NCBI GenBank assembly: GCA_016194285.1
Contig: JACQBZ010000020.1
Coordinates: forward strand, 1,994 to 65,993
From: Nitrospirota bacterium
Lineage (GTDB): Bacteria; Nitrospirota; Nitrospiria; JACQBZ01
Length of the DNA stretch: 64,000 nt
Reading direction: 5' to 3'
Part shown: piece by piece, positions 1 to 64,000 of the stretch
How positions within the stretch are numbered: position 1 is the stretch's first letter
Layout: each line of letters starts with the position of its first letter
The notes under the pieces: generated by a model
The model's database searches: none
What the model saw: the letters and a program-made list of their open reading frames with translations, nothing else
Told to the model about the DNA's origin: nothing
Program-made: the position numbers and the translations under genes

Positions 1-1
1 C

Positions 2-298
2 GACTTCTCCGAGATCTTCGCGCGGCAGATCGAGGCGCTGGGACAAAAAGGCGACATCGCGATCGCGATCTCGACCTCCGGAAAATCGCCCAACGTTTTA
101 AAAGCCGTCGAGACCGCCCGAGCGATCGGGATGGCCACGATCGGGTTCACCGGCGGCGACGGCGGGCCGTTGGCAAAGCGGGTCGAACACGCCTTCATCG
201 TTCCCTCGAAGGTCACGGCCCGCATCCAGGAAACCCATATCACGCTGGGCCACGTGATCTGCGGCCTGGTCGAAGAGGCCTTCACGGAACAACCGTGA
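2..298 (+). CDS. gmhA: Phosphoheptose isomerase, 5'-truncated by window edge
   Basis: Manual frame-2 translation: ...FARQIEALGQKGDIAIAISTSGKSPNVLKA...FTGGDGG...TARIQETHITLGHVIC; SIS-domain GmhA motifs; TGA at 296-298 overlaps next GTG. Confidence 0.93.
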   Translation, partial: DFSEIFARQIEALGQKGDIAIAISTSGKSPNVLKAVETARAIGMATIGFTGGDGGPLAKRVEHAFIVPSKVTARIQETHITLGHVICGLVEEAFTEQP

Positions 299-1263
299 AC
301 AAAAAGAAAAAAACACCAGATGACCTGATCGACTTCTCCGGCGTCCGGACCTATCCGCTCAAAAGCCGCAAGAGCAAGGTCTCGATCCAAGAATTCGCCC
401 GGCCTTATCGGGGCAAGGACCGGATCACGCCGTTCATCGATTCCCTGCCGGACATCCTCGCCGCCAAGGATCTTAAGGCCGTGATCGAGGCCGTCGTCCA
501 GGCCTACAGAAACAAGCGCCCGGTCATCGTCGGCATGGGCGCCCACCTGACGAAGGTCGGGCTGAACCCGATCCTGATCGACCTGATGGAACACGGCGTG
601 ATCTCGGCCATGGCCGTGAACGGGGCCGTGATCATCCACGACTTCGAGCTGGCCATGGCCGGGAAGACTTCCGAAGACGTTGAGGAGCAGCTCGGCAGCG
701 GCGCGTTCGGCATGGCCGAGGAGACCGGACGCGATCTCAACGAGGCGATCATCAAGGGCGTCCAACAGGGCCTCGGGATCGGGGCGGCCGTCGGGCAGTG
801 GCTCAATCATTCCGACGCGCCGAACAAAAAGTACAGTCTCCTGGTAACCGCAAACCGACTGGGGATCCCGGTCACGGCCCATGTCGCGATTGGTACGGAC
901 ATCATCCATATGCATCCGTCCGTCAGCGGGGCCGCGCTGGGCGAGGGATCGCTGCTCGATTTCAAACGCCTCTGCTCGGTCGTGGCACAACTGGAAGGCG
1001 GCGTCTATCTCAATATCGGCTCGGCCGTGATCCTGCCCGAGGTTTTCTTAAAAGCCCTGACGCTGGTTCGGAATCTCGGCCATACGGTTGATCGTTTCAC
1101 GACCGTGAATCTCGACTTCATCCAGCAGTATCGGCCCCTGACCAACGTCGTCCGCCGCCCGACCCAGAAAGGGGGAAAAGGCTACTCGCTCATCGGCCAT
1201 CACGAGATCATGGTGCCGCTGCTGGCGGCCGGGATTATCGAGCGGATCCGTCGATCATCATGA
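295..1263 (+). CDS. Conserved hypothetical protein, deoxyhypusine-synthase-like fold
   Basis: 322 aa ORF coupled to gmhA and rfaE2; segments MGAHxxKxG, NGAxxIHDFE, [25 protein letters not shown] resemble DHS-like NAD-binding proteins (by eye). Confidence 0.6.
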
Positions 1264-1769
1264 CCCGGACCTCCCGCCGTTTTTTATCCTCCTCCCGATC
1301 GAAGGTCAAGACCGTCCGCCGATTGAAACCAATCCTGGCCCGTCTCCGGAGACGGGGTGAACGGATCGTTTTCACGAACGGCTGCTTCGACCTGCTCCAT
1401 ATCGGCCATCTCCGATATCTCCAACGCGCTCGACGGCACGGCGACCGGTTGGTGGTCGCGATCAACAGCGATCGGTCGATGAAAAAGATCAAGGGCCCTC
1501 TCCGCCCGCTGCTTCCGCAGGCCGAACGGGCCGAGGTGCTCGCGGCCCTGTCCTGTGTGGACTACGTCACGGTTTTCGACGAGCCGGATCCTCTCGCGGT
1601 GATTACGGCACTACAACCGGATGTCTTGATCAAAGGCAGCGACTGGGGTCAAAATAGGATCATCGGCCGTGAGGTGGTCGAACGCCGCGGCGGCCGCGTC
1701 CGGCGGGTGCCGCTGGTCAAAGGCGTATCCACCACGCGGCTGATCGAAAAGATTTTAAAGACGCCGTAG
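1260..1769 (+). CDS. rfaE2: D-glycero-beta-D-manno-heptose 1-phosphate adenylyltransferase
   Basis: [14 protein letters not shown] (HIGH motif), [18 protein letters not shown]. Confidence 0.93.
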
Positions 1770-1819
1770 GGGCGCAATTGATTGCGCCCGAATTCGGGCG
1801 TGATGAATCACGCCCCTAC
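1766..1819. repeat. GTAG-type REP doublet (REPIN-like)
   Basis: GTAG-GGGCGCAAT-TG-ATTGCGCCC, GAATTC spacer, then inverted copy GGGCGTGAT-GA-ATCACGCCC-CTAC; the TAG is the rfaE2 stop. Confidence 0.7.
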
Positions 1820-1834
1820 AATTTTCCTATTTTT

Positions 1835-4800
1835 ATGAAACGGGCCGAACCCACAGAAACAAAAACCCCTTCATTCCTAAAGCCGCTCGTCGAGCCCACT
1901 CTTAAATTGGTCAGAGGCGGCCGTCGCCGGCTCGTCTTCTCCGGCCTGTGGGGCTCGGCCAAATCGGCCGTGATCGCCGGGATCGTGGATGAAACGAACC
2001 TTCCGTTCTTCGTCATCACCGCGACGGACGCGCAGGCTGAATCGTTTCATCAGGACCTGGTCTGCTGGTTTCAATGGCTGGGACGCCCGGCCGATGAGCC
2101 GATCCTGTTTCCATCCACAGAAATTCTTCCTTACGAGCTGACCGCCCCCCATCCCGACCTGATTCGCGAACGGATGCAGGCATTGTATGGGATGGCCCAG
2201 ACCGATCACGGCCGAGCCGGCCGGCCGATAATTTTGGTCGCTTCCGTCCCGGCCGCGATGCAGCGCGTGAGGACTCCCGCCTCGCTGCGCGAGTCCGTCC
2301 TCTCCCTGTCCACCGGACAATCGGCCGACCGGGACGGCCTGATCGAATCCTTGGTGGATCTCGGTTATTCCAACACCGACCGCGTCGAGCATCCAGGGGA
2401 ATTCAGCGTGCGGGGCGGGATCCTGGACCTTTTCTCAACCGCGGGCCACGAGCCGGTTCGAATTGAATGGGCGGGCGATCAGGTCGAGTCGATCCGGATT
2501 TTCGATCCCGAGACCCAGCTCTCGGCCGCGGCACAAACCCAAGTAGGGATTCTTCCGGCCCATGAACCGGACGATCAGGCCAACACCACGGTGATGGACT
2601 ACCTTCCTCCGGGAACGCGCTTGGTGCTGGATGAACCCGGCCAGATCCAGGACCTCATGGAAGAATTTGATTCCGAGGTCCGCTTGGCCCAGTCCTCCTT
2701 GCCGCCCGATCGGCGAACCGCTCTTCGACGCTATCTCACATCGGACGAGCTGAACCGGCATCTGCAATCGGGGCCGTCCATCCTTCTCGAAACAAGCCAT
2801 CTCGAAGCGGAATCGGACCGGGACCTGATTTCATTCTCGACACGCTCACCCGAAAGCCTCGGCCTGGGCGTCAGGGGAACACCGCTTTCCGCCGCGCTCA
2901 AGACGGCGGACGACTTAAGACGAAAGGCCCGCGTCATCTTCGTCGCCAAAACCACGGCCCAAAAAGACCGGATGATAGACCTGTTCCGTGAACATGATCT
3001 GCCAGCCGAGACGGGATCCGGTGCAACCTTCTTATCGCCCGCCGGGCCGGGTTCGACTCCTCCATTCACGATCGCGGTCGGCGCGCTTTCGTCGGGCTTC
3101 ATCGATCTTCAAAACCGCCTCGCCCTCCTGACGGATGAGGACCTCTTCGGCAAGACCGCCAAGCACCGCCCGGCGCCGAAACTCAAACGGGCTCAATTCC
3201 TTTCCTCGCTGGAGGACCTGGAGGATGGAGACTATCTTGTCCACGTTCAACACGGAATCGCACGCTACGAGGGTCTGAAACGGCTCTCGATCCAGGGCTA
3301 TGAAAGTGATTTTCTGATCCTCCGTTATCGGGGCGGTGACACCCTTTATCTCCCCGTCGACCGTCTGAACCTCGTCCAGAAATATACCGGCGTCGAAGGC
3401 CATCGCCCCAAACTGGATCGTCTCGGCGGCGTCACCTGGTCGCGAACCACGCGACGGGTCAAGAAGGCGGTTGAGATGATCGCGAAGGAGATCGTGGAAC
3501 TGTACGCCGTACGAGAGACGACCCCGGGCCATGGATTTTCAAAAAACCCGGCGCTCGCCCGTGAGTTCGACGCCGCCTTCGCCTACGAAGAGACCCCCGA
3601 CCAGCTCAAGGTGATCGAGGAGGTCCATCAGGACATGGAAGAGCCCCAGCCGATGGACCGGCTGATCTGCGGCGACGTCGGCTACGGGAAGACCGAGGTG
3701 GCGATGCGGGCTGCGTTCAAGGCGGTGATCGACGGGAAACAGGTCGCCGTCCTGGTGCCGACGACCTTGCTGGCGCAGCAACACGGGGAGACCTTCCGCG
3801 AACGGTTCGCGCCGTTTCCGGTCCGCGTCGAAACGCTCAGCCGGTTTCGCACCTCCAAGGAACAGAAGACGATCCTCTCGGATCTGTCCGCGGGGAAAGT
3901 GGACATCGTGATCGGGACCCACCGTCTCCTCCAAAAGGACATCGTCTTCCACGATCTCGGTCTGCTGATCGTGGATGAAGAACAGCGGTTCGGCGTCGGC
4001 CATAAAGAAAAACTCAAACAGCTCCGAAAGACGGTGGACACCTTGACCCTCAGCGCGACGCCCATCCCCCGAACGCTCCAGATGGCCCTGACCGGAATCC
4101 GCAAACTCTCGATCATTGACACGCCCCCGGCCGATCGTCTCGCCGTCCGGACCATCCTGACGCGTTTCGACCGTTCGGTGATCCGGAACGCCATTCTCCG
4201 GGAATTAGCGCGGGGAGGACAGGTCTTTTTCGTCCACAACCGCGTGCAGGACATCGAGCGGCTCGGCCAGTTCCTCCGCGAACTCGTCCCGGAGGCGAAG
4301 CTCGCGGTGGCGCACGGTCAAATGAACGGACGGGAATTGGAACAGGTGATGTGGAAATTCGTGCATCAGGAAACGAACGTTCTCCTGACCACGACGATCA
4401 TCGAATCGGGCCTCGACATCCCCACCGCCAACACCATTCTGATCAACGACGCCCACCGGTTCGGCTTGGCCGACCTCTATCAACTCCGGGGACGCGTGGG
4501 ACGGTCGGGGCATCAGGCCTTTGCCTATCTCCTCGTCCCGTCCGATCGCGGCCTGACCGAAGAAGCCCGGGCCCGCATTCAGGCGATCCAGGAGTTCTGT
4601 GAACTGGGCGCCGGTTTCCGAATCGCGGCGCGCGACCTGGAAATTCGGGGCGCCGGCAATTTCCTGGGCAGACAGCAGTCCGGCCATATCGCGGCGGTCG
4701 GGTTCGACTATTATCTTCAGTTGATCGAGGAATGCGTGCAGGAACTGAAAGGCAAACCGGCGGAAGCCGAGATCGAGCCGATCCTGAACCTGAAGGTTTC

Positions 4801-5215
4801 GGCCTTCATCCCTGAAAACTACATGGCAGACACCTATCAACGCCTCTCGGTCTATCGACGGCTCTCGGACGCCAAAACCGAATCCGATCTGGCCGCGTTC
4901 CGCACCGAATTGGAAGACCGTTACGGCGCCCTTCCGGAACCGGTTCAGCATCTGCTGCAGGCCGTCGAGATCAAGGCGCTGGCCCGGCGGCTGAAGATCC
5001 ACTCGCTCGATTCGAGGAGCGACGGGATTCAGATCGCCTTTGACCCGGCCCATCCGCTGACGGAGGCCCAGGTCCGTCGACTCCTGTCGGACGCTTCGGG
5101 ACGTCTCCGACTTGTTTCCGAATTCAGCGTCAAACTGCGGCTCAGCGAATCGGAACAGGCCGAATGGCCGACGCTCTTTTCGACCCTAAAAAATTACTTG
5201 CAAAGCCTGCTATAA
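1835..5215 (+). CDS. mfd: Transcription-repair coupling factor
   Basis: UvrB-like N-term, RID/CarD (VHVQHGIARY), GDVGYGKT, DEEQRFG, SATPIPRTL, QLRGRVGR, TRCF C-term; ATG 1835 preferred because track start 1778 lies inside the REP. Confidence 0.97.
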   Translation: MKRAEPTETKTPSFLKPLVEPTLKLVRGGRRRLVFSGLWGSAKSAVIAGIVDETNLPFFVITATDAQAESFHQDLVCWFQWLGRPADEPILFPSTEILPYELTAPHPDLIRERMQALYGMAQTDHGRAGRPIILVASVPAAMQRVRTPASLRESVLSLSTGQSADRDGLIESLVDLGYSNTDRVEHPGEFSVRGGILDLFSTAGHEPVRIEWAGDQVESIRIFDPETQLSAAAQTQVGILPAHEPDDQANTTVMDYLPPGTRLVLDEPGQIQDLMEEFDSEVRLAQSSLPPDRRTALRRYLTSDELNRHLQSGPSILLETSHLEAESDRDLISFSTRSPESLGLGVRGTPLSAALKTADDLRRKARVIFVAKTTAQKDRMIDLFREHDLPAETGSGATFLSPAGPGSTPPFTIAVGALSSGFIDLQNRLALLTDEDLFGKTAKHRPAPKLKRAQFLSSLEDLEDGDYLVHVQHGIARYEGLKRLSIQGYESDFLILRYRGGDTLYLPVDRLNLVQKYTGVEGHRPKLDRLGGVTWSRTTRRVKKAVEMIAKEIVELYAVRETTPGHGFSKNPALAREFDAAFAYEETPDQLKVIEEVHQDMEEPQPMDRLICGDVGYGKTEVAMRAAFKAVIDGKQVAVLVPTTLLAQQHGETFRERFAPFPVRVETLSRFRTSKEQKTILSDLSAGKVDIVIGTHRLLQKDIVFHDLGLLIVDEEQRFGVGHKEKLKQLRKTVDTLTLSATPIPRTLQMALTGIRKLSIIDTPPADRLAVRTILTRFDRSVIRNAILRELARGGQVFFVHNRVQDIERLGQFLRELVPEAKLAVAHGQMNGRELEQVMWKFVHQETNVLLTTTIIESGLDIPTANTILINDAHRFGLADLYQLRGRVGRSGHQAFAYLLVPSDRGLTEEARARIQAIQEFCELGAGFRIAARDLEIRGAGNFLGRQQSGHIAAVGFDYYLQLIEECVQELKGKPAEAEIEPILNLKVSAFIPENYMADTYQRLSVYRRLSDAKTESDLAAFRTELEDRYGALPEPVQHLLQAVEIKALARRLKIHSLDSRSDGIQIAFDPAHPLTEAQVRRLLSDASGRLRLVSEFSVKLRLSESEQAEWPTLFSTLKNYLQSLL

Positions 5216-5243
5216 TATGGTAGGAAACCCAGCGGGAGGCTGG

Positions 5244-6146
5244 ATGTTCAGGAGTCCATTACCAAGATTCGTGTTCATAACGGTAGGGTTATTGGCCTGC
5301 AACAAGTCGGCCACACCCGCCATTTCGACCCCGGATTCGACCCTGGCTCAGGTCAACGGAACACCGATTACGGTCGTCCAGTTTAATCAGAGATGGTCGC
5401 AGCTTCCCGAACCGGCCCGCGCGGCCTACGCCGGTCCAAACGGGAAAAAAGATTTCCTGAGTGAATTGATCACCCGCGAGCTGCTCCTTCAGAAGGCCCA
5501 TCAGATGAAACTGGACCAGGACAAAACCGTCGGAGAGCGCGTGGAATCCTTTAAAGAGCGGCTGTTGCTGGATACCACGCTTCATGAGCTGATCGAGAAA
5601 AAGGTCGAGGTATCGGAGGAGGAACTGACGGCCCAGTTCAACGCCCATCGAGACGCCCTTCCCCTGATCGAAGAGGCCCGGGCGAGTCACATTCTGGTCA
5701 AGACCGAATCCGAGGCCCGGGCCTTGCTGGGCCGGCTGCGCCGGGGCGCCGATTTCGCCGCCCTGGCCAAAGCCCACTCGATGGATCCCGCCACCAAGGA
5801 CAAGGGAGGCGATCTGGGCCTCTTGCGTAAAGGCCGGGTGCTTCCGGAGTTCGAGAAGGTCGTTTTCGAAATGAAGCCCGGTCAGATCAGCGACGTGGTC
5901 CGAACATCATACGGCTATCACATCATCCGCGTTCAAAGCCGGCGCACCCCAAAACCGCTCTCGGTCGACGACGTGCGGGACGAGCTCCGTGAACAAATCA
6001 TCAAAGACAAAGAAACGGCCCTGTTCGATGCGCTCGTTAAAACATTACGGGCCGAATCCAACATCGTGATTTCGGAGTCCCGGCTGGCCTCCATCGGAGA
6101 AGATGTCACAAAGAACCATGACCCCGCGTCCACGGCTCAACACTAA
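5244..6146 (+). CDS. PpiC/parvulin-type peptidyl-prolyl isomerase (lipoprotein-like)
   Basis: ARASHILVK, DFAALAKAHSMD, GGDLG, YGYHII; GGGAGG RBS before ATG 5244; TGC-TATAAT at 5208-5216. Confidence 0.85.
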   Translation: MFRSPLPRFVFITVGLLACNKSATPAISTPDSTLAQVNGTPITVVQFNQRWSQLPEPARAAYAGPNGKKDFLSELITRELLLQKAHQMKLDQDKTVGERVESFKERLLLDTTLHELIEKKVEVSEEELTAQFNAHRDALPLIEEARASHILVKTESEARALLGRLRRGADFAALAKAHSMDPATKDKGGDLGLLRKGRVLPEFEKVVFEMKPGQISDVVRTSYGYHIIRVQSRRTPKPLSVDDVRDELREQIIKDKETALFDALVKTLRAESNIVISESRLASIGEDVTKNHDPASTAQH

Positions 6147-7104
6147 GCCGTTCTGTTTGTACGCCGTGGTTGTACTGTGCATCGGCTGTGGGAAGACCAG
6201 CGTTCTTCCTTCCTCGCCGATCGTCGCGATGATCGATGAGGACAGCATCAGTCGTGACGAGTTCAGAGCCGCTTTTATGGAGGCCAAGATCGAGGGCGCG
6301 ATCGACGAAAACAGCGAATCCGTCAAGGAACTCAAGCGGAACCTGCTCAACGAGCTGATCGAGCAACGCCTGTTTCTGGCCGAGGCCGGAAGGCTGAAGC
6401 TGGAGGTCGGCGCAGACGAACTGCAGCAAGCCGTCGACCGGATCAAAGGAGATTACGCGGCCGGAGAGTTTGAGGCCATGCTTCAGAAGCAGCAAACCAC
6501 CTTTGAACAATGGAAGGAGCGCCTTCGAAAGGAACTCTTGAGTCAGAAGGTCATCAATCAGGCCGTGCCTCAAAACATCCAGATCCCCGACGCGGAAGTT
6601 CAAAACTACTACAAACAGCACCCTAAGGATTTCGTGCGCCCGTACGAGGTCCGGGCGCGCCAGATCGTCGTGGCCAACGAGGAAACGGCCCAATCGATCC
6701 GCCTCCAACTGACGCAGGGGGCCGACTTCGCGTCGCTGGCGAAAACCCACTCCCTCAGCCCGGATAAAGAGCAGGGCGGTGACCTCGGTTATTTCACGAA
6801 GGGCGATATGCCGGAGGAATTTGATATCGTCTTCTCTCTGGGGGTCGGGAAGATCAGCCCGATCGTCAAAACCGCCTACGGGTATCATATCTTCAAGGTA
6901 GAGGAGCAGCATCCGGCCAAACCGATGACGCCGGCCGAGGTCGCGGAGAGAATTCGAGCCCAACTGACCCAAGAGCGGCGTGAACAGTCGTTCGCGGCCT
7001 GGGTCGCCCGTCTCAAAGAGAAGGCTCGGATTACGGTGAACTACCAGATCCTCTATCAACCGCTGGGGTTATCGGATTCACCCCCGGAGCCCGTCCATGA
7101 CTAA
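6103..7104 (+). CDS. SurA-N plus parvulin peptidyl-prolyl isomerase
   Basis: VRARQIVV, DFASLAKTHSLSPD, GGDLGYF, TAYGYHIFKV. Confidence 0.85.
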   Translation: MSQRTMTPRPRLNTKPFCLYAVVVLCIGCGKTSVLPSSPIVAMIDEDSISRDEFRAAFMEAKIEGAIDENSESVKELKRNLLNELIEQRLFLAEAGRLKLEVGADELQQAVDRIKGDYAAGEFEAMLQKQQTTFEQWKERLRKELLSQKVINQAVPQNIQIPDAEVQNYYKQHPKDFVRPYEVRARQIVVANEETAQSIRLQLTQGADFASLAKTHSLSPDKEQGGDLGYFTKGDMPEEFDIVFSLGVGKISPIVKTAYGYHIFKVEEQHPAKPMTPAEVAERIRAQLTQERREQSFAAWVARLKEKARITVNYQILYQPLGLSDSPPEPVHD

Positions 7105-8065
7105 GCGACTCTGGCGCATCGTCATTTCGGTCTTCCTTTTCATAGGCGGGGTCCAACCGTCGTTCAGCGACGCGGTGACCGTCGACCGGATCGCGGCCAT
7201 CGTTAACGGCGAGATCATCACCACATCCGACCTACAATCCGCCGCTGCCCGGGCCCGTCTCGGCTTACTGACTCTGGCGCCGGATGGAACGGCTTCCCAC
7301 AGGCCGTTTTCCGAACAGGAGGTCCTGGGACAATTGATCGATCAAAAACTTCAGCTGCAACTGGCCCGGAAGAAGGGCATCACGGTCGAACCGGATGAAA
7401 TCGAAAAAGCGGTGGAAGACGTGAAACAAAAAAACGGCCTGACCACCGATGCGGCCCTCCAAAAAGCGCTGCAGGAGGAACATTCCAGCCTCGACCAGTA
7501 CAAAAACGGACTGAAGGACCAAATCCTGATTCTCAAACTCGTGAATCGCGAAGTAAGGTCGGGTGTGATCCTCAGCGATCAGGATATCCGCGCGTACTAC
7601 GCGGAGCATCCGGAACGGTTTCGGGCTCCCTTGCAGTATCACCTCCATCAAATTTTCATCCCCCTATCAAAACCCGACGCATTGCCGATGTTCGATCAGA
7701 GCGTCGGGAATGCCGTCAATCAACTCAAAGGCGGCGCCGAATTCCAGGCCTTGGTCAAACAATACTCGCAGGGTTCGGATCGGAATAACGACGGCGACCT
7801 GGGGAACCTCAAGGCGGACCAGATGCTGCCGGAAGTGCGCCAGGCGGTCGAACATTTAAAACCCGGCGAGGTCAGTGAGCCGATCAAAACAGCCCTCGGG
7901 GCACATATCTTCCGATTGGATGAGATCATTCCGCCCAAACCCCGCCCGATCGAAGAGGTCAAGCCGGAAATTCAGGAGCTTTTATTTCAGGAGCGTTCGG
8001 CCGAATTATATGAGAAGTGGCTGAAAGATTTGCGGGCCGGCGCACAGGTCGATGTCAAGTATTAG
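7097..8065 (+). CDS. surA: SurA-like periplasmic chaperone/PPIase
   Basis: Signal peptide, DRIAAIVNGEIIT SurA N-term, HLHQIFI, GDLG, GAHIFRL. Confidence 0.8.
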   Translation: MTKRLWRIVISVFLFIGGVQPSFSDAVTVDRIAAIVNGEIITTSDLQSAAARARLGLLTLAPDGTASHRPFSEQEVLGQLIDQKLQLQLARKKGITVEPDEIEKAVEDVKQKNGLTTDAALQKALQEEHSSLDQYKNGLKDQILILKLVNREVRSGVILSDQDIRAYYAEHPERFRAPLQYHLHQIFIPLSKPDALPMFDQSVGNAVNQLKGGAEFQALVKQYSQGSDRNNDGDLGNLKADQMLPEVRQAVEHLKPGEVSEPIKTALGAHIFRLDEIIPPKPRPIEEVKPEIQELLFQERSAELYEKWLKDLRAGAQVDVKY

Positions 8066-8105
8066 GGAGAAACCGCAATAACCGTATGGCAAGGAGGGTG
8101 ACAGG

Positions 8106-8447
8106 ATGATTCGAATTGTGTGGACCGTATTGTTGATGACCGTGACCGGTTTGTCCCCGGTGTTCGCGGATGAGTTATTCGATGCGGACGCAGCGAAGCA
8201 ACATTTCAACACCGGTCTGGAGCTGTACTTCAAACAGGATTATAAAGCTGCGATCAAGGAGTTCGAGGCGGCTTCCGAAATCGATCCCGAAAACGCCAAT
8301 GCCTATTACTTCATGGGCTATTCATATTATAAACTGAAAGACATGAAGAAGGCCCGGGAGGTGTTTGACCAGGCGTATGAAGCGGATACGAAATACAGCC
8401 CCATACGAAAGTCTCCGACGGACCAAAAACCGCCGGCCCAAGAATAA
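8106..8447 (+). CDS. Secreted tetratricopeptide-repeat protein
   Basis: Signal peptide plus TPR pattern (AKQHFNTGLELY...NAYYFMGYSYY...AREVFDQA). Confidence 0.8.
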   Translation: MIRIVWTVLLMTVTGLSPVFADELFDADAAKQHFNTGLELYFKQDYKAAIKEFEAASEIDPENANAYYFMGYSYYKLKDMKKAREVFDQAYEADTKYSPIRKSPTDQKPPAQE

Positions 8448-8449
8448 AA

Positions 8450-10081
8450 TTACGATTTCTCACGGATAAGTTCCAAGAACAGTTCGACCAGATGAGGATC
8501 AAACTGAGTCCCGGCATTTTTCTTAAGTTCCCTTAAGGCATACTCCTTGCCGGGGGCTTTTCGATACACCCGGTCGAAGGTCATCGCATCATAAGCGTCC
8601 ACAAGGGCTACCACCCGCGCGCCCAAGGGTGTTTCTTCGCCCCGTAGCCCGTTTGGATATCCCTTTCCATCCCATCGTTCATGATCTCCCCGGACCAACG
8701 GGACAACCGGTTCCAGAAACTTGATGGGTTGGATGATCCGCGCCCCGAGGACCGGATGCTGTTTCATCACCTCATATTCTTCCGGAGTCAACTTGCCCGG
8801 CTTCTTTAAAATCGACTCCGGGATCCCGATCTTGCCGATGTCGTGGAGGATCGCCGCGTACTGAAGGACTTCCAGGTCGTTCTCCGAAAAGTCCAATCGT
8901 TTCCCGAGCATCAAGGCATGTTCCACCGTCCGATCGGAATGGCCCATGGTCTCCACGTCCTTGGTTTCCAGGGCCGAGGCCAGCGCCTTGATGGAGTCCA
9001 GGTTGGCCGTCTTTAATTGGTTTCCTTTGAATACAACCTCTTCAAACAGCCGGGCATTTTCAATGGCGCTGGCCATCTGACGAGCCACGGAATCGCACAA
9101 CCGGATTTTCTCGGGTGTGAAAGGATTCCGCTCCCAATGTCGAGCCTCGCCCAGAACCAACAGGCCCAGAAGGACACCTTTTTTTATCATGGGGCAGATT
9201 AAAAGAGACTGCAATTCCGCCAGATTTCCCGTAAAGAGCAGCCTCTCTACCGGCGAGCCGGCGGATTGGATCTCGACGCCGCGAAGCAGAAGGGGTTCTG
9301 AAGAAGTCAGGATTTCTTGGAAACATCTTGAATCGCCGGTCGCGCAGAAACGACCGATTTCAAAATCCCAATCGAGTTGTCTTTGAGGAAAAGCGGCCAT
9401 GACCATCAGGTGATGCTGTTGACGGTTGACCAAAAGAATCCGGCAGAAGGTGGCCTCCAGGCGTTGCGTGGCGATCTGTGCGGAGGTTTGAAGCAGCTCC
9501 TGAAGTTTTAGGGAGGAGGAAGTCGTCGTGGTGATCTCCAATAACAGGGACAGTTGATTGGTCCGCTGCTGGAGCTTTTCCAGATTCCGCTGTCGTTCCT
9601 CGCTGAGCTCCTTCAATTGCCGGATTCGCTCTTCCAAGTTTGCAACCAAGTTGACGCTGTGTTCTTTCAGGTAAACCTTTTCCTCTTCGGGACCCACACT
9701 TTCTTTTTGCCCTCCTAAAAAGGCTTCGACTTGAGACGCAAATGTTCGGATGTCGAGTGGCTTGGCAATGTAACCGTCGCAACCGGCCGTCAGGGTCCTC
9801 TCCCGGTCGCCCTTCATGACATTGGCGGTCAAGGCCACGATGGGAATTTTTTCCGTTCCCTTGGTGTTCTTGATTTTCGTGGCCGCGGCGTATCCGTCCA
9901 TATCCGGCAGGTTGATGTCCATCAGAATCAGGTCCGGGTGTTCGCTGCCGGCCACCTCGATTCCGGTCAGACCGTTCTCGGCCTCCAACACCTGATATCC
10001 CTTGGCCTCAAGGACCCTTCGGACCAAAAGGGTATTTTCCGGGTTGTCTTCCACGTAAAGGATCTTTCTTTTTGATTCCAT
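8450..10081 (-). CDS. Response regulator REC-GAF-HD-GYP (c-di-GMP phosphodiesterase)
   Basis: REC (ILYVEDN, LILMDINLP), coiled coil, GAF (LGLLVLG...QMASAIENARL), HDIGK, HERWDGKGYP, VDAYDAM. Confidence 0.9.
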   Translation of the reverse strand: MESKRKILYVEDNPENTLLVRRVLEAKGYQVLEAENGLTGIEVAGSEHPDLILMDINLPDMDGYAAATKIKNTKGTEKIPIVALTANVMKGDRERTLTAGCDGYIAKPLDIRTFASQVEAFLGGQKESVGPEEEKVYLKEHSVNLVANLEERIRQLKELSEERQRNLEKLQQRTNQLSLLLEITTTTSSSLKLQELLQTSAQIATQRLEATFCRILLVNRQQHHLMVMAAFPQRQLDWDFEIGRFCATGDSRCFQEILTSSEPLLLRGVEIQSAGSPVERLLFTGNLAELQSLLICPMIKKGVLLGLLVLGEARHWERNPFTPEKIRLCDSVARQMASAIENARLFEEVVFKGNQLKTANLDSIKALASALETKDVETMGHSDRTVEHALMLGKRLDFSENDLEVLQYAAILHDIGKIGIPESILKKPGKLTPEEYEVMKQHPVLGARIIQPIKFLEPVVPLVRGDHERWDGKGYPNGLRGEETPLGARVVALVDAYDAMTFDRVYRKAPGKEYALRELKKNAGTQFDPHLVELFLELIREKS

Positions 10082-10129
10082 CGAGTTCCTCCTTTCAGCT
10101 CTGCACGGCCCGTCTTGGGCCGTCGAGTT

Positions 10130-12649
10130 TTACGGCTGGACTCCCAATCGTTTGAGTACGTCCGTCACGTTCTTTATAAAATCCATCTCGGACGGGGCGG
10201 TTTTCCGAATCGAAGTGATCACTTTGCCGTTTAATCGCTCTCGATCTTCCAATGTCAAGTCCTTCCCGGTAATGATAACGACAGGAATATCACGGGTCGC
10301 CGGATCCGTGCGAAGCGCATCCAGAACATCGAACCCGTCCATTCCGGGCATCATCAGATCCAGAAAAACCATGTCCGGTCTTTCATTCCGAATCAAGGCT
10401 AGCCCGTCGGCCCCGTCCATGGCGGCGTGGATTCGATACGGTTGCCGATCCATGATTCTCCGCATGAGTTCAACCGATTTGGGATCGTCGTCGATCACGG
10501 CGACATGGCGAATCACACCCAACCGCTTTAGCACATCGAGCACGGCCTCTTGGCTGACCGGTTTAACCAGATAATCCACGGCCCCCAACGCATATCCCTT
10601 TCCGGTTTCGTCCAGGATGGAGCAGATGACAACCGGAATCTTCCTCGTCTGTTCATTTTCCTTAAGCGCGTTCAAAATCTCCCATCCGCTTTTCGGTTTC
10701 ATCAAAATATCCAGAACAATCACGTGGGGGTTTAAACGGCCTATTTTCTCCACGACGTCATTCGTGGGGTCCACGCCCACAACCCGATAGGGCTGGGATT
10801 CCAGGTAGCGCCGAATCAACGAGACGACATGGGGATCATCATCGATAACGGCCAAGATCGGTCCCTCTCGCTTTTCGAGTTCGCTCTCCGAGGGATCGTG
10901 GCGCAATGGCGGGGTCACCGGGGTCTCCACCGCTTGGGAGGTCTTTGCGCTCGTTAACTCAAATGGAAGATTAAACGAGAACGTGGAGCCGACGCCGTAC
11001 TGACTCTCGACCCAGATCCGGCCGCCGTGGAGTTCGATGAACCGCTTGACGATCACAAGACCCAGACCGGTCCCCCCATAATTGCGCGTGGTGGAAGCGT
11101 CCAGCTGCCGGAACTCTTTGAAAAGCTTCGGCAGGTCTTCCGGACGAATCCCGAGCCCGGTGTCGGTCACACTGACACAAATCGCTTCCGGTTTCTTGAC
11201 GGCTTTGATCCGGATCGAACCTTTTGCGGTAAACTTAATCGCATTGCTAATCAGATTCAGCATCACTTGCCGCAGGCGCATCCGGTCGGCTCGAATCGCG
11301 GAAAGGCCTTCTTCGATTTCGGTTCGGAACTCGATGGCCTTGCCCTTGATCAGTCCCTTGGCCGAAGACAGCACGCTCTGGACAATCTCCTCCAGTCGGA
11401 CTTCCTCCAGGCTCAGCGTCATATGACCGGCTTCGATCTTGGCCACATCCAGAATGTCATTGATCATCTCCAAAAGGTGCTTCCCGCTCTGGTAGACGGC
11501 CGTCAGGTCCTTTTGTTGCACTTCCGTGATCGGACCGTCGATCCCCTCCAGCAGGACTTGGGCGAAACCGATGATGGCATTCAGCGGCGTGCGCAGCTCA
11601 TGACTCATATTGGCCAGGAACTGGGTCTTTAGACGATCCGATTCCTGGGCCTTCTCCATCAGGGCCTGGAGTTCGACGTTCTTCGTCGCCAATTCCTCCG
11701 TCCGCTCCCGAACCTTCATTTCCAATTGATCCTTATAAACCTCCAGTTCCTTTGTGGTCTGGCGAAGGTCCTCATGCGTCAATTCAAGGTCCTGAAACTG
11801 CCGCTGAAGCTGGGCATCGCGTTCACGCAGGGAATCCGTCATCCGGTTAAAGATCCGGGCCAATTGGCCCAGTTCATCTTGAGACACCACATCAACCGAT
11901 TTGGTGAGATCGCCTTGAGAGACCAGGATCGCCGTATTGATCATCCCCTGAACCGGCCTTAGAATCGCGCGGACGAAGCCACTCGAGCCGATTATTCCTA
12001 AGGCGATCACCCCGGAGGTCAAGAGGATATAAAATCGAACGAGGTCCCTGACCTTGGTTCGAATCGGAGTATCGGAAATTCCCATTTCCACATATCCGAT
12101 CAGCACGGGCCGATCCTCGCCGGGTTGGAGGTTGAACATGGTCATCAAGGTTTCGTCGATTCCCGCATTAACAGTCTTGCGCAGGATAATCGGAGCCAGC
12201 ATGATATAGGGATATTCGTCACGACGTCCGGGATCCGACACTTGCTTAACCAAAATCTCCGTTCTGGCTTCATTAAACTCATGGGGTTGAATCGGACTCC
12301 GTTTGGAGTGATACGCTTCACCCTCTCGGTATTGCTCGGCCAGAACCGTATGCTTTTCATTATAGATCCGGATGTATTGTAGAGCGGTCGGCTTCGGCTC
12401 AGAGTCGAGCGTCCCTTGAAGGATGTTTTTCAGGTTTGCGGAATCCTCCGCGATCACTCCAAACCTGCTGGTGGAAGCCAACGCCAGCGTCAGGCTCTTC
12501 CCTTTCATCAGGAGTTCGTTCTCCACCTCCCGGCGCATGTTGTAGAGGGCATACCAACCAAGGGACAGTCCCACGATGACGATCATCAGACTGATCATCA
12601 AGGTGAACTTCATCTTCAAACTGATCGTCTTGCGTCCAAGACCCGTCAT
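10130..12649 (-). CDS. Membrane hybrid sensor histidine kinase (2 TM, HAMP, HisKA, HATPase, 2 REC)
   Basis: NMSHELRTPLNAII, NLISNAIKFT, DTGLGI, GGTGLGL, two receiver domains with conserved Asp. Confidence 0.93.
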   Translation of the reverse strand: MTGLGRKTISLKMKFTLMISLMIVIVGLSLGWYALYNMRREVENELLMKGKSLTLALASTSRFGVIAEDSANLKNILQGTLDSEPKPTALQYIRIYNEKHTVLAEQYREGEAYHSKRSPIQPHEFNEARTEILVKQVSDPGRRDEYPYIMLAPIILRKTVNAGIDETLMTMFNLQPGEDRPVLIGYVEMGISDTPIRTKVRDLVRFYILLTSGVIALGIIGSSGFVRAILRPVQGMINTAILVSQGDLTKSVDVVSQDELGQLARIFNRMTDSLRERDAQLQRQFQDLELTHEDLRQTTKELEVYKDQLEMKVRERTEELATKNVELQALMEKAQESDRLKTQFLANMSHELRTPLNAIIGFAQVLLEGIDGPITEVQQKDLTAVYQSGKHLLEMINDILDVAKIEAGHMTLSLEEVRLEEIVQSVLSSAKGLIKGKAIEFRTEIEEGLSAIRADRMRLRQVMLNLISNAIKFTAKGSIRIKAVKKPEAICVSVTDTGLGIRPEDLPKLFKEFRQLDASTTRNYGGTGLGLVIVKRFIELHGGRIWVESQYGVGSTFSFNLPFELTSAKTSQAVETPVTPPLRHDPSESELEKREGPILAVIDDDPHVVSLIRRYLESQPYRVVGVDPTNDVVEKIGRLNPHVIVLDILMKPKSGWEILNALKENEQTRKIPVVICSILDETGKGYALGAVDYLVKPVSQEAVLDVLKRLGVIRHVAVIDDDPKSVELMRRIMDRQPYRIHAAMDGADGLALIRNERPDMVFLDLMMPGMDGFDVLDALRTDPATRDIPVVIITGKDLTLEDRERLNGKVITSIRKTAPSEMDFIKNVTDVLKRLGVQP

Positions 12650-13581
12650 CGAAAAACCTCATCGGCCGTCTTGAGGACTTCCTCCGGAATGTCCAATCCG
12701 AGGATTTTAGCCGTCTTCAGATTGATCGTCAGACGCGCCGTCTCAGGGTAGATCACTTTCCCCTGATCCGGGATCCCGCTTCGAATGACCTGGTCTACCA
12801 GAACCGAGGATTGTTTGCCGATCGAAACATAATCGGGGGAAAGCGCCAGAAGCGCACCGGCCTTCACAAAGCTGTCCGAAAACGCCATAAAGGGGATGCC
12901 CTTTTCCAAGGTCGTCAGCAGGATGAACTGAAATGAATCGTTGGTGATCACGGTGCTGTCCGGCACCATCCACAAGCCTTGAATCTGGGGCAAGAGCGAT
13001 CGGATCGCGCCCGGAATCTCCTGGGCCGTTCGGACCTCGGCCTCGACCAACTCCAAGTTCAAGTGACGCGCTTCCTCTCGGGCTGAACGGATCAACCCGG
13101 ATGTTTTGGTCGGATCGTAAAGAACCCCAATCCTTTTTAACGCGGGCACGACCGATTTAAAGGCCTTGAACTGGGACTGGATCGGAATTTCCAGGTCGAT
13201 CCCGGTGACATTTCCGGATTGAAGACCATATCTATTGGGGTCAATCACAAGACAGTAGACCAGCGGGATATCCGGAAAACTTTCCCTGGCCAATCCGGCG
13301 GCCTTGGATCCGACCGCCAGCACGGCGGCCAGCTTGCGCCGCTTCGCCTGCCCGACGATCTTCATCCCTTCATTGACGTCCCCCTGCATGTTGTACTCCA
13401 CCACGTCCACTTTGGTATGACGCCGGAACCCTTCGACGGCTTGGTCATAGGGAAGCAGGTCCTGGCTCTTGATCACGGCGACCTCGGCCGACGATGCGAC
13501 GACCGGTTGCAGGACGAAGGGCACTGCCCAAAAAACGAGCCATAAAAAGGCCCGGCTAAAAATAGCAGATAACCTTGACAT
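12646..13581 (-). CDS. Periplasmic ABC substrate-binding-like protein (ABC_sub_bind type)
   Basis: N-terminal signal, KRIGVLYDP, LWMVPDSTV, VKAGALLALSPDY..IGKQ, INLKTAKILGLDIP; ATG 13581 preferred over track start inside the TonB gene. Confidence 0.8.
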   Translation of the reverse strand: MSRLSAIFSRAFLWLVFWAVPFVLQPVVASSAEVAVIKSQDLLPYDQAVEGFRRHTKVDVVEYNMQGDVNEGMKIVGQAKRRKLAAVLAVGSKAAGLARESFPDIPLVYCLVIDPNRYGLQSGNVTGIDLEIPIQSQFKAFKSVVPALKRIGVLYDPTKTSGLIRSAREEARHLNLELVEAEVRTAQEIPGAIRSLLPQIQGLWMVPDSTVITNDSFQFILLTTLEKGIPFMAFSDSFVKAGALLALSPDYVSIGKQSSVLVDQVIRSGIPDQGKVIYPETARLTINLKTAKILGLDIPEEVLKTADEVFR

Positions 13582-15553
13582 TGAAATTCCTTCGGTCTTG
13601 AGGGACTTGGAGGATCGGTGCAAGCTCATTGGAGGCCGGATCCGAGAATCGTGCATCAAAGAGGTTGAAGATGGAAGACCGGATCTCGAGATTTTTGTAC
13701 AGATTATGGAAGGTGAGGGTGAGATTCGTAACAAAGTAGGGATCGACCCTCCCATTCGATTGGATCATCTTTCGACTCCCGACGTATTGTTCTTCAATCC
13801 CCACGGATCCTCCCTCAATCGAGAGAGGAAACAGTTGTCCGGCTTTCGCCAGATGTCTCGGGGAATTGCTGAGCTCTTCATGGGTATCGCGATCCTTGGT
13901 GACCTGATACGCGTAGCTGAAATAACTTTCAATTCCCTGCGCCCACTTCGATCGAACCTCGGTCGAGACCCCTTGACCCCGCACTCGATCCAGGTTCTGA
14001 AATTCGAATGTTCCTCCTCCCCCATTCGTCAGATTGATCAGGTCCTTGATATCGTAACGATACACGGACAGGATGCCTTTCAGATGCGCCCCCAATGCCT
14101 GCTCAATCGCCCCTTCGTACGTGTTGATCGTTTCAGACTTCAGGTTTGGGTTGCAGACAAAAGAGATCCCGCAATAGAGCAATTCATAACTGTTCGGTAC
14201 ACGAAAAGCCTGGCCGTAAAGGAGTTTGAGGATGCTGCCCTCCACGGGCTCGTAAACCAGTGACGCTCGGGGGGATGTGTGCTTATTATCTTGGGCATTG
14301 TAGCGCACATAAACGTCATGTCGCGCGCCGACGTTCAGGGTGAGGTTGTTCATCAACTGGATTTCGTCCTGAAGGTAAAGCGAGTAGACCTGGAAACGAT
14401 CGCGGGTATCAAGATAAGAAAAGAACGGATCCACATTGAAGTTTTTTAACAGAACGTGATGGAATTGTCCCTCGGTCCCGGCCACCAGCCGACTCCATGA
14501 AAAGATTTTCCAGTCCATTTGAAGTTCAGTGCCATACCATCGGCCGGGGGTGTTGTCCTTGTTGATCGTCGGCGGAGGAACGTCGATGGGATAGGAGGCC
14601 TTGTAGAGATACCAGTCATCGTAGGCTCGGATCAACAGCCCCAGCGTCGGCGTCAGTTGGGGATTATATTTGACCTCGAGGAAGTATCTCCCATCGACGG
14701 TTCTTTCCCGACCGTCATCAAAGATCGTGGCGTAAGAAGCCGTGGGGACATTCTTGCCTCGCTCGAAGTAAGTTCCTTGAAACCCAAAGTCCTTGTACCG
14801 AAGTTTTCCAAAAAGGGAATAGGCCCACTCCCCATCCGAATTTTTCGCAAAGCCGGAATCGTGGGCGGGATCTCCATCATTGTATTCGGGGAAGTAAAGG
14901 GTTTGACCGCTGCTCCGGGTGGTGGAGGCATTCAACAACAGGTTAAGTCCATTCTCATACTGCTGGCCGTAGGTCAGGATCCCTTTGTTGGTGTTGTAAC
15001 TCCCCGCCTCGGCCGAAGCCATCAGGCCTTTCAAATCGCTTCCCTCTTTGGTGACGATATTGACGACGGCAAAGAAAGCGCTGGTCCCATAGAGGGCCGA
15101 ACCGGGGCCGCGAACAATCTCAATGCGATCCACAACGTCCAGATCAATACCGGATTCCCGCCCCAGGAGAAAGGCTTCGTAAATGTCATCATTGAGAACG
15201 TGTCCGTTGAGCATGCCAAGAATCCGGATGTTAAAATCCCCCGGTCTTGAAAACCCACGAACACCCAGATAACTGTAGTTTCTGTCATTGGAGACATAAA
15301 AATCGCGCACGGATCGGAACATATCCGCAAGGGTTCGCCAGCCGTACTGTTGGATCTCTCGGGCCGTAATGATCGTGACGGAAGCCGGTGCCTCGCCGAC
15401 CACCTGTTTATACCGCGCCGCCGAGACCACCACCTCACCTTCCTGCTCCGCATTAAAGAGGGCGATTTCTTGTTCCAGGGGCCCCGCACCGGCCAGGGCC
15501 ATTCCTCTGAATACAACGCAAATAAAGCCCAGGGTCATCCAATAACGCCTCAT
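13556..15553 (-). CDS. TonB-dependent outer-membrane receptor
   Basis: Plug motifs APASVTIITAREI, RGFS, RIEIVRGPGSALYG; beta-barrel; C-terminal Phe. Confidence 0.92.
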   Translation of the reverse strand: MRRYWMTLGFICVVFRGMALAGAGPLEQEIALFNAEQEGEVVVSAARYKQVVGEAPASVTIITAREIQQYGWRTLADMFRSVRDFYVSNDRNYSYLGVRGFSRPGDFNIRILGMLNGHVLNDDIYEAFLLGRESGIDLDVVDRIEIVRGPGSALYGTSAFFAVVNIVTKEGSDLKGLMASAEAGSYNTNKGILTYGQQYENGLNLLLNASTTRSSGQTLYFPEYNDGDPAHDSGFAKNSDGEWAYSLFGKLRYKDFGFQGTYFERGKNVPTASYATIFDDGRERTVDGRYFLEVKYNPQLTPTLGLLIRAYDDWYLYKASYPIDVPPPTINKDNTPGRWYGTELQMDWKIFSWSRLVAGTEGQFHHVLLKNFNVDPFFSYLDTRDRFQVYSLYLQDEIQLMNNLTLNVGARHDVYVRYNAQDNKHTSPRASLVYEPVEGSILKLLYGQAFRVPNSYELLYCGISFVCNPNLKSETINTYEGAIEQALGAHLKGILSVYRYDIKDLINLTNGGGGTFEFQNLDRVRGQGVSTEVRSKWAQGIESYFSYAYQVTKDRDTHEELSNSPRHLAKAGQLFPLSIEGGSVGIEEQYVGSRKMIQSNGRVDPYFVTNLTLTFHNLYKNLEIRSSIFNLFDARFSDPASNELAPILQVPQDRRNFNVKVICYF

Positions 15554-17007
15554 GCCGAATCACCCTCTTTATTCAATACCTGCACGAAGGACCGTACCAA
15601 TTGCGGGTCGAACTGCTTGCCGGCGCATTGATTCAATTCCTCGATGGCTTCGTCATCGGTCAGTCGTCTCCGATACGGCCGTGTCGAAATCATCGCATGA
15701 TAGGCCTCGGCAATGGCCAGAACGCGTGCAAGAAAGGGGATGTCCTCCCCATGCAGACCTTTCGGATAACCGTTTCCATCCCAACGCTCGTGATGGTAAA
15801 GAATGGCGGGCAGCACGCCGTCTAACCGGGGCGCGTCCTTGAGCAACATCTCGGCCAGGGTCGGATGGGCCTGGATGATCTTGCGCTCTTCCATCGTCAA
15901 GGGTCCCGGCTTGTTCAAAACATTATCGGGTGCATTCATCAGACCGATATTGTGCAGCAAACTTGCAATCCGAAGGCTCTCCACCTCCGGCGGGTCGAGT
16001 TTCAAGAACTTGGCAAAATTCATGGCCAAACGAACCACCTGATCCGTATGGCCGAAGGTGAAGGGCGTCTTTGCATCGATGGCCAATCCGATATTCCGGA
16101 TCACGCTGAGTTTCGAATCTCGAAGAACGGCCTCAAGACTGCCCTGATTCTTTACAAGATGGGCCTTCAACAATTCCCCGTGAAGACTGACTCGATTTCG
16201 GCCGTTCTGCTTGGCAAAATAAAGGGCCTTATCCGCCATTTCAATCAGGCCGTCTTTGTCTCGGGCATCGATGGGAAGATTCGCAATCCCGACGCTGATC
16301 GAAATAAAAGCCCGATGACCGCCGGGCAGGTTGAAGAGATGGTAGAGAACACTGTTGCGAAGACGCTCCGCAACGACCTGGGCCCCTTCCAACGATGTTT
16401 CAGGAAGAATGATCGAAAATTCTTCGCCTCCATAACGAGCGGGAAGATCGATGGTCCGAAGTCCTTTTTTGAGAAGCTCGCTCACCTCCCGTAGAATCGC
16501 ATCGCCGACCGGATGGCCATAGGCATCGTTCAAGGTTTTAAAATGATCCAGGTCGATCATGAGAAGCGAAAGCGACCGGTTGTACCGTCGAGAACGGGTA
16601 ACCTCATCCTCCAATTGTTTTTGAAAGGCCCGATGGTTGTAAATCCCTGTGACGACATCCGTCACCGCGGCCGCTTGCGCCGTTTCTAAAGCCTGGGCCC
16701 GTTGGGCCAGGAGTCTCTTGGCATTGAGACCGAAGGTGGCGCTGATGAGCAACAAGATCGCAGCCGCCGTCGTGATCGTAAATATTTCCTGGCCAACTTC
16801 CGAGACCAGATAACCCGGCGTTCCATGGAAAACCAGATCGACCAAATTGGATATGGAACCGAAGGCACCGGCCAGAATGAAGAACAGCGCGCCGAGACGC
16901 TCCAGATCAAGCCGCGCTTCACGTTTAAGAAAGTAACCGAAATAAACAAGGGCGCCGCCCGATACTGCGAGCACCCCGTGTTCGATCCAGCGGAGTCCCT
17001 CAAACAT
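15550..17007 (-). CDS. Membrane diguanylate cyclase (GGEEF) fused to degenerate HD-GYP domain
   Basis: 3 TM segments, DVVTGIYN, IDLDHFKTLND, RTID-x5-GGEEF; HD-GYP with HNIG and AEAYHAM; ATG 17007 directly after the upstream gene. Confidence 0.88.
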   Translation of the reverse strand: MFEGLRWIEHGVLAVSGGALVYFGYFLKREARLDLERLGALFFILAGAFGSISNLVDLVFHGTPGYLVSEVGQEIFTITTAAAILLLISATFGLNAKRLLAQRAQALETAQAAAVTDVVTGIYNHRAFQKQLEDEVTRSRRYNRSLSLLMIDLDHFKTLNDAYGHPVGDAILREVSELLKKGLRTIDLPARYGGEEFSIILPETSLEGAQVVAERLRNSVLYHLFNLPGGHRAFISISVGIANLPIDARDKDGLIEMADKALYFAKQNGRNRVSLHGELLKAHLVKNQGSLEAVLRDSKLSVIRNIGLAIDAKTPFTFGHTDQVVRLAMNFAKFLKLDPPEVESLRIASLLHNIGLMNAPDNVLNKPGPLTMEERKIIQAHPTLAEMLLKDAPRLDGVLPAILYHHERWDGNGYPKGLHGEDIPFLARVLAIAEAYHAMISTRPYRRRLTDDEAIEELNQCAGKQFDPQLVRSFVQVLNKEGDSA

Positions 17008-17009
17008 TG

Positions 17010-17312
17010 TCAGCCTGTTTTTTCCGATTCGGCTTCGGGCCGGATATCGCGATAGAGTTTCCATACGATCCATGGAAACAAGATTCCAGCGCCGATCCCG
17101 AGCAGTGCGCGAACCGCCTGGATCCAGGCCGGTTCCATAAATTTGAGGACGGTTCGAACGGCCAACATCACGCAAAGACCGATCAACAACAACCAGTTCC
17201 GCTTATCGCCGACGATGTCTTGTCCAACGGGAAGAATCACAAGAGCGACCATCAACACGACGATCGTCAACGCCGTCACGTTTATCACACCGATGACGCT
17301 TTCCAGCCCCAT
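17010..17312 (-). CDS. Small membrane protein (about 3 TM), unknown function
   Basis: Three hydrophobic stretches; fits between operon neighbours with 2-9 bp gaps. Confidence 0.7.
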   Translation of the reverse strand: MGLESVIGVINVTALTIVVLMVALVILPVGQDIVGDKRNWLLLIGLCVMLAVRTVLKFMEPAWIQAVRALLGIGAGILFPWIVWKLYRDIRPEAESEKTG

Positions 17313-17321
17313 CGATCCTCC

Positions 17322-18065
17322 TCAAACCGCAGTGCCTATTGCGGTTCTCGCTCGCTCGACTAACTTTGTCCCATCTTCTTCCGACGGTTCGATCGTTGCG
17401 TGCCCCACGTGGATTCGAATCGAATACCGAACGTCACCGATCATCCATTCCCGTTCGGGAAACAGAATGGGGATACGTTGTGCGACAAGCTTCGCGCCGT
17501 CCTCCGTCGTCTGGCACAGCAGCCATAAAAATTCTTGGGGGTCGATTTGAGAAATGGTATCGTATGCACGCCGGTACGCGTTCAAGGTATTTAAGATCTT
17601 CTGAGTAATTTCGCGCACCGCATCCCCTTTGTCCAAAGGTGAAATCTCGACCTTGACGGCAAGGCACGATAATGCATATTGGAATCGACGCGACCGGATC
17701 CGTTCCTCCTCCACTCGTTTCCGGAAATCCTCTAAACCTTTCAGGATCGCGGTTGATGGATCACGATGGGGTACGGGCGGCAGGCCGATCAAATTCAATA
17801 AAGCATGGGCTGAAATTTCCTCTCCTTCCGCCATCGCCGCTTTAATTTTTTCCGCGGCCTTGCTCACCAGATAGCCTTGCTCCGTCAGCTTCTGAACGGC
17901 CTGCAACAATTCAAGATCCCGATCCGTGTAGCGATAGAATATCCTTGAGCCGTGCAGTTCCTGTCCAGGCCGCACAATCCCGATCAGTTTCCAATAACCC
18001 AGTTGTCTGGCCGAAATCTTGGCCCGTCTACAGATTTCTTTGGGGCTGTATGTCTTTTTACCCAT
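17322..18065 (-). CDS. MerR-family HTH fused to degenerate GGDEF-like domain
   Basis: N-term TYSPKEICRRAKISARQLGYW...YRYTDRDL; C-term RAYD-TISQI-DPQEF-LWLL...GAKLVAQRI...LVERA. Confidence 0.75.
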   Translation of the reverse strand: MGKKTYSPKEICRRAKISARQLGYWKLIGIVRPGQELHGSRIFYRYTDRDLELLQAVQKLTEQGYLVSKAAEKIKAAMAEGEEISAHALLNLIGLPPVPHRDPSTAILKGLEDFRKRVEEERIRSRRFQYALSCLAVKVEISPLDKGDAVREITQKILNTLNAYRRAYDTISQIDPQEFLWLLCQTTEDGAKLVAQRIPILFPEREWMIGDVRYSIRIHVGHATIEPSEEDGTKLVERARTAIGTAV

Positions 18066-18283
18066 CTCTCCACGCCCGATCCGAAAAGGTTGTCAACTTT
18101 TAACATATATAGAGCAATAAGCGTACCAACTGATAGTAAAATAAGGACTATTTCTTATACATGCTTGTTCAATGTAATAAATCAACAGGTTACAATAATG
18201 CGCTTTTGGGGGTTTGGAAGCGGATCCTTTGAATTAGGAAATCTCTTTCCTATTCTTTGACGAAATTTGGCAGGATGGAAGGA

Positions 18284-18892
18284 TTAGTCTTTCAGGAGTT
18301 GGACGATCTTTTCCAGAAGGGCATCTCGACCCTCACCGGTCTTGGAAGAAAATGGCAGGATGATGGGGGGAGTAGCCGACCCCGGCAATGAACCTTTGAT
18401 CTTGCCGAGCGCCGATGCCAGCCGTCCTCGGGGCAGCTGATCCGACTTTGTGGCGACCAGAATACACGGAAGCGTGTAGGAGCGAATCCATGTTAACAAT
18501 TGTTGATCCAAAAGACTCGGCGGGTGACGAATATCCATCAGCACGATCAAGCCACGAAGCGCGGGACGGTGCGTGAGATAATCATTCACCAAGTCACCCC
18601 AGGCCTCCCGTTGTGCGAATGATGCGCTGGCATAGCCGTATCCGGGCAGGTCCACAAGATAAAAAGCCAACGGCCATTTGAGGCCGACGGTGACCTTGAA
18701 AAAGTTAATCAGTCGTGTTTTGCCCGGCGTGCCGCTTGTTTTGGCCAGCCCTTTTTGTTGCACCAGACAATTCAACAGCGATGACTTCCCCACGTTGGAA
18801 CGTCCCGCAAGAGCAATCTCGAGCAGTCCGTCCTTTGGACAGTCTTCCGACCTGGCACAGCTCTTGATAAATTCGGCGCTGAGAATCTTCAT
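18284..18892 (-). CDS. engB: Ribosome biogenesis GTPase YihA/YsxC
   Basis: GRSNVGKSS, GKTRLINFF, VDLPGYGY, TKSD. Confidence 0.95.
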   Translation of the reverse strand: MKILSAEFIKSCARSEDCPKDGLLEIALAGRSNVGKSSLLNCLVQQKGLAKTSGTPGKTRLINFFKVTVGLKWPLAFYLVDLPGYGYASASFAQREAWGDLVNDYLTHRPALRGLIVLMDIRHPPSLLDQQLLTWIRSYTLPCILVATKSDQLPRGRLASALGKIKGSLPGSATPPIILPFSSKTGEGRDALLEKIVQLLKD

Positions 18893-18994
18893 AGGGTATG
18901 AACTTACCAGTTCAAAGGAAGACGATCAAGAAGAATTATTCCTGTTTTCCAATCCACTCAGCGCAGGGGATACAAACATGGGGAGATCAATCCT

Positions 18995-19020
18995 CGCCCG
19001 TCCCGAAGGACGGGCGCTAC
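18995..19020 (-). repeat. GTAG REP-like hairpin with UUCG loop
   Basis: Minus strand GTAG-CGCCCGTCC-TTCG-GGACGGGCG; sits exactly where Cas3 stub 1 ends. Confidence 0.6.
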
Positions 19021-19060
19021 TTCCCTGGCTGTTTTTAGAATGGGCGGAATATTCGGCCAT
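19021..19060 (-). pseudogene. Cas3 HD-domain 5' stub 1 (MAEYSAHSKNSQG)
   Basis: Imperfect direct repeat of 19935-19973; YxAHS-x-NSxG start typical of Cas3 HD N-termini. Confidence 0.5.
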
Positions 19061-19096
19061 GTAGCTGCAAAGCAAGATTATCCCCTTTCATTCCCC

Positions 19097-19128
19097 ATAA
19101 TACCAACTCCGCGTGACAGGGCAGGTCA
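19097..19128 (-). promoter_or_regulatory. Putative WYL-regulated promoter: TGAC-N7-GTCA, 11 nt, TATTAT
   Basis: Palindrome 19114-19128, -10 at 19097-19102 with TGn extension; same spacing as 20044-20075. Confidence 0.55.
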
Positions 19129-19146
19129 AAAGATCAAAAAATGAAT

Positions 19147-19175
19147 TTGACAGAATTCTGTACATTATTTATAAT
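19147..19175 (+). promoter_or_regulatory. Sigma70 promoter of TA module 1 with operator palindrome
   Basis: TTGACA-17-TATAAT; ACAGAATTCTGT palindrome at 19150-19161. Confidence 0.8.
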
Positions 19176-19206
19176 CTCTGTTATCAAATTACCAAGGAGG
19201 TTCCCA

Positions 19207-19488
19207 ATGTCCATCTCTCCCAAAGACATCATCCCGCTGACCAAGGCCCGGGCAAAGCTCACGGAGTTGTGCGAGCAGGTCCGCCGGGAGCACGGCGAGA
19301 AGATCATCACCAAGAACGGCGAGTCCTGCGCCGCATTGATCGACGCCGACCGGCTGGACCACTACCACCGCTTGGAGCGGGAGCACGTCCATCTCACGCT
19401 TCTTGAGGAAGCGATCCGCGGAATGGAAGATGTCGCTGCCGGGAAAACCCTTTCCCTGAAAGAGTTAAAAACCCGCCATGGCCGGTAG
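19207..19488 (+). CDS. Phd/YefM-family antitoxin
   Basis: IIPLTKARAKLTEL...IITKNGESCAALI; AAGGAGG RBS before ATG 19207. Confidence 0.88.
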   Translation: MSISPKDIIPLTKARAKLTELCEQVRREHGEKIITKNGESCAALIDADRLDHYHRLEREHVHLTLLEEAIRGMEDVAAGKTLSLKELKTRHGR

Positions 19489-19849
19489 ACGGCGAACACC
19501 TGTCTTTACCGAGAATTTCAGCCTCAACCTTGATGCCCTCCGGCTCTTTCTGGAACCGGAGGGACGCGCCGCATTCGAACGCCTCCTCGACCGCCTGTTC
19601 GATGACATCGTGCCGATGCTTTGCCGACACTCTCAGTCCGGCCGGATCTTTCTCCAGCATCCGATCCGATCGAAAGAAGCCCGATCTCTATCGCGAAAGC
19701 TGAAAACCTTTCTGAAAAAAGGCGACACGCTTCGCGAGTTTGTCGTGGATGACTATCTTATGCTGTATTTGCACAGAGACCGTCAGGTGGTTTTTCTGTC
19801 CATCAAACACCACCGTCAGCTCTCCTTTGACCTGCGACGATTCTGGTAG
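19478..19849 (+). CDS. RelE/ParE-family toxin
   Basis: Overlaps antitoxin; VFTENF..NL, LREF..DDYLMLY...VVFLSIKH. Confidence 0.75.
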   Translation: MAGRRRTPVFTENFSLNLDALRLFLEPEGRAAFERLLDRLFDDIVPMLCRHSQSGRIFLQHPIRSKEARSLSRKLKTFLKKGDTLREFVVDDYLMLYLHRDRQVVFLSIKHHRQLSFDLRRFW

Positions 19850-19973
19850 TCCCGCTCGCCCGCCCCGAACTTAGCGGCAAATTCCCCCACCCGCCGGGCG
19901 ACGCTCGTTAGATGCTCGACCCGGTCGTGCTTGATCCTTGGCTGTTTTCAGAATGGGCGAAATAGTCGTTCAT
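19850..19973 (-). pseudogene. Cas3 HD-domain 5' stub 2, frameshifted
   Basis: MNDYFAHSENSQG / 1-nt shift / KHDRVEHLTSVARRVGEFAAKFGAGE; stops before the HD motif, at the stop of toxin 1. Confidence 0.65.
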
Positions 19974-20043
19974 GTCACAGTGATAATGCGGGCGACGCTG
20001 AAGTCGCGGTCAACGCAAGGCATATCCACTCCTTTCCACGGAA

Positions 20044-20075
20044 ATCTTACAATACCCTCGTGACAACGGGGGTCA
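20044..20075 (-). promoter_or_regulatory. Putative WYL-regulated promoter: TGAC-N7-GTCA, 11 nt, TAAGAT
   Basis: Palindrome 20061-20075, -10 at 20044-20049; upstream of Cas3 stub 2. Confidence 0.55.
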
Positions 20076-20099
20076 AAGTTTTTTCTCCCATCCGCTCGC

Positions 20100-20151
20100 T
20101 TGACAGCAGCTTAAGAAGCCATTATAATGGCCATTATCATAGCCATAATGG
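20100..20151 (+). promoter_or_regulatory. Sigma70 promoter of TA module 2 with operator palindromes
   Basis: TTGACA(20100)-17-TATAAT(20123); CCATTATAATGG 20119-20130 and CCATTAT-N7-ATAATGG 20131-20151. Confidence 0.8.
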
Positions 20152-20161
20152 AGACAATCTT

Positions 20162-20461
20162 ATGAAACAGGTAGACCAATTTGTATCGGTTACAGATGCC
20201 AAGAACCGCCTTCTGGATCTCATCCGAAGCCTTGCCGAGAAAGATGAGGTGCTGGCAATCACGCGCGGCGGCATCCCCGCCGCCGTCGTCCTCAGCCCCG
20301 AGCGGTACGAGGGTCTTTTGGAGACCATTGAAGTCCTCAGCGACCCCCGCTCGATGGAGTCCATTCGCCGATCGCTCAAGCAGGCCCGGAAGGGCCGCTG
20401 GCTGAGCGAGGAAGAGGTCTTCGGAAAAGAGAAGGCCCGCCTGTCCGGCCGGCAGGCATGA
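20162..20461 (+). CDS. Phd/YefM-family antitoxin
   Basis: VSVTDAKNRLLDLI...ITRGGIPAAVVLS...LLETIEVLSD; ATG 20162 downstream of promoter. Confidence 0.9.
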   Translation: MKQVDQFVSVTDAKNRLLDLIRSLAEKDEVLAITRGGIPAAVVLSPERYEGLLETIEVLSDPRSMESIRRSLKQARKGRWLSEEEVFGKEKARLSGRQA

Positions 20462-20751
20462 AGGCCTTTCGCGTCCGGTACACGCCCGAAGCGGCCTCCC
20501 TCATCCGAAAACTCCATCCCGAAATCAAGCGCCGAATCCGGGGCGGAATCAAAACGCTTCTCGAAAATCCGTTGTCGGGCCATGAGCTCCGTTTTGAGCT
20601 GTCCGGTTTTCGATCCCACCGTGTGAAGAACTATCGCATCATCTACCGACTCAATGATCCCGAGGGTTTTCTCGAAATCCTTTTCGTCGGTCAACGGCGG
20701 GACGTTTATGAAAGCCTCCGAGCCCTGTTGTTGGAAAAATCCTCCGACTGA
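20458..20751 (+). CDS. RelE/StbE-family toxin
   Basis: 4-bp overlap with antitoxin; LLENPLSGHEL...FRSHRVKNYRIIY...ILFVGQRRDVY. Confidence 0.88.
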   Translation: MKAFRVRYTPEAASLIRKLHPEIKRRIRGGIKTLLENPLSGHELRFELSGFRSHRVKNYRIIYRLNDPEGFLEILFVGQRRDVYESLRALLLEKSSD

Positions 20752-20789
20752 CTTCGCCGTCTCCGCGTTGAGCGGGAAGACCTTGCCTT

Positions 20790-21283
20790 GATCCCCTGAT
20801 ATTTCCCCAACAGTCTCTAGGCCTCGTTCTGGACCGCCTGCATCAAACTTTCCGGACGAACCACCCGGACCTTTGCGCCAAAGCCCAACACCCATGCGAG
20901 CAGTTCAGGGCAAACGGCCACCTGAAGATTCATCCGGATCCGCCCGCCTTTGAGCGGCGTGATCCGCTGGCTCGCATGCCAGGTTCGCTCACGCACCCAC
21001 CGGGCGGCCGACTTTTCAAAGACCAGCTCCACGCCCTCTGCTTCCCCCCGGAACACGTCAGGACTGAGCGCGGAGCGGCTCTTCTGGAATAAGCTGTGAA
21101 GAGAATCACCCAGGAAGGTGCCATCGAGCGGTAGTCCGGGTCAAGAACCCAAAAGGTTTTCCCGTCTTCACGCTGATCATAGATCGGAAAACCAGCGAGG
21201 CCCAATGCATCCAGGTCCCGCCGCAGTGTCCGCTGATGGCAGGCATCGTCCAGCTCGGAGGCTAAACGTTGGGTTGACAGCCC
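20790..21283 (-). pseudogene. HTH-WYL-WCX transcriptional regulator remnant
   Basis: HTH GLSTQRLASELDDACHQRTLRRDLDALGLAGFPI; frameshifted linker GTFLGDSLHSLFQKSRSALSP; WCX VELVF...WHASQ...ELLAWVLGFGAKVRVVRPESL; premature TAG then RLLGKY; no start codon, WYL core missing. Confidence 0.75.
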
Positions 21284-21302
21284 GGGGCTTTTCTTTTATA
21301 GT
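21274..21302 (+). promoter_or_regulatory. Sigma70 promoter for TPR-oppDF
   Basis: TTGACA-17-TATAGT, 9 nt before ATG 21312. Confidence 0.65.
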
Positions 21303-21311
21303 GAATGGGCT

Positions 21312-22022
21312 ATGAACGGCGATCCCGAATTCGATAAAGTCTATCGTGCCGCCCAGGAATGCTTCGAGGAGAATCGGCTGGACGAGGCGGAGCGTTTGTT
21401 TCTGAAGCTCCTGGACCGAAATACGAGAGGGTACGCGGACGTTTTTAACCTTCTGGGTTTGATCTATTCCCAGAAAGGCCTTCTGGAGCGTGCCGCACAA
21501 TATTTTGAAAAAGCCTTGGCCATTAATCCTAAATACACGGACGCCGCCCTCAGCCTCGTTGTAACGTATAACGAGCTTCAGAAGTTCGCCGAGGCCGAAC
21601 GCGTCTTCAATCAAGCGGCCAAGGTGGTCCGTTCCGAACCCACATCGCTTGATCCGTTTATTCAAGGCAAGTTGGCCAATGAGCACGGCAAGCTGGGCGA
21701 TGCCTATTATAACCTGGGCCGGTACGATCAAGCCCTTGACGAGTACCAAAAGGCCGTCAAACTCCGGCCGAATTTTGTGGATATTCTGACCAAAATCGGG
21801 ATGACCCTGAGGGAGAAGGGGGAACTGGACCCGGCCGTTGACGCTTTCAGCAAGGCCAAAGAGGCCAGCTCCAAATACGTGCCGGCCTACATTCACCTTG
21901 GAATCACTTATTACACCCAAAACCGACGGGACTTGGCCTTACAAGAATGGAAAGCCGCGCAGAAGATCGATCCCGCCAACCGCGCCGTCCAGGTTTACCT
22001 AAACTTGGCCAAAAAGCCATAG
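21312..22022 (+). CDS. Tetratricopeptide-repeat protein
   Basis: Multiple TPR motifs (ADVFNLLGLIY, LGDAYYNLGRYDQA, AYIHLGITYY). Confidence 0.88.
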   Translation: MNGDPEFDKVYRAAQECFEENRLDEAERLFLKLLDRNTRGYADVFNLLGLIYSQKGLLERAAQYFEKALAINPKYTDAALSLVVTYNELQKFAEAERVFNQAAKVVRSEPTSLDPFIQGKLANEHGKLGDAYYNLGRYDQALDEYQKAVKLRPNFVDILTKIGMTLREKGELDPAVDAFSKAKEASSKYVPAYIHLGITYYTQNRRDLALQEWKAAQKIDPANRAVQVYLNLAKKP

Positions 22023-22046
22023 CCTTTTCCTTCACCCGAGGAAACC

Positions 22047-23036
22047 GTGAACCCGGCCGTTCTGAGGATTAAGAATCTCCGGACGCAATTTCATACCGAT
22101 GAGGGTATCGTTCACGCCGTGGACGGAATTGATCTGACGGTCCGTCAGGGAACCGTTTTGGGGCTGGTGGGGGAATCCGGCTCCGGCAAATCGGTCACGG
22201 CCCTCTCCGTCATGCGCCTCATTCCGCAACCGCCGGGCCGCATCGTTTCCGGAGAGATATGGTTCAACGGAACCGACCTGATGACCTTAAAGGAAACCGA
22301 GATGCAAGCGATCCGCGGGAAACGGATCGCGATGATTTTTCAGGAACCGATGACGTCGCTCAATCCGGTCTTCACGGTTGGAAATCAGATCTCGGAAATG
22401 CTCCGGCTCCATCTGAAACTGAGCCGCAAAGACGCCCGTGACCGCACGATCGAACTCCTGGAGTTGGTCGGCATCCCCTCGGCCGATCAGCGCGCGAAGG
22501 AATATCCGCATCAACTCAGCGGCGGGATGCGACAAAGGGTCATGATCGCCATGGCCATCTCGTGCGACCCCGACCTCATTTTCGCGGACGAACCCACCAC
22601 CGCTTTGGACGTCACGATCCAAGCGCAAATCCTGGTTCTCCTGGAGGAACTCCGAGAGCGGCTCGGCATGTCCCTCGTACTGATCTCGCACGATCTCGGC
22701 GTGATCGCGGAAGTCGCGCATGAGGTGGCCATCATGTATGCCGGCCGCATCGTCGAGGAGGCCAGCACGGAGGAACTGTTCGCACAGCCCCTCCATCCTT
22801 ACACGCAAGGACTTCTGGCGTCTCTTCCCCGGTTCGACAAGACGGGAGGACGGGGGGAACGACTCCGGGCGATCCCCGGCACCGTCCCCAAATGGACGGA
22901 GCAGTTGCCGGGTTGTAAATTCACTCCCCGTTGCGGCATCGCCATCCCCCACTGCGGCCTGGAAGAGCCCCCGTTGAAGGAAGTTCGTCCTGGCCACCGA
23001 GTTCGATGCTGGGTCGCCTTTGGAGAAAAATCGTGA
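22047..23036 (+). CDS. oppD: Oligopeptide/dipeptide ABC transporter ATP-binding subunit D
   Basis: [39 protein letters not shown]-terminal Cys cluster. Confidence 0.92.
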
Positions 23037-24052
23037 TGGATGCGGGCCTACCCCCAAGCGCCGATACGATCACAACCGGCTCGTCTAAAACCGCCCTGCT
23101 GTCGGTCCGAAATCTTAAAAAATATTTCCCGATCCGCGAGGGCCTATTGGGCCGGCCGGGTCTCCGGGTTCACGCCGTGGACGACGTCAGTTTTGATCTT
23201 CAACGGGGAGAGATTCTCGGACTGGTGGGCGAAAGCGGTTGCGGGAAATCGACGACCGGCCGGTTGATACTCAGACTGCTGGAACCGACGTCGGGTGAAG
23301 TCCACTTTCAGAGTGAAAATATTTTCAACGCCAACGCCCGACGGATGCGGGCCCTGCGTCGCGAGATGCAGATCATCTTTCAGGATCCTTACGCCTCCCT
23401 CAATCCCCGCATGACGATCGGCGCCACGCTCGAAGAGCCGTTGATCATCCATAGAACCGGAAACCGGAACGAGCGACGGGCCCGTGTGCGACAGCTTCTC
23501 GAAAAGGTCGGATTGGATCCGGGCGTCGTGAACCGTTATCCCCACGAGTTCAGCGGTGGACAGCGGCAGCGGATCGGGGTGGCCCGTGCCCTGGCCCTGA
23601 ACCCGAAACTCATCGTGGCCGACGAACCGGTTTCCTCTCTGGATGTCTCCATTCAAGCCCAGGTCATCAACCTGCTCGAGGACATTCAGCAAGAGTACGC
23701 GCTTTCCATGATCTTTATTGCGCACGATTTGAACATGGTCCGGCATATCAGCGATCGGGTGGCTGTCATGTACCTGGGCCGCATTGTTGAATTGGGACCG
23801 GCGACGCACCTGTATCGAGAACCGCTTCACCCGTACACCGAGGCTCTTCTGGCCGCGATCCCGATTCCGGATCCGAAGGTGAAACGGACCCGGATCCTTC
23901 TCGAGGGCGATCTTCCAAGCCCAGTGAATCTCCCTCCGGGATGTCGTTTCTATTCGAGATGCCCGAAACGAATACCGGATTGTCTCAAAGAAGATCCCCC
24001 GCTGGTCCAGATCCGTGCCGGGCACTGGGCGGCCTGTATCCTGGTCACGTGA
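23033..24052 (+). CDS. oppF: Oligopeptide/dipeptide ABC transporter ATP-binding subunit F
   Basis: [38 protein letters not shown]; start coupled to oppD stop. Confidence 0.92.
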
Positions 24053-24404
24053 GATGGAAGTCAAAAATCGGCGGCGGACACCGGCCCATACGAGCATCAA
24101 TTAGCCGACCATAAGCGGAAGATCCTGGCCCAGATCGGGAAGGCGTTCGAAGCGCAGCACGGCAAAAAGCCGAAGGCCGATCACCTCACAAACCTCATCA
24201 CGGCCAAGCACCGCGCTTGCACTCGGCGCACCGCAGCCGATGTGTCGGCTACCGCCTGAACCTTCCCGCCAGCGAAGTCCGTGTGGTGAAATAATGCGAG
24301 ACAGCCACTGGCACTCAAAAATGAAAACCACCTATTCAGTCCGGTCGGGTCATTTCTGTCGCCCCAGCTGTAAAGCGGAAGCCTGAAATAGGTCTCGATA
24401 TTTA

Positions 24405-24536
24405 GATGTCAAAGTAAAGACCTGCCCCCAGACTTTTCCCGCTCTGGCGCTCGACGGCGGAGCTCCTATTGATCAGGTTCAGGAGATGCTCCGGCATAGT
24501 GAAATTGAAATAACGATGATTCATCTTCGACAATGA
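24405..24536 (+). pseudogene. Tyrosine recombinase/integrase C-terminal remnant
   Basis: KVKTCPQTFPALALDGGAPIDQVQEMLRHSEIEITMIH resembles box II (HxxRH..L..G..I..VQxxLGHx..xTxxY) with HxxR lost and catalytic Tyr replaced. Confidence 0.55.
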
Positions 24537-24805
24537 AACAGAGTCGAAAAAGCAGCTGAAAAGCATATCACTCAGATCTGATCTTTTTTGAGGTTCAAGG
24601 GGCAAGAAATAACAGCAAAAGAAATTAGGATTCTTAAATATCCGTTATAAATGATCCTTTTTCGAGATTATTCTGCCCCGTTTTCCTGGGATGGGCAATA
24701 GTGAGGGAGTGTGTCAATGAAGTTATGCAGTAAAACAGAGAGTCCTGTGGCCCTTTTGGTCCCTATATGAAGTTACACCCATAGATCCACGGTGTAAAAT
24801 TTAAC

Positions 24806-24835
24806 TTGACATGTAACCATATAGTTACATATAAT
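24806..24835 (+). promoter_or_regulatory. Sigma70 promoter with ArsR-type inverted-repeat operator
   Basis: TTGACA-18-TATAAT; ATGTAAC-N6-GTTACAT (24811-24830) fills the spacer. Confidence 0.8.
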
Positions 24836-24842
24836 AGTGCTT

Positions 24843-25193
24843 ATGGGCACTGACTCTGTCTTCAAAGCGCTTGCCGATAAAAGTCGGAGAAAGCTCCTGG
24901 ATGTTCTCTTAGAGAACAATGGACTAAATTTAAATGAGTTATGCGAACACCTAACTATGAGCAGGCAGGCCGTGATGAAACATTTAAGAATTTTGGAGAA
25001 TGCAAACTTGATAGCGGTAAATTGGGATGGTCGAGACAAGTTGCACTATTTAAATCCTATTCCTATCCAAGAAACATACGGCAGATGGGTTAGTAAGTAT
25101 GAACGTCACCGATTGAAAGCATTAGATGATCTGAAATTGAGCCTTGAGCAAAACAAAGCGGACAGATCAAAAGAAAAGAGGAAAAGAAAATGA
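24843..25193 (+). CDS. ArsR/SmtB-family regulator (SRPBCC-associated type)
   Basis: VFKALADKSRRKLL...MSRQAVMKHLRILE...GRDKLHYLNPIPI. Confidence 0.9.
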   Translation: MGTDSVFKALADKSRRKLLDVLLENNGLNLNELCEHLTMSRQAVMKHLRILENANLIAVNWDGRDKLHYLNPIPIQETYGRWVSKYERHRLKALDDLKLSLEQNKADRSKEKRKRK

Positions 25194-25648
25194 GTAAACA
25201 GAAATTTGTATATGTGAGCTACATCAAGACAACTATAGATGTCTTATGGAAGGCGCTCACTAGCCCCGAATTCACCCGAAAATATTGGCTTGGACAAAGC
25301 ATTGTATGTGATTGGAAAGTGGGCTCGCCTTTAAAGCTTGTTAAAACCGATGGCGTAGTTGTGAATCTTGGCAAGGTTCTTATCGTGGAGAAACCGAAAG
25401 TTCTCTCCCACACCTGGAACCCTCAAACAAAAGAAGGGACAAGTGTAGAGGCTCCATCGAGAGTAACATTTCACCTTGAACCCGATGAACAAATAGTAAA
25501 ATTGACAGTCACGCATGATGAGTTCCCAGTAAACTCAAAAGTATTTCCACAAATTAATGGCGGATGGCCCGTAATTATCAGCAGCCTGAAAAGTCTGCTT
25601 GAGACAGATAAGCCGCTTACAGGGAAATCCAGTACAGGCACATGCTAA
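25190..25648 (+). CDS. SRPBCC/AHSA1-like protein
   Basis: YVSYIKTT...LWKALT.PEFTRKYW, DWKVGS, SRVTF, KLTVTH, GGWP.I.SSLKSLLET. Confidence 0.88.
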   Translation: MSKQKFVYVSYIKTTIDVLWKALTSPEFTRKYWLGQSIVCDWKVGSPLKLVKTDGVVVNLGKVLIVEKPKVLSHTWNPQTKEGTSVEAPSRVTFHLEPDEQIVKLTVTHDEFPVNSKVFPQINGGWPVIISSLKSLLETDKPLTGKSSTGTC

Positions 25649-25682
25649 TAAATTTTAACTGACAGTAATAATAGGAGGAAAA

Positions 25683-26204
25683 ATGATAACTGATTTAAAG
25701 ACGAAACCCGATTTTAGAGCGCCTACCACTGCGAAAAAGCTCCCACGCGCCGTAGCCGATGGGAGAGGTGGAATTATTATTGCTGTCGGAGAAGTGGCCG
25801 GATCACCTGAGCATGTGTTCCGTGCGCTAACGACAAACGAAGTCGAGCAATGGTGGAAATATCCTGGCGTCTACCACCAAAAGGATTGGAAGGCCGACGT
25901 CCGCGTCTGCGGACCATGGAGCGTAACCGTTGAGTTGGCAGATGGTAAGTTGGTTCATGCCTGGGGAGAGTTCTGTGAGCTTAACTTCCCCAACAAAATT
26001 GTTATGACCAGGAGATTCGACGCGCATCCCTTTCTTGGAGATCGCGAAACTACAATCACCTATCGTTTAGAATCCTCTCCCCACGGCACGCTCGTAACCG
26101 TGCGCGACGAGGGTTTCATCGGACGAAGCGAGGCAGCCTACGGGAATGCAGAAATTTGGGGAAAAGTCCTGGGATGGTTGGACACTTTTCTAAGCAAACA
26201 ATGA
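25683..26204 (+). CDS. SRPBCC/AHSA1-like protein
   Basis: SPEHVFRALT...QWW, DVRVCGPW, GTLVTVR, W.KVLGWL. Confidence 0.85.
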   Translation: MITDLKTKPDFRAPTTAKKLPRAVADGRGGIIIAVGEVAGSPEHVFRALTTNEVEQWWKYPGVYHQKDWKADVRVCGPWSVTVELADGKLVHAWGEFCELNFPNKIVMTRRFDAHPFLGDRETTITYRLESSPHGTLVTVRDEGFIGRSEAAYGNAEIWGKVLGWLDTFLSKQ

Positions 26205-26231
26205 CTGGCGATACGAACGAAAGGAATCAAT

Positions 26232-26678
26232 ATGAGCACTTACGAAACCCATCACCAAGTAGGCATCAAAGCCCCCACCGATAAAGTTTATCAGGCATTA
26301 ACCGATCCCAAGATGCTCGCCAAATGGTGGACTTCCGACACTCGTGGCAACTCAAAAGTTGGGGGCCACCTGGAGTTTCGGTTTGGCGACTTCTGTCAGA
26401 AATTTGAGGTCGTCGCACTTAAGCCAGGGGAGTTTGTTCGTTGGAAGGCCACAAAAGAAGGAGCAGACGAATGGGCCGGGACCGAAATCACATTTTCACT
26501 GAAAGCTGATGATGAGCAGTGCCTCGTCCGCTTTGTTCATTCCGGCTGGGCGGATAAGACAGAATTTTTCGCGCATTGTTCAACTAAGTGGGCAGTGTTT
26601 CTGTTGAGCCTCAAGGATCTCTTGGAAAAAGGCAAAGGGCATCCGGCTCCTAATGATTTGCCAATCAACCATAGTTGA
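26232..26678 (+). CDS. SRPBCC/AHSA1-like protein
   Basis: IKAPTDKVYQALT...KWWT, W.GTEITF, F.HSGW, CSTKWAVFLLSLK. Confidence 0.88.
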   Translation: MSTYETHHQVGIKAPTDKVYQALTDPKMLAKWWTSDTRGNSKVGGHLEFRFGDFCQKFEVVALKPGEFVRWKATKEGADEWAGTEITFSLKADDEQCLVRFVHSGWADKTEFFAHCSTKWAVFLLSLKDLLEKGKGHPAPNDLPINHS

Positions 26679-26991
26679 CGCGTAAGGGTGCTGTTGGTGG
26701 GAATAGGTCGGTCGGCGCCCAATATCCCGACCGGCACTCGCTTGACCGTGGAAAAGACACGGGGCCAGGTCTTTCCTTTGGCATTACACTTACAAGAAGT
26801 AAAGAGATAGATTTCACCGCTGTAAGCTATTCCGCTCGGTATTTCTCCTAACCTCCTCCCCCAACCACCGAAAAACGACTAAAAAACCACCGCTAAACCA
26901 TCGTTCGGCGAGAGTTCGACGAGGATTTTGTGGGGAGGGATGATCCATATACGAATGCCGTTGTGCGGCGGATGGGAAGAAGCTGGCGGAG

Positions 26992-27195
26992 ATGGCGAGG
27001 CCCCCGCTGCCGGATCTCACCTATCGTTACCGCTGCCGCTGCGGACGGGATCGCACCGTGCCCGCCTCCATCGATCCCGTGACCCATCGCATCATCGCGC
27101 GGGCCAACTGCGCCTGCGGTCATGAGGTGCGGGAATTTCTCGGCCATCTGGTCCGGATCAAGTGCAGGGCCTGCAAGGCCATACAGAAGTTTTAA
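26992..27195 (+). CDS. Small Cys-rich zinc-ribbon protein, Mu Com-like C-terminal ribbon
   Basis: CRC...CACGH...RIKCRAC in 67 aa; GC-rich coding-like composition; followed by a terminator. Confidence 0.6.
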   Translation: MARPPLPDLTYRYRCRCGRDRTVPASIDPVTHRIIARANCACGHEVREFLGHLVRIKCRACKAIQKF

Positions 27196-27241
27196 CCGAA
27201 GTTCACACTGTAAAGGAAAAGCTCCGAGGCTCCCTGAGAAG

Positions 27242-27276
27242 CCCGTGAGGTCACCGACGTGACCCACGGGTTTTTT
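27242..27276 (+). terminator. Intrinsic terminator
   Basis: CCCGTG-AGGTCAC-CGAC-GTGACC-CACGGG followed by T6. Confidence 0.75.
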
Positions 27277-27370
27277 CTCGGCCGAAAGGTCAGGGACAGG
27301 CTTGGAGGAGATCCGGAGGCTTGAAGAAACCCCGGTTCGCGCGTATCCCGCCCGGATCGAGATTCGATGA

Positions 27371-27399
27371 TTGCATTCCTAAAAGGTTTGCCTTAGAAT
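27371..27399 (+). promoter_or_regulatory. Putative sigma70 promoter
   Basis: TTGCAT-17-TAGAAT upstream of ATG 27418. Confidence 0.5.
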
Positions 27400-27417
27400 A
27401 TCTCAGAGGACGGCGGT

Positions 27418-27615
27418 ATGATCACCCATCCAAAACAATATCTCGCCGAACAGGAAAAGGCGCGGAAAGACTATCTTGAGCGCTTGAGCGTGGAAGAGTC
27501 GGTTCGCATTTTGGAGAGTCTATTGACATCGGGCCTCGCCGAAGAATTCCGTTTTTCAGATGACCAGCCGGTCTCGCTGGCCGTGAGCATCCGAAATGCC
27601 CGAAAGCGGGTTTAG
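27418..27615 (+). CDS. Small helical protein, putative partner of the nucleotidyltransferase
   Basis: 65 aa ORF with RBS; 20-bp overlap with the downstream gene. Confidence 0.6.
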   Translation: MITHPKQYLAEQEKARKDYLERLSVEESVRILESLLTSGLAEEFRFSDDQPVSLAVSIRNARKRV

Positions 27616-28156
27616 GCATCTCTATCAGCGTGTTGTGACGCTTCTGGAATCGTTGCGGGTTCCTTACCTCATTGTGGGCGGACTGGCTACGGGGGTTCTG
27701 GGCGAGCCGCGATTGACCCATGATGTGGATGCGATTGTGGATCTGAAAACCGGGGATCTTGACCGTTTGCTGCCGAAGGCTCGAGAGGAAGGCTTCGATT
27801 TCGACGAGCAGGCTGTCCGCGCGAACATCAAACGACAGGGAACCTTTCGGCTTCAATATCAAAATGCATGGCTTGATATCATCGTGTCTTCTACGGAGTT
27901 TGAGCAAAGCGCTTTTAAACGAAAAAAACGCGTGCAGGTCCTCGATGTTGAAGCCAACTTTCCAAGTCCGGAGGATTTTATTCTGCTGAAGCTGATTCCC
28001 GGCCGGCAGAAAGATTTGCTGGATGTGGAGTCGGTTGTCGCAAGGCATCGAGACAAGTTGGATCGTGCCTATCTGGAACAATGGGCGCAGAAAATCTCGG
28101 ATGAGATGGAAGACCTTCGTCTGTTCAATATGCTCAGGAAGTTGTTAAACCGCTAA
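27596..28156 (+). CDS. Pol-beta-superfamily nucleotidyltransferase (DUF6036/AbiEii-like)
   Basis: YLIVGGLA..VLGEPRLTHDVDAIV, LDII, SPEDFILLK, GRQKDLLDV. Confidence 0.8.
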   Translation: MPESGFRHLYQRVVTLLESLRVPYLIVGGLATGVLGEPRLTHDVDAIVDLKTGDLDRLLPKAREEGFDFDEQAVRANIKRQGTFRLQYQNAWLDIIVSSTEFEQSAFKRKKRVQVLDVEANFPSPEDFILLKLIPGRQKDLLDVESVVARHRDKLDRAYLEQWAQKISDEMEDLRLFNMLRKLLNR

Positions 28157-28204
28157 GCCGATTCCTTTCGATCACAGCCCGGCAGGAATTCGCCTCGCTC
28201 GGCT

Positions 28205-28600
28205 TCAGAAAACGGCTATGATCTCATCCGGAATTCGCCGGGGACGGCCGGACGAGACGCAGACCAAGACCACGATCGATTCGGCGATCAGGCGGCCGTT
28301 CTGATCCCGAACGGTGTGGGAAAACGTGAGGCTGGCCTTCGAAACATCCGTCACGGCCGTCTCAATGTCCAGGAGGTCCGAATAGCGGGCCGGGGCCTTA
28401 TAGTGGACCTCCACACGCGTCACGACGAAGTACAATCCTTTCCCGGCCCATGTTCCAAGCTCGATCCCTCGCTCGCGGAGGTGTTCGGTCCGGGCCCGCT
28501 CCAAATACCGCAAGTAGTTGGCGTAATAAACGACACCGCCGCAATCGGTATCTTCATAATAGATCCGGACCGCCAGGTGACTCTTCGCCGGTTGCCCCAT
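28205..28600 (-). CDS. ybgC: YbgC/FadM-family acyl-CoA thioesterase
   Basis: RIYYEDTDCGGVVYYANYL.YLERARTE, YKAPARYSD. Confidence 0.85.
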   Translation of the reverse strand: MGQPAKSHLAVRIYYEDTDCGGVVYYANYLRYLERARTEHLRERGIELGTWAGKGLYFVVTRVEVHYKAPARYSDLLDIETAVTDVSKASLTFSHTVRDQNGRLIAESIVVLVCVSSGRPRRIPDEIIAVF

Positions 28601-28729
28601 GATGGAACCGCCTTTCTGCGCCTTTGGCTGAAAATGAAAAGACACCACTCGGCGATGGTGTCCAGAAGATGTCCCCTCCGTTTTAGAAAGACCCGGGAAA
28701 GCCTAACGCCGACGGAATCCTTCGACCGT

Positions 28730-29296
28730 TCAGTTCAGCAGAATTTTCTTAACCTGCCGATACTCCGCATTCTGAAGATGGTCCAAAGCGGCTTTGACAT
28801 AGCCTAATCCGATAACGCACAGCTCAAAATTATCCGAAAGTTTCCGGAAAAGCGGCACAAACGGTTTGTATTGACCGTAATTGAATTCGGACACGCTCCG
28901 ATAGGAATGTTTCCCGACTTTGATATAGTCGATTAGAAAGTCCGGATGGTGAATCCATTGACCGATCTTCATGCGTTTCAGGAATTCCGGAAATAGGCCG
29001 ACCATGAACAGCGTGAAGTCACCGATATGTCGGTGGACCTCTCGTTCCCGTTCGAACGAACCGGCATTGAGCAACAGGTCGGCTTCGAGCAGCATCCCGG
29101 CCACTTCCTCCAACCGTTTTCCTTTCGCGTTCCCAATCCGGTAAAGATGATCGACGTGGATAAAATCAAGCAGTAAGTTGGAGACGTAATGGACCACCGG
29201 TTGATCCGGCCATCGTAATTTTTGAGAAAATGTCCGTTCGGTGAGGTCCGTGAAAAGCTGTCTCAAGGGATGATGATCGGGAACCGGTTTTGACAT
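28730..29296 (-). CDS. Conserved hypothetical protein
   Basis: 188 aa helical ORF; HRHIGDFTLFM.GLFPE and Y..VGK.SY look like conserved motifs; no function recognised. Confidence 0.7.
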   Translation of the reverse strand: MSKPVPDHHPLRQLFTDLTERTFSQKLRWPDQPVVHYVSNLLLDFIHVDHLYRIGNAKGKRLEEVAGMLLEADLLLNAGSFEREREVHRHIGDFTLFMVGLFPEFLKRMKIGQWIHHPDFLIDYIKVGKHSYRSVSEFNYGQYKPFVPLFRKLSDNFELCVIGLGYVKAALDHLQNAEYRQVKKILLN

Positions 29297-29353
29297 TGCC
29301 GAATCCTCTATTTAATTTTGATTATAGCACAGATTTTCAATGTCACCCGATTC

Positions 29354-30151
29354 TCACTCGGAGGTCAAATTCAGGAGTTGTCGGCCATGGCCGATGGACA
29401 CGCTGGTCCGGATCGCCTGATGAACAAAGCCTTTCGCTTTTCGAACGGCTTGTGGAACGTTTAACCCGGCCGCCAGACCGGCCGTGATGGCCGCGGAAAG
29501 AACACACCCGGCGCCATGCAGGCGTCGGCCTCGAACACGGGCCCTTCGAAAACGTTGCGTCTCTGAATCCCCGACCAGCAGATCGAGGGCGGCGTCGCCT
29601 TCAAGATGTCCCCCTTTGACCAGAACGTATCGGGGTCCCATCGCATGGATTTCCATTCCCGCTCGCTCCATCTCCTTCTCCGTCCGGACCGACAGTCCGG
29701 TCAGGGCCTCGGCCTCTTTGAGATTGGGGGTGACCACCAGGGCCAGTGGCAGCAGCGCCTTTTTCAATAATTCGATATCGTCCTTCTTCAGAATAGGATA
29801 GCCAGTGGAGGAACGAACGATGGGGTCTAGGACATAGTGCGCGAGATGATATTTTTTCAGAAGCTCCCCGACGATCTCGATGCTTTCCCCATCCAGAAGC
29901 ATGCCCGTCTTTACGGCTTGAACCGTGATGTCGTCCAGAAGGGTCGTGATCTGTTTTCGGAGAAGATCGGGAGGGATCTTGACCACCTCCTGAATCCCCA
30001 GGGTGTTCTGGATCGTCAAGGAAGCGATCACGGCGGTTCCGTGAACATTCAGATCGGCAAACGTCCTCAGATCGGCCTGAATTCCGGCGCCGCCCGTTGG
30101 ATCCGAACCGGCGATGGTCAAGGCCACGTTCAAAGCGGATACCTCATTCAA
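29354..30151 (-). CDS. thiD: Hydroxymethylpyrimidine/phosphomethylpyrimidine kinase
   Basis: TIAGSDPTGGAGIQAD, VKTGML, VVTPNL.EA, VLVKGGH, HGAGC. Confidence 0.93.
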   Translation of the reverse strand: MNEVSALNVALTIAGSDPTGGAGIQADLRTFADLNVHGTAVIASLTIQNTLGIQEVVKIPPDLLRKQITTLLDDITVQAVKTGMLLDGESIEIVGELLKKYHLAHYVLDPIVRSSTGYPILKKDDIELLKKALLPLALVVTPNLKEAEALTGLSVRTEKEMERAGMEIHAMGPRYVLVKGGHLEGDAALDLLVGDSETQRFRRARVRGRRLHGAGCVLSAAITAGLAAGLNVPQAVRKAKGFVHQAIRTSVSIGHGRQLLNLTSE

Positions 30152-31010
30152 GGTTCAAAACAGATAGTGGATTGACACGAGCCCCGTCGATCCGCATGCC
30201 CCAATGGAGATGCGGACCGGTGGCGCGTCCGGTGGCCCCAACTTTACCCAGAACCACTCCCTTATGGATCCTCTCTCCTTCCGCAACGTCCACCTCATCC
30301 AGATGAAAATACATGGTAAAGAGTCCCAGGCCATGATCCAAGACAATGCTCTTTCCGCTGAAGAAGAAATCCCCCACCAATACCACCACGCCCTCGTTGG
30401 TCGCGTGGACTTCCGTCCCTTTGGGTGCGTTGATGTCCTCTCCGCTATGAGGAGATCGGGGTTCGCCGTTCATGATCCGTCTCAGTCCAAAAGTCCCGGC
30501 GATTTTACCCTCCACCGGCATGATAAAACGGCCTTCCCAAAATTTCTGCGCCGTCACCTTGCTAAGCGATTGCAAAATCTTTTCCTGTTCTTCTTCGGCC
30601 CGCTTGGCCGTCTCTTCGTCGAGATCCACGTAATTTTTGGGAACCGTCAATTCCTGGGTTGCAAAATGGACCGGAAGCACTTCAACAGTGTAATGACGCT
30701 GTTCCACAGAGCCGTCATCCTTTGAAACTTCCACCCGTAGATCCTCTCGGGAAGGAGGATCGGCCAGATCAACCCCGATCAACGCCCTGAACTGCCCCGG
30801 GGCCTCTGCCTTAAAAAAAGGAATGGTCCGATGACGGAGTTCGCCCTGCACCGATGTGGCGCGGGGGCCGACCCGAACGGAAAAATAAAACAGATCTCCT
30901 TGTCTGACGCGGACGGGAGAGACCGGATTCGCTTTCACACGCGTTTGGGATAAAGTCTCGGCGGACCAGGACGGCATTTCTCCTCCCACCATCAACAAGA
31001 GGAGACTCAC
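30144..31010 (-). CDS. M23-family metallopeptidase
   Basis: HSGED (HxxxD), GKSIVLDHG, YFHL, GRATGPHLHW. Confidence 0.9.
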   Translation of the reverse strand: MSLLLLMVGGEMPSWSAETLSQTRVKANPVSPVRVRQGDLFYFSVRVGPRATSVQGELRHRTIPFFKAEAPGQFRALIGVDLADPPSREDLRVEVSKDDGSVEQRHYTVEVLPVHFATQELTVPKNYVDLDEETAKRAEEEQEKILQSLSKVTAQKFWEGRFIMPVEGKIAGTFGLRRIMNGEPRSPHSGEDINAPKGTEVHATNEGVVVLVGDFFFSGKSIVLDHGLGLFTMYFHLDEVDVAEGERIHKGVVLGKVGATGRATGPHLHWGMRIDGARVNPLSVLNLE

Positions 31011-31027
31011 GAGAAAGGGCGGGTAAG

Positions 31028-32404
31028 CTACCTTGAAAACCTGTGACCGGAAGCTGCAGCGATTAATTCCTCAACCCTCCTATCGGACGAGCTGAAAGGA
31101 TCCATACAGAGGATGGTTTCTTCCCAGTAGCCATTCAGTTTGAGATAGGTCCAGTCCACCGTATAAGAACGATTCTTTTCACGGGCGAACCGGATGAAAT
31201 CTCCTCGGATCTTGGCCCGCGTGGTTTGAGGCGGCTCATTCATCGCCAACTGAATATCCTCTTCTTCGACCACTTTCTCAACCATATCCATTTTTTCCAG
31301 GACATAGTATAAGCCTCGCGACCGCTTCACATCGTGATACTGGAGGTCCATCAGCAGAATTCGAGGATCGTCCCAACCGCAGTCCTTTTTCTCCATATAG
31401 GAAACCATGAGCTCTTTTTTCATCACCCAATCGATCTGACGGGAGAGTTGCATGGGATCCTCTTCCAATTTGTTCAGGGTATTCTCCCATTTTTGAACGA
31501 TATCTTCAGTGATGGAATCGACCTCGGTCGATGCCAGGTAATCATAGGCCCGCTCCAGATAGATTCGCTGGATCTCGATCCCCGTCAGTTCCCGACCGTC
31601 CTCCAATTTGACACGCCGCTTGAGCGTCGTGTCTCTCGAAATCTCCCGAATGGCCTTCACGGGGTCCTCCAACTCGATGTTGGGAACGGTGTAGCCCTCT
31701 TCAATCATGGACAACACAACGGCGGTGACCCCAATTTTCATCAGCGTCGTAAACTCGGACATGTTCGAGTCCCCGACGATGATGTGAAGACGACGGTACT
31801 TCTCGGCATCCGCGTGGGGTTCATCCCGCGTATTGATGATGCTCCGTGACGAGGTGGTCGAAGACGAGGTTTTTTCGTGGATATGCTGTGCCCGCTGGGA
31901 AAGGAAGTAGTGCGTTTTACCGGAGAGTTTCAGGAGTTTACCGGCCCCCGCATAGATCTGGCGTGTGACAAAGAAAGGGATCAGCTGCTCCGTGACTTTC
32001 CAAAAGTCCACATCCCGCCTCATCAGGTAATTCTCGTGGCATCCATAGGTATTCCCCATCGAGTCGGTGTTGTTCTTAAAAATAAAAATTTCTCCGTTGA
32101 GCCCCTCTTCTTTGAGTCGTTCTTCCGCCAACGGCAGACAGCCCTCGACCAGGCGTTCACCCGCTTTGTCGTGGGTGACCAGATCAAAGATGTTATCGCA
32201 CTCGGGCGTGGAATATTCAGGGTGACATCCGGTATCTTGATAAAATCGGGCTCCGTTGACCAGGAAAGCATTTGAGGGCCAACTGTTCGGGATCAAACCT
32301 TCAAAGATATACCCCAGCACTTTCTCCACGGGCAGATAGACCTTGCCGTTCGGAGAAAAGATCAAACCGTATTCATTTTCGAGTCCAAAGATGCGTTGTC
32401 GCAT
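31028..32404 (-). CDS. pafA: Pup-protein ligase
   Basis: RIFGLENEYG, NGARFYQDTGCHPEYSTPEC, GCHENY, RRLHIIVGDSNM, DLQYHD. Confidence 0.95.
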   Translation of the reverse strand: MRQRIFGLENEYGLIFSPNGKVYLPVEKVLGYIFEGLIPNSWPSNAFLVNGARFYQDTGCHPEYSTPECDNIFDLVTHDKAGERLVEGCLPLAEERLKEEGLNGEIFIFKNNTDSMGNTYGCHENYLMRRDVDFWKVTEQLIPFFVTRQIYAGAGKLLKLSGKTHYFLSQRAQHIHEKTSSSTTSSRSIINTRDEPHADAEKYRRLHIIVGDSNMSEFTTLMKIGVTAVVLSMIEEGYTVPNIELEDPVKAIREISRDTTLKRRVKLEDGRELTGIEIQRIYLERAYDYLASTEVDSITEDIVQKWENTLNKLEEDPMQLSRQIDWVMKKELMVSYMEKKDCGWDDPRILLMDLQYHDVKRSRGLYYVLEKMDMVEKVVEEEDIQLAMNEPPQTTRAKIRGDFIRFAREKNRSYTVDWTYLKLNGYWEETILCMDPFSSSDRRVEELIAAASGHRFSR

Positions 32405-32414
32405 GAGAACTACC

Positions 32415-33110
32415 TTACCGAGGATGGATCAACTCCGTGACCTCGTCCGTCGTCAATCGCCTGAATTTTCGGCCCTGACGGTTCCGGTCCAGCACCGCAA
32501 CCTCCAGACTCTGGACGGCGAGGCGCTGGCCCGTGGTGCTTTCCATGGCTTCCGTGCATAACTTCAGCGTATCCGACAGGGGAACACCCACTTTGTAGCG
32601 GTCCTTTAAGAACAGCGTAATGGCTTCCGACCGTCCCCCGATCACCGTAAAACCCCGTTCATCCGTGATGCTGCCATCGAAGGAAATGCGATAAATCTCA
32701 CCCGATTGTCCACCCTCGCCCACGGCGACAACGGCAATCTCCACCTCCAGCGGCTTGACTTCCTGACTGAAAGCCGTGCCCAGCGCTTGAGAGTAGGCGT
32801 TCGCCAAGGATTTGGCCGTGACATCTTCCCGGCTGTACATATAGCCCTTCAGATCGGCATGCCGGATACCCGCCTTTCGCAGATTTTCAAACTCGCTGTA
32901 TCTTCCCGCCCCCAGAAAGGCGATGTTGTCGTAAATCTCCGATATCTTGTTCAGAGACGTGCTGGGGTTGTCCGCCACCATCAAAATCCCATCTTGATAT
33001 TCCATCGCGATGATCGACCGGCCCTTGGCAATGCCCTTTTTGGCATACTCCGCCTTGTCCTGCATCATCTGTTCGGGCGAGACGTAATACGGAAAGGCCA
33101 TCTCAGGCAC
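32415..33110 (-). CDS. prcA: 20S proteasome alpha subunit
   Basis: PYYVSPEQMMQD..YA.KGIA.GRS, KISEIYD, KPLEVEI, LEVAVLDR. Confidence 0.95.
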   Translation of the reverse strand: MPEMAFPYYVSPEQMMQDKAEYAKKGIAKGRSIIAMEYQDGILMVADNPSTSLNKISEIYDNIAFLGAGRYSEFENLRKAGIRHADLKGYMYSREDVTAKSLANAYSQALGTAFSQEVKPLEVEIAVVAVGEGGQSGEIYRISFDGSITDERGFTVIGGRSEAITLFLKDRYKVGVPLSDTLKLCTEAMESTTGQRLAVQSLEVAVLDRNRQGRKFRRLTTDEVTELIHPR

Positions 33111-33918
33111 CTCGCTTCCGGGTCTCGATCAACTGTTCATAGATCTGGCGGATCTGGCGCTCATCGGTATCGATGACGCCCTTGACCGTCACCGTTTTAA
33201 CGGTCGGATAAATGCCCCGAACCAAATCCGGCCCCCCGGTGCCGATATCTTCCTCCGCCGCATCATACAGCGCCACCAACGCCGTCCGAACGGCGTCGTT
33301 CTCGGCCATCTCGGATTGATATAATTTCTTCATCGTCGTGCGGGCGTCTTTTCCACCGGACCCGGTCGAAAAATAGTCGGTCTCTTCATATCGCCCGCCG
33401 GTGATATCATATTTAAAAATGCGTCCTTCGTTCCGCTTTAAATCGTAACCGACAAAGATTGGGATAACGACCAAACCCTGGAAGGCCATCGGGAGATTCC
33501 CTTTGACCATCTGGGCCAGTTTATTAGCCTTTCCATCCGTCGATAATTCCGCGCCTTCTAATTTTTCGTAATGTTCCAACTCGGTCTGAAAGAGCCGGGC
33601 CAATTCAATACAGGGTCCTGCGGCGCCGGCAATGGCGATCGCGGAATGCTCATCCACCTTATAGACTTTTTCAATCCGGCGAGCCGACACCTGGTAGCCT
33701 TCCGTCGCCATGCGATCTCCGGCGATGATCACCCCGTCCCGATATTTCAAGGCCAGGACGGTCGTCCCGTGCAACACCATCGCAGACAGAGGCCGATCGC
33801 TTCCGCCTTCCTCCGTGTCTTTACGGACACCCGGCAGTGCCTCCGGACGATGGGACGAAAGCCAGTCATAAAAACTGGGTCCCGGATCTTGAAACGGCCC
33901 CTTGAATCTAAAATCCAA
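33103..33918 (-). CDS. prcB: 20S proteasome beta subunit
   Basis: Propeptide then HG|TT catalytic Thr, AGDRMAT, GSG, DIGTGGPD. Confidence 0.95.
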   Translation of the reverse strand: MDFRFKGPFQDPGPSFYDWLSSHRPEALPGVRKDTEEGGSDRPLSAMVLHGTTVLALKYRDGVIIAGDRMATEGYQVSARRIEKVYKVDEHSAIAIAGAAGPCIELARLFQTELEHYEKLEGAELSTDGKANKLAQMVKGNLPMAFQGLVVIPIFVGYDLKRNEGRIFKYDITGGRYEETDYFSTGSGGKDARTTMKKLYQSEMAENDAVRTALVALYDAAEEDIGTGGPDLVRGIYPTVKTVTVKGVIDTDERQIRQIYEQLIETRKRGA

Positions 33919-33920
33919 CG

Positions 33921-34121
33921 TTACTCTCCACCCTTCTGGACGTAGTTCTTGACAAACTCCTCCGCGTTTTCCTCCAACACGTCGTCGATTTTATCCATGA
34001 GTTTGTCAAGATCTTCCTTGATCTTTTTACCCTTCTCGGCGCTCTTCGAACCGGTCCCCGTCTCTTCTTCTTTTTTGCCGGACTCTTTTTTCCGGTCTGT
34101 TTTGTGTTCCTGTTTGGACAA
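33921..34121 (-). CDS. pup: Prokaryotic ubiquitin-like protein Pup (C-terminal GGE)
   Basis: LMDKIDDVLEENAEEFVKNYVQKGGE. Confidence 0.95.
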   Translation of the reverse strand: MSKQEHKTDRKKESGKKEEETGTGSKSAEKGKKIKEDLDKLMDKIDDVLEENAEEFVKNYVQKGGE

Positions 34122-34139
34122 GGTTTCTCACCCCCTTAC

Positions 34140-35618
34140 TTACATGCTCAGGTGGCCCAAGACTTCCTCGATGGACTGGGCCGATTCCAACAACGTCCGG
34201 GTCAGGCTTTCTGTTCCGCGAAACGGTTCCATTAAGGGGACCTTCTTGATGGTGGTGTTTCCGACATCAAAAAGGATCGAGCTCCAGCTGGCCGCGTACA
34301 CTTCCTTGGGAAACTTTTTCAGGCAACTCCCTCGGAAGTAGGCCCGCGTGTCCGTCGGCGGATTCTGTTCGGCCTGCTCAATCTCCCGGTCCGTGGTAAG
34401 GCGGTCCACGTACTGGTCTTTTTCCAGGGCGGTGTACAGCCCCTTTTCAGGGCGAAGGTCGTGATACTGGAGATCCATCATCGCCAGACGCGAATCTCCC
34501 CATCCGCATTTTTTCCGTTCCATATACGATTGAATCAGTTTCAGTTTGATCACCCAATCAATCTGTCGGGAAAGCTGCATGGGATCTTCTTCAAGCCGAT
34601 CCAGGACCTCTTCCCACTTCTTCAAGACATCCCGCGTCGTTTGATCCAGCTCATGTTTCTCAAAGAAACGATGGGCCGCTTCAAGATAGAGCCGTTGAAC
34701 TTCAATGGCCGTGAATTTCCGCCCATCGGACAAACGAATCGGCGCCTTTAAATCGATATCCCGCGACACTTCTTTGATGGAGCGAACCGGATCCTCCAGT
34801 TCGAGTTCCGGCAACGGCCAGTTCTCTTCGATCAGGGTCAGCAAAATGGCCGTCGCCCCGAGTTTGATATAGGTGGAGTATTCCGCCATGTTCGCGTCTC
34901 CGACGATGACGTGCAGGCGGCGATATTTAACGGCATCGGCATGGGGCTCATCTCGCGTGTTGATAATCGGCCGTTTCACCATGGTATTGAGATCCACAAC
35001 GGTTTCGAAAAAATCCGCTCGCTGGGATATCTGGTACGACACCGGCGGCATTCGATTCTCGGCGCCGACCTTTCCGGATCCGGCATAAATCTGCCGGGTC
35101 ACAAAAAAGGGAATTAAATGCTTCATCAGCGATTCAAAAGGCACCGTCCGATCGACCAGATAGTTTTCATGATAACCGTAACTGTTGCCTTTCCCATCGG
35201 TGTTGTTGCGATAGAGAACAATCTTGTCCTGCTCCTTAATCCGGCTGGCGTGCTCACAGCACTGACTCAGGATTCGATCACCGGCCTTCTCGTAGATCAA
35301 CACGTCCCGAGGATTGGTGCATTCAGGAGTCGAATACTCGGGATGGGCCCCGTCCACGTACAGGCGGCCTCCATTGGCCAACACCTTATTGAGAAGACGG
35401 TTATAGTCCGGGCCGGGTCGCTCCCGTTCTCCCTCGATCTCAAATCCCCGGACATCCAACAAGGGGTTCTCGTGTTCATAATCCCACAGGACACGAGTCG
35501 AAGGAAGATAAGGATAGTTATTGATCAACAGCAGGGAGGTGGAAACAGGATCAAGTGCTTCTGGATTATGTGTCGCAATACCGAATTCGGTTTCTGTCCC
35601 AAGGATGCGTTTGATCAT
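34140..35618 (-). CDS. dop: Depupylase/deamidase
   Basis: RILGTETEFGI, NGGRLYVDGAHPEYSTPEC, NNTDGKGNSYGYHENY, TRAYFRG. Confidence 0.93.
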   Translation of the reverse strand: MIKRILGTETEFGIATHNPEALDPVSTSLLLINNYPYLPSTRVLWDYEHENPLLDVRGFEIEGERERPGPDYNRLLNKVLANGGRLYVDGAHPEYSTPECTNPRDVLIYEKAGDRILSQCCEHASRIKEQDKIVLYRNNTDGKGNSYGYHENYLVDRTVPFESLMKHLIPFFVTRQIYAGSGKVGAENRMPPVSYQISQRADFFETVVDLNTMVKRPIINTRDEPHADAVKYRRLHVIVGDANMAEYSTYIKLGATAILLTLIEENWPLPELELEDPVRSIKEVSRDIDLKAPIRLSDGRKFTAIEVQRLYLEAAHRFFEKHELDQTTRDVLKKWEEVLDRLEEDPMQLSRQIDWVIKLKLIQSYMERKKCGWGDSRLAMMDLQYHDLRPEKGLYTALEKDQYVDRLTTDREIEQAEQNPPTDTRAYFRGSCLKKFPKEVYAASWSSILFDVGNTTIKKVPLMEPFRGTESLTRTLLESAQSIEEVLGHLSM

Positions 35619-35639
35619 ACAAGGCGCCGGTCGAACCGA

Positions 35640-37409
35640 TCAGAGGTAGTGGCCCGTTGAGATCGTCTCGATCTGTCTCGGTTCATTCTTCTTGGCTCCC
35701 ATGGTTCGAACATGGACGATCTTCTCACCCTTTCTCCCGGCAATCTTGGCCCAATCATCCGGCTGTGTGGTATTGGGCAGGTCTTCATGCTCTTTGAATT
35801 CATCCCGCATCCCTTGCAGAAGATCATCGCCCCGAACCCCGACACGGCCCGTCGCGATGGTACGCTTGATGGCGTATTTCTTCGCACGGGAAACAACCCC
35901 TTCGATCAGTGCTCCGCTGACGAAATCCTTAAAGTAGAGCATCTCCTTTTCGCTATTGGCATAGGTGACTTCCAGAAACTTGTTCTCTTCGCTCTGGCTG
36001 TACATCTGATCCACCGTTTGTTGGATCAACCGGTCGATCGCAACCGCCGTGTTTCCGCCGTCTTTGGCCAGTTCATCCGCATCGTACGGCAAATCAAGCA
36101 ACAAGTATTTCGAAAAAACCGCCTTCGCGGCCCGCTTGTCGGGGCGATCGATGCGGATCTTCACGTCCAGCCGACCCGGCCGGAGAATCGCGGGATCAAT
36201 CAAGTCCTGCCGGTTGCTGGCGCCAATCACGATCACATTCCGGAGGCGCTCGACGCCATCGATCTCGGAAAGGAACTGCGGCACAATCGTGGATTCGATG
36301 TCGGACGAGATACCGGTGCCTCGTGTCCGGAAGAGGGCATCCATCTCGTCGAAAAAGACGATCACCGGCATCCCTTCTTCCGCTTTTTCCTTGGCCTTTT
36401 TAAACACCTCGCGGATTTGACGTTCGCTTTCGCCCACATACTTGTTCAGGAGTTCCGGGCCCTTCACGTGCAGGAAAAAGCTGCGCACATCCTTTCCCGT
36501 CATATGGGCCAGCTTTTTGGCGATCGAGTTGGCCACGGCCTTCGCAATCAATGTTTTCCCGCAACCGGGAGGCCCGTACAGGAGAATGCCCTTTGGAGGA
36601 AGCAGCTTATGCTGGGCGAAGAGATCGGGATGCAAAAACGGCAGCTCGACGGCATCCTTGATCGATTCGATCTGCTCTTCCAGTCCGCCGATATTATCGT
36701 AGCTGACGTCCGGCACCTCTTCCAGCACCAATTCGCCCACTTCCGACTTGGGGAGTTTTTCGAGTAAATAACCGGATCGCGCATCCAAGAGAAGATCATC
36801 CCCGACGCTGAGTTTCTCGTGAAGAAGCGGCTCGGCCAATTCGGCCACCCGTTCTTCATCGGCATGGAGCGTCACGATGGCGCGCTTATTGCCGATGAGG
36901 TCTTTCAGACGCACGACTTCACCCTGACCATCAAATCCCTTCACCTCAACCACATTCAGAGCCTCGTTGAGGACCAGTTCCTGACCCTTTCGCAGATCCT
37001 TGCTTTTGATCGACGGATGAAGATTGACCTTCATCTTGCGTCCGGAGACGTAGACGTTGATGGTGCCGTCCTCATTTCCACTGGAAAAGATGCCGTAGCT
37101 GGAGGGCGGCGCGGTCAACTTTTCCACTTCCACCCGCAAGGCCTCAATCTGAGATTTGGCCTCGTGCAGCGTCGCGGCTAACTTTTCATTCTGTTTGTGG
37201 GCTTGTTCGAGCTGCGATCGGGAAAGGCGCAGTTGACGCAGCTCTTCCTCCATCGACCGGACCTGGACGTGCAGTTTATCAAGTTCTCGCTCGTATTCTT
37301 CGACGTGCTTATTCATGTCAGGCTCGTTCTCCGACAACCGATCCGTGAGTCGCCTCACGGTATTACGCAAGGAGTGAAACCTTCCAGAGCCTTTTTTGGT
37401 TTCCCCCAT
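35640..37409 (-). CDS. arc: Proteasome ATPase ARC/Mpa
   Basis: N-terminal coiled coil, OB domains, [24 protein letters not shown]-terminal GHYL. Confidence 0.95.
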
Positions 37410-37472
37410 TGTCTCTTCTCAAGTCAACAAGGAGAGCGGTCGCATCGTCATCCAATGGGCTCGTTGATTTTT

Positions 37473-37501
37473 ATTCTATCACCGAACCCAACTACGGTCA
37501 A
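37473..37501 (-). promoter_or_regulatory. Putative internal sigma70 promoter for arc operon
   Basis: TTGACC(37501-37496)-17-TAGAAT(37478-37473), overlapping the thiE stop. Confidence 0.6.
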
Positions 37502-38180
37502 TAGCCCTCTCCCGAATTTCATCAACCGACGAGACCGTCGTTGCAGACCGCAGCGATTTTAATTCGCACAGCACGGCCGAGGCCGCCTCTCGGGGATTCG
37601 GAGCCTGAAGAATGGCCGAAATCACCGCCACGCCTTGGCCGCCGCTTTGGATCACTTCCAAAATTCGTTCAAGTCGTATTCCGCCGATCGCAAACACCGG
37701 AATGGCAACCTGGGAAGCCGCGGATCGGATCGCCGACGACCCCAACGGCCGACCCATCGACCGCTTGGAAGGGGTATCGTAAATCGGCCCCAGGACAACA
37801 AAATCAGCGCCCGCTCGTTGCGCCTCGATCACCTCTGAAACCGCGTGGGTGGACTGTCCGATAAGACGCTCCGGACCCAAGATCTTTCGCACCACCGGAA
37901 CCGGGAGGCTGTCGGCGCGGAGATGAACTCCATCGGCTCCGACCGCAAGACAGACATCCAACCGATCATTGATCAGAAGCCGGGCGCCGAACCGGGCCGT
38001 CAGCAACCGCATTTTTTCGGCCCACCGGAGAAACGCTCGTGCCGGAAGATCCTTTTCCCGGAGTTGAACGGCTCGAACCCCTCCCGCCAGGGCTCCCTCT
38101 ACAATCTCGTCCAAAGGACGGCCGCCGGTTTGGTGCCGATCCGTGACAAGATAAAGATCGAAATCGATCCGACGATTCAA
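37479..38180 (-). CDS. thiE: Thiamine-phosphate synthase
   Basis: LYLVTD, VQLREK, LINDR, DGVHL, STH, GPIYDTPSK, AIGGI. Confidence 0.93.
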   Translation of the reverse strand: MNRRIDFDLYLVTDRHQTGGRPLDEIVEGALAGGVRAVQLREKDLPARAFLRWAEKMRLLTARFGARLLINDRLDVCLAVGADGVHLRADSLPVPVVRKILGPERLIGQSTHAVSEVIEAQRAGADFVVLGPIYDTPSKRSMGRPLGSSAIRSAASQVAIPVFAIGGIRLERILEVIQSGGQGVAVISAILQAPNPREAASAVLCELKSLRSATTVSSVDEIRERAIDRSWVR

Positions 38181-38189
38181 TTCAGTCCT

Positions 38190-38966
38190 CTACTCAATTA
38201 TGCCCTCGATGGGACTGCTCGCATTCGCATAGAGTTTTTTAGGAATCCGGCCCGCTCGATACGCCAGCCGACCGGCCCAGACCGCGTACTTCATCGCCTC
38301 GGCCATCGCGATCGGGTCCTGCGCCCCCGCGATCCCGGTGTTCATCAAGACGCCGTCGCACCCCATCTCCATCGCGATCGCGGCATCGGACGCCGTCCCC
38401 ACGCCGGCGTCGACAATCACAGGAACCCTCACCGTTTCCCGGATAATCTGGATGTTGTAGGGGTTTCGAATCCCCAATCCCGATCCGATGGGGGCCGCCA
38501 ACGGCATGACGCAGGCACAGCCGATCTCCTCCAGTTTTTTGGCCACGATGGGGTCATCATTAGTATAGGGAAGGACGATGAACCCTTCCTTGACCAGGAT
38601 CTTCGCCGCCTCGATCAGACCGGCCGTATCCGGGAATAACGTCTTTTGATCCCCGATCACTTCCAACTTGACCAAGTTGGTGATGCCCGCGGCTTGGGCG
38701 AGCCGCGCGGTGCGGACGGCTTCATCCACCGTATAACAACCGGCCGTGTTGGGCAGGATCTTGTACTTCTGAGGATCAATATAATCGAGAAGGTTCTCCT
38801 TATTCCGGTCAATGATATTCACGCGGCGGACTGCCACCGTGACCATATCCGCGCCGGACACCTCAATCGCCCGTCGAGTCTGGTCAAAATCCTTGTACTT
38901 GCCCGTGCCGACGATGAGACGGGATCTCAGTTGAACGCCTCCAATCGTCAATAAATCATCTTTCAT
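38190..38966 (-). CDS. thiG: Thiazole synthase
   Basis: [41 protein letters not shown]. Confidence 0.96.
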
Positions 38967-38986
38967 AAACGTCCGACCCCCCTCTT

Positions 38987-39199
38987 TTATCCCCCGCCAA
39001 CGAAATTGATGATCTCCAACCGATCCTCGTCATTTAAAACCGTGCGGGAGTAATCCTGTTTGTCCAAGATCCGAAGATTCAGTTCAACCGCCACCCGTTC
39101 CAGAGGGGTGCCCAGTTGTTCGAGCAAGCGCGCCACCGTGGTGTTCTTTTCGAACTCCCGGCGCTCTCCATTCACTACCAGCTGAATCCCCGTCGGCAT
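38987..39199 (-). CDS. thiS: Sulfur carrier protein
   Basis: [20 protein letters not shown]. Confidence 0.95.
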
Positions 39200-39262
39200 C
39201 GCCTACCCCCACACTCCATGCCTCTCACGGCGAAACCGCAAACCGGCTTCTTGACTTCAAAT

Positions 39263-39292
39263 AAAAAAACCGTACTCGGTCAGGAAGTACGG
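39263..39292 (-). terminator. Intrinsic terminator, likely riboswitch expression platform
   Basis: CCGTACT-loop-AGTACGG then T7 on minus strand, between aptamer and thiS. Confidence 0.8.
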
Positions 39293-39387
39293 CTCACCTC
39301 GTGTGGTCTTATGATGCCGTAAATCATGTTGAAGAAGATCGGAACCACTCGATGGAGGGTTCTTCACGCCCGCTTCAACACCGGCAT

Positions 39388-39574
39388 ACTGCCGCTTCCC
39401 TCCGCCCGTATTATCGGGATCAGGTTCACAGGGTTGCCCGTTGACCTTTGTTCAGTGAAAAGTGCTAAGTGGTCTGTCATAATACTCAACTGAACACTTC
39501 ACACCAAACAGGAACGTCCGAGCTCTCAGCCCGACCTTCAATCCTTTCGCATCCGGTCGAGCACCCCCAGCAAT
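39388..39574 (-). ncRNA. TPP riboswitch with very long P3a
   Basis: GGGGUGC...GCUGAGA...ACCCUGUGAACCUGAUCCCGAUAAUACGGGCGGAGGGA; P1 AUUGCUG/CGGCAGU; upstream of thiS. Confidence 0.93.
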
Positions 39575-39578
39575 TTTC

Positions 39579-39608
39579 ATCATACATGAGCCCCGAAGAC
39601 ATTGTCAA
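39579..39608 (-). promoter_or_regulatory. Promoter of riboswitch-thi transcript
   Basis: TTGACA-18-TATGAT just upstream of P1. Confidence 0.65.
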
Positions 39609-39709
39609 TACCACTTTCGGGTCGAAGGAGTTCCCGATGAGGTTTGACTTTCCGACGGACCTTTTGCTACCATCCCCCTCGAATTCATTGCCATGGATAG
39701 GAGTCCAGT

Positions 39710-40681
39710 TTGCTGTCTTTCCTCGGGTATCGGCTCTTCCGATTCTTCATCTCGCTGGTCGGCGTCACCATTCTCACCTTCGGGATGATGCATCTGGCAC
39801 CCGGAGAGCCGACCGATCTTCAGACCACCTTGAATCCCCGGGTTTCGGCCCAGGCAAAAGAGAACCTGCGTAAACTCTACGGCCTGGACCAACCGCTTCA
39901 TGTCCAATATGCCCACTGGGTCAAACGGGTCGTGGCGTTGGATTTCGGCACCTCCTTTGTGGACGGCCAGAAGGTCGCCACCAAGATCGTGGAACGGATG
40001 CCGATCACGATCGTCATTAATCTCCTGTCTTTGATCTTGATCTTCATGATCGCCTTACCGATCGGCGTCTTCTCCGCCACGCATCCCTACACCTCTTTCG
40101 ACAAAGCCACCACGGTCTTCGTTTTTATCGGTTTTGCGATTCCCACTTTTTGGTTAGCCCTGTTAATGATGATCCTCTTCGGCGTCGTCCTGGGATGGCT
40201 TCCGATCTCCGGCTACCAATCTCTTGATGTCAGCGGGATGGCCCTTACGGAACGGCTGTGGGACTGGACGAAACATCTTCTCCTCCCCGTCTTCGTCTCG
40301 GCGTTCGGAGGCCTGGCCGGAATTTCACGCTATGCCCGGGCCGAGATGGTGGAGGTGATTCGGCAGGACTATATCCGGACGGCACGGGCGAAGGGCCTGA
40401 GCGAACCGGTCGTGGTCTATAAGCATGCCCTCCGAAATGCGTTGATCCCGATCATTACAATCCTGGGACTCTCGGTGCCCGGACTGATCGGGGGCAGCGT
40501 GATCTTCGAGTCCATCTATGCGATTCAAGGAATGGGACTTCTGTTCTATCAATCCGTGATGTCACGCGACTATCCGACGATCATGGGCATTATTATGATC
40601 GGAACGGTCCTGACACTGCTCGGAAATTTTATGGCGGACATATTTTATGCCATAGCGAATCCAACGGTCCGGCTCCATTGA
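39710..40681 (+). CDS. oppB: Oligopeptide ABC permease B
   Basis: YGLDQPL..QY, DFGTSF, DYIRTARAKGL, KHALRNAL, SRDYP. Confidence 0.92.
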   Translation: MLSFLGYRLFRFFISLVGVTILTFGMMHLAPGEPTDLQTTLNPRVSAQAKENLRKLYGLDQPLHVQYAHWVKRVVALDFGTSFVDGQKVATKIVERMPITIVINLLSLILIFMIALPIGVFSATHPYTSFDKATTVFVFIGFAIPTFWLALLMMILFGVVLGWLPISGYQSLDVSGMALTERLWDWTKHLLLPVFVSAFGGLAGISRYARAEMVEVIRQDYIRTARAKGLSEPVVVYKHALRNALIPIITILGLSVPGLIGGSVIFESIYAIQGMGLLFYQSVMSRDYPTIMGIIMIGTVLTLLGNFMADIFYAIANPTVRLH

Positions 40682-40699
40682 ACGCAATAGAGGATTTAG

Positions 40700-41554
40700 A
40701 TGGCAACGAAACAGCGAACAACCTTGGAACAATTCTGGAGACGATTTAAAAAAAATCGATCGGCGCTGGCCGGCGGCCTGATCGTTCTGTCCGTCTTTTT
40801 CATGGCCGTCCTGGCCCCCGTTCTGTCTCCGTACGATCCCGCCTATATCGATGTAGAAAGGATTTTAGTTGGACCGACGGAGGCCCATCCCCTCGGAACG
40901 GATGAACTCGGACGGGACGTCTTAAGCCGGATGATCTGGGGTTCGAGGATCTCGCTTCTGGTCGGATTTGTCGCGGTCGGGATCTTGATCCTGATCGGCA
41001 CCCTGATCGGCGCTGTGGCCGGCTACTACGGGGGTTGGCCCGATGATGTTCTGATGCAACTGGTAGACATCATGCTCTCCGTACCCACCTTTTTCCTGAT
41101 TTTAGCGGTGATCGCCTTCGTCGGACCGAATATATGGAACGTCATGATCATCATCGGCGCCACAAGTTGGATGGGTGTGGCCCGTTTTGTGCGGGGACAA
41201 TTCCTGGCCTTGAAAGAGGTGGATTATGTCACGGCGGCGCGGGCGGTGGGCGCAAAAGATCGAAGGATTATTTTTTTTCATATCCTTCCAAACGCGATGT
41301 CGCCGGTCTACGTCTCGGCCGTGCTGGGCGTCGCCGGCGCCATCCTGGTCGAATCTTCGTTGAGCTTCCTGGGCCTGGGCGTTCAGCCTCCGATGCCCAG
41401 CTGGGGGAATATTATCACGTCCGGAAAGGATATGATCGATATCGCCTGGTGGCTCACCCTCTTTCCCGGCCTCGCCATCCTGATCACGGTCCTGGGGTAC
41501 AACCTCCTCGGCGAGGGCTTGCAGGACGCATTAAATCCCCGACTTAAAGGGTAA
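40700..41554 (+). CDS. oppC: Oligopeptide ABC permease C
   Basis: HPLGTDELGRDV, DYVTAARAVG, HILPN, LSFLGLG, PSWG. Confidence 0.92.
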   Translation: MATKQRTTLEQFWRRFKKNRSALAGGLIVLSVFFMAVLAPVLSPYDPAYIDVERILVGPTEAHPLGTDELGRDVLSRMIWGSRISLLVGFVAVGILILIGTLIGAVAGYYGGWPDDVLMQLVDIMLSVPTFFLILAVIAFVGPNIWNVMIIIGATSWMGVARFVRGQFLALKEVDYVTAARAVGAKDRRIIFFHILPNAMSPVYVSAVLGVAGAILVESSLSFLGLGVQPPMPSWGNIITSGKDMIDIAWWLTLFPGLAILITVLGYNLLGEGLQDALNPRLKG

Positions 41555-41684
41555 CGAAGTCTTCACGGGTCGAGTCAGGGATAGCGGCGAGGAATTACGA
41601 TTGACTTTGATCCCCGGATCGGGACTAAAATGAATCGCCACCATTGATATAGACGGAGGCTCAACCCTTGATCCCGAACACGCC

Positions 41685-43937
41685 ATGAACAATCCCGCAA
41701 CCCGAAAACGTATCGTTTTAGCCATCGCGCTCACCGCCTTCCCGGCTGTCCTGCACGCTCAAGTGCCGATTCGGCACGAGTTAAAGGTGATCGTGCAGCC
41801 GGAAAACAACCATCTCGAAATTGAAGATACGATCAACGCTCCCCAATCCCTCCTCACCGCTTCGAAAAGGAAATTACATTTTCGGCTTCACGACGGATTC
41901 CAACCGGTATCGCCGACGGCCGGTGTCAAGTTGAATCGGGAAACAAACCCGAAACGGTCGGAGAAAAATCCCGGTCCGGATCATGCACAGGCCTCGGAGG
42001 AACGGTATACGCTTTCGCTCCCTCCCCATCAACGGGTCTTCGTCATCCGATACCAGGGCCGGATTAATCCTCCAATAAAATCGGCCCATCCGGCCGACGA
42101 TTCCGGTTTCGACGCGGGGGTCATCTCCGAGGAGGGGGTCTTTCTGACCGGAACGACCCAATGGTATCCGTGGTTCAACGACGACCCGGTCACCTTCTCG
42201 CTGGACGTGGACCTGCCGGAACCGTGGGAGGCGGTCAGCCAGGGTGAACGGACGCGGCATGAACAGAAGAAGGGGCGGATGGAAACCCGATGGGAATCTT
42301 CTCAGCCACAGGAGGAGATCCTGCTGATCGGCGGACCGTTTATCGAATACAACCGGTCGGCCGGCGACATCCAAGTCATGGCCTTTCTGCGGACACCGGA
42401 TGAAGAACTCGCCAACCGCTATCTGGAGGCCGGAGGTTCCTATCTGGCGATGTACGAGAAACTTCTCGGCCCATATCTATACAAGAAATTTGCGCTGGTC
42501 GAGAATTTTTGGGAGACGGGCTACGGACTGCCGTCAATGACGCTGTTGGGATCGGCCGTCATTCGCCTTCCTTTTATATTGTCCTCTTCTTACCCTCACG
42601 AAATCCTGCATAACTGGTGGGGCAACGGCGTCTTCGTCAATGACGAAAAGGGGAACTGGAGCGAAGGGCTGACGACGTACATGGCCGACTATCTCATACA
42701 GGAGCAGCAGGGAACCGCGTCGGAATACCGACGCACGGCGCTCCAGAAATATGCCGATTATGTCACCGAGCACAAAGATTTTCCACTGACCGAGTTCCGT
42801 GCGCGATACAGCCCGGCATCGGAGGCGGTCGGCTACGGCAAGACGATGATGTTCTTTCATATGCTCCGGAGGCGGCTGGGGGACGAGGCGTTTGTAAACG
42901 CTTTAAGAAACTTCTATCGTGAAAACCAAACTCGGCCCGCGACGTTCGACGATCTACGCGCCGCGTTTGCCGCGGTCGCCGGAGAAGATCTTAAAAGCGA
43001 ATTCGCCCAATGGGTCGGCCAAAGGGGTGCGCCCGCACTGAGTCTGAGCAGCGCCCAGACTCAAGTCCGTGGAAACGGATATCTCTTCACGGCCATCTTG
43101 GAACAAACGCAACCCGGTCCGGCATATCGCCTGCGCGTTCCCATCGCCGTGACGCTTGAAGGCCGGGAGAAGGCCTATCAGACCTCGGTAAAAATGGATG
43201 CAAAACGCTCTGGGCTCGCGGTGATTGTTCCGGGCCGTCCCTTGCGCCTGGACGTCGATCCGGAATTCGATCTGTTTCGTCGACTGACTCGCGACGAAAT
43301 TCCGCCGGCACTTTCGCAGTCATTGGGTGCTGAAAAGACCTTGTTTATTCTTCCATCCGATGCGGACGAAGCCGTTCGCCAGGGTTATCGACAGTTCGCC
43401 GAGTCGCTTTCGACCGTCTTGCAACAGTCTCCATCCGTTTCATTCGAGATCAAACTCGACCGCGAGGTCTCCGCACTGCCGACCGACCGCGCGGCATGGA
43501 TCCTGGGATGGGAGAATCGCTTTGTACCGAGCATCCCTACGGCCTTGACGGGGCGCGAACTGTCCATCTTGCAGAACGGTCTTCAGATCGGAGACACAAA
43601 GGTTGAACGGAAAGATCATGCGATCGTCGTCACGGCACGGCAACCACAAAACGCGAATGCGGCAATGACCTGGGTCGCGGCCGATTCCATCACGGCCCTT
43701 CCCGGCCTTGGGCGAAAACTGCCGCACTACGGCTCTTACAGCTACCTCGTCTTTGAAGGGGAAGAGCCGAAGAATATCCTGAAAGGCCGGTGGGACGTCC
43801 CGAACTCTCCCCTGTCGATTCTCGTGAAGCAACCCGATGACCGTCTGATCCCGACCCCGCGCGCGAAACTCGAAGCCCGCCGCCCGCTGGTCGAACGGAC
43901 AGAGCTACCGGCCCCGGTTTCCGACAAGCATCCGTGA
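41685..43937 (+). CDS. Secreted M1-family aminopeptidase
   Basis: Signal peptide, GYGLPSMT, HEILH..W (HExxH)...WSEGL, YGK.MMFFHML. Confidence 0.85.
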   Translation: MNNPATRKRIVLAIALTAFPAVLHAQVPIRHELKVIVQPENNHLEIEDTINAPQSLLTASKRKLHFRLHDGFQPVSPTAGVKLNRETNPKRSEKNPGPDHAQASEERYTLSLPPHQRVFVIRYQGRINPPIKSAHPADDSGFDAGVISEEGVFLTGTTQWYPWFNDDPVTFSLDVDLPEPWEAVSQGERTRHEQKKGRMETRWESSQPQEEILLIGGPFIEYNRSAGDIQVMAFLRTPDEELANRYLEAGGSYLAMYEKLLGPYLYKKFALVENFWETGYGLPSMTLLGSAVIRLPFILSSSYPHEILHNWWGNGVFVNDEKGNWSEGLTTYMADYLIQEQQGTASEYRRTALQKYADYVTEHKDFPLTEFRARYSPASEAVGYGKTMMFFHMLRRRLGDEAFVNALRNFYRENQTRPATFDDLRAAFAAVAGEDLKSEFAQWVGQRGAPALSLSSAQTQVRGNGYLFTAILEQTQPGPAYRLRVPIAVTLEGREKAYQTSVKMDAKRSGLAVIVPGRPLRLDVDPEFDLFRRLTRDEIPPALSQSLGAEKTLFILPSDADEAVRQGYRQFAESLSTVLQQSPSVSFEIKLDREVSALPTDRAAWILGWENRFVPSIPTALTGRELSILQNGLQIGDTKVERKDHAIVVTARQPQNANAAMTWVAADSITALPGLGRKLPHYGSYSYLVFEGEEPKNILKGRWDVPNSPLSILVKQPDDRLIPTPRAKLEARRPLVERTELPAPVSDKHP

Positions 43938-43950
43938 CCTGTAGGGTCGT

Positions 43951-45549
43951 TTACCGATACCACTCGGCCTTGTTCTTCGGCACGTACCAGTCGGTGGGAA
44001 AGTTGTACCAGATGCCGATGGGAGAGGGTGAAATTCCTTTGAACCGCTTGTGCAGCACCGGAAGGGCGTCGGGGTAATATAAAAAGGTGTACGGCTGGTC
44101 CTCCGCGATGAGGGCATGGATTTTGTTGTAGATCTTCTTCCGCTGGTCCTGATCGCAGGTATTCCGGCCCGCCAGCAAAAGTTGATCGACTTCCGGATTG
44201 TTGTACGAAACGAAGTTAAACTCCCCTTCCTTGGTCTTGCTGGAATGCCAGATGTCGTAGGCATCCGGATCGCGTCCCAACGACCATCCCAGAATAATCG
44301 CCTCAAACTTTTTCTTGTCTATGAACTGGTGGAGAAAGGCCTGCCATTCCAGGACACGTACCTCGACCTGGATCCCGATCTTTCGCAGGTTCTGTTGAAT
44401 GATCTCGGCCGTCTTTCGGCGTTCGTCATTTCCTTGATTCGTCAGGATGGTAAATTGAAATGGCTTCCCGTCCTTGTCCAGAATCCCGTCATTGTTGGTG
44501 TCCTTCCAGCCGGTCTCGGCCAGGAGCTGTCTGGCTTTTTCAGGGTTGTACTCGAACTTCGGCACGTCCGGGTTGTAGGCCCAGGATTCCGGCGGCACCG
44601 GCTGGGTCGCGGGCCGGCCGAGGCCGAACAAAACACCGTCAATCACCGATTGTCGGTTGATCGCGTACGCAATCGCCTGACGGACCCGTTTGTCCCGAAA
44701 TCGAGGGTCCAGAAGGTTATAACCCAGGTAAGTATAAGCAAACGCCGGGTAGCGGTATTTATTAAAATATTGTTTAAAATAGGCCGTATCGGTCTGACGC
44801 TGATACTGAAGCGGGCTCAATCCCATAAAGTCCAGACCGCCGGCTTTTAACTCCAGGAACATCGTCGCGTTGTCCGGAATGATCCGATAGATGTACTCCT
44901 CCACATGCGGTGGGCCTTCGAAATAGGTGTCGTTCGCCGTCAGGACGATCTTCTGGCCGGTGACCCATTCCTTCATTCGATAGGGACCGGTACCGATCGG
45001 CTTGCGATTGAATTCGGTCGTGTTAAGATCCGTGTTATCCAGAAGATGCTTCGGGATGATTCCCATGCCCCAGCTCGCCAGACCCGGCGCGAAGGGCTCT
45101 TTATAGACGACCTGAACGGTATACGGATCCGGCGCCGTTATCTTTTCAACCCGTTCAAAGTCGCCGCTGTAGGGCGTCGCTACCTTTGGGTCGATCGCTT
45201 TTTGATACGTAAAGAGAACGTCGGCCGCCGTGAATTCTTGGCCGTCTTGCCACTTCACCCCCTTGCGAAGCTTGAAGGTGACCTTTCGACAGTCCGGCGA
45301 GGCAGTAAAAGACTCGGCAAGATCCCCCACGAGGTTAATGTTCTTGTCGTACTTCACCAACCCGTTGAAGACCCAACCGCTGATATCTCCGGAGGCCGAG
45401 TCCGAAGCCAGCATCGGGATCAGTCGTTGGGCGTCCCCGATCGATCCCAGCGTGATCGCGTTCGGTTTCTCCGGTTCTCCCGCAGGAACGGCGACGGCCA
45501 ACAGCCATAACGCCGCGGCAATGATTACGATGGCGATCGCCCGAATCAT
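43951..45549 (-). CDS. oppA: Oligopeptide ABC substrate-binding protein
   Basis: SBP family 5 motifs: VFNGLV, FKLRKGVKWQDG..FTAADV.FT, PIGTGPY, RVRQAIAYAI. Confidence 0.9.
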   Translation of the reverse strand: MIRAIAIVIIAAALWLLAVAVPAGEPEKPNAITLGSIGDAQRLIPMLASDSASGDISGWVFNGLVKYDKNINLVGDLAESFTASPDCRKVTFKLRKGVKWQDGQEFTAADVLFTYQKAIDPKVATPYSGDFERVEKITAPDPYTVQVVYKEPFAPGLASWGMGIIPKHLLDNTDLNTTEFNRKPIGTGPYRMKEWVTGQKIVLTANDTYFEGPPHVEEYIYRIIPDNATMFLELKAGGLDFMGLSPLQYQRQTDTAYFKQYFNKYRYPAFAYTYLGYNLLDPRFRDKRVRQAIAYAINRQSVIDGVLFGLGRPATQPVPPESWAYNPDVPKFEYNPEKARQLLAETGWKDTNNDGILDKDGKPFQFTILTNQGNDERRKTAEIIQQNLRKIGIQVEVRVLEWQAFLHQFIDKKKFEAIILGWSLGRDPDAYDIWHSSKTKEGEFNFVSYNNPEVDQLLLAGRNTCDQDQRKKIYNKIHALIAEDQPYTFLYYPDALPVLHKRFKGISPSPIGIWYNFPTDWYVPKNKAEWYR

Positions 45550-45559
45550 TGTCGCACGG

Positions 45560-45997
45560 TCAAGGAGCCGTTTTGGGTGGAGTTTCCTGTGCCGGCGCCG
45601 GGGTCACTGGGGAAGGGACTGTCGGGGCTGGAGCCGTTGACTGTCCTTCGGCCGGATTCGCCGGTGCCGTCGCCGATGGGGCGGCCTCCCCGCCCGTTGC
45701 AGGCGGCGCGGGCGCTTCCGCAGCCGGAGCTTCTTTTTTCTTCAGATCCAACACGCTCGTGGATAAGAACCGTCCTTTGGACAGCACGGACAGACTCAGG
45801 GAAGTGAGCATAAAGATAACGGCGGCCGACACGGTCAGCTTGCTTAAAAACGTACCCGGGCCGCGGCTGCCGAAGACGGTCTGACTGGATCCTCCGAAAG
45901 AGGCGCCGATCTCGGCCCCCTTCCCGGCCTGAAGCAGGATCACGCCGACCATAATGAAGCTGACGATCACATGCAGGATGATCAACAAAACATACAT
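45560..45997 (-). CDS. secG: Preprotein translocase subunit
   Basis: ILLQAGKGAEIGASFGG.SQTVFGSRG..FLSKLT; Pro/Ala-rich tail. Confidence 0.93.
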   Translation of the reverse strand: MYVLLIILHVIVSFIMVGVILLQAGKGAEIGASFGGSSQTVFGSRGPGTFLSKLTVSAAVIFMLTSLSLSVLSKGRFLSTSVLDLKKKEAPAAEAPAPPATGGEAAPSATAPANPAEGQSTAPAPTVPSPVTPAPAQETPPKTAP

Positions 45998-46018
45998 TTC
46001 CTTTTTTTCCTCCTTTGA

Positions 46019-46819
46019 TTAGTGGGGACCCGTGCGGGCCTTCTCCAGTGTTTTAACGATGGCTGCAAATCCGTCGGGCTTGAGCGAGGCCCCGCCGACC
46101 AGCACACCGTCCAGATCTTTGATCGCCGCCAGATCCGCGATATTCCCGGGCGTCACGCTCCCGCCGTAGATTACCCGGATTGCCTCGGCCGAATCAGGAC
46201 CGAGGATTTTGGCCAGGTGTTGACGGATCAACGCGTGGACCTCCGAAATCTGAGCGGCGGTCGCCACCTGACCGGTTCCGATTGCCCAGATCGGCTCATA
46301 CGCGATCAACAGTCGATCGAACAGCCCGTTCGTTGCATCCGCAAGCCCCTTTTCGAGCTGCGCCCTCACAACGGCCGCCGTCTGACCCGTTCGGCGCTGC
46401 TCCAGCGTTTCTCCCACACAGACAACGGCGCTTAAACCCTCCCTCAATGCGGCGATTAATTTACGCCTCACCATCTCGTCCGTTTCGCCGAAGATCGTTC
46501 GACGTTCGGAATGGCCGATTAAAACGACCCGGCAACCGGCATCTTTGAGCTGGATCGGCGAGACTTCACCGGTGTAGGCCCCTTGGTCGTCCCAGTGAAC
46601 GTTCTGCGCTGCTAACAGAATGCCGGTCCCTTTCAGGACTTCCCCGACGGCTTGCAGGGCGGTGTAAGTCGGCGCGATCACGATCTCGACAAGCCGCGCA
46701 TCGCCCAACAGCTCGGACAGTTGTCGCGCGGCCGCCGTGGCTTCCGCGAGGGTCATGTGCATCTTCCAGTTCCCGATCGCGATGGGCCGTCTTCGAAAGG
46801 ATTTCGTCTTGGCGATCAC
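46019..46819 (-). CDS. tpiA: Triosephosphate isomerase
   Basis: GNWKM, GAYTGEVS, IGHSERR, AYEPIWAIGTG, YGGSV, LVGGASL. Confidence 0.97.
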   Translation of the reverse strand: MIAKTKSFRRRPIAIGNWKMHMTLAEATAAARQLSELLGDARLVEIVIAPTYTALQAVGEVLKGTGILLAAQNVHWDDQGAYTGEVSPIQLKDAGCRVVLIGHSERRTIFGETDEMVRRKLIAALREGLSAVVCVGETLEQRRTGQTAAVVRAQLEKGLADATNGLFDRLLIAYEPIWAIGTGQVATAAQISEVHALIRQHLAKILGPDSAEAIRVIYGGSVTPGNIADLAAIKDLDGVLVGGASLKPDGFAAIVKTLEKARTGPH

Positions 46820-48030
46820 ACCCGCTGGGACTCCTCGGTACGATTGGGCAAAACGGCCAGGCCGGGAAGTTCTTTTTCCTCCAACAGCTGCAAGGCCGCG
46901 CCGCCCCCGGTCGAGATGAACGAAATGTTTTCGGATTCCCCCGCTCGATGAACGGCCAGCGCCGTATCCGCCCCGCCCACGATCGTCAAGGCATACGCAT
47001 TCGCGACGGCATGCGCGATGGCAAACGTTCCACGGGAGTAGGCATCCATCTCAAAGAGCCCCATGGGTCCGTTCCAAAGGATCGTTTTCGCGTTGGCCAG
47101 TGCTTCCGTGAACAATTTTACGGAGGCCGGACCAATGTCCAGCGCCATCCAGTCCTTGGGAATTTCCTGCATCGGGACGATCTTCGTCTCGGCACTGGGA
47201 TCCCGGCTCTGCGCCACGACGCAGTCGACCGGAAGGTAGAACTTCACACCGCGGGCCCGTGCGTGGTTTCGGATATCCATCGCCATCTGGAGCATCCCGT
47301 CCTCGACCAGTGACCCTCCCACTTCATAGCCCAAGGCCTTGTAAAAGGTAAAGGCCATCCCCCCGCCGATGATGACTTTATCCACCTTTTTCCCCAGATT
47401 TTCGACGACACCTAACTTTCCAGAAACCTTCGCCCCGCCCAGGATCGCCACGAACGGCCGGGCCGGATTGGCCATAGCCCCTTCGAGATAATCGATCTCT
47501 TTTTTCATCAGAAATCCGGCCGCGCATTGCGGAACGAACTTCGTGATGCCGGTCACGGAGGCATGGTTGCGGTGGACCGTTCCAAAGGCGTCGTTCACGT
47601 ACACATCGGCCAGGCGAGCCAGCGCCTTGGAAAACGCTTCGTCGTTTTTCTGTTCTCCGGGATGAAAACGGAGATTCTCCAAAAGGAGGACGTCGCCCGG
47701 TTTCATTTGGTTGACCATCTTCTCGACCTGCGGGCCGATGCAGTCCGGGGCAAAGGCCACTTCTTTCCCCAGCAACCGTTGAAGACGCTTCACGATCGGC
47801 GCGAGGCTCAGCCGTGGATCGATCTTCCCGTTGGGCCTTCCCAAATGGGAGCAGAGGATGATCTTCGCCCCCTCGTCGATGGCGTAATTAATCGTGGGCA
47901 GGGCCGACCGGATCCGGGTGTCGTCCGTGATGTTGAGGTGTTCGTCCAACGGCACGTTGAAATCCACCCGCACGATCACGCGTTTTTTCTTAATCTTTAG
48001 ATCTTCAATGGTCACTTTGTGCATATTCAT
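46816..48030 (-). CDS. pgk: Phosphoglycerate kinase
   Basis: RVDFNVP, SHLGRP, LENLRF, NDAFG, GGAKVSGK, WNGPMG, STGGGA. Confidence 0.97.
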   Translation of the reverse strand: MNMHKVTIEDLKIKKKRVIVRVDFNVPLDEHLNITDDTRIRSALPTINYAIDEGAKIILCSHLGRPNGKIDPRLSLAPIVKRLQRLLGKEVAFAPDCIGPQVEKMVNQMKPGDVLLLENLRFHPGEQKNDEAFSKALARLADVYVNDAFGTVHRNHASVTGITKFVPQCAAGFLMKKEIDYLEGAMANPARPFVAILGGAKVSGKLGVVENLGKKVDKVIIGGGMAFTFYKALGYEVGGSLVEDGMLQMAMDIRNHARARGVKFYLPVDCVVAQSRDPSAETKIVPMQEIPKDWMALDIGPASVKLFTEALANAKTILWNGPMGLFEMDAYSRGTFAIAHAVANAYALTIVGGADTALAVHRAGESENISFISTGGGAALQLLEEKELPGLAVLPNRTEESQRV

Positions 48031-48125
48031 GGGATTCCCTGTCCACGATCATCGTTTTTTATTCATGGCGGGTATGCAGTCCATGCAACCGGACTGGGCC
48101 GCTCATGGCCGATGTCGTATGCGTG

Positions 48126-49133
<1,008 letters not shown>

Positions 49134-49298
49134 TCATCCTCACGCATCCTCACGGGCGCTCAAACACGGATTTGGAAATCCGCAACATTGTTAAAAAATG
49201 GATTTTAATAGTAGGTGAAATCGCCCTCAAAAGTCAACTGTCACACGAACACCCCAAAGGTGGGACAAGCGAGGATCAGGACTTCGCGGGCCCTTCTT

Positions 49299-51713
49299 CT
49301 ATCCATTGCTCGCATCAATTCGGAAGAACTCGGCCGGCTTGGGCTGAGGATGCGACAGCTTCGTGGGTTCGGTGCCTTTCACAAAGATCTCGATGACGGC
49401 GTCTTCGGCCCCTTCCGGTGCGAGGAGGCCGGTCTGCGGGTCGATATTGGCGAACACGACATTCTCCGGGATCGGGAAGGTCATTTCGGGCATCACTTCA
49501 AAAGCCGCCCGCATGAAGCCGATCCAGATCGGCAGCGCGGCCGATGCCCCGGCCTCGCGATCGCCCAGCGATCGGACATCGTCGAAGCCCACCCAGACGC
49601 CGGCCACGAGATTCGGGGCAAATCCGACAAACCAGGCGTCCGTGAAATCGTTCGTTGTTCCGGTCTTCCCGGCGAGAGGCCGGCCCAGCACTTTGGCCCG
49701 CCATCCTGTTCCCTTCTGAATCACATCCTCCATCATGTTGGTGATCACATAGGCGGTCTCCTTCGCGATCACCTCGTTCGCCACCGGCTCGTGCTCTTCC
49801 AGCACCCGCCCGGACGAATCCGCAACGGACAGGACCGCGATCGGTTCCACGCGGACCCCCTCGTTGGCAAATACACCGAAGGCCGAGGCGAGCTCGATCA
49901 GGCTCACGCTCGAGGAACCGAGCGCCATAGATAGATCCGGTGTCAGCGGACTGGTGATGCCCACGCGCTTGGCGAATTCCACGACATTCTTGATCCCCAC
50001 CCGATCCAACAGTTTCACGGTCGCCAAATTTCGCGAATGGGCCAGGGCTTCCCGCAGGCTGATGGGGCCGAAGAATTTGGATTCGTAATTTTCCGGCCGC
50101 CAGACCTTTTGCTGTTCCTCGTCCACAAACACGACCGGCGAGTCGACCATGATCGTGGCCGGGGTGAAACCGCGCTCGATGGCGGTGGCGTAAATGATCG
50201 GCTTGAAGGCCGAGCCCGGCTGGCGGCGGGCCGAGAGGGCCCGGTTGAACTCGCTCCGCTTAAAATCGTATCCCCCGACCATGGCCTTGATCGCGCCGGT
50301 TCTCGGGTCCAACGCAATCAACGCGCCCTCGACCACCGGACCCTGATCCAAGCTGAAGACGGCCGTTTTGCCGCGGGGATCCAGCCTCCGAATTTTGACC
50401 CGGATCACATCGCCGACATGAAGGATATCGGACGGCTTGGCATTGGAATTTAACTCAACGTCTTTGAGCAGGTCCGGTCCCTTCAGCCGTTTCTTGGCCC
50501 AGGCCATGCCTTCGGGTGAGATCCGGCCGGTTCGGCCGGCCGCGACGACGGTCGCTCCTTGTTCGTCCACGGCCGTTACCACGCCGTCGATCACGTCCCC
50601 TTCCTTGACCGCGGCCATTCCCATGATCCCGGTGCCGGTCTCCTGATCCTGGGCCAGTTCTTTGGGACTCTTGTGTGCGATCGGTCCGCGATAGCCCTGA
50701 CGTTTATCCACCTCGCGAAGGCCTTCCTGTAAGGCTGGGGTAGCCGCCTTCTGCAGGGTGAGATTCAAGGTGGTATAAACACTGAGCCCGCCTTTGTAGA
50801 CCATGTTCTCGCCATAGGCCGCACTGAGATTCTGGCGGAGGTATTCCATGAAGTACGGCGCAATCTCCTCTTCTTTCTCGAGTTTTTGAAAATAAAGGTC
50901 CTGTCGGTAGACGCGGCGGAATTGATCTTCGGTAATGAAGCCCTCCTCCACCATTCGGCGAAGGACGACGCCCTGGCGTTGCTTCGCGCGTTCGGGATTG
51001 ATGTAGGGGGAATATTCCGTCGGGGCGCGGGGCACGCCGGCCAGGTAGGCCACCTCGGACAGATTGAGCTGGTCCACATTCTTGCCGAAATAGGTCCTGG
51101 CCGCGGACTGGACGCCGTAGGCGCCATGCCCGAAATAGATCTGGTTAAGATACAACTCCAAGATTTCGTCCTTGGTCAGTACCTTCTCGATTTTCCAGGC
51201 CAGCAGCGCTTCCTTGATCTTTCGCTTGAGGCTCTTCTCGGAGGACAGGAACAGTGAGCGCGCCAGCTGTTGTGTGATCGTGCTGGCGCCCTGACGGAGC
51301 CGGAGGGTCTCGATATTAGTCAAAAGAGCACGAAGAATGCCCAGGGGGTCGATGCCCTTGTGTTCATAAAACCGGGAATCCTCCACCGCGATGATCGCGT
51401 GGAGAAGGTCCGGCGGCATCCGGCTGAACGGAACGACGACGCGCCGCTCGATATAAAACTGTCCGATCAGCTGACGATCCTCGCCGTAAACCTTGGTCAC
51501 GAGGCTGGGCTGGTATTCGCGAAGGGTCTCGATGGATGGAAGATCTTTTGAGAAATACCAAAAGATCCCGCCCAGACCCCCCGCCCCTAAAATCAGAAGG
51601 GCAGCGAAGACAATCAGCAGCTTGATCTTCCAGGACCACTTCGGTTTCGACGGTCCCTCATACTCGACTTCTAGAAAGATCTTTTCCTTTTCATGTTTGC
51701 CTTCGTACGGCAC
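49299..51713 (-). CDS. mrcA: Penicillin-binding protein 1A
   Basis: EDSRF, GASTITQQL, YLNQIY, SAFK, SRN, KTGT motifs. Confidence 0.93.
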   Translation of the reverse strand: MPYEGKHEKEKIFLEVEYEGPSKPKWSWKIKLLIVFAALLILGAGGLGGIFWYFSKDLPSIETLREYQPSLVTKVYGEDRQLIGQFYIERRVVVPFSRMPPDLLHAIIAVEDSRFYEHKGIDPLGILRALLTNIETLRLRQGASTITQQLARSLFLSSEKSLKRKIKEALLAWKIEKVLTKDEILELYLNQIYFGHGAYGVQSAARTYFGKNVDQLNLSEVAYLAGVPRAPTEYSPYINPERAKQRQGVVLRRMVEEGFITEDQFRRVYRQDLYFQKLEKEEEIAPYFMEYLRQNLSAAYGENMVYKGGLSVYTTLNLTLQKAATPALQEGLREVDKRQGYRGPIAHKSPKELAQDQETGTGIMGMAAVKEGDVIDGVVTAVDEQGATVVAAGRTGRISPEGMAWAKKRLKGPDLLKDVELNSNAKPSDILHVGDVIRVKIRRLDPRGKTAVFSLDQGPVVEGALIALDPRTGAIKAMVGGYDFKRSEFNRALSARRQPGSAFKPIIYATAIERGFTPATIMVDSPVVFVDEEQQKVWRPENYESKFFGPISLREALAHSRNLATVKLLDRVGIKNVVEFAKRVGITSPLTPDLSMALGSSSVSLIELASAFGVFANEGVRVEPIAVLSVADSSGRVLEEHEPVANEVIAKETAYVITNMMEDVIQKGTGWRAKVLGRPLAGKTGTTNDFTDAWFVGFAPNLVAGVWVGFDDVRSLGDREAGASAALPIWIGFMRAAFEVMPEMTFPIPENVVFANIDPQTGLLAPEGAEDAVIEIFVKGTEPTKLSHPQPKPAEFFRIDASNG

Positions 51714-51833
51714 TTTTTACTCCAAATCGACCGCTCTTGAACCGCTCCGACATCCTTTATTATACTTTGAAACGATTTCTGTACACAAGAAAACCAGCGG
51801 ACAGATTCATGACCGGGCACGGCGATCTTTCCA

Positions 51834-52211
51834 TTACAATTGTAAATCCTCCATGACCTTGAGATGTCTCAGAAGCTGACCGTAACGTTGTTCCGACATC
51901 GGCTCCAACTGGAGCCCGACCATGTAAAGCTGGCCCGCCGACTTCGCCCACCGAACACGAGCCGCGACCTTCAATTCCTGCCCGGCCCGTTCCTCCTCGA
52001 TCAGTTTGAGGGTCATGACCACGAGTTGTTTCGCCTTGACCGGCCGGTGCAGATAGACGCCGAATCCCCCACGGCCGATGCTGGCGAGGTAGGCTTCCTG
52101 AGGTTTTTCCCCCTGAACCGTCAACGTCACCACCCCCATTGTGGTCAGGCGAAGATGTCTACGCCGTTCGGATCCGGTCGTCTCTTTTGGCGTCGGGTCA
52201 GCCATGGTCAT
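51834..52211 (-). CDS. PilZ-domain protein
   Basis: ERRRHLR (RxxxR), SIGRGG (D/NxSxxG-like), ARVRW, VGLQL. Confidence 0.75.
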
Positions 52212-53743
52212 GAGACATAATTTCTTCGGTCGAGGGTTCGGTACTGGATCGCCTCGGAGACGTGCCGCGGTTCGATTCGGTCATTGGCCTCCAAGTCGGC
52301 GATCGTCCGAGCGACCTTCAAGATACGATTGTAGGCCCGGGCCGACAGGCCCAGCTTGTTCATGGCCAACTCGATCAGTTTCCGTCCGTCTTCATCGAGA
52401 GCGCAATACTTTTTGAGTTGCCGGGGTCGAAGCTGCGCGTTGCAGAATATTCCGTCGTTCTGATACCGCTCCTGCTGTGCCCGGCGCGCGTGGCTGACCC
52501 GTTTGCGGAGGGTGGTTGAATCCTCCCGCACCCGCTCCACGGACAGATCCCGAAAAGGAACCGCCGGGACTTCCACATGAATATCGATGCGGTCGAGCAA
52601 GGGGCCGGAGACCCTGGCGCGGTAGCGTTGGATCTGCAGCGGGGTGCAGACGCAGGCATGAGCCGGATCCGTGAAAAAACCGCACGGACAAGGATTCATC
52701 GCCGCGATCAGCATAAACTGGGCGGGATACGACAACGAGGCGGTCGCGCGCGAGATCGTCACGCGTCCGTCCTCAAGCGGCTGACGCAGGACTTCCAGAA
52801 CGTTTCTCCGGAACTCCGGCAGTTCATCCAAGAAGAGCACGCCGTTGTGGGCCAGGCTGACCTCTCCGGGCTTCGGCACGTGGCCGCCTCCGATGAGACC
52901 GGCGTCCGAGATCGTATGGTGGGGAGAGCGGAACGGACGGGTTGCGAGCAGGGGCTGCCGTTCCGGAAGAAGGCCGGCGACGGAATGGACCTTGGTCGTT
53001 TCGATCGCCTCGTCGAAATTCATGGTGGGAAGAATCGACGGCAGCCGCTTCGCGAGCATCGTCTTTCCCGAGCCGGGCGGGCCGATCATCAAAAGATTAT
53101 GGCCGCCGGCGGCAGCCACCTCGAGGGCGCGCTTGGCGTGCTCCTGGCCCTTCACATCCATGAAGTCATCGCCATAGACGGCCTTCTCCGAGAAAATTTC
53201 CTGAAGATTGACCGTGACGGGGATCATCGATTGATTCCGGTTCAAAAACTCGACCACTTGAGGCAGCGTCTCTGCGCCGTAGACCTGGATGCCCTCCACC
53301 ACAGCCGCTTCGTTCGCATTCTCGATCGGAAGAATCAGCCCCCGCAGTCCGGCCTCCTTTACGGCGACCGCAATCGACAGGGCTCCCCGGATGGATTTGA
53401 CGCGGCCGTCGAGCGACAGCTCCCCCACGACGAGATACTCCCGGACCGACTCCGGTCCCAGGACTTCTTCCGCCACCAGAACCCCGAGGGCCATCGGCAG
53501 GTCAAAGGCCGACCCTTCTTTCTTGACATCGGCCGGAGCCAGATTAACCGTGATTTTCTTCACCGGAAAATTAAAACCGGTGTTCTTGAGTGCGGCCCGG
53601 ACGCGATCCTTGCTTTCCTTGATCGCGGTATCCGGCAGACCCACGATCGTGAACATCGGGAGACCCAAGGCCACGTCCAGTTCCACATCCACGAGAAGGG
53701 CGTCGAGACCTAAAACGGCACTGCTCAGTATTTTAGCGATCAT
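52208..53743 (-). CDS. comM: YifB/ComM Mg-chelatase-like ATPase
   Basis: [56 protein letters not shown]. Confidence 0.93.
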
Positions 53744-53810
53744 GATTCCCTCCGCAAGCGGACGCCCCGCAGGATCTCTTTATGAAGCGCCTGCTTCTGT
53801 AACGTCCGGT

Positions 53811-55355
53811 TTATGTTTTGGTCCGCACGACAATGGTCCGACCGGCCAGGTCGCCCAGACGCTGCCAACGGTTGGTAGCCGCGATGCTGATCAGCCCCAC
53901 CCAGTAGAAACAGATCCCGTCCACCAAGCGAAGGAGGTTGCGGATCACGGACTGCAACATCGTGCAGGGTTTCAGATCCCGATCCATCACCATAATCCCG
54001 CAGAGTCGTTTGCCGAGGGTCTGCCCCCAGAACCCCTCGGTCAGGCCATGGTAGACAAAAAGCAAGAACGGAGCGATCATCAATCCCATCCCGGCTTCCT
54101 CAATAAAATGCGCGAGGGGATTGGGGAAAAGCAGGATTTCCGGGTTCAGCCGAGACCCGACGATGATCCCGACCGGAACAACCACCAGCGCGGTATCGAT
54201 CGCCTTCGCCACAAACCTCTGCCCCAACGATGCATAGGGGACACCTGGATTCTCCGGCATCGGTTTCCAGTACATCAGGACGAACGTCAAACCCACCGTG
54301 GCAAGCGTAACCATCACGAGAAGCAGCAACAAAACCCGTTCCTGATAACGGAGAACGGTCTGTCCGAGATCGCCGCCCATCAGGAAAACGGATCGTTCCG
54401 GCGGGCCGGTCTCCCAGATCGTATCCTCGATTTTGATTCCGGTATTAATCAAGAGATGCGGTTTGCCTTGAAATAAGAAGGCCGATATCTCCAGAAGACC
54501 GACCGGAGCGGGCCGCTCGAGATCGTTCTCTCCATGCCACCCATTTCCATCGAAAACTTTCAGACCGATGGGATCAATCTCTCGATCCCCTTTTGCACGT
54601 AACGATATCGGAAGATACCAGATAAAGATTCGATTGGAGTTCGACAGGGCATCGAAGCCTTCCAGTTTTCCAAACACCTCTCCCAACGATTCGACGCGAC
54701 CGGAATGTTCGCCATCCAATACCCATTGATAGAGGTTGTGGTCTTTCAACCAGAAGTAAAAAATCTTGTCTTTGAAGACCACCAGGCGGGACGGACACCG
54801 TTCCGAGCAAAAGAGGTTCTGATCGTTCGGATCGGTTGCAACCGGCATGGGCCGTTCCCAGACGTCATGGGCGTAAGACGTCAGCGAAAAATCCTTCCCG
54901 AGGCGGCCGAGGACCAAAAGCTGTTCCGGCGCCGCGGTGACGACCGGGTCGTCACCGATCCAGGGAGCATCAAACCGATGCCATTCTTTGCCGTCGAAGA
55001 TTCGGTACATCCCCGCGTTGAAGAACCAGAGTTCGTCCGAGAAGGCGACAAAGGAATGAAAGGATTTGATCTCCGATTCGCCCTGCAACCGATCCTCTTC
55101 CACCGTGCTCATCCACCAGTTTTCTTTGGGCGGGGCGGCCGATGAATCACGCCGCATCAGGAAAAGATAGATCCGATTTCCAAGGCCGGCCGCCTGAAGG
55201 TTAAAGACAGGCGCCGGAAATTGCGGGACGGGAATGCGGTGAAATAAATCCAGGAATGCCCCGATCATCAGCAGGCCGATGATCACGGCCGATCCGATCG
55301 GGATTGCAAGTCGGCGGCTCCAGAAGCGAAACTGATCCTGATGACCCGTCATCAT
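53811..55355 (-). CDS. RDD-family membrane protein with large extracytoplasmic domain
   Basis: N-terminal TM, about 300 aa soluble region, C-terminal RFVAKAID...GQTLGKR...IRNLLRLVD...QRLGD; start inferred. Confidence 0.8.
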   Translation of the reverse strand: MMTGHQDQFRFWSRRLAIPIGSAVIIGLLMIGAFLDLFHRIPVPQFPAPVFNLQAAGLGNRIYLFLMRRDSSAAPPKENWWMSTVEEDRLQGESEIKSFHSFVAFSDELWFFNAGMYRIFDGKEWHRFDAPWIGDDPVVTAAPEQLLVLGRLGKDFSLTSYAHDVWERPMPVATDPNDQNLFCSERCPSRLVVFKDKIFYFWLKDHNLYQWVLDGEHSGRVESLGEVFGKLEGFDALSNSNRIFIWYLPISLRAKGDREIDPIGLKVFDGNGWHGENDLERPAPVGLLEISAFLFQGKPHLLINTGIKIEDTIWETGPPERSVFLMGGDLGQTVLRYQERVLLLLLVMVTLATVGLTFVLMYWKPMPENPGVPYASLGQRFVAKAIDTALVVVPVGIIVGSRLNPEILLFPNPLAHFIEEAGMGLMIAPFLLFVYHGLTEGFWGQTLGKRLCGIMVMDRDLKPCTMLQSVIRNLLRLVDGICFYWVGLISIAATNRWQRLGDLAGRTIVVRTKT

Positions 55356-55420
55356 GATGTATGGTCGTCCGAGAAGGCCCTCATTATAAGAAGTTCCAAA
55401 CGGGTTTGCAATCAAAACCC

Positions 55421-56137
55421 CTACGCATAAAAAATCCAGAGGGCGGAATAAACCAGGATCACCTCGACGGCATGCGCCGCAATCGTGGAGAATAAGCTCC
55501 GGGTCCGGAGCAACAACCCGCCCCAGATCAAACCATCCGTAAGCGCCAGCCAGTGATAGCCCCGAAAGACCGTCATCATAAACGGGTCCCGGGAGAAAGC
55601 GACGGCCGAGACGATCACGGCCAGGACCGATCCATACGGTTTGTCTCCCCACATCGCCGCAAGTCTTCCCAGAATGAATCCTCGGAAGTTCACCTCGACA
55701 AACAGGGCGATCAGGGCAATGCCCCATGGGACCATCAATGCAAACGGCATCCGCGCATGCGGCGTGTCACGAAGAAAATCAAAACGGTATCCCAACCATG
55801 GGGTCAGTTTAACAATGACCCACAAATTGACGAGGCCGGTGAGACAGCCCACGAGTGCGCCGACCCGCAGGCTTCCCCCAAGATGGCGAGTGACGATAAA
55901 AAGACGATCCAAACGGCGATCATTGACGGTCGACCAGACCGCCAGACAGGCATAGGCGACGCATTGAGGAACCAGTGTCGACCCTAACGACGCGGGGAGC
56001 GTCGACGACCAAATCGAGTAGGTGAATGTGAGGACGACCGGAGTGACCGCAAGCCCGCTCCACCGTTCCACCTGAGATCGGCTCCCCGACGCACCGGAGG
56101 CGGACTCGCATCGCAGGATCCCGCTCCTATTCTCCAC
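55421..56137 (-). CDS. CPBP (CAAX/Abi) intramembrane metalloprotease
   Basis: Multi-TM; VEVNFRG (EExxFRG variant), AAHA..; true start may be GTG 56071. Confidence 0.75.
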   Translation of the reverse strand: MENRSGILRCESASGASGSRSQVERWSGLAVTPVVLTFTYSIWSSTLPASLGSTLVPQCVAYACLAVWSTVNDRRLDRLFIVTRHLGGSLRVGALVGCLTGLVNLWVIVKLTPWLGYRFDFLRDTPHARMPFALMVPWGIALIALFVEVNFRGFILGRLAAMWGDKPYGSVLAVIVSAVAFSRDPFMMTVFRGYHWLALTDGLIWGGLLLRTRSLFSTIAAHAVEVILVYSALWIFYA

Positions 56138-56288
56138 CGGCCACGCTGGCTTTGCAGTCGGCGCACAAGGTCAGAATCTCTCCTCCCGAAAAAACCGGAT
56201 AGAATTTTTTGGCCTCCTGCCCGCAAACATCGCAGGTCCGGGGCGGAAGGATGGAAGGACCGTATCGCTGAGAGGGATCCTGATTCAT
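56127..56288 (-). CDS. Small CxxC-CxxC zinc-finger protein
   Basis: MNQDP...CDVC...CADC, 53 aa; ATGA overlap with upstream dsrE stop. Confidence 0.65.
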   Translation of the reverse strand: MNQDPSQRYGPSILPPRTCDVCGQEAKKFYPVFSGGEILTLCADCKASVAGGE

Positions 56289-56716
56289 ATATAAAGAACG
56301 GTCTCGGCGCCCTCGGCAATGGTCAGCACCTGAGGCAACCCCCAAACATCATCAATCAGGGAATCCTTTCCGGTGTTCTGGGAGGTCTTGTCGATATCCA
56401 TGTACTCGAGGCCGGCACTGCAGACGATCACCTTGGCCCCGATCCCTCGCGCCTCCCGGAACATTTCGCTGATGGGCGGAACCTTTTTCTCCTTCATGAG
56501 CTGTGTGATCTTATGGCTCCAGGACTGGTACTCGACCGGAAAATCGGAATGGTCCAACTGGCCCGAGTAGAATTTTTTTAAAGCCCAGAAAAAAAGAACG
56601 ATATAGACTTCGCTTCCCATCGCGGCCGCGGTCAGCGCGATCGTGGCGGTCTGGTGCAGTTTATCATAGGTGCCGCTGTGCGCAAAGATGACGAACTTGC
56701 CCTTGGTTTTTTTCAT
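56285..56716 (-). CDS. DsrE/DsrF-like protein
   Basis: IFAHSGTYDK, TAAAMGSEV..LFFWAL, KVIVCSAG. Confidence 0.8.
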   Translation of the reverse strand: MKKTKGKFVIFAHSGTYDKLHQTATIALTAAAMGSEVYIVLFFWALKKFYSGQLDHSDFPVEYQSWSHKITQLMKEKKVPPISEMFREARGIGAKVIVCSAGLEYMDIDKTSQNTGKDSLIDDVWGLPQVLTIAEGAETVLYI

Positions 56717-56770
56717 ATATACCCATGTTCACACCCGCGGCACTCATTCCAGCGAGCACGGCGAGCGAGA

Positions 56771-56822
56771 AGGGGAGGCTCCATCCGGCTTTGCCGGTGG
56801 AGGGGGCGACGCGAGCCCCTAC
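56771..56822 (-). repeat. Structured GTAG-led palindromic intergenic element
   Basis: GTAG-GGGC-TCGCGTC-GCCCC-TCCA-CCGGC-AAA-GCCGG-A-TGGA-GCCTCCCCT. Confidence 0.5.
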
Positions 56823-56824
56823 AA

Positions 56825-57412
56825 TTAGATAAAAAGCGTGATATCGGCCTCGCCCGCATACTCCAGAAAGGTCGCAGCCCCCACCGGATCCGGCAGGCCG
56901 TCGATCAGATCTTCTTTCTTCAAATTGAACATGTCCATCGCCATTTGACAGGGCCACAGCTTGACTCCCGTCTCGAGCGCGATCTGCATGAGCTCTGGAA
57001 CCGTCGCGATCTTCTTCTTTTTGATCTCCCGCTTCATCATCAGGGTCGCAAAGGCCGTCATCCCCGGCAGGACGCTCACAATGTTGGGCATGGCCACCGG
57101 CATGGCCGGGTTTCCCAACGGCACAACTTTGAGCGAATCCTGATTCCCCTTTTTAAGGATGTTCAAACCGAAAAAGGAAAAATAAACGCCGACCTCCATG
57201 TCCATCGCGGCCGCGGTCGTGGCCAAGATCAGTGCCGCATACGCCGCCTCGAACGTTCCCTTTGAAACCACGGCGATGGCCAGCCTTTTCCTTCGGCTAT
57301 CCTTCTCCTTTTTAAGTTTTTCCGCCACAAGCGCCTCGACGCGCTGATCGAGGATCTCCTTGACCTTGGCCTCAATCAGGTCGTTGAGGCTCTTATCTAA
57401 AATAGTGGACAT
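56825..57412 (-). CDS. DsrE2-like sulfur relay protein
   Basis: SKGT, ATTAAAMDMEV.VYFSFFGL, GNPAMP, CQMAMD, GAATFL. Confidence 0.87.
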   Translation of the reverse strand: MSTILDKSLNDLIEAKVKEILDQRVEALVAEKLKKEKDSRRKRLAIAVVSKGTFEAAYAALILATTAAAMDMEVGVYFSFFGLNILKKGNQDSLKVVPLGNPAMPVAMPNIVSVLPGMTAFATLMMKREIKKKKIATVPELMQIALETGVKLWPCQMAMDMFNLKKEDLIDGLPDPVGAATFLEYAGEADITLFI

Positions 57413-57423
57413 GAGTAATCTCC

Positions 57424-57666
57424 TTACTTTGTCTTGCGGATATAAAATTGAAACAGGCCGTTGCCCTGCCGATGTTCAAGCAACTCATGCCCGGTTCGTT
57501 TCGACCAGGCCATCATGTCGGCCACCGAACCTGGGTCGGTCGAAATCATTTCCAGAACCTGTCCCACGGCCATTTTGTCGATCGCCTGTTTCGTCCGGAT
57601 CACAGGCATAGGGCAGAGAAGTCCCTTACAATCCAAGGTTTGATCCACCTTAATGGTATCAGCCAT
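57424..57666 (-). CDS. tusA: TusA-family sulfurtransferase
   Basis: LDCKGLLCPMP, STDPGS..D..AWS..TGHEL. Confidence 0.9.
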   Translation of the reverse strand: MADTIKVDQTLDCKGLLCPMPVIRTKQAIDKMAVGQVLEMISTDPGSVADMMAWSKRTGHELLEHRQGNGLFQFYIRKTK

Positions 57667-57719
57667 ATTGATCGTTCCTCTACTTTTATAGATAGACGCT
57701 GCTCGCTTATATGAGATTT

Positions 57720-57749
57720 ATCATAGTCCGCGGTCCGACGTTAAGTCAA
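57720..57749 (-). promoter_or_regulatory. Putative promoter of tusA operon
   Basis: TTGACT-18-TATGAT; TCAAG-A-CTTGA palindrome overlaps -35. Confidence 0.45.
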
Positions 57750-57823
57750 GACTTGATTGGGCCCTTCGCGGCACATGTTCCACCGTTGAACTTTCAGATG
57801 GAATAGATTATGATGGAATTGCT

Positions 57824-58006
57824 ATGATGATGGACGAACTGGAAAGCTTTAGGGGACAGCAGGTCGAAGTGATCTACAATACCATGGTCTACCACGGGGA
57901 ATTGGCCGGCGCTTCGGAAGACGAAATCTTTCTTAAGACGGCCGTGGACTGGGTCACACTGCCGATGGAAGGCATCACAGCGATCCGCAAAACGGAAACC
58001 TCTTAA
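57824..58006 (+). CDS. Small hypothetical protein, possible Sm/LSm-like beta-barrel
   Basis: 60 aa; GQQVEV...YHGEL......IFL....V.LP...I.AI pattern. Confidence 0.55.
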   Translation: MMMDELESFRGQQVEVIYNTMVYHGELAGASEDEIFLKTAVDWVTLPMEGITAIRKTETS

Positions 58007-58020
58007 ATAAGAGCCCTCCC

Positions 58021-58947
58021 ATGGAAAGACCATCCGTACATCCCATCCCGATTAACGAACCCGTCTCACCCTCGATAACCGATTCCGAATCGATTCGCTC
58101 GGGTGACGAGGTCCAGGCCCGAAAACAGTTTCCCTGGGTCAATCTGCTGCTCTTTATCGCGACGATTTTTACGACGATCCTTGCCGGTGCCCTTCAACAG
58201 GGCGCAGAGGTCTTCCAACATCCGGCCGCACTGGTCCAAGGGATCCCTTTTTCTTTCACCCTGATGGCCATCCTCCTGACCCATGAGATGGGCCATTATC
58301 TCACCTCTCGCTACCACGGGGTAAGTGCCACCCTGCCCTATTTCATCCCGGCGCCGTCGATTATCGGAACCTTCGGCGCCTTCATTCGAATGACCTCGCC
58401 GATTCTGAGCAAGCGCGCGCTGATTGATATCGGCGCCTCCGGACCGATCGCCGGATTCGTTGTGGCGATCATCGCCGTGGCCGTCGGGCTGCACTATTCT
58501 CAGGTGGTCGAGGTTTCCACGCTCAAAGGCATAAAGCTCGGCACGCCGCTGATTTTTTCCATGATATCCGGTCTGACGATCGGCCCCGTCCCGGTTAATT
58601 ATGATGTGCTGTTGCATCCCATCGCATTTGCAGGCTGGATCGGGATGTTCGTCACGGCCTTAAACCTGATCCCGATCGGTCAACTGGACGGCGGTCATGT
58701 GGTCTACGCCGTCTTCGGCCGGCGGCATCGGACCCTTTCACTGGTCATGATTCCTACCCTGATCCTGCTCGGGATTTACGGTTGGCCGGGCTGGTTTCTC
58801 TGGGCCATCCTTCCGCTCATCTTTGGAATTAATCACCCTCCGGTGCTGGATTCCGACAGCCCTCTGGACCGCAGCCGGCAGATCATCGGATGGATCTCTC
58901 TCGCGATCTTCGTCCTGACCTTCACGCCAACCCCGTTTATGGGATAG
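58021..58947 (+). CDS. Site-2 protease (M50 family)
   Basis: HEMGH, GTFGAFI, SGPIAG, NLIPIGQLDGGH. Confidence 0.92.
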   Translation: MERPSVHPIPINEPVSPSITDSESIRSGDEVQARKQFPWVNLLLFIATIFTTILAGALQQGAEVFQHPAALVQGIPFSFTLMAILLTHEMGHYLTSRYHGVSATLPYFIPAPSIIGTFGAFIRMTSPILSKRALIDIGASGPIAGFVVAIIAVAVGLHYSQVVEVSTLKGIKLGTPLIFSMISGLTIGPVPVNYDVLLHPIAFAGWIGMFVTALNLIPIGQLDGGHVVYAVFGRRHRTLSLVMIPTLILLGIYGWPGWFLWAILPLIFGINHPPVLDSDSPLDRSRQIIGWISLAIFVLTFTPTPFMG

Positions 58948-59072
58948 TCGATCGTGGAACAGCTCAGCCCGTCACCCCTCTTCGATTCGACCCGCAAACC
59001 CTTGACAGCCGGCCTAAATTTGCTATTCTTAGAAAAGCGACGTCTCTTGAATAAGTGAATGGGTGGGATCGC

Positions 59073-60143
59073 ATGCCGATAGAAACCGAAAAGATCCTGA
59101 TCGTGGATGATGAGCCCAACATCCGAACGATCCTGTCTCGCCATCTCTCCAAAATCAGCTACCCCTGCACCATCGCTGAAAATTCGCAGCGCGCCATGGA
59201 GGTGTTGGAAACGGACCCTCATGCCCTGGTGATCACGGATATCCGAATGCCCGGACGGGACGGGGTTTGGCTTCTGGAAGCCTTGAAGGCCAAATGGCCT
59301 GATACCGCTGTCCTGATGATCACCGCGCTGGACGATTCCCAGATCGCGATCAATTGCCTCAAGCTGGGCGCGTACGACTACCTCATCAAGCCCCTTCATC
59401 TCGAGGAGGTGACGCTGGCGACCCAGAGCGCACTGGAAAAGAGGCGGCTGGTCATTGACAACAAACAATACCAGGAGGAACTTGAGGCCAAGGTCGTTGA
59501 GCGAACCGCCAAGCTTCAGGACGCGCTGGCGGACCTGGAGCTCAATTACGATCATACCCTGGAGGCGTTGGTGGCGGCGCTGGACGCGCGCGAGCACGAA
59601 ACCGGCAATCACTCGAAACGCGTCGCACAATACGCCCTTTTATTATCGGATTCCTTCGACATGTCCAAACTGGACCGCATGGACATCTATCGGGGGGCCT
59701 TCCTGCACGACATCGGGAAGATCGGCGTCTCCGATAACATTCTTCTCAAACCCGGCAAACTCACGGCCAATGAATGGACCGAAATGCAACGTCACCCTTC
59801 GATCGGATACAACATTCTCAAACAGATCGGTTTCTTAGACGGCGCCCTCAAAACGGTCGTCAGTCATCATGAACGGTTCGACGGGAAGGGGTATCCAAAG
59901 GGGCTTCGCGGCCAAGAGATTCCCCTGGGCGCGCGCATCTTTTCGGTTGCAGATGCCTTCGACACCATGACCACCGATCGGCCCTACCGCAAGGCGTTGA
60001 CGTATCCGGCCTCCCGGGACGAGATCCTCCGCTGCTCCGGCTCGCAATTTGATCCCAAAGTGGTCGAAGCCTTTCTGAAGATTACGGAGCGCGACTGGCT
60101 GGAGTGCCAGCGGTCGGGGCGGGATCCGCACTCAAAGAAATAG
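59073..60143 (+). CDS. Response regulator REC-HD-GYP
   Basis: ILIVDDE, ITDIRMPG, HSKRV, HDIGK, HHERFDGKGYP, DRPYRK. Confidence 0.92.
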   Translation: MPIETEKILIVDDEPNIRTILSRHLSKISYPCTIAENSQRAMEVLETDPHALVITDIRMPGRDGVWLLEALKAKWPDTAVLMITALDDSQIAINCLKLGAYDYLIKPLHLEEVTLATQSALEKRRLVIDNKQYQEELEAKVVERTAKLQDALADLELNYDHTLEALVAALDAREHETGNHSKRVAQYALLLSDSFDMSKLDRMDIYRGAFLHDIGKIGVSDNILLKPGKLTANEWTEMQRHPSIGYNILKQIGFLDGALKTVVSHHERFDGKGYPKGLRGQEIPLGARIFSVADAFDTMTTDRPYRKALTYPASRDEILRCSGSQFDPKVVEAFLKITERDWLECQRSGRDPHSKK

Positions 60144-60162
60144 CGCTTCCGTCCGGCCGGCC

Positions 60163-61482
60163 TTAAATTCCCGCCGGAGGTTGATTGCCCGCCTCAATTG
60201 CCGCCTTCCGAACATCCACACGCAGCAATAAAACCAGGCCCAAAATAAAAAAGATCACCAAGGAAACAATGGCGATACGATAGCTTCCGGTCAGCTGGAG
60301 CGATAGGCCAAAGAGGAGCGGTCCCAGCCAACTGGTTCCCCGTTCGCTCACCTCATACAGGCTGAAATATTCCGCCTCTTGGCCCCTCGGGATCATGAGC
60401 GAATAGACCGAACGGCTCAAGGCCTGACTGCCGCCCAGGACGATGCCGATGACGGCGGCCAGAATGAAAAAGTGGAGGGCGGTTTGCAGGAAGCCATAGG
60501 CGTAAATCAGACACCCGGTCCAGATCAAAAGACTGACCACGATGGCCTGTTTGCTGCCGATGCCTTTGGCGACGTAGTTGAAAAGGAGGGATCCGAAAAA
60601 AGCGACGAACTGCACCATCAAAATAACGGTCGTCAATGTGGAGATCGGCAACTTCAATTCTTCCTGGCCGAATTCCGAAGACAACGTGATCACCGTTTGG
60701 ATCCCGTCGTTATAAAACAGATAGGCCACGACAAAGAGCAGGGTCTGTGGGTAGGCCCGCACTTTACTGAGCGTGTGTCGAAGTTGTTTGAAACCGACCG
60801 TCAGATAGCTTTCCGTCGGCGGCAGCCGCTTGATCGGTTGTCGGCTTTTCAGCGTCACCAACGGGATGATCGTAAAAATCCCCCACCACACTCCGGCGGA
60901 AGCCAGACTGATGCGCACCGCTTGGCCGGTCGTCAGCCCGAAAACCCCGGCTTGTGAAAACAGGATCAGGTTCATCAGCAAGAGCAAACCGCCGCCCAGG
61001 TAACCGATCGCCCAGCCCATCGAGGAAACGGAGTCGCGCTGATCGGGGCTGGCGATCTCCGGCAGAAACGCGTTGTAGAAGACAACCGATGCGCCGAAGC
61101 TGACATTGGCAAAGATGAAGAGCGCCCCGCCCAGCAGATAGCGAGATCCGTACAGAAAATACATGCCCGTTGTGGCCAATGCGCCGAGATAGGCAAAGGC
61201 GGCCAGCAACTGCTTTTTGCGATGCGAGTAATCCGCGATCGCGCCCAAGACCGGCAGAAAGATCACCTGAAGCAGCACGGATAAAGAAACCACGTAGGGG
61301 AAGAACGATCCGGCATTCAAGCGGAGGCCGAAGAGGTCGAGGAACCCATCGGTACCGGCGGCCGATTTTACAAGGGTGGTGAGATACGGACCCAGGAAAA
61401 CCGTTACAACCGTCGTGGAGAAGGCGGAGTTGGCCCAGTCGTAAAAATACCACCCTCGCTGCTCGGAACGATGGTTCTTCAA
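60163..61482 (-). CDS. MFS transporter (UMF1/Atg22-like)
   Basis: WYFYDWANSAF, YNAFLP, NDGIQT, QALSRS, GPLLFG. Confidence 0.88.
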   Translation of the reverse strand: MKNHRSEQRGWYFYDWANSAFSTTVVTVFLGPYLTTLVKSAAGTDGFLDLFGLRLNAGSFFPYVVSLSVLLQVIFLPVLGAIADYSHRKKQLLAAFAYLGALATTGMYFLYGSRYLLGGALFIFANVSFGASVVFYNAFLPEIASPDQRDSVSSMGWAIGYLGGGLLLLMNLILFSQAGVFGLTTGQAVRISLASAGVWWGIFTIIPLVTLKSRQPIKRLPPTESYLTVGFKQLRHTLSKVRAYPQTLLFVVAYLFYNDGIQTVITLSSEFGQEELKLPISTLTTVILMVQFVAFFGSLLFNYVAKGIGSKQAIVVSLLIWTGCLIYAYGFLQTALHFFILAAVIGIVLGGSQALSRSVYSLMIPRGQEAEYFSLYEVSERGTSWLGPLLFGLSLQLTGSYRIAIVSLVIFFILGLVLLLRVDVRKAAIEAGNQPPAGI

Positions 61483-61543
61483 TGGGGAATCTCTGAAAGG
61501 GATCTATGATGACGAAACGATGACCGCCTTTGAACCTGTATCT

Positions 61544-62362
61544 TTATCGGCGAGGGCGCTCTTCCGATTCCAGAACTTCGATCATCTCCCGATGAATCTT
61601 GCCGTTGGTGGCCAGGATCTCCTTCAGGTATATTTGATACGGGCGATTTCCAAAATCGGTCACGGTCGCCCCGGCTTCGGTGGCGATCAGAAAACCCGCG
61701 GCCGTATCCCACGGCGAAAGCTTCATCTCCCAAAATCCGTCGAAGCGACCGCAGGCCACATAGCAGAGATCCAACGCGGCCGAACCGGTCCGCCTCACGC
61801 CCTGGGCCCGGAGGCTGAAGTTCGCGAAGTGATCCAAGTTGTTCATCAGGTCCTCCCGTACATCGTAGGCGAAGCCGGTCACGAGCAAACCGGCGTTGAG
61901 TTTTTCGACCTTTGAGACATGGATGCGGTGGCCGTTCCGGGTGGCCCCTTTCCCTTTTTCGGCCAAAAACATCTCCTCGCGCAACGGATCGTACACGACC
62001 CCCTGGACGATTTCGCCACGGATCTCCAGCCCGATGGAGACGCAGAACATCGGAAAGCTGTGCGCAAAGTTGGTGGTGCCGTCCAGCGGATCGACGATCC
62101 ACCTGTGATCGGATCCGATCGATTCGGCCGTGGCATGCTCGCCGCCCTCTTCGGCCAGGAACCGATGATCCGGAAACCGTTTGCGGATCGTTCGAACAAT
62201 GACCACTTCCGCCGCCCGGTCCGCCTCGGTCACCAGATTCACCTCGCCTTTGAAATCAATCCGAATCTCTGTCGCGAAGAACTTCCGAAGGACCTTCCCG
62301 GCCGCCCGGGCCGCCTGAATGGCCGTATTTCGCAAAATCCGTGGATGGGGTTCCGATCGCAT
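61544..62362 (-). CDS. suhB: Inositol-1-monophosphatase family protein
   Basis: NLVTEAD, LAEE, WIVDPLDGTTNF, RRTGSAALD, WDTAAG. Confidence 0.93.
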   Translation of the reverse strand: MRSEPHPRILRNTAIQAARAAGKVLRKFFATEIRIDFKGEVNLVTEADRAAEVVIVRTIRKRFPDHRFLAEEGGEHATAESIGSDHRWIVDPLDGTTNFAHSFPMFCVSIGLEIRGEIVQGVVYDPLREEMFLAEKGKGATRNGHRIHVSKVEKLNAGLLVTGFAYDVREDLMNNLDHFANFSLRAQGVRRTGSAALDLCYVACGRFDGFWEMKLSPWDTAAGFLIATEAGATVTDFGNRPYQIYLKEILATNGKIHREMIEVLESEERPRR

Positions 62363-62505
62363 AACGAAATCACTATACCACATCCCGATGAATTATGGAA
62401 AACGGCATCACCGATTTTTATGCTGTTCATTTCGAACCGAAATCTTTTATAATAAAAGCCAAGGCGGTATGACGCCACACGAAGACCGATCGATCCCCTA
62501 CGCTT

Positions 62506-63186
62506 ATGCGCATTCTCCTCATCGAAGATCAACAAGACCTAGCCGCGGTCGTTCAGAAAGGTCTTGAGGAACAGGGCTACAATGTCGATACCGCGCTCGA
62601 CGGCGAAGAAGGGCTGTACATGGCCGAAAACTTCCCGTCGGATGCGATCGTGTTGGATATCCTGCTGCCCAAAATGGACGGGCTCGCTCTGCTCGGCCGC
62701 ATACGGAAAAAAGGAATCCAAACCCCCGTTCTCCTTCTCACGGCCAAGGACGCTCTTTCAGACAAAATCAAAGGCCTGGATAGCGGTGCAGACGATTACC
62801 TGACCAAACCCTTCGCCTTCGCGGAGCTGCTGGCCCGGATACGGGCGCTCTTGCGCCGCAAGGCCGAGGGGAAAGAAGCCGTGCTGAAAATTGACGATCT
62901 GGAAATCGATACGGCGTCTCACGAAGTCCGGCGGGCCGAGCGGGTGATCCGGCTATCGGCACGAGAATTCGCCATTCTGCAATATCTTGCCTACCACAAC
63001 CATACGGTTGTCACTCGAACTCAGTTGATTGAACATATCTATCCCGAAGGCTTTGAATGGGATTCGAACATCGTGGATGTGTACATCAATCGTCTCCGGA
63101 ACAAGATCGATAAGGGATTTACAAAAAAATTGATCCACACCCTCCGGGGCACGGGATATCGGCTCAAAGACATATCATCCGAATGA
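62506..63186 (+). CDS. OmpR-family response regulator (CusR/CzcR-like)
   Basis: ILLIEDQ, LDILLP, GADDYLTKPF, winged helix, HTLRGTGY. Confidence 0.93.
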   Translation: MRILLIEDQQDLAAVVQKGLEEQGYNVDTALDGEEGLYMAENFPSDAIVLDILLPKMDGLALLGRIRKKGIQTPVLLLTAKDALSDKIKGLDSGADDYLTKPFAFAELLARIRALLRRKAEGKEAVLKIDDLEIDTASHEVRRAERVIRLSAREFAILQYLAYHNHTVVTRTQLIEHIYPEGFEWDSNIVDVYINRLRNKIDKGFTKKLIHTLRGTGYRLKDISSE

Positions 63187-63190
63187 GCTC

Positions 63191-64000
63191 ATGTTGACCT
63201 CCATCCAATCCAAGCTGATCGTCTGGTTCCTAACCGTTTTCTCGATCGTTCTGATCGGCCTCGGTTTCTTCCTGGATTATCAACTGTCGGAGATCGTGAT
63301 CGGTTCCGTGGACAGCCATCTCAACTCCGAGGTGCAATTCATCGCCGGACTTCTGCGCGTCGAGCAGCAACAAGGACCGTTGGAGACCGAGCTGTTGGAA
63401 TTTTCTCAGGCCGCAGTGGGAGAGTACTCGGTGGCGCTTTCGGGCCATTACTACCAGATCGTTTCATCCAACGGGAAGCTCCTCGTCCGTTCCCCCTCCC
63501 TGGCGATTCCGAACGCTTCCCTGCCGATCGAGGCGGAATCGTTGACGCCTTCCTACAAAACCATCGTGGGACCCGAGAAAACCCCCCTTCGCCTTCTGAA
63601 CCAATCGTTTCAATTGCCCACAGGGGTTTTGACCCTTCAGACCGCCGAATCCCTGGAAGAATCGTATAAACTTCTCGGCTCATTCCGAAAAATCATCCTG
63701 ATCGTTTTCCCGGTCTTATTTATCGTTTCCGGGATCGGGATTTGGATGATGATCGATCTATCCCTCCGGCCGTTGGAGCTCTTTTCAAAACAGATCGGAC
63801 AGATCACCGAAAAAAACCTCAACGAGCGAATGGACGAGAGAAGCGCCGCACGGGAATTACGGCCGCTGGCGGTCAGTTTCAATACCATGTTGGGACGATT
63901 GGAAGCGGCCTTTTCAAAGCAGGGCCAATTTCTATCGGATGCCTCTCATGAGCTCCGGACGCCCACATCGGTGATCAAGAGTTATTGCGATGTGACGCTC
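63191..64000 (+). CDS. Sensor histidine kinase, 3'-truncated by window edge
   Basis: Manual translation: MLTSIQSKLIVWF...2 TM, HAMP (SFNTMLGRLE), SDASHELRTP. Confidence 0.92.
   Translation, partial: MLTSIQSKLIVWFLTVFSIVLIGLGFFLDYQLSEIVIGSVDSHLNSEVQFIAGLLRVEQQQGPLETELLEFSQAAVGEYSVALSGHYYQIVSSNGKLLVRSPSLAIPNASLPIEAESLTPSYKTIVGPEKTPLRLLNQSFQLPTGVLTLQTAESLEESYKLLGSFRKIILIVFPVLFIVSGIGIWMMIDLSLRPLELFSKQIGQITEKNLNERMDERSAARELRPLAVSFNTMLGRLEAAFSKQGQFLSDASHELRTPTSVIKSYCDVTL

Follow-up and report, generated by a model that had tools for sequence, protein, structure and literature searches.

The question raised by this locus is which protein read two closely similar promoter-like palindromes, and which genes they served. 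How cas operons are switched on during infection is poorly understood, and the presence of WYL genes next to CRISPR loci is an old observation. We analysed a stretch of 64,000 nucleotides from a Nitrospirota genome (hereafter, the window), for which a preliminary description had proposed a duplicated cas3 promoter activated by an ssDNA-sensing WYL protein. Our literature search found no operator or promoter architecture for WYL genes at CRISPR-Cas loci; the CRISPR-linked WYL proteins on record (Makarova et al. 2014; sll7009 of the Synechocystis type I-D system, described as a negative regulator) resemble the present case in that the WYL gene flanks a type I cas operon.

Two promoter/operator modules in the ruin of a type I-C island

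Both sites lie on the minus strand and have exactly the sequence that had been claimed for them: TGAC-N7-GTCA followed after 11 nt by a -10 box, which can equally be written TGTCAC-N10-TAnnnT. Promoter/operator module 1 (19097..19129) is of the form TTGACC-N6-GTCAC-N10-TATTAT, composed of TTGACC (19129-19124), tgccct, GTCAC (19117-19113), gcggagttgg and TATTAT (19102-19097), and is in register with 25 other instances. Module 2 (20044..20076), of the form TTGACC-N6-GTCAC-N10-TAAGAT, is composed of TTGACC (20076-20071), cccgtt, GTCAC (20064-20060), gagggtattg and TAAGAT (20049-20044). Each copy is located upstream of one cas3 5' stub. Between the two copies, identity is 77% over the 22 nt of the motif block and 85% over the 41 nt of the cas3 start block, whereas the N7 spacers are unlike, in keeping with the earlier remark that motif and spacing were kept while the intervening DNA diverged. 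On the strength of these alignments, the two copies are parts of a diverged duplication. A terminator-like hairpin over motif 2 on the plus strand was discarded: such hairpins occur at chance frequency, and this one is not conserved in copy 1.

Both modules are contained in a 2.3-kb insert between engB and a TPR gene (~18946..21272, with boundaries taken from the comparison of the window with the same-genus genome G001). In three genomes of the same genus (G001, G002 and G006), the distance between engB and the TPR gene is 80-107 bp and the insert is absent. The insert is what remains of an island that combined a WYL gene with type I-C CRISPR-Cas. Its first remnant is a solo CRISPR repeat, GTAGCGCCCGTCCTTCGGGACGGGCGAGGATTGAT (18985..19020, minus strand; Rfam CRISPR-DR9, 39.8 bits, E 4.5e-7), fused 1 nt past codon 13 of cas3 stub 1. 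It is the sole copy in this genome, which has no array, and arrays of exact or near-exact copies with a period of 71-72 nt are present in 39 of 401 Nitrospiria genomes. The alternative that the hairpin at 18985-19020 was a by-product of deletion was abandoned, the Rfam match and the arrays in relatives identifying a true CRISPR repeat; the Rfam search returned no RNA family beyond it.

The second set of remnants comes from cas3. Stub 1 (19022..19060, minus strand) has 13 codons, MAEYSAHSKNSQG, read from the sequence, and resembles the start of stub 2. Stub 2 (19850..19973, minus strand) reads MNDYFAHSENSQG, then, after one frameshift, KHDRVEHLTSVARRVGEFAAKFGAGERDYQ, and is truncated at the stop codon of the ParE1 toxin gene; its approximately 40 codons are 53-60% identical to the N-termini of intact Cas3 proteins of 730-783 aa from the class. 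A partial 'repeat' inside stub 2 (19855-19869) proved to be merely cas3 coding sequence (FGAG), as in the cas3 gene of G009. Stub 2 is preceded by a Shine-Dalgarno sequence, AAGGAG (20034-20029), and a 17-codon upstream ORF, MPCVDRDFSVARIITVT (20023-19970; the pair spans 19970..20034, minus strand), which overlaps the cas3 ATG as ATGA; a comparable small ORF is found in the relic of G025, and the block ATTTCCGTGGAAAGGAG is common to the window, G005 and G025. An exact-pattern scan of public genome and metagenome contigs for the relic-specific block GTCAC...ATTTCCGTGGAAAGG gave matches in G005 and G025 only among the genome contigs and zero matches in the metagenome contigs. This block is a lineage-specific 5'-UTR, outside the general module.

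The third remnant is a WYL-regulator pseudogene (20817..21283, minus strand), of which an HTH part (~21283-21130) and a WCX part (21056-20820) are left; it is internally deleted, without 3HB or WYL domain, and also lacks the first ~25 codons. In a tblastn comparison with the WYL-WCX protein P0001 of G035, the WCX part is 48% identical (E 5e-20) and the HTH part 35% identical (E 1.6e-11). The type I-C gene set (Cas3 with an N-terminal HD domain, Cas5d, Cas8c (Csd1) and Cas7) is reduced to the two stubs: the assembly contains no intact cas3, and no Cas3_HD match above cut-off. The cas3 gene named in the preliminary description is thus represented by 5' ends that do lie downstream of the motifs, but not by an intact copy. 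Deletion has removed all else of the cas operon, and of the array it has left a single repeat. The system is dead in this genome, and the statement that cas3 'was switched on' can concern only an ancestor. The window records the decay of a CRISPR-Cas island in which the cas operon and array came down to one repeat while toxin-antitoxin (TA) modules and promoter relics survived.

The module recurs beside WYL genes and type I-C loci

We scanned the 2.3 Mb of the assembly containing the window (G000) for the motif. The scan lent no support to an enrichment, whether across the genome or near DNA-repair genes: TGAC-N7-GTCA occurs 51 times and TGTCAC-N10-TAnnnT 5 times, counts that do not exceed chance or those of other spacings, and the extended form CGTGAC-N7-GTCAAA is confined to the two window sites. 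The sole WYL-domain gene in the assembly (G000:C46) carries TGAC-N8-GTCAC-N10-TATTAT across its stop codon; its product is 29% identical to the cas-linked regulator and has no WCX domain. The Pup-proteasome locus at 31-37.4 kb contains no WYL gene, as had been noted for pafBC. The motif stands out from chance because of where it recurs, namely at this stop codon, next to other WYL genes and at I-C loci.

Across the class Nitrospiria, the module has the consensus TGTGACC-N6-GTCAC-N10-TAGnnT. We surveyed an unbiased sample of regions 3' of other WYL genes for GAC-N7-GTC-N13-A-N3-T in the orientation of the WYL gene: 12 of 20 carry the pattern, against 1 of 20 in the reversed control. Class-wide, the strict pattern gave 17 matches versus 2 control matches. 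One strict match, in G174 (C8:59994), is located inside an ORF and is probably due to chance; the real module of that genome comes right after the WYL stop codon. In the alignment of 26 instances, many of them related by descent and hence not 26 independent events, the T before GAC, the TGTCAC and the TAG of the -10 box are kept, a conservation that goes further than the pattern searched for, and the spacers vary.

The same module is found upstream in all eight type I-C loci of this repeat family that we examined (G009, G011, G035, G084, G161, G166, G214 and G380), and it is absent from the cas3 loci of G130 and G167, which belong to another family without this repeat. In G009, G011 and G035, the I-C operon is intact and occurs together with this repeat and the module. 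In G035, GGGACC-tcggat-GTCAC comes after an intact WYL-WCX gene and ahead of cas3-cas5d-csd1-cas7-cas4-cas1-cas2 and an array. At G011:C23, a WYL remnant is followed by TTGACC-tcggat-GTCAA-N10-TAAAAT about 50 nt ahead of cas5, and at G011:C59 and in G174, intact WYL-WCX genes have the module 20-40 nt past their stop codons. In intact Nitrospira cas3 loci, the module lies 0.35-4.8 kb upstream. G214 and other Nitrospira genomes have no WYL gene adjoining the I-C module, so that regulation there would need to act in trans. The genes downstream of the module in relatives encode Cas3, helicases, primase-like, VWA and WapI-like proteins, and are defence-like rather than repair genes. The linkage of the module in relatives is tight, both to WYL-WCX regulator genes and to type I-C cas operons. 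The cognate HTH-WYL-WCX regulator, a pseudogene in the window, is encoded by intact genes adjoining the module in relatives, and an RTxxRD recognition-helix motif is shared by P0001, the window pseudogene and the C46 protein.

Together with the position of the relic cas3 promoters beside the WYL pseudogene, this linkage upholds the part of the preliminary description that assigned the sites to WYL control of cas3. A WYL-controlled cas promoter is well supported by sequence comparison. We consider it quite probable that both sites are relic cas-operon promoters of a type I-C locus that stood under an upstream-encoded HTH-WYL-WCX regulator. The analysis defines a concrete 33-bp promoter/operator module for CRISPR-linked WYL regulators and names intact regulator-target pairs (G035, G011:C59, G137 and G174).

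Likeness of the regulator and module to PafBC and DriD

Searched against solved structures, P0001 is nearest to PafBC (6sj9, E 1.4e-19) and, over its full length, to DriD (8tp8 and 9pfq, E 1e-15); no CapW or BrxR chain was detected at E<0.01. The associated regulator is closest to PafBC and DriD, and not to CapW or BrxR.

The consensus sequences given in the preliminary description agree with the literature. PafBC promoters follow tGTCgg(N10)tA(N3)T; they have no -35, and their GTC triplet falls at -23 to -28 (PMC8635444). The DriD site, ATACGAC(N7)GTCGTAT, is set at a constant distance from the -10, where it overlaps the -35 position (PMC13004042). Like the mycobacterial PafBC promoters, the module has TGTC and N10 to a TAnnnT -10 box in the same geometry and probably no -35 at canonical spacing, and PafBC, the best solved match of its regulator, is likewise HTH-WYL-WCX. 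It differs in being a full palindrome whose two half-sites fit a homodimer, whereas the PafBC heterodimer reads one half-site; in serving CRISPR-Cas and defence-like genes instead of a DNA-repair regulon; and in its host, Nitrospirota and not Actinobacteria. With the DriD site of Caulobacter, the module shares the GAC-N7-GTC core and an overlap with the would-be -35 location, and DriD acts as a homodimer with the domains HTH-3HB-WYL-WCX. At DriD promoters, the proximal GTC stands 12 nt ahead of the -10, by our own count from the promoter sequences in the Methods of PMC13004042 and not by a statement of its authors; in both window copies and the other aligned instances it stands ~12 nt ahead of TAnnnT. 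The outer half-site bases, GTGAC here versus ATACGAC, distinguish the two, as do a regulator gene that here usually directly precedes its target in the same orientation, and a regulon that looks defence-related. This geometric match to published motifs is observed directly, as are the anatomy and decay of the island and the association of the module with WYL genes and I-C loci. The position of the site suits a repressor too.

Activation or repression at the module

What binds the module, in which sense it regulates and which ligand it senses we infer as follows. A regulator dimer would bind the palindrome (G/T)TGAC-N7-GTCAC, covering approximately -38 to -22, which would place the proximal GTC triplet 12 nt upstream of the TAnnnT -10, at the position of the '-26 element' of PafBC. 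Upon sensing its ligand, probably ssDNA, the regulator would help RNA polymerase at a promoter without a properly spaced -35. Such activation is the most likely mode, in our estimate by a little better than an even chance, with repression from that site as its chief rival. The prediction is that module promoters function like those of PafBC and DriD. We advance only tentatively, at somewhat less than an even chance, the full proposal that type I-C CRISPR-Cas, along with other defence-like genes, is turned on in Nitrospirota by a PafBC/DriD-like WYL activator that binds GTGAC-N7-GTCAC at -26/-37 and recruits RNA polymerase when it senses ssDNA. If true, sigma adaptation by a PafBC/DriD-like activator would make CRISPR interference damage- or infection-inducible.

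The activator-only form of the earlier claim is weakened by the -10 region. In many instances a TG stands one base ahead of the -10 (TGnTAGnnT), that is, an extended -10, which can work without a -35, and an activator is therefore not required. A repressor could then occupy the palindrome over -38 to -22, block the extended -10 promoter and be released on ssDNA, a derepression of defence genes in the style of CapW and BrxR. The defence-like nature of the downstream genes would fit, and so would precedent: the characterised defence-linked WYL regulators CapW, BrxR and sll7009 are repressors (PMC11662680, PMC11237760), and such regulators leave DNA upon binding ssDNA (PMC11662680). CapW and BrxR, of CBASS, BREX and other defence islands, also resemble the present system in adjoining defence genes and in binding a palindrome of ~20 bp, and ssDNA sensing is known for the family. 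Nevertheless, they belong to a clade of their own, marked by an RWHVR motif; neither was detected from P0001, whose nearest relatives are PafBC and DriD, and the sequence of the published CapW site bears no relation to that of the module. CapW and BrxR autoregulate from a site upstream of their own regulator gene. At the loci compared here, the operator comes after the regulator gene and not ahead of it, the module lying past the WYL stop codon in G035, G011:C59, G174 and G000:C46. Moreover, the -10 spacing is exactly that of both activator systems, and in the relics of the window, G005 and G025, TG touches the -10 instead of standing as TGn. We regard repression as unlikely, although it is the strongest competitor of activation.

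Other readings of the two sites

The relics could have been co-opted, promoter P2 running antisense into TA module 1 and P1 continuing across the solo repeat as far as engB, possibly with the C46 WYL protein in control. Orientation permits this, since P2 points towards the 3' end of ParE1, and P1, ~205 nt upstream of engB, reads in the same direction as that gene. Relics also persist without cas genes in three genomes, but recent decay or transfer can account for their persistence. As for the proposed regulator, the promoter at C46 has the same half-sites, but they are spaced by N8 and not N7, and the divergence of the C46 protein from the cas-linked regulator and its missing WCX domain speak against a shared control. 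We find co-option improbable.

Still less credible are ordinary sigma-70 promoters with TTGACC as the -35, an incidental palindrome and no dedicated regulator. TTGACC is near the -35 consensus, and copy 2 can be written as a conventional, if mediocre, promoter, TTGACC-16-TATTGT, with 9/12 consensus matches. However, this would-be -10 is not a conserved element: in its place copy 1 has GTTGGT and the consensus reads GCnnCn. Moreover, GTGACC rather than TTGACC is found in the majority of instances, and the distance from either hexamer to the conserved -10 is 21 nt, versus 16-18 nt for a functional -35. What is present at the -35 position, as at DriD sites, is the overlapping palindrome GAC-N7-GTC. 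The sigma-70 reading also leaves the WYL link (12/20 vs 1/20) unexplained.

One TA module lies directly upstream of each promoter/operator module. TA module 1 (19207..19849, plus strand) comprises a Phd/YefM antitoxin (19207-19488) and a ParE-like toxin (19478-19849), assigned by Pfam PF02604 and PF05016, and TA module 2 (20162..20751, plus strand) a Phd/YefM antitoxin (20162-20461) and a ParE toxin (20458-20751), likewise by Pfam; both have the type II Phd/ParE organization, in which a small PF02604 antitoxin overlaps a PF05016 toxin behind a strong promoter. Their sigma-70 consensus promoters (at 19147..19175, as TTGACA-17-TATAAT, for the first and at 20100..20128 for the second, both on the plus strand) score 12/12 matches each, and that of TA module 1 runs divergently from promoter/operator module 1. 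The DNA of TA module 1 is 89% identical to G005:C79 and G006:C96 and that of TA module 2 75% identical to G003:C52; between the two modules BLASTP gave no alignment and no similarity was detectable. That the palindrome forms part of the TA modules, as a Phd antitoxin operator or an upstream element of their promoters, has a next to negligible likelihood and is already contradicted by comparative data: the motif does precede the TA -35 box by 20-25 nt in the window and G005, but it is the same beside two dissimilar TA modules, has more than 20 instances without a TA module nearby and is not complete at the TA orthologues of G003 and G006, and TA module 2 carries palindromes of its own over its -10.

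A ruined CRISPR-Cas island

In two same-genus genomes and another family member, engB and a TPR gene are separated by 80-107 bp. In the window, engB (18284-18892, minus strand) and the TPR gene (21312-22022, plus strand) are held apart by a 2.3-kb insert (about 18946-21272). Read in the direction of the cas genes, from right to left, this insert contains a WYL-regulator pseudogene, toxin-antitoxin module TA2, promoter module 2, cas3 stub 2, TA1, promoter module 1, cas3 stub 1 and a CRISPR repeat. The pseudogene (minus strand; HTH at 21283-21130, WCX at 21056-20820) was delineated by tblastn with P0001, the intact WYL-WCX protein of the Nitrospiria genome G035, the WCX part showing 48% identity (E 5e-20); its 3HB and WYL domains are deleted. 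TA2 (Phd/ParE; 20162-20751) and TA1 (19207-19849), both on the plus strand, each carry a perfect promoter (TTGACA-17-TATAAT in TA2) and have no detectable similarity to each other. The solo repeat (19020-18985, minus strand) matches Rfam CRISPR-DR9 (E 4.5e-7), and 39 of 401 Nitrospiria genomes have arrays of exact or near-exact copies with a period of 71-72 nt, while no second copy was found in the window's own genome. Judged by its sequence, it is a genuine CRISPR repeat, and its location 1 nt past codon 13 of stub 1 indicates a deletion from cas3 codon 13 as far as the array's final repeat.

The promoter motif described beforehand, TGAC-N7-GTCA followed after 11 nt by a -10 box, is present twice on the minus strand exactly as claimed, which equals TGTCAC-N10-TAnnnT: TTGACC-tgccct-GTCAC-gcggagttgg-TATTAT (19129 down to 19097) and TTGACC-cccgtt-GTCAC-gagggtattg-TAAGAT (20076 down to 20044). 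The cas3 gene placed downstream proved to be a cas3 start after each copy, reduced to short remnants: stub 1 has 13 codons (MAEYSAHSKNSQG; 19060-19022, minus strand), and stub 2 (19973-19850, minus strand) reads MNDYFAHSENSQG, one frameshift, then KHDRVEHLTSVARRVGEFAAKFGAGERDYQ, with 53-60% identity to the N-terminal ends of intact Cas3 proteins (730-783 aa) from other genomes of the class. No cas3 was found in the whole assembly (88.6% complete). The copies are parts of a diverged duplication, with 85% identity in the cas3-start block and 77% in the motif block and with unlike N7 spacers. The module in the window is only a surviving relic.

Between module 2 and stub 2, an AAGGAG Shine-Dalgarno sequence (minus strand) precedes a 17-codon ORF (MPCVDRDFSVARIITVT; 19970-20023, minus strand) that overlaps the cas3 ATG as ATGA and may encode a leader peptide for the cas3 gene since lost. 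G025 has a counterpart (MMLCVDHDVSVALITWAE; locus L010 5393-5449, minus strand; 17-18 codons across both), and a conserved ATTTCCGTGGAAAGGAG block precedes the ORF in both genomes. A terminator-like T-run hairpin lies over motif 2 (20054-20083, plus strand), ~200 nt past ParE1; we rejected it as a real terminator, since its frequency is at chance level and copy 1 has no conserved equivalent.

Distribution of the module

A genome-wide scan, proposed with the preliminary description, revealed no enrichment of the bare word in the window's own genome: TGAC-N7-GTCA occurs 51 times, not above chance, and TGTCAC-N10-TAnnnT 5 times, not above other spacings. Position, not frequency, sets the motif apart from chance. 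One of the five matches, on contig C46 (cTGAC-aggccttt-GTCAC-cgcgcccatg-TATTAT, half-sites N8 apart versus N7 in the window), overlaps the stop codon of the assembly's sole WYL-domain gene (C46 1190-1963; 235 aa, HTH-WYL, without WCX) and precedes DUF1330, TfoX_N and glyoxalase genes. No WYL gene was found in the same-genus genomes G001 and G002.

Firstly, we showed that the module lies upstream in all examined type I-C loci with the same repeat family (G009, G011, G035, G084, G161, G166, G214, G380). G011 (C23) has a WYL remnant, TTGACC-tcggat-GTCAA-N10-TAAAAT, then cas5; in G035, an intact gene for a 328-aa HTH-WYL-WCX protein is followed by GGGACC-tcggat-GTCAC, a small ORF, cas3-cas5d-csd1-cas7-cas4-cas1-cas2 and an array; G009 keeps the module with later insertions; and the remaining five carry it as GTGACC-N6-GTCAC-N10-TAGnnT, located 0.35-4.8 kb ahead of cas3. 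The module is absent from cas3 loci of another family, without this repeat, in G130 and G167. Secondly, apart from CRISPR, intact WYL-WCX genes of G011 (C59) and G174 have the module 20-40 nt past the stop codon. Thirdly, in the 551 nt 3' of 20 further WYL genes of the class, taken as an unbiased sample, GAC-N7-GTC-N13-A-N3-T in gene orientation occurs in 12 regions and the reversed-pattern control in 1; over 401 genomes, the strict pattern gives 17 matches versus 2 in the control. An alignment of 26 instances (consensus TGTGACC-TnGGnT-GTCAC-GCnnCnGTGn-TAGnnT) also conserves bases outside the search pattern, namely T before GAC, TGTCAC and TAG. At four sampled loci, the genes 3' of the module are defence-like: a 1015-aa Cas3-like helicase-HD protein; a DnaG-like protein; DEAD/ResIII helicases; and a VWA protein, then an RNaseH-like SF1 helicase. 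Cas-less relics lie in G005, with the TA1 orthologue and rplM as neighbours, and in G025, between cysK and uppS. About 100 nt downstream of the latter is a second palindrome, TTTGAC-atgcctgg-GTCAAA (L010, contig C52, 5340-5360, minus strand), spaced N8 as at the C46 site.

Mode of control

In PafBC promoters, the consensus tGTCgg(N10)tA(N3)T puts its GTC triplet at -23 to -28, and a -35 is lacking (PMC8635444). The DriD site, ATACGAC(N7)GTCGTAT, covers the -35 position and keeps a constant spacing to the -10 (PMC13004042); by our own count, GTC and a CAAnnn -10 are 12 nt apart in the promoters printed in that paper. The module shares the GAC-N7-GTC core with the DriD site and the GTC-N12-(-10) geometry with both systems, and its distal hexamer, 21 nt from the -10, is too distant to serve as a -35 with that -10. 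P0001 is nearest to PafBC (E 1.4e-19) and aligns over its full length with DriD (E 1e-15), while no CapW or BrxR structure matched it at E<0.01; the RTxxRD recognition-helix motif is kept in P0001, the window pseudogene and the C46 protein. The cas promoter was probably under WYL control. Given such control, the shared core and -10 geometry, the distance of the distal hexamer from the -10, the kinship of P0001 and the kept RTxxRD somewhat favour a homodimeric activator, which would act on the module in the DriD/PafBC manner. Activation is less than certain: in most instances a TG stands one base ahead of the -10, and a promoter with an extended -10 can function with no -35; moreover, the characterised defence-linked WYL regulators act as repressors (PMC11662680). 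Repression is the less likely alternative.

The Pup-proteasome locus, with arc (35640-37409) and Pup-ligase family genes (34140-35618 and 31028-32404), contains neither a WYL gene nor pafBC, in agreement with the preliminary description. Its observation of the motif is well supported, as is the connection with WYL genes; activation and ssDNA sensing are a proposal. CapW and BrxR are already known examples of ssDNA-sensing WYL proteins that control defence systems, and the occurrence of WYL genes next to CRISPR-Cas loci was described in 2014 (PMC4012209). In the literature searched, no operator had been defined for a WYL regulator linked to CRISPR, and no cas operon was found with a promoter of the PafBC/DriD type. 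We regard the interest as moderate.

Array and cas3 scars in relatives

Further solo copies of the repeat lie in G002 (L030, contig C64, 8229-8262), after a four-helix-bundle (S23-IVP-like) gene, and in G003 (L029, C52, 6661-6688), after a TA2 orthologue; reduction of arrays to one repeat seems common in the family. The 17 nt past the ParE1 stop, part of stub 2 (19850-19866), also follow the TA1 orthologues of G005 (L011 2893-2909) and G006 (L031 about 483-499), so that either the junction of cas3 codon ~38 with ParE1 is older than these genomes or the whole block moved together. A run of N, standing for masked or withheld bases (L011, C79, 3201-3299), breaks the G005 contig just downstream of its TA1 orthologue. 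In G004 (L012, C115, 4617-5290), a divergent Phd/RelE-type TA module adjoins a 41-nt cas3 remnant (codons ~14-27, 88% identity to stub 2) beside hsdM and dnaE, the third instance in which such a module has outlasted the cas3 gene at its side. In G009 (L043, C6, 4560-6900), the cas3 5' end is split by an inserted S23-IVP-like four-helix-bundle gene, on either side of which are duplicated blocks of ~300 nt with many 'ttgaacgtttt / tttaaac' words, and two small minus-strand ORFs (5400-6048) lie between module and cas3. Small ORFs between the WYL-type promoter and cas3 also occur in G035 (L047 9321-9686, minus strand) and G214 (L026 about 5411-5876); the G035 product has no Pfam match and a signal-peptide-like start, and short Asn-Pro repeats (NPxN, NPY, NPF) abound in both.
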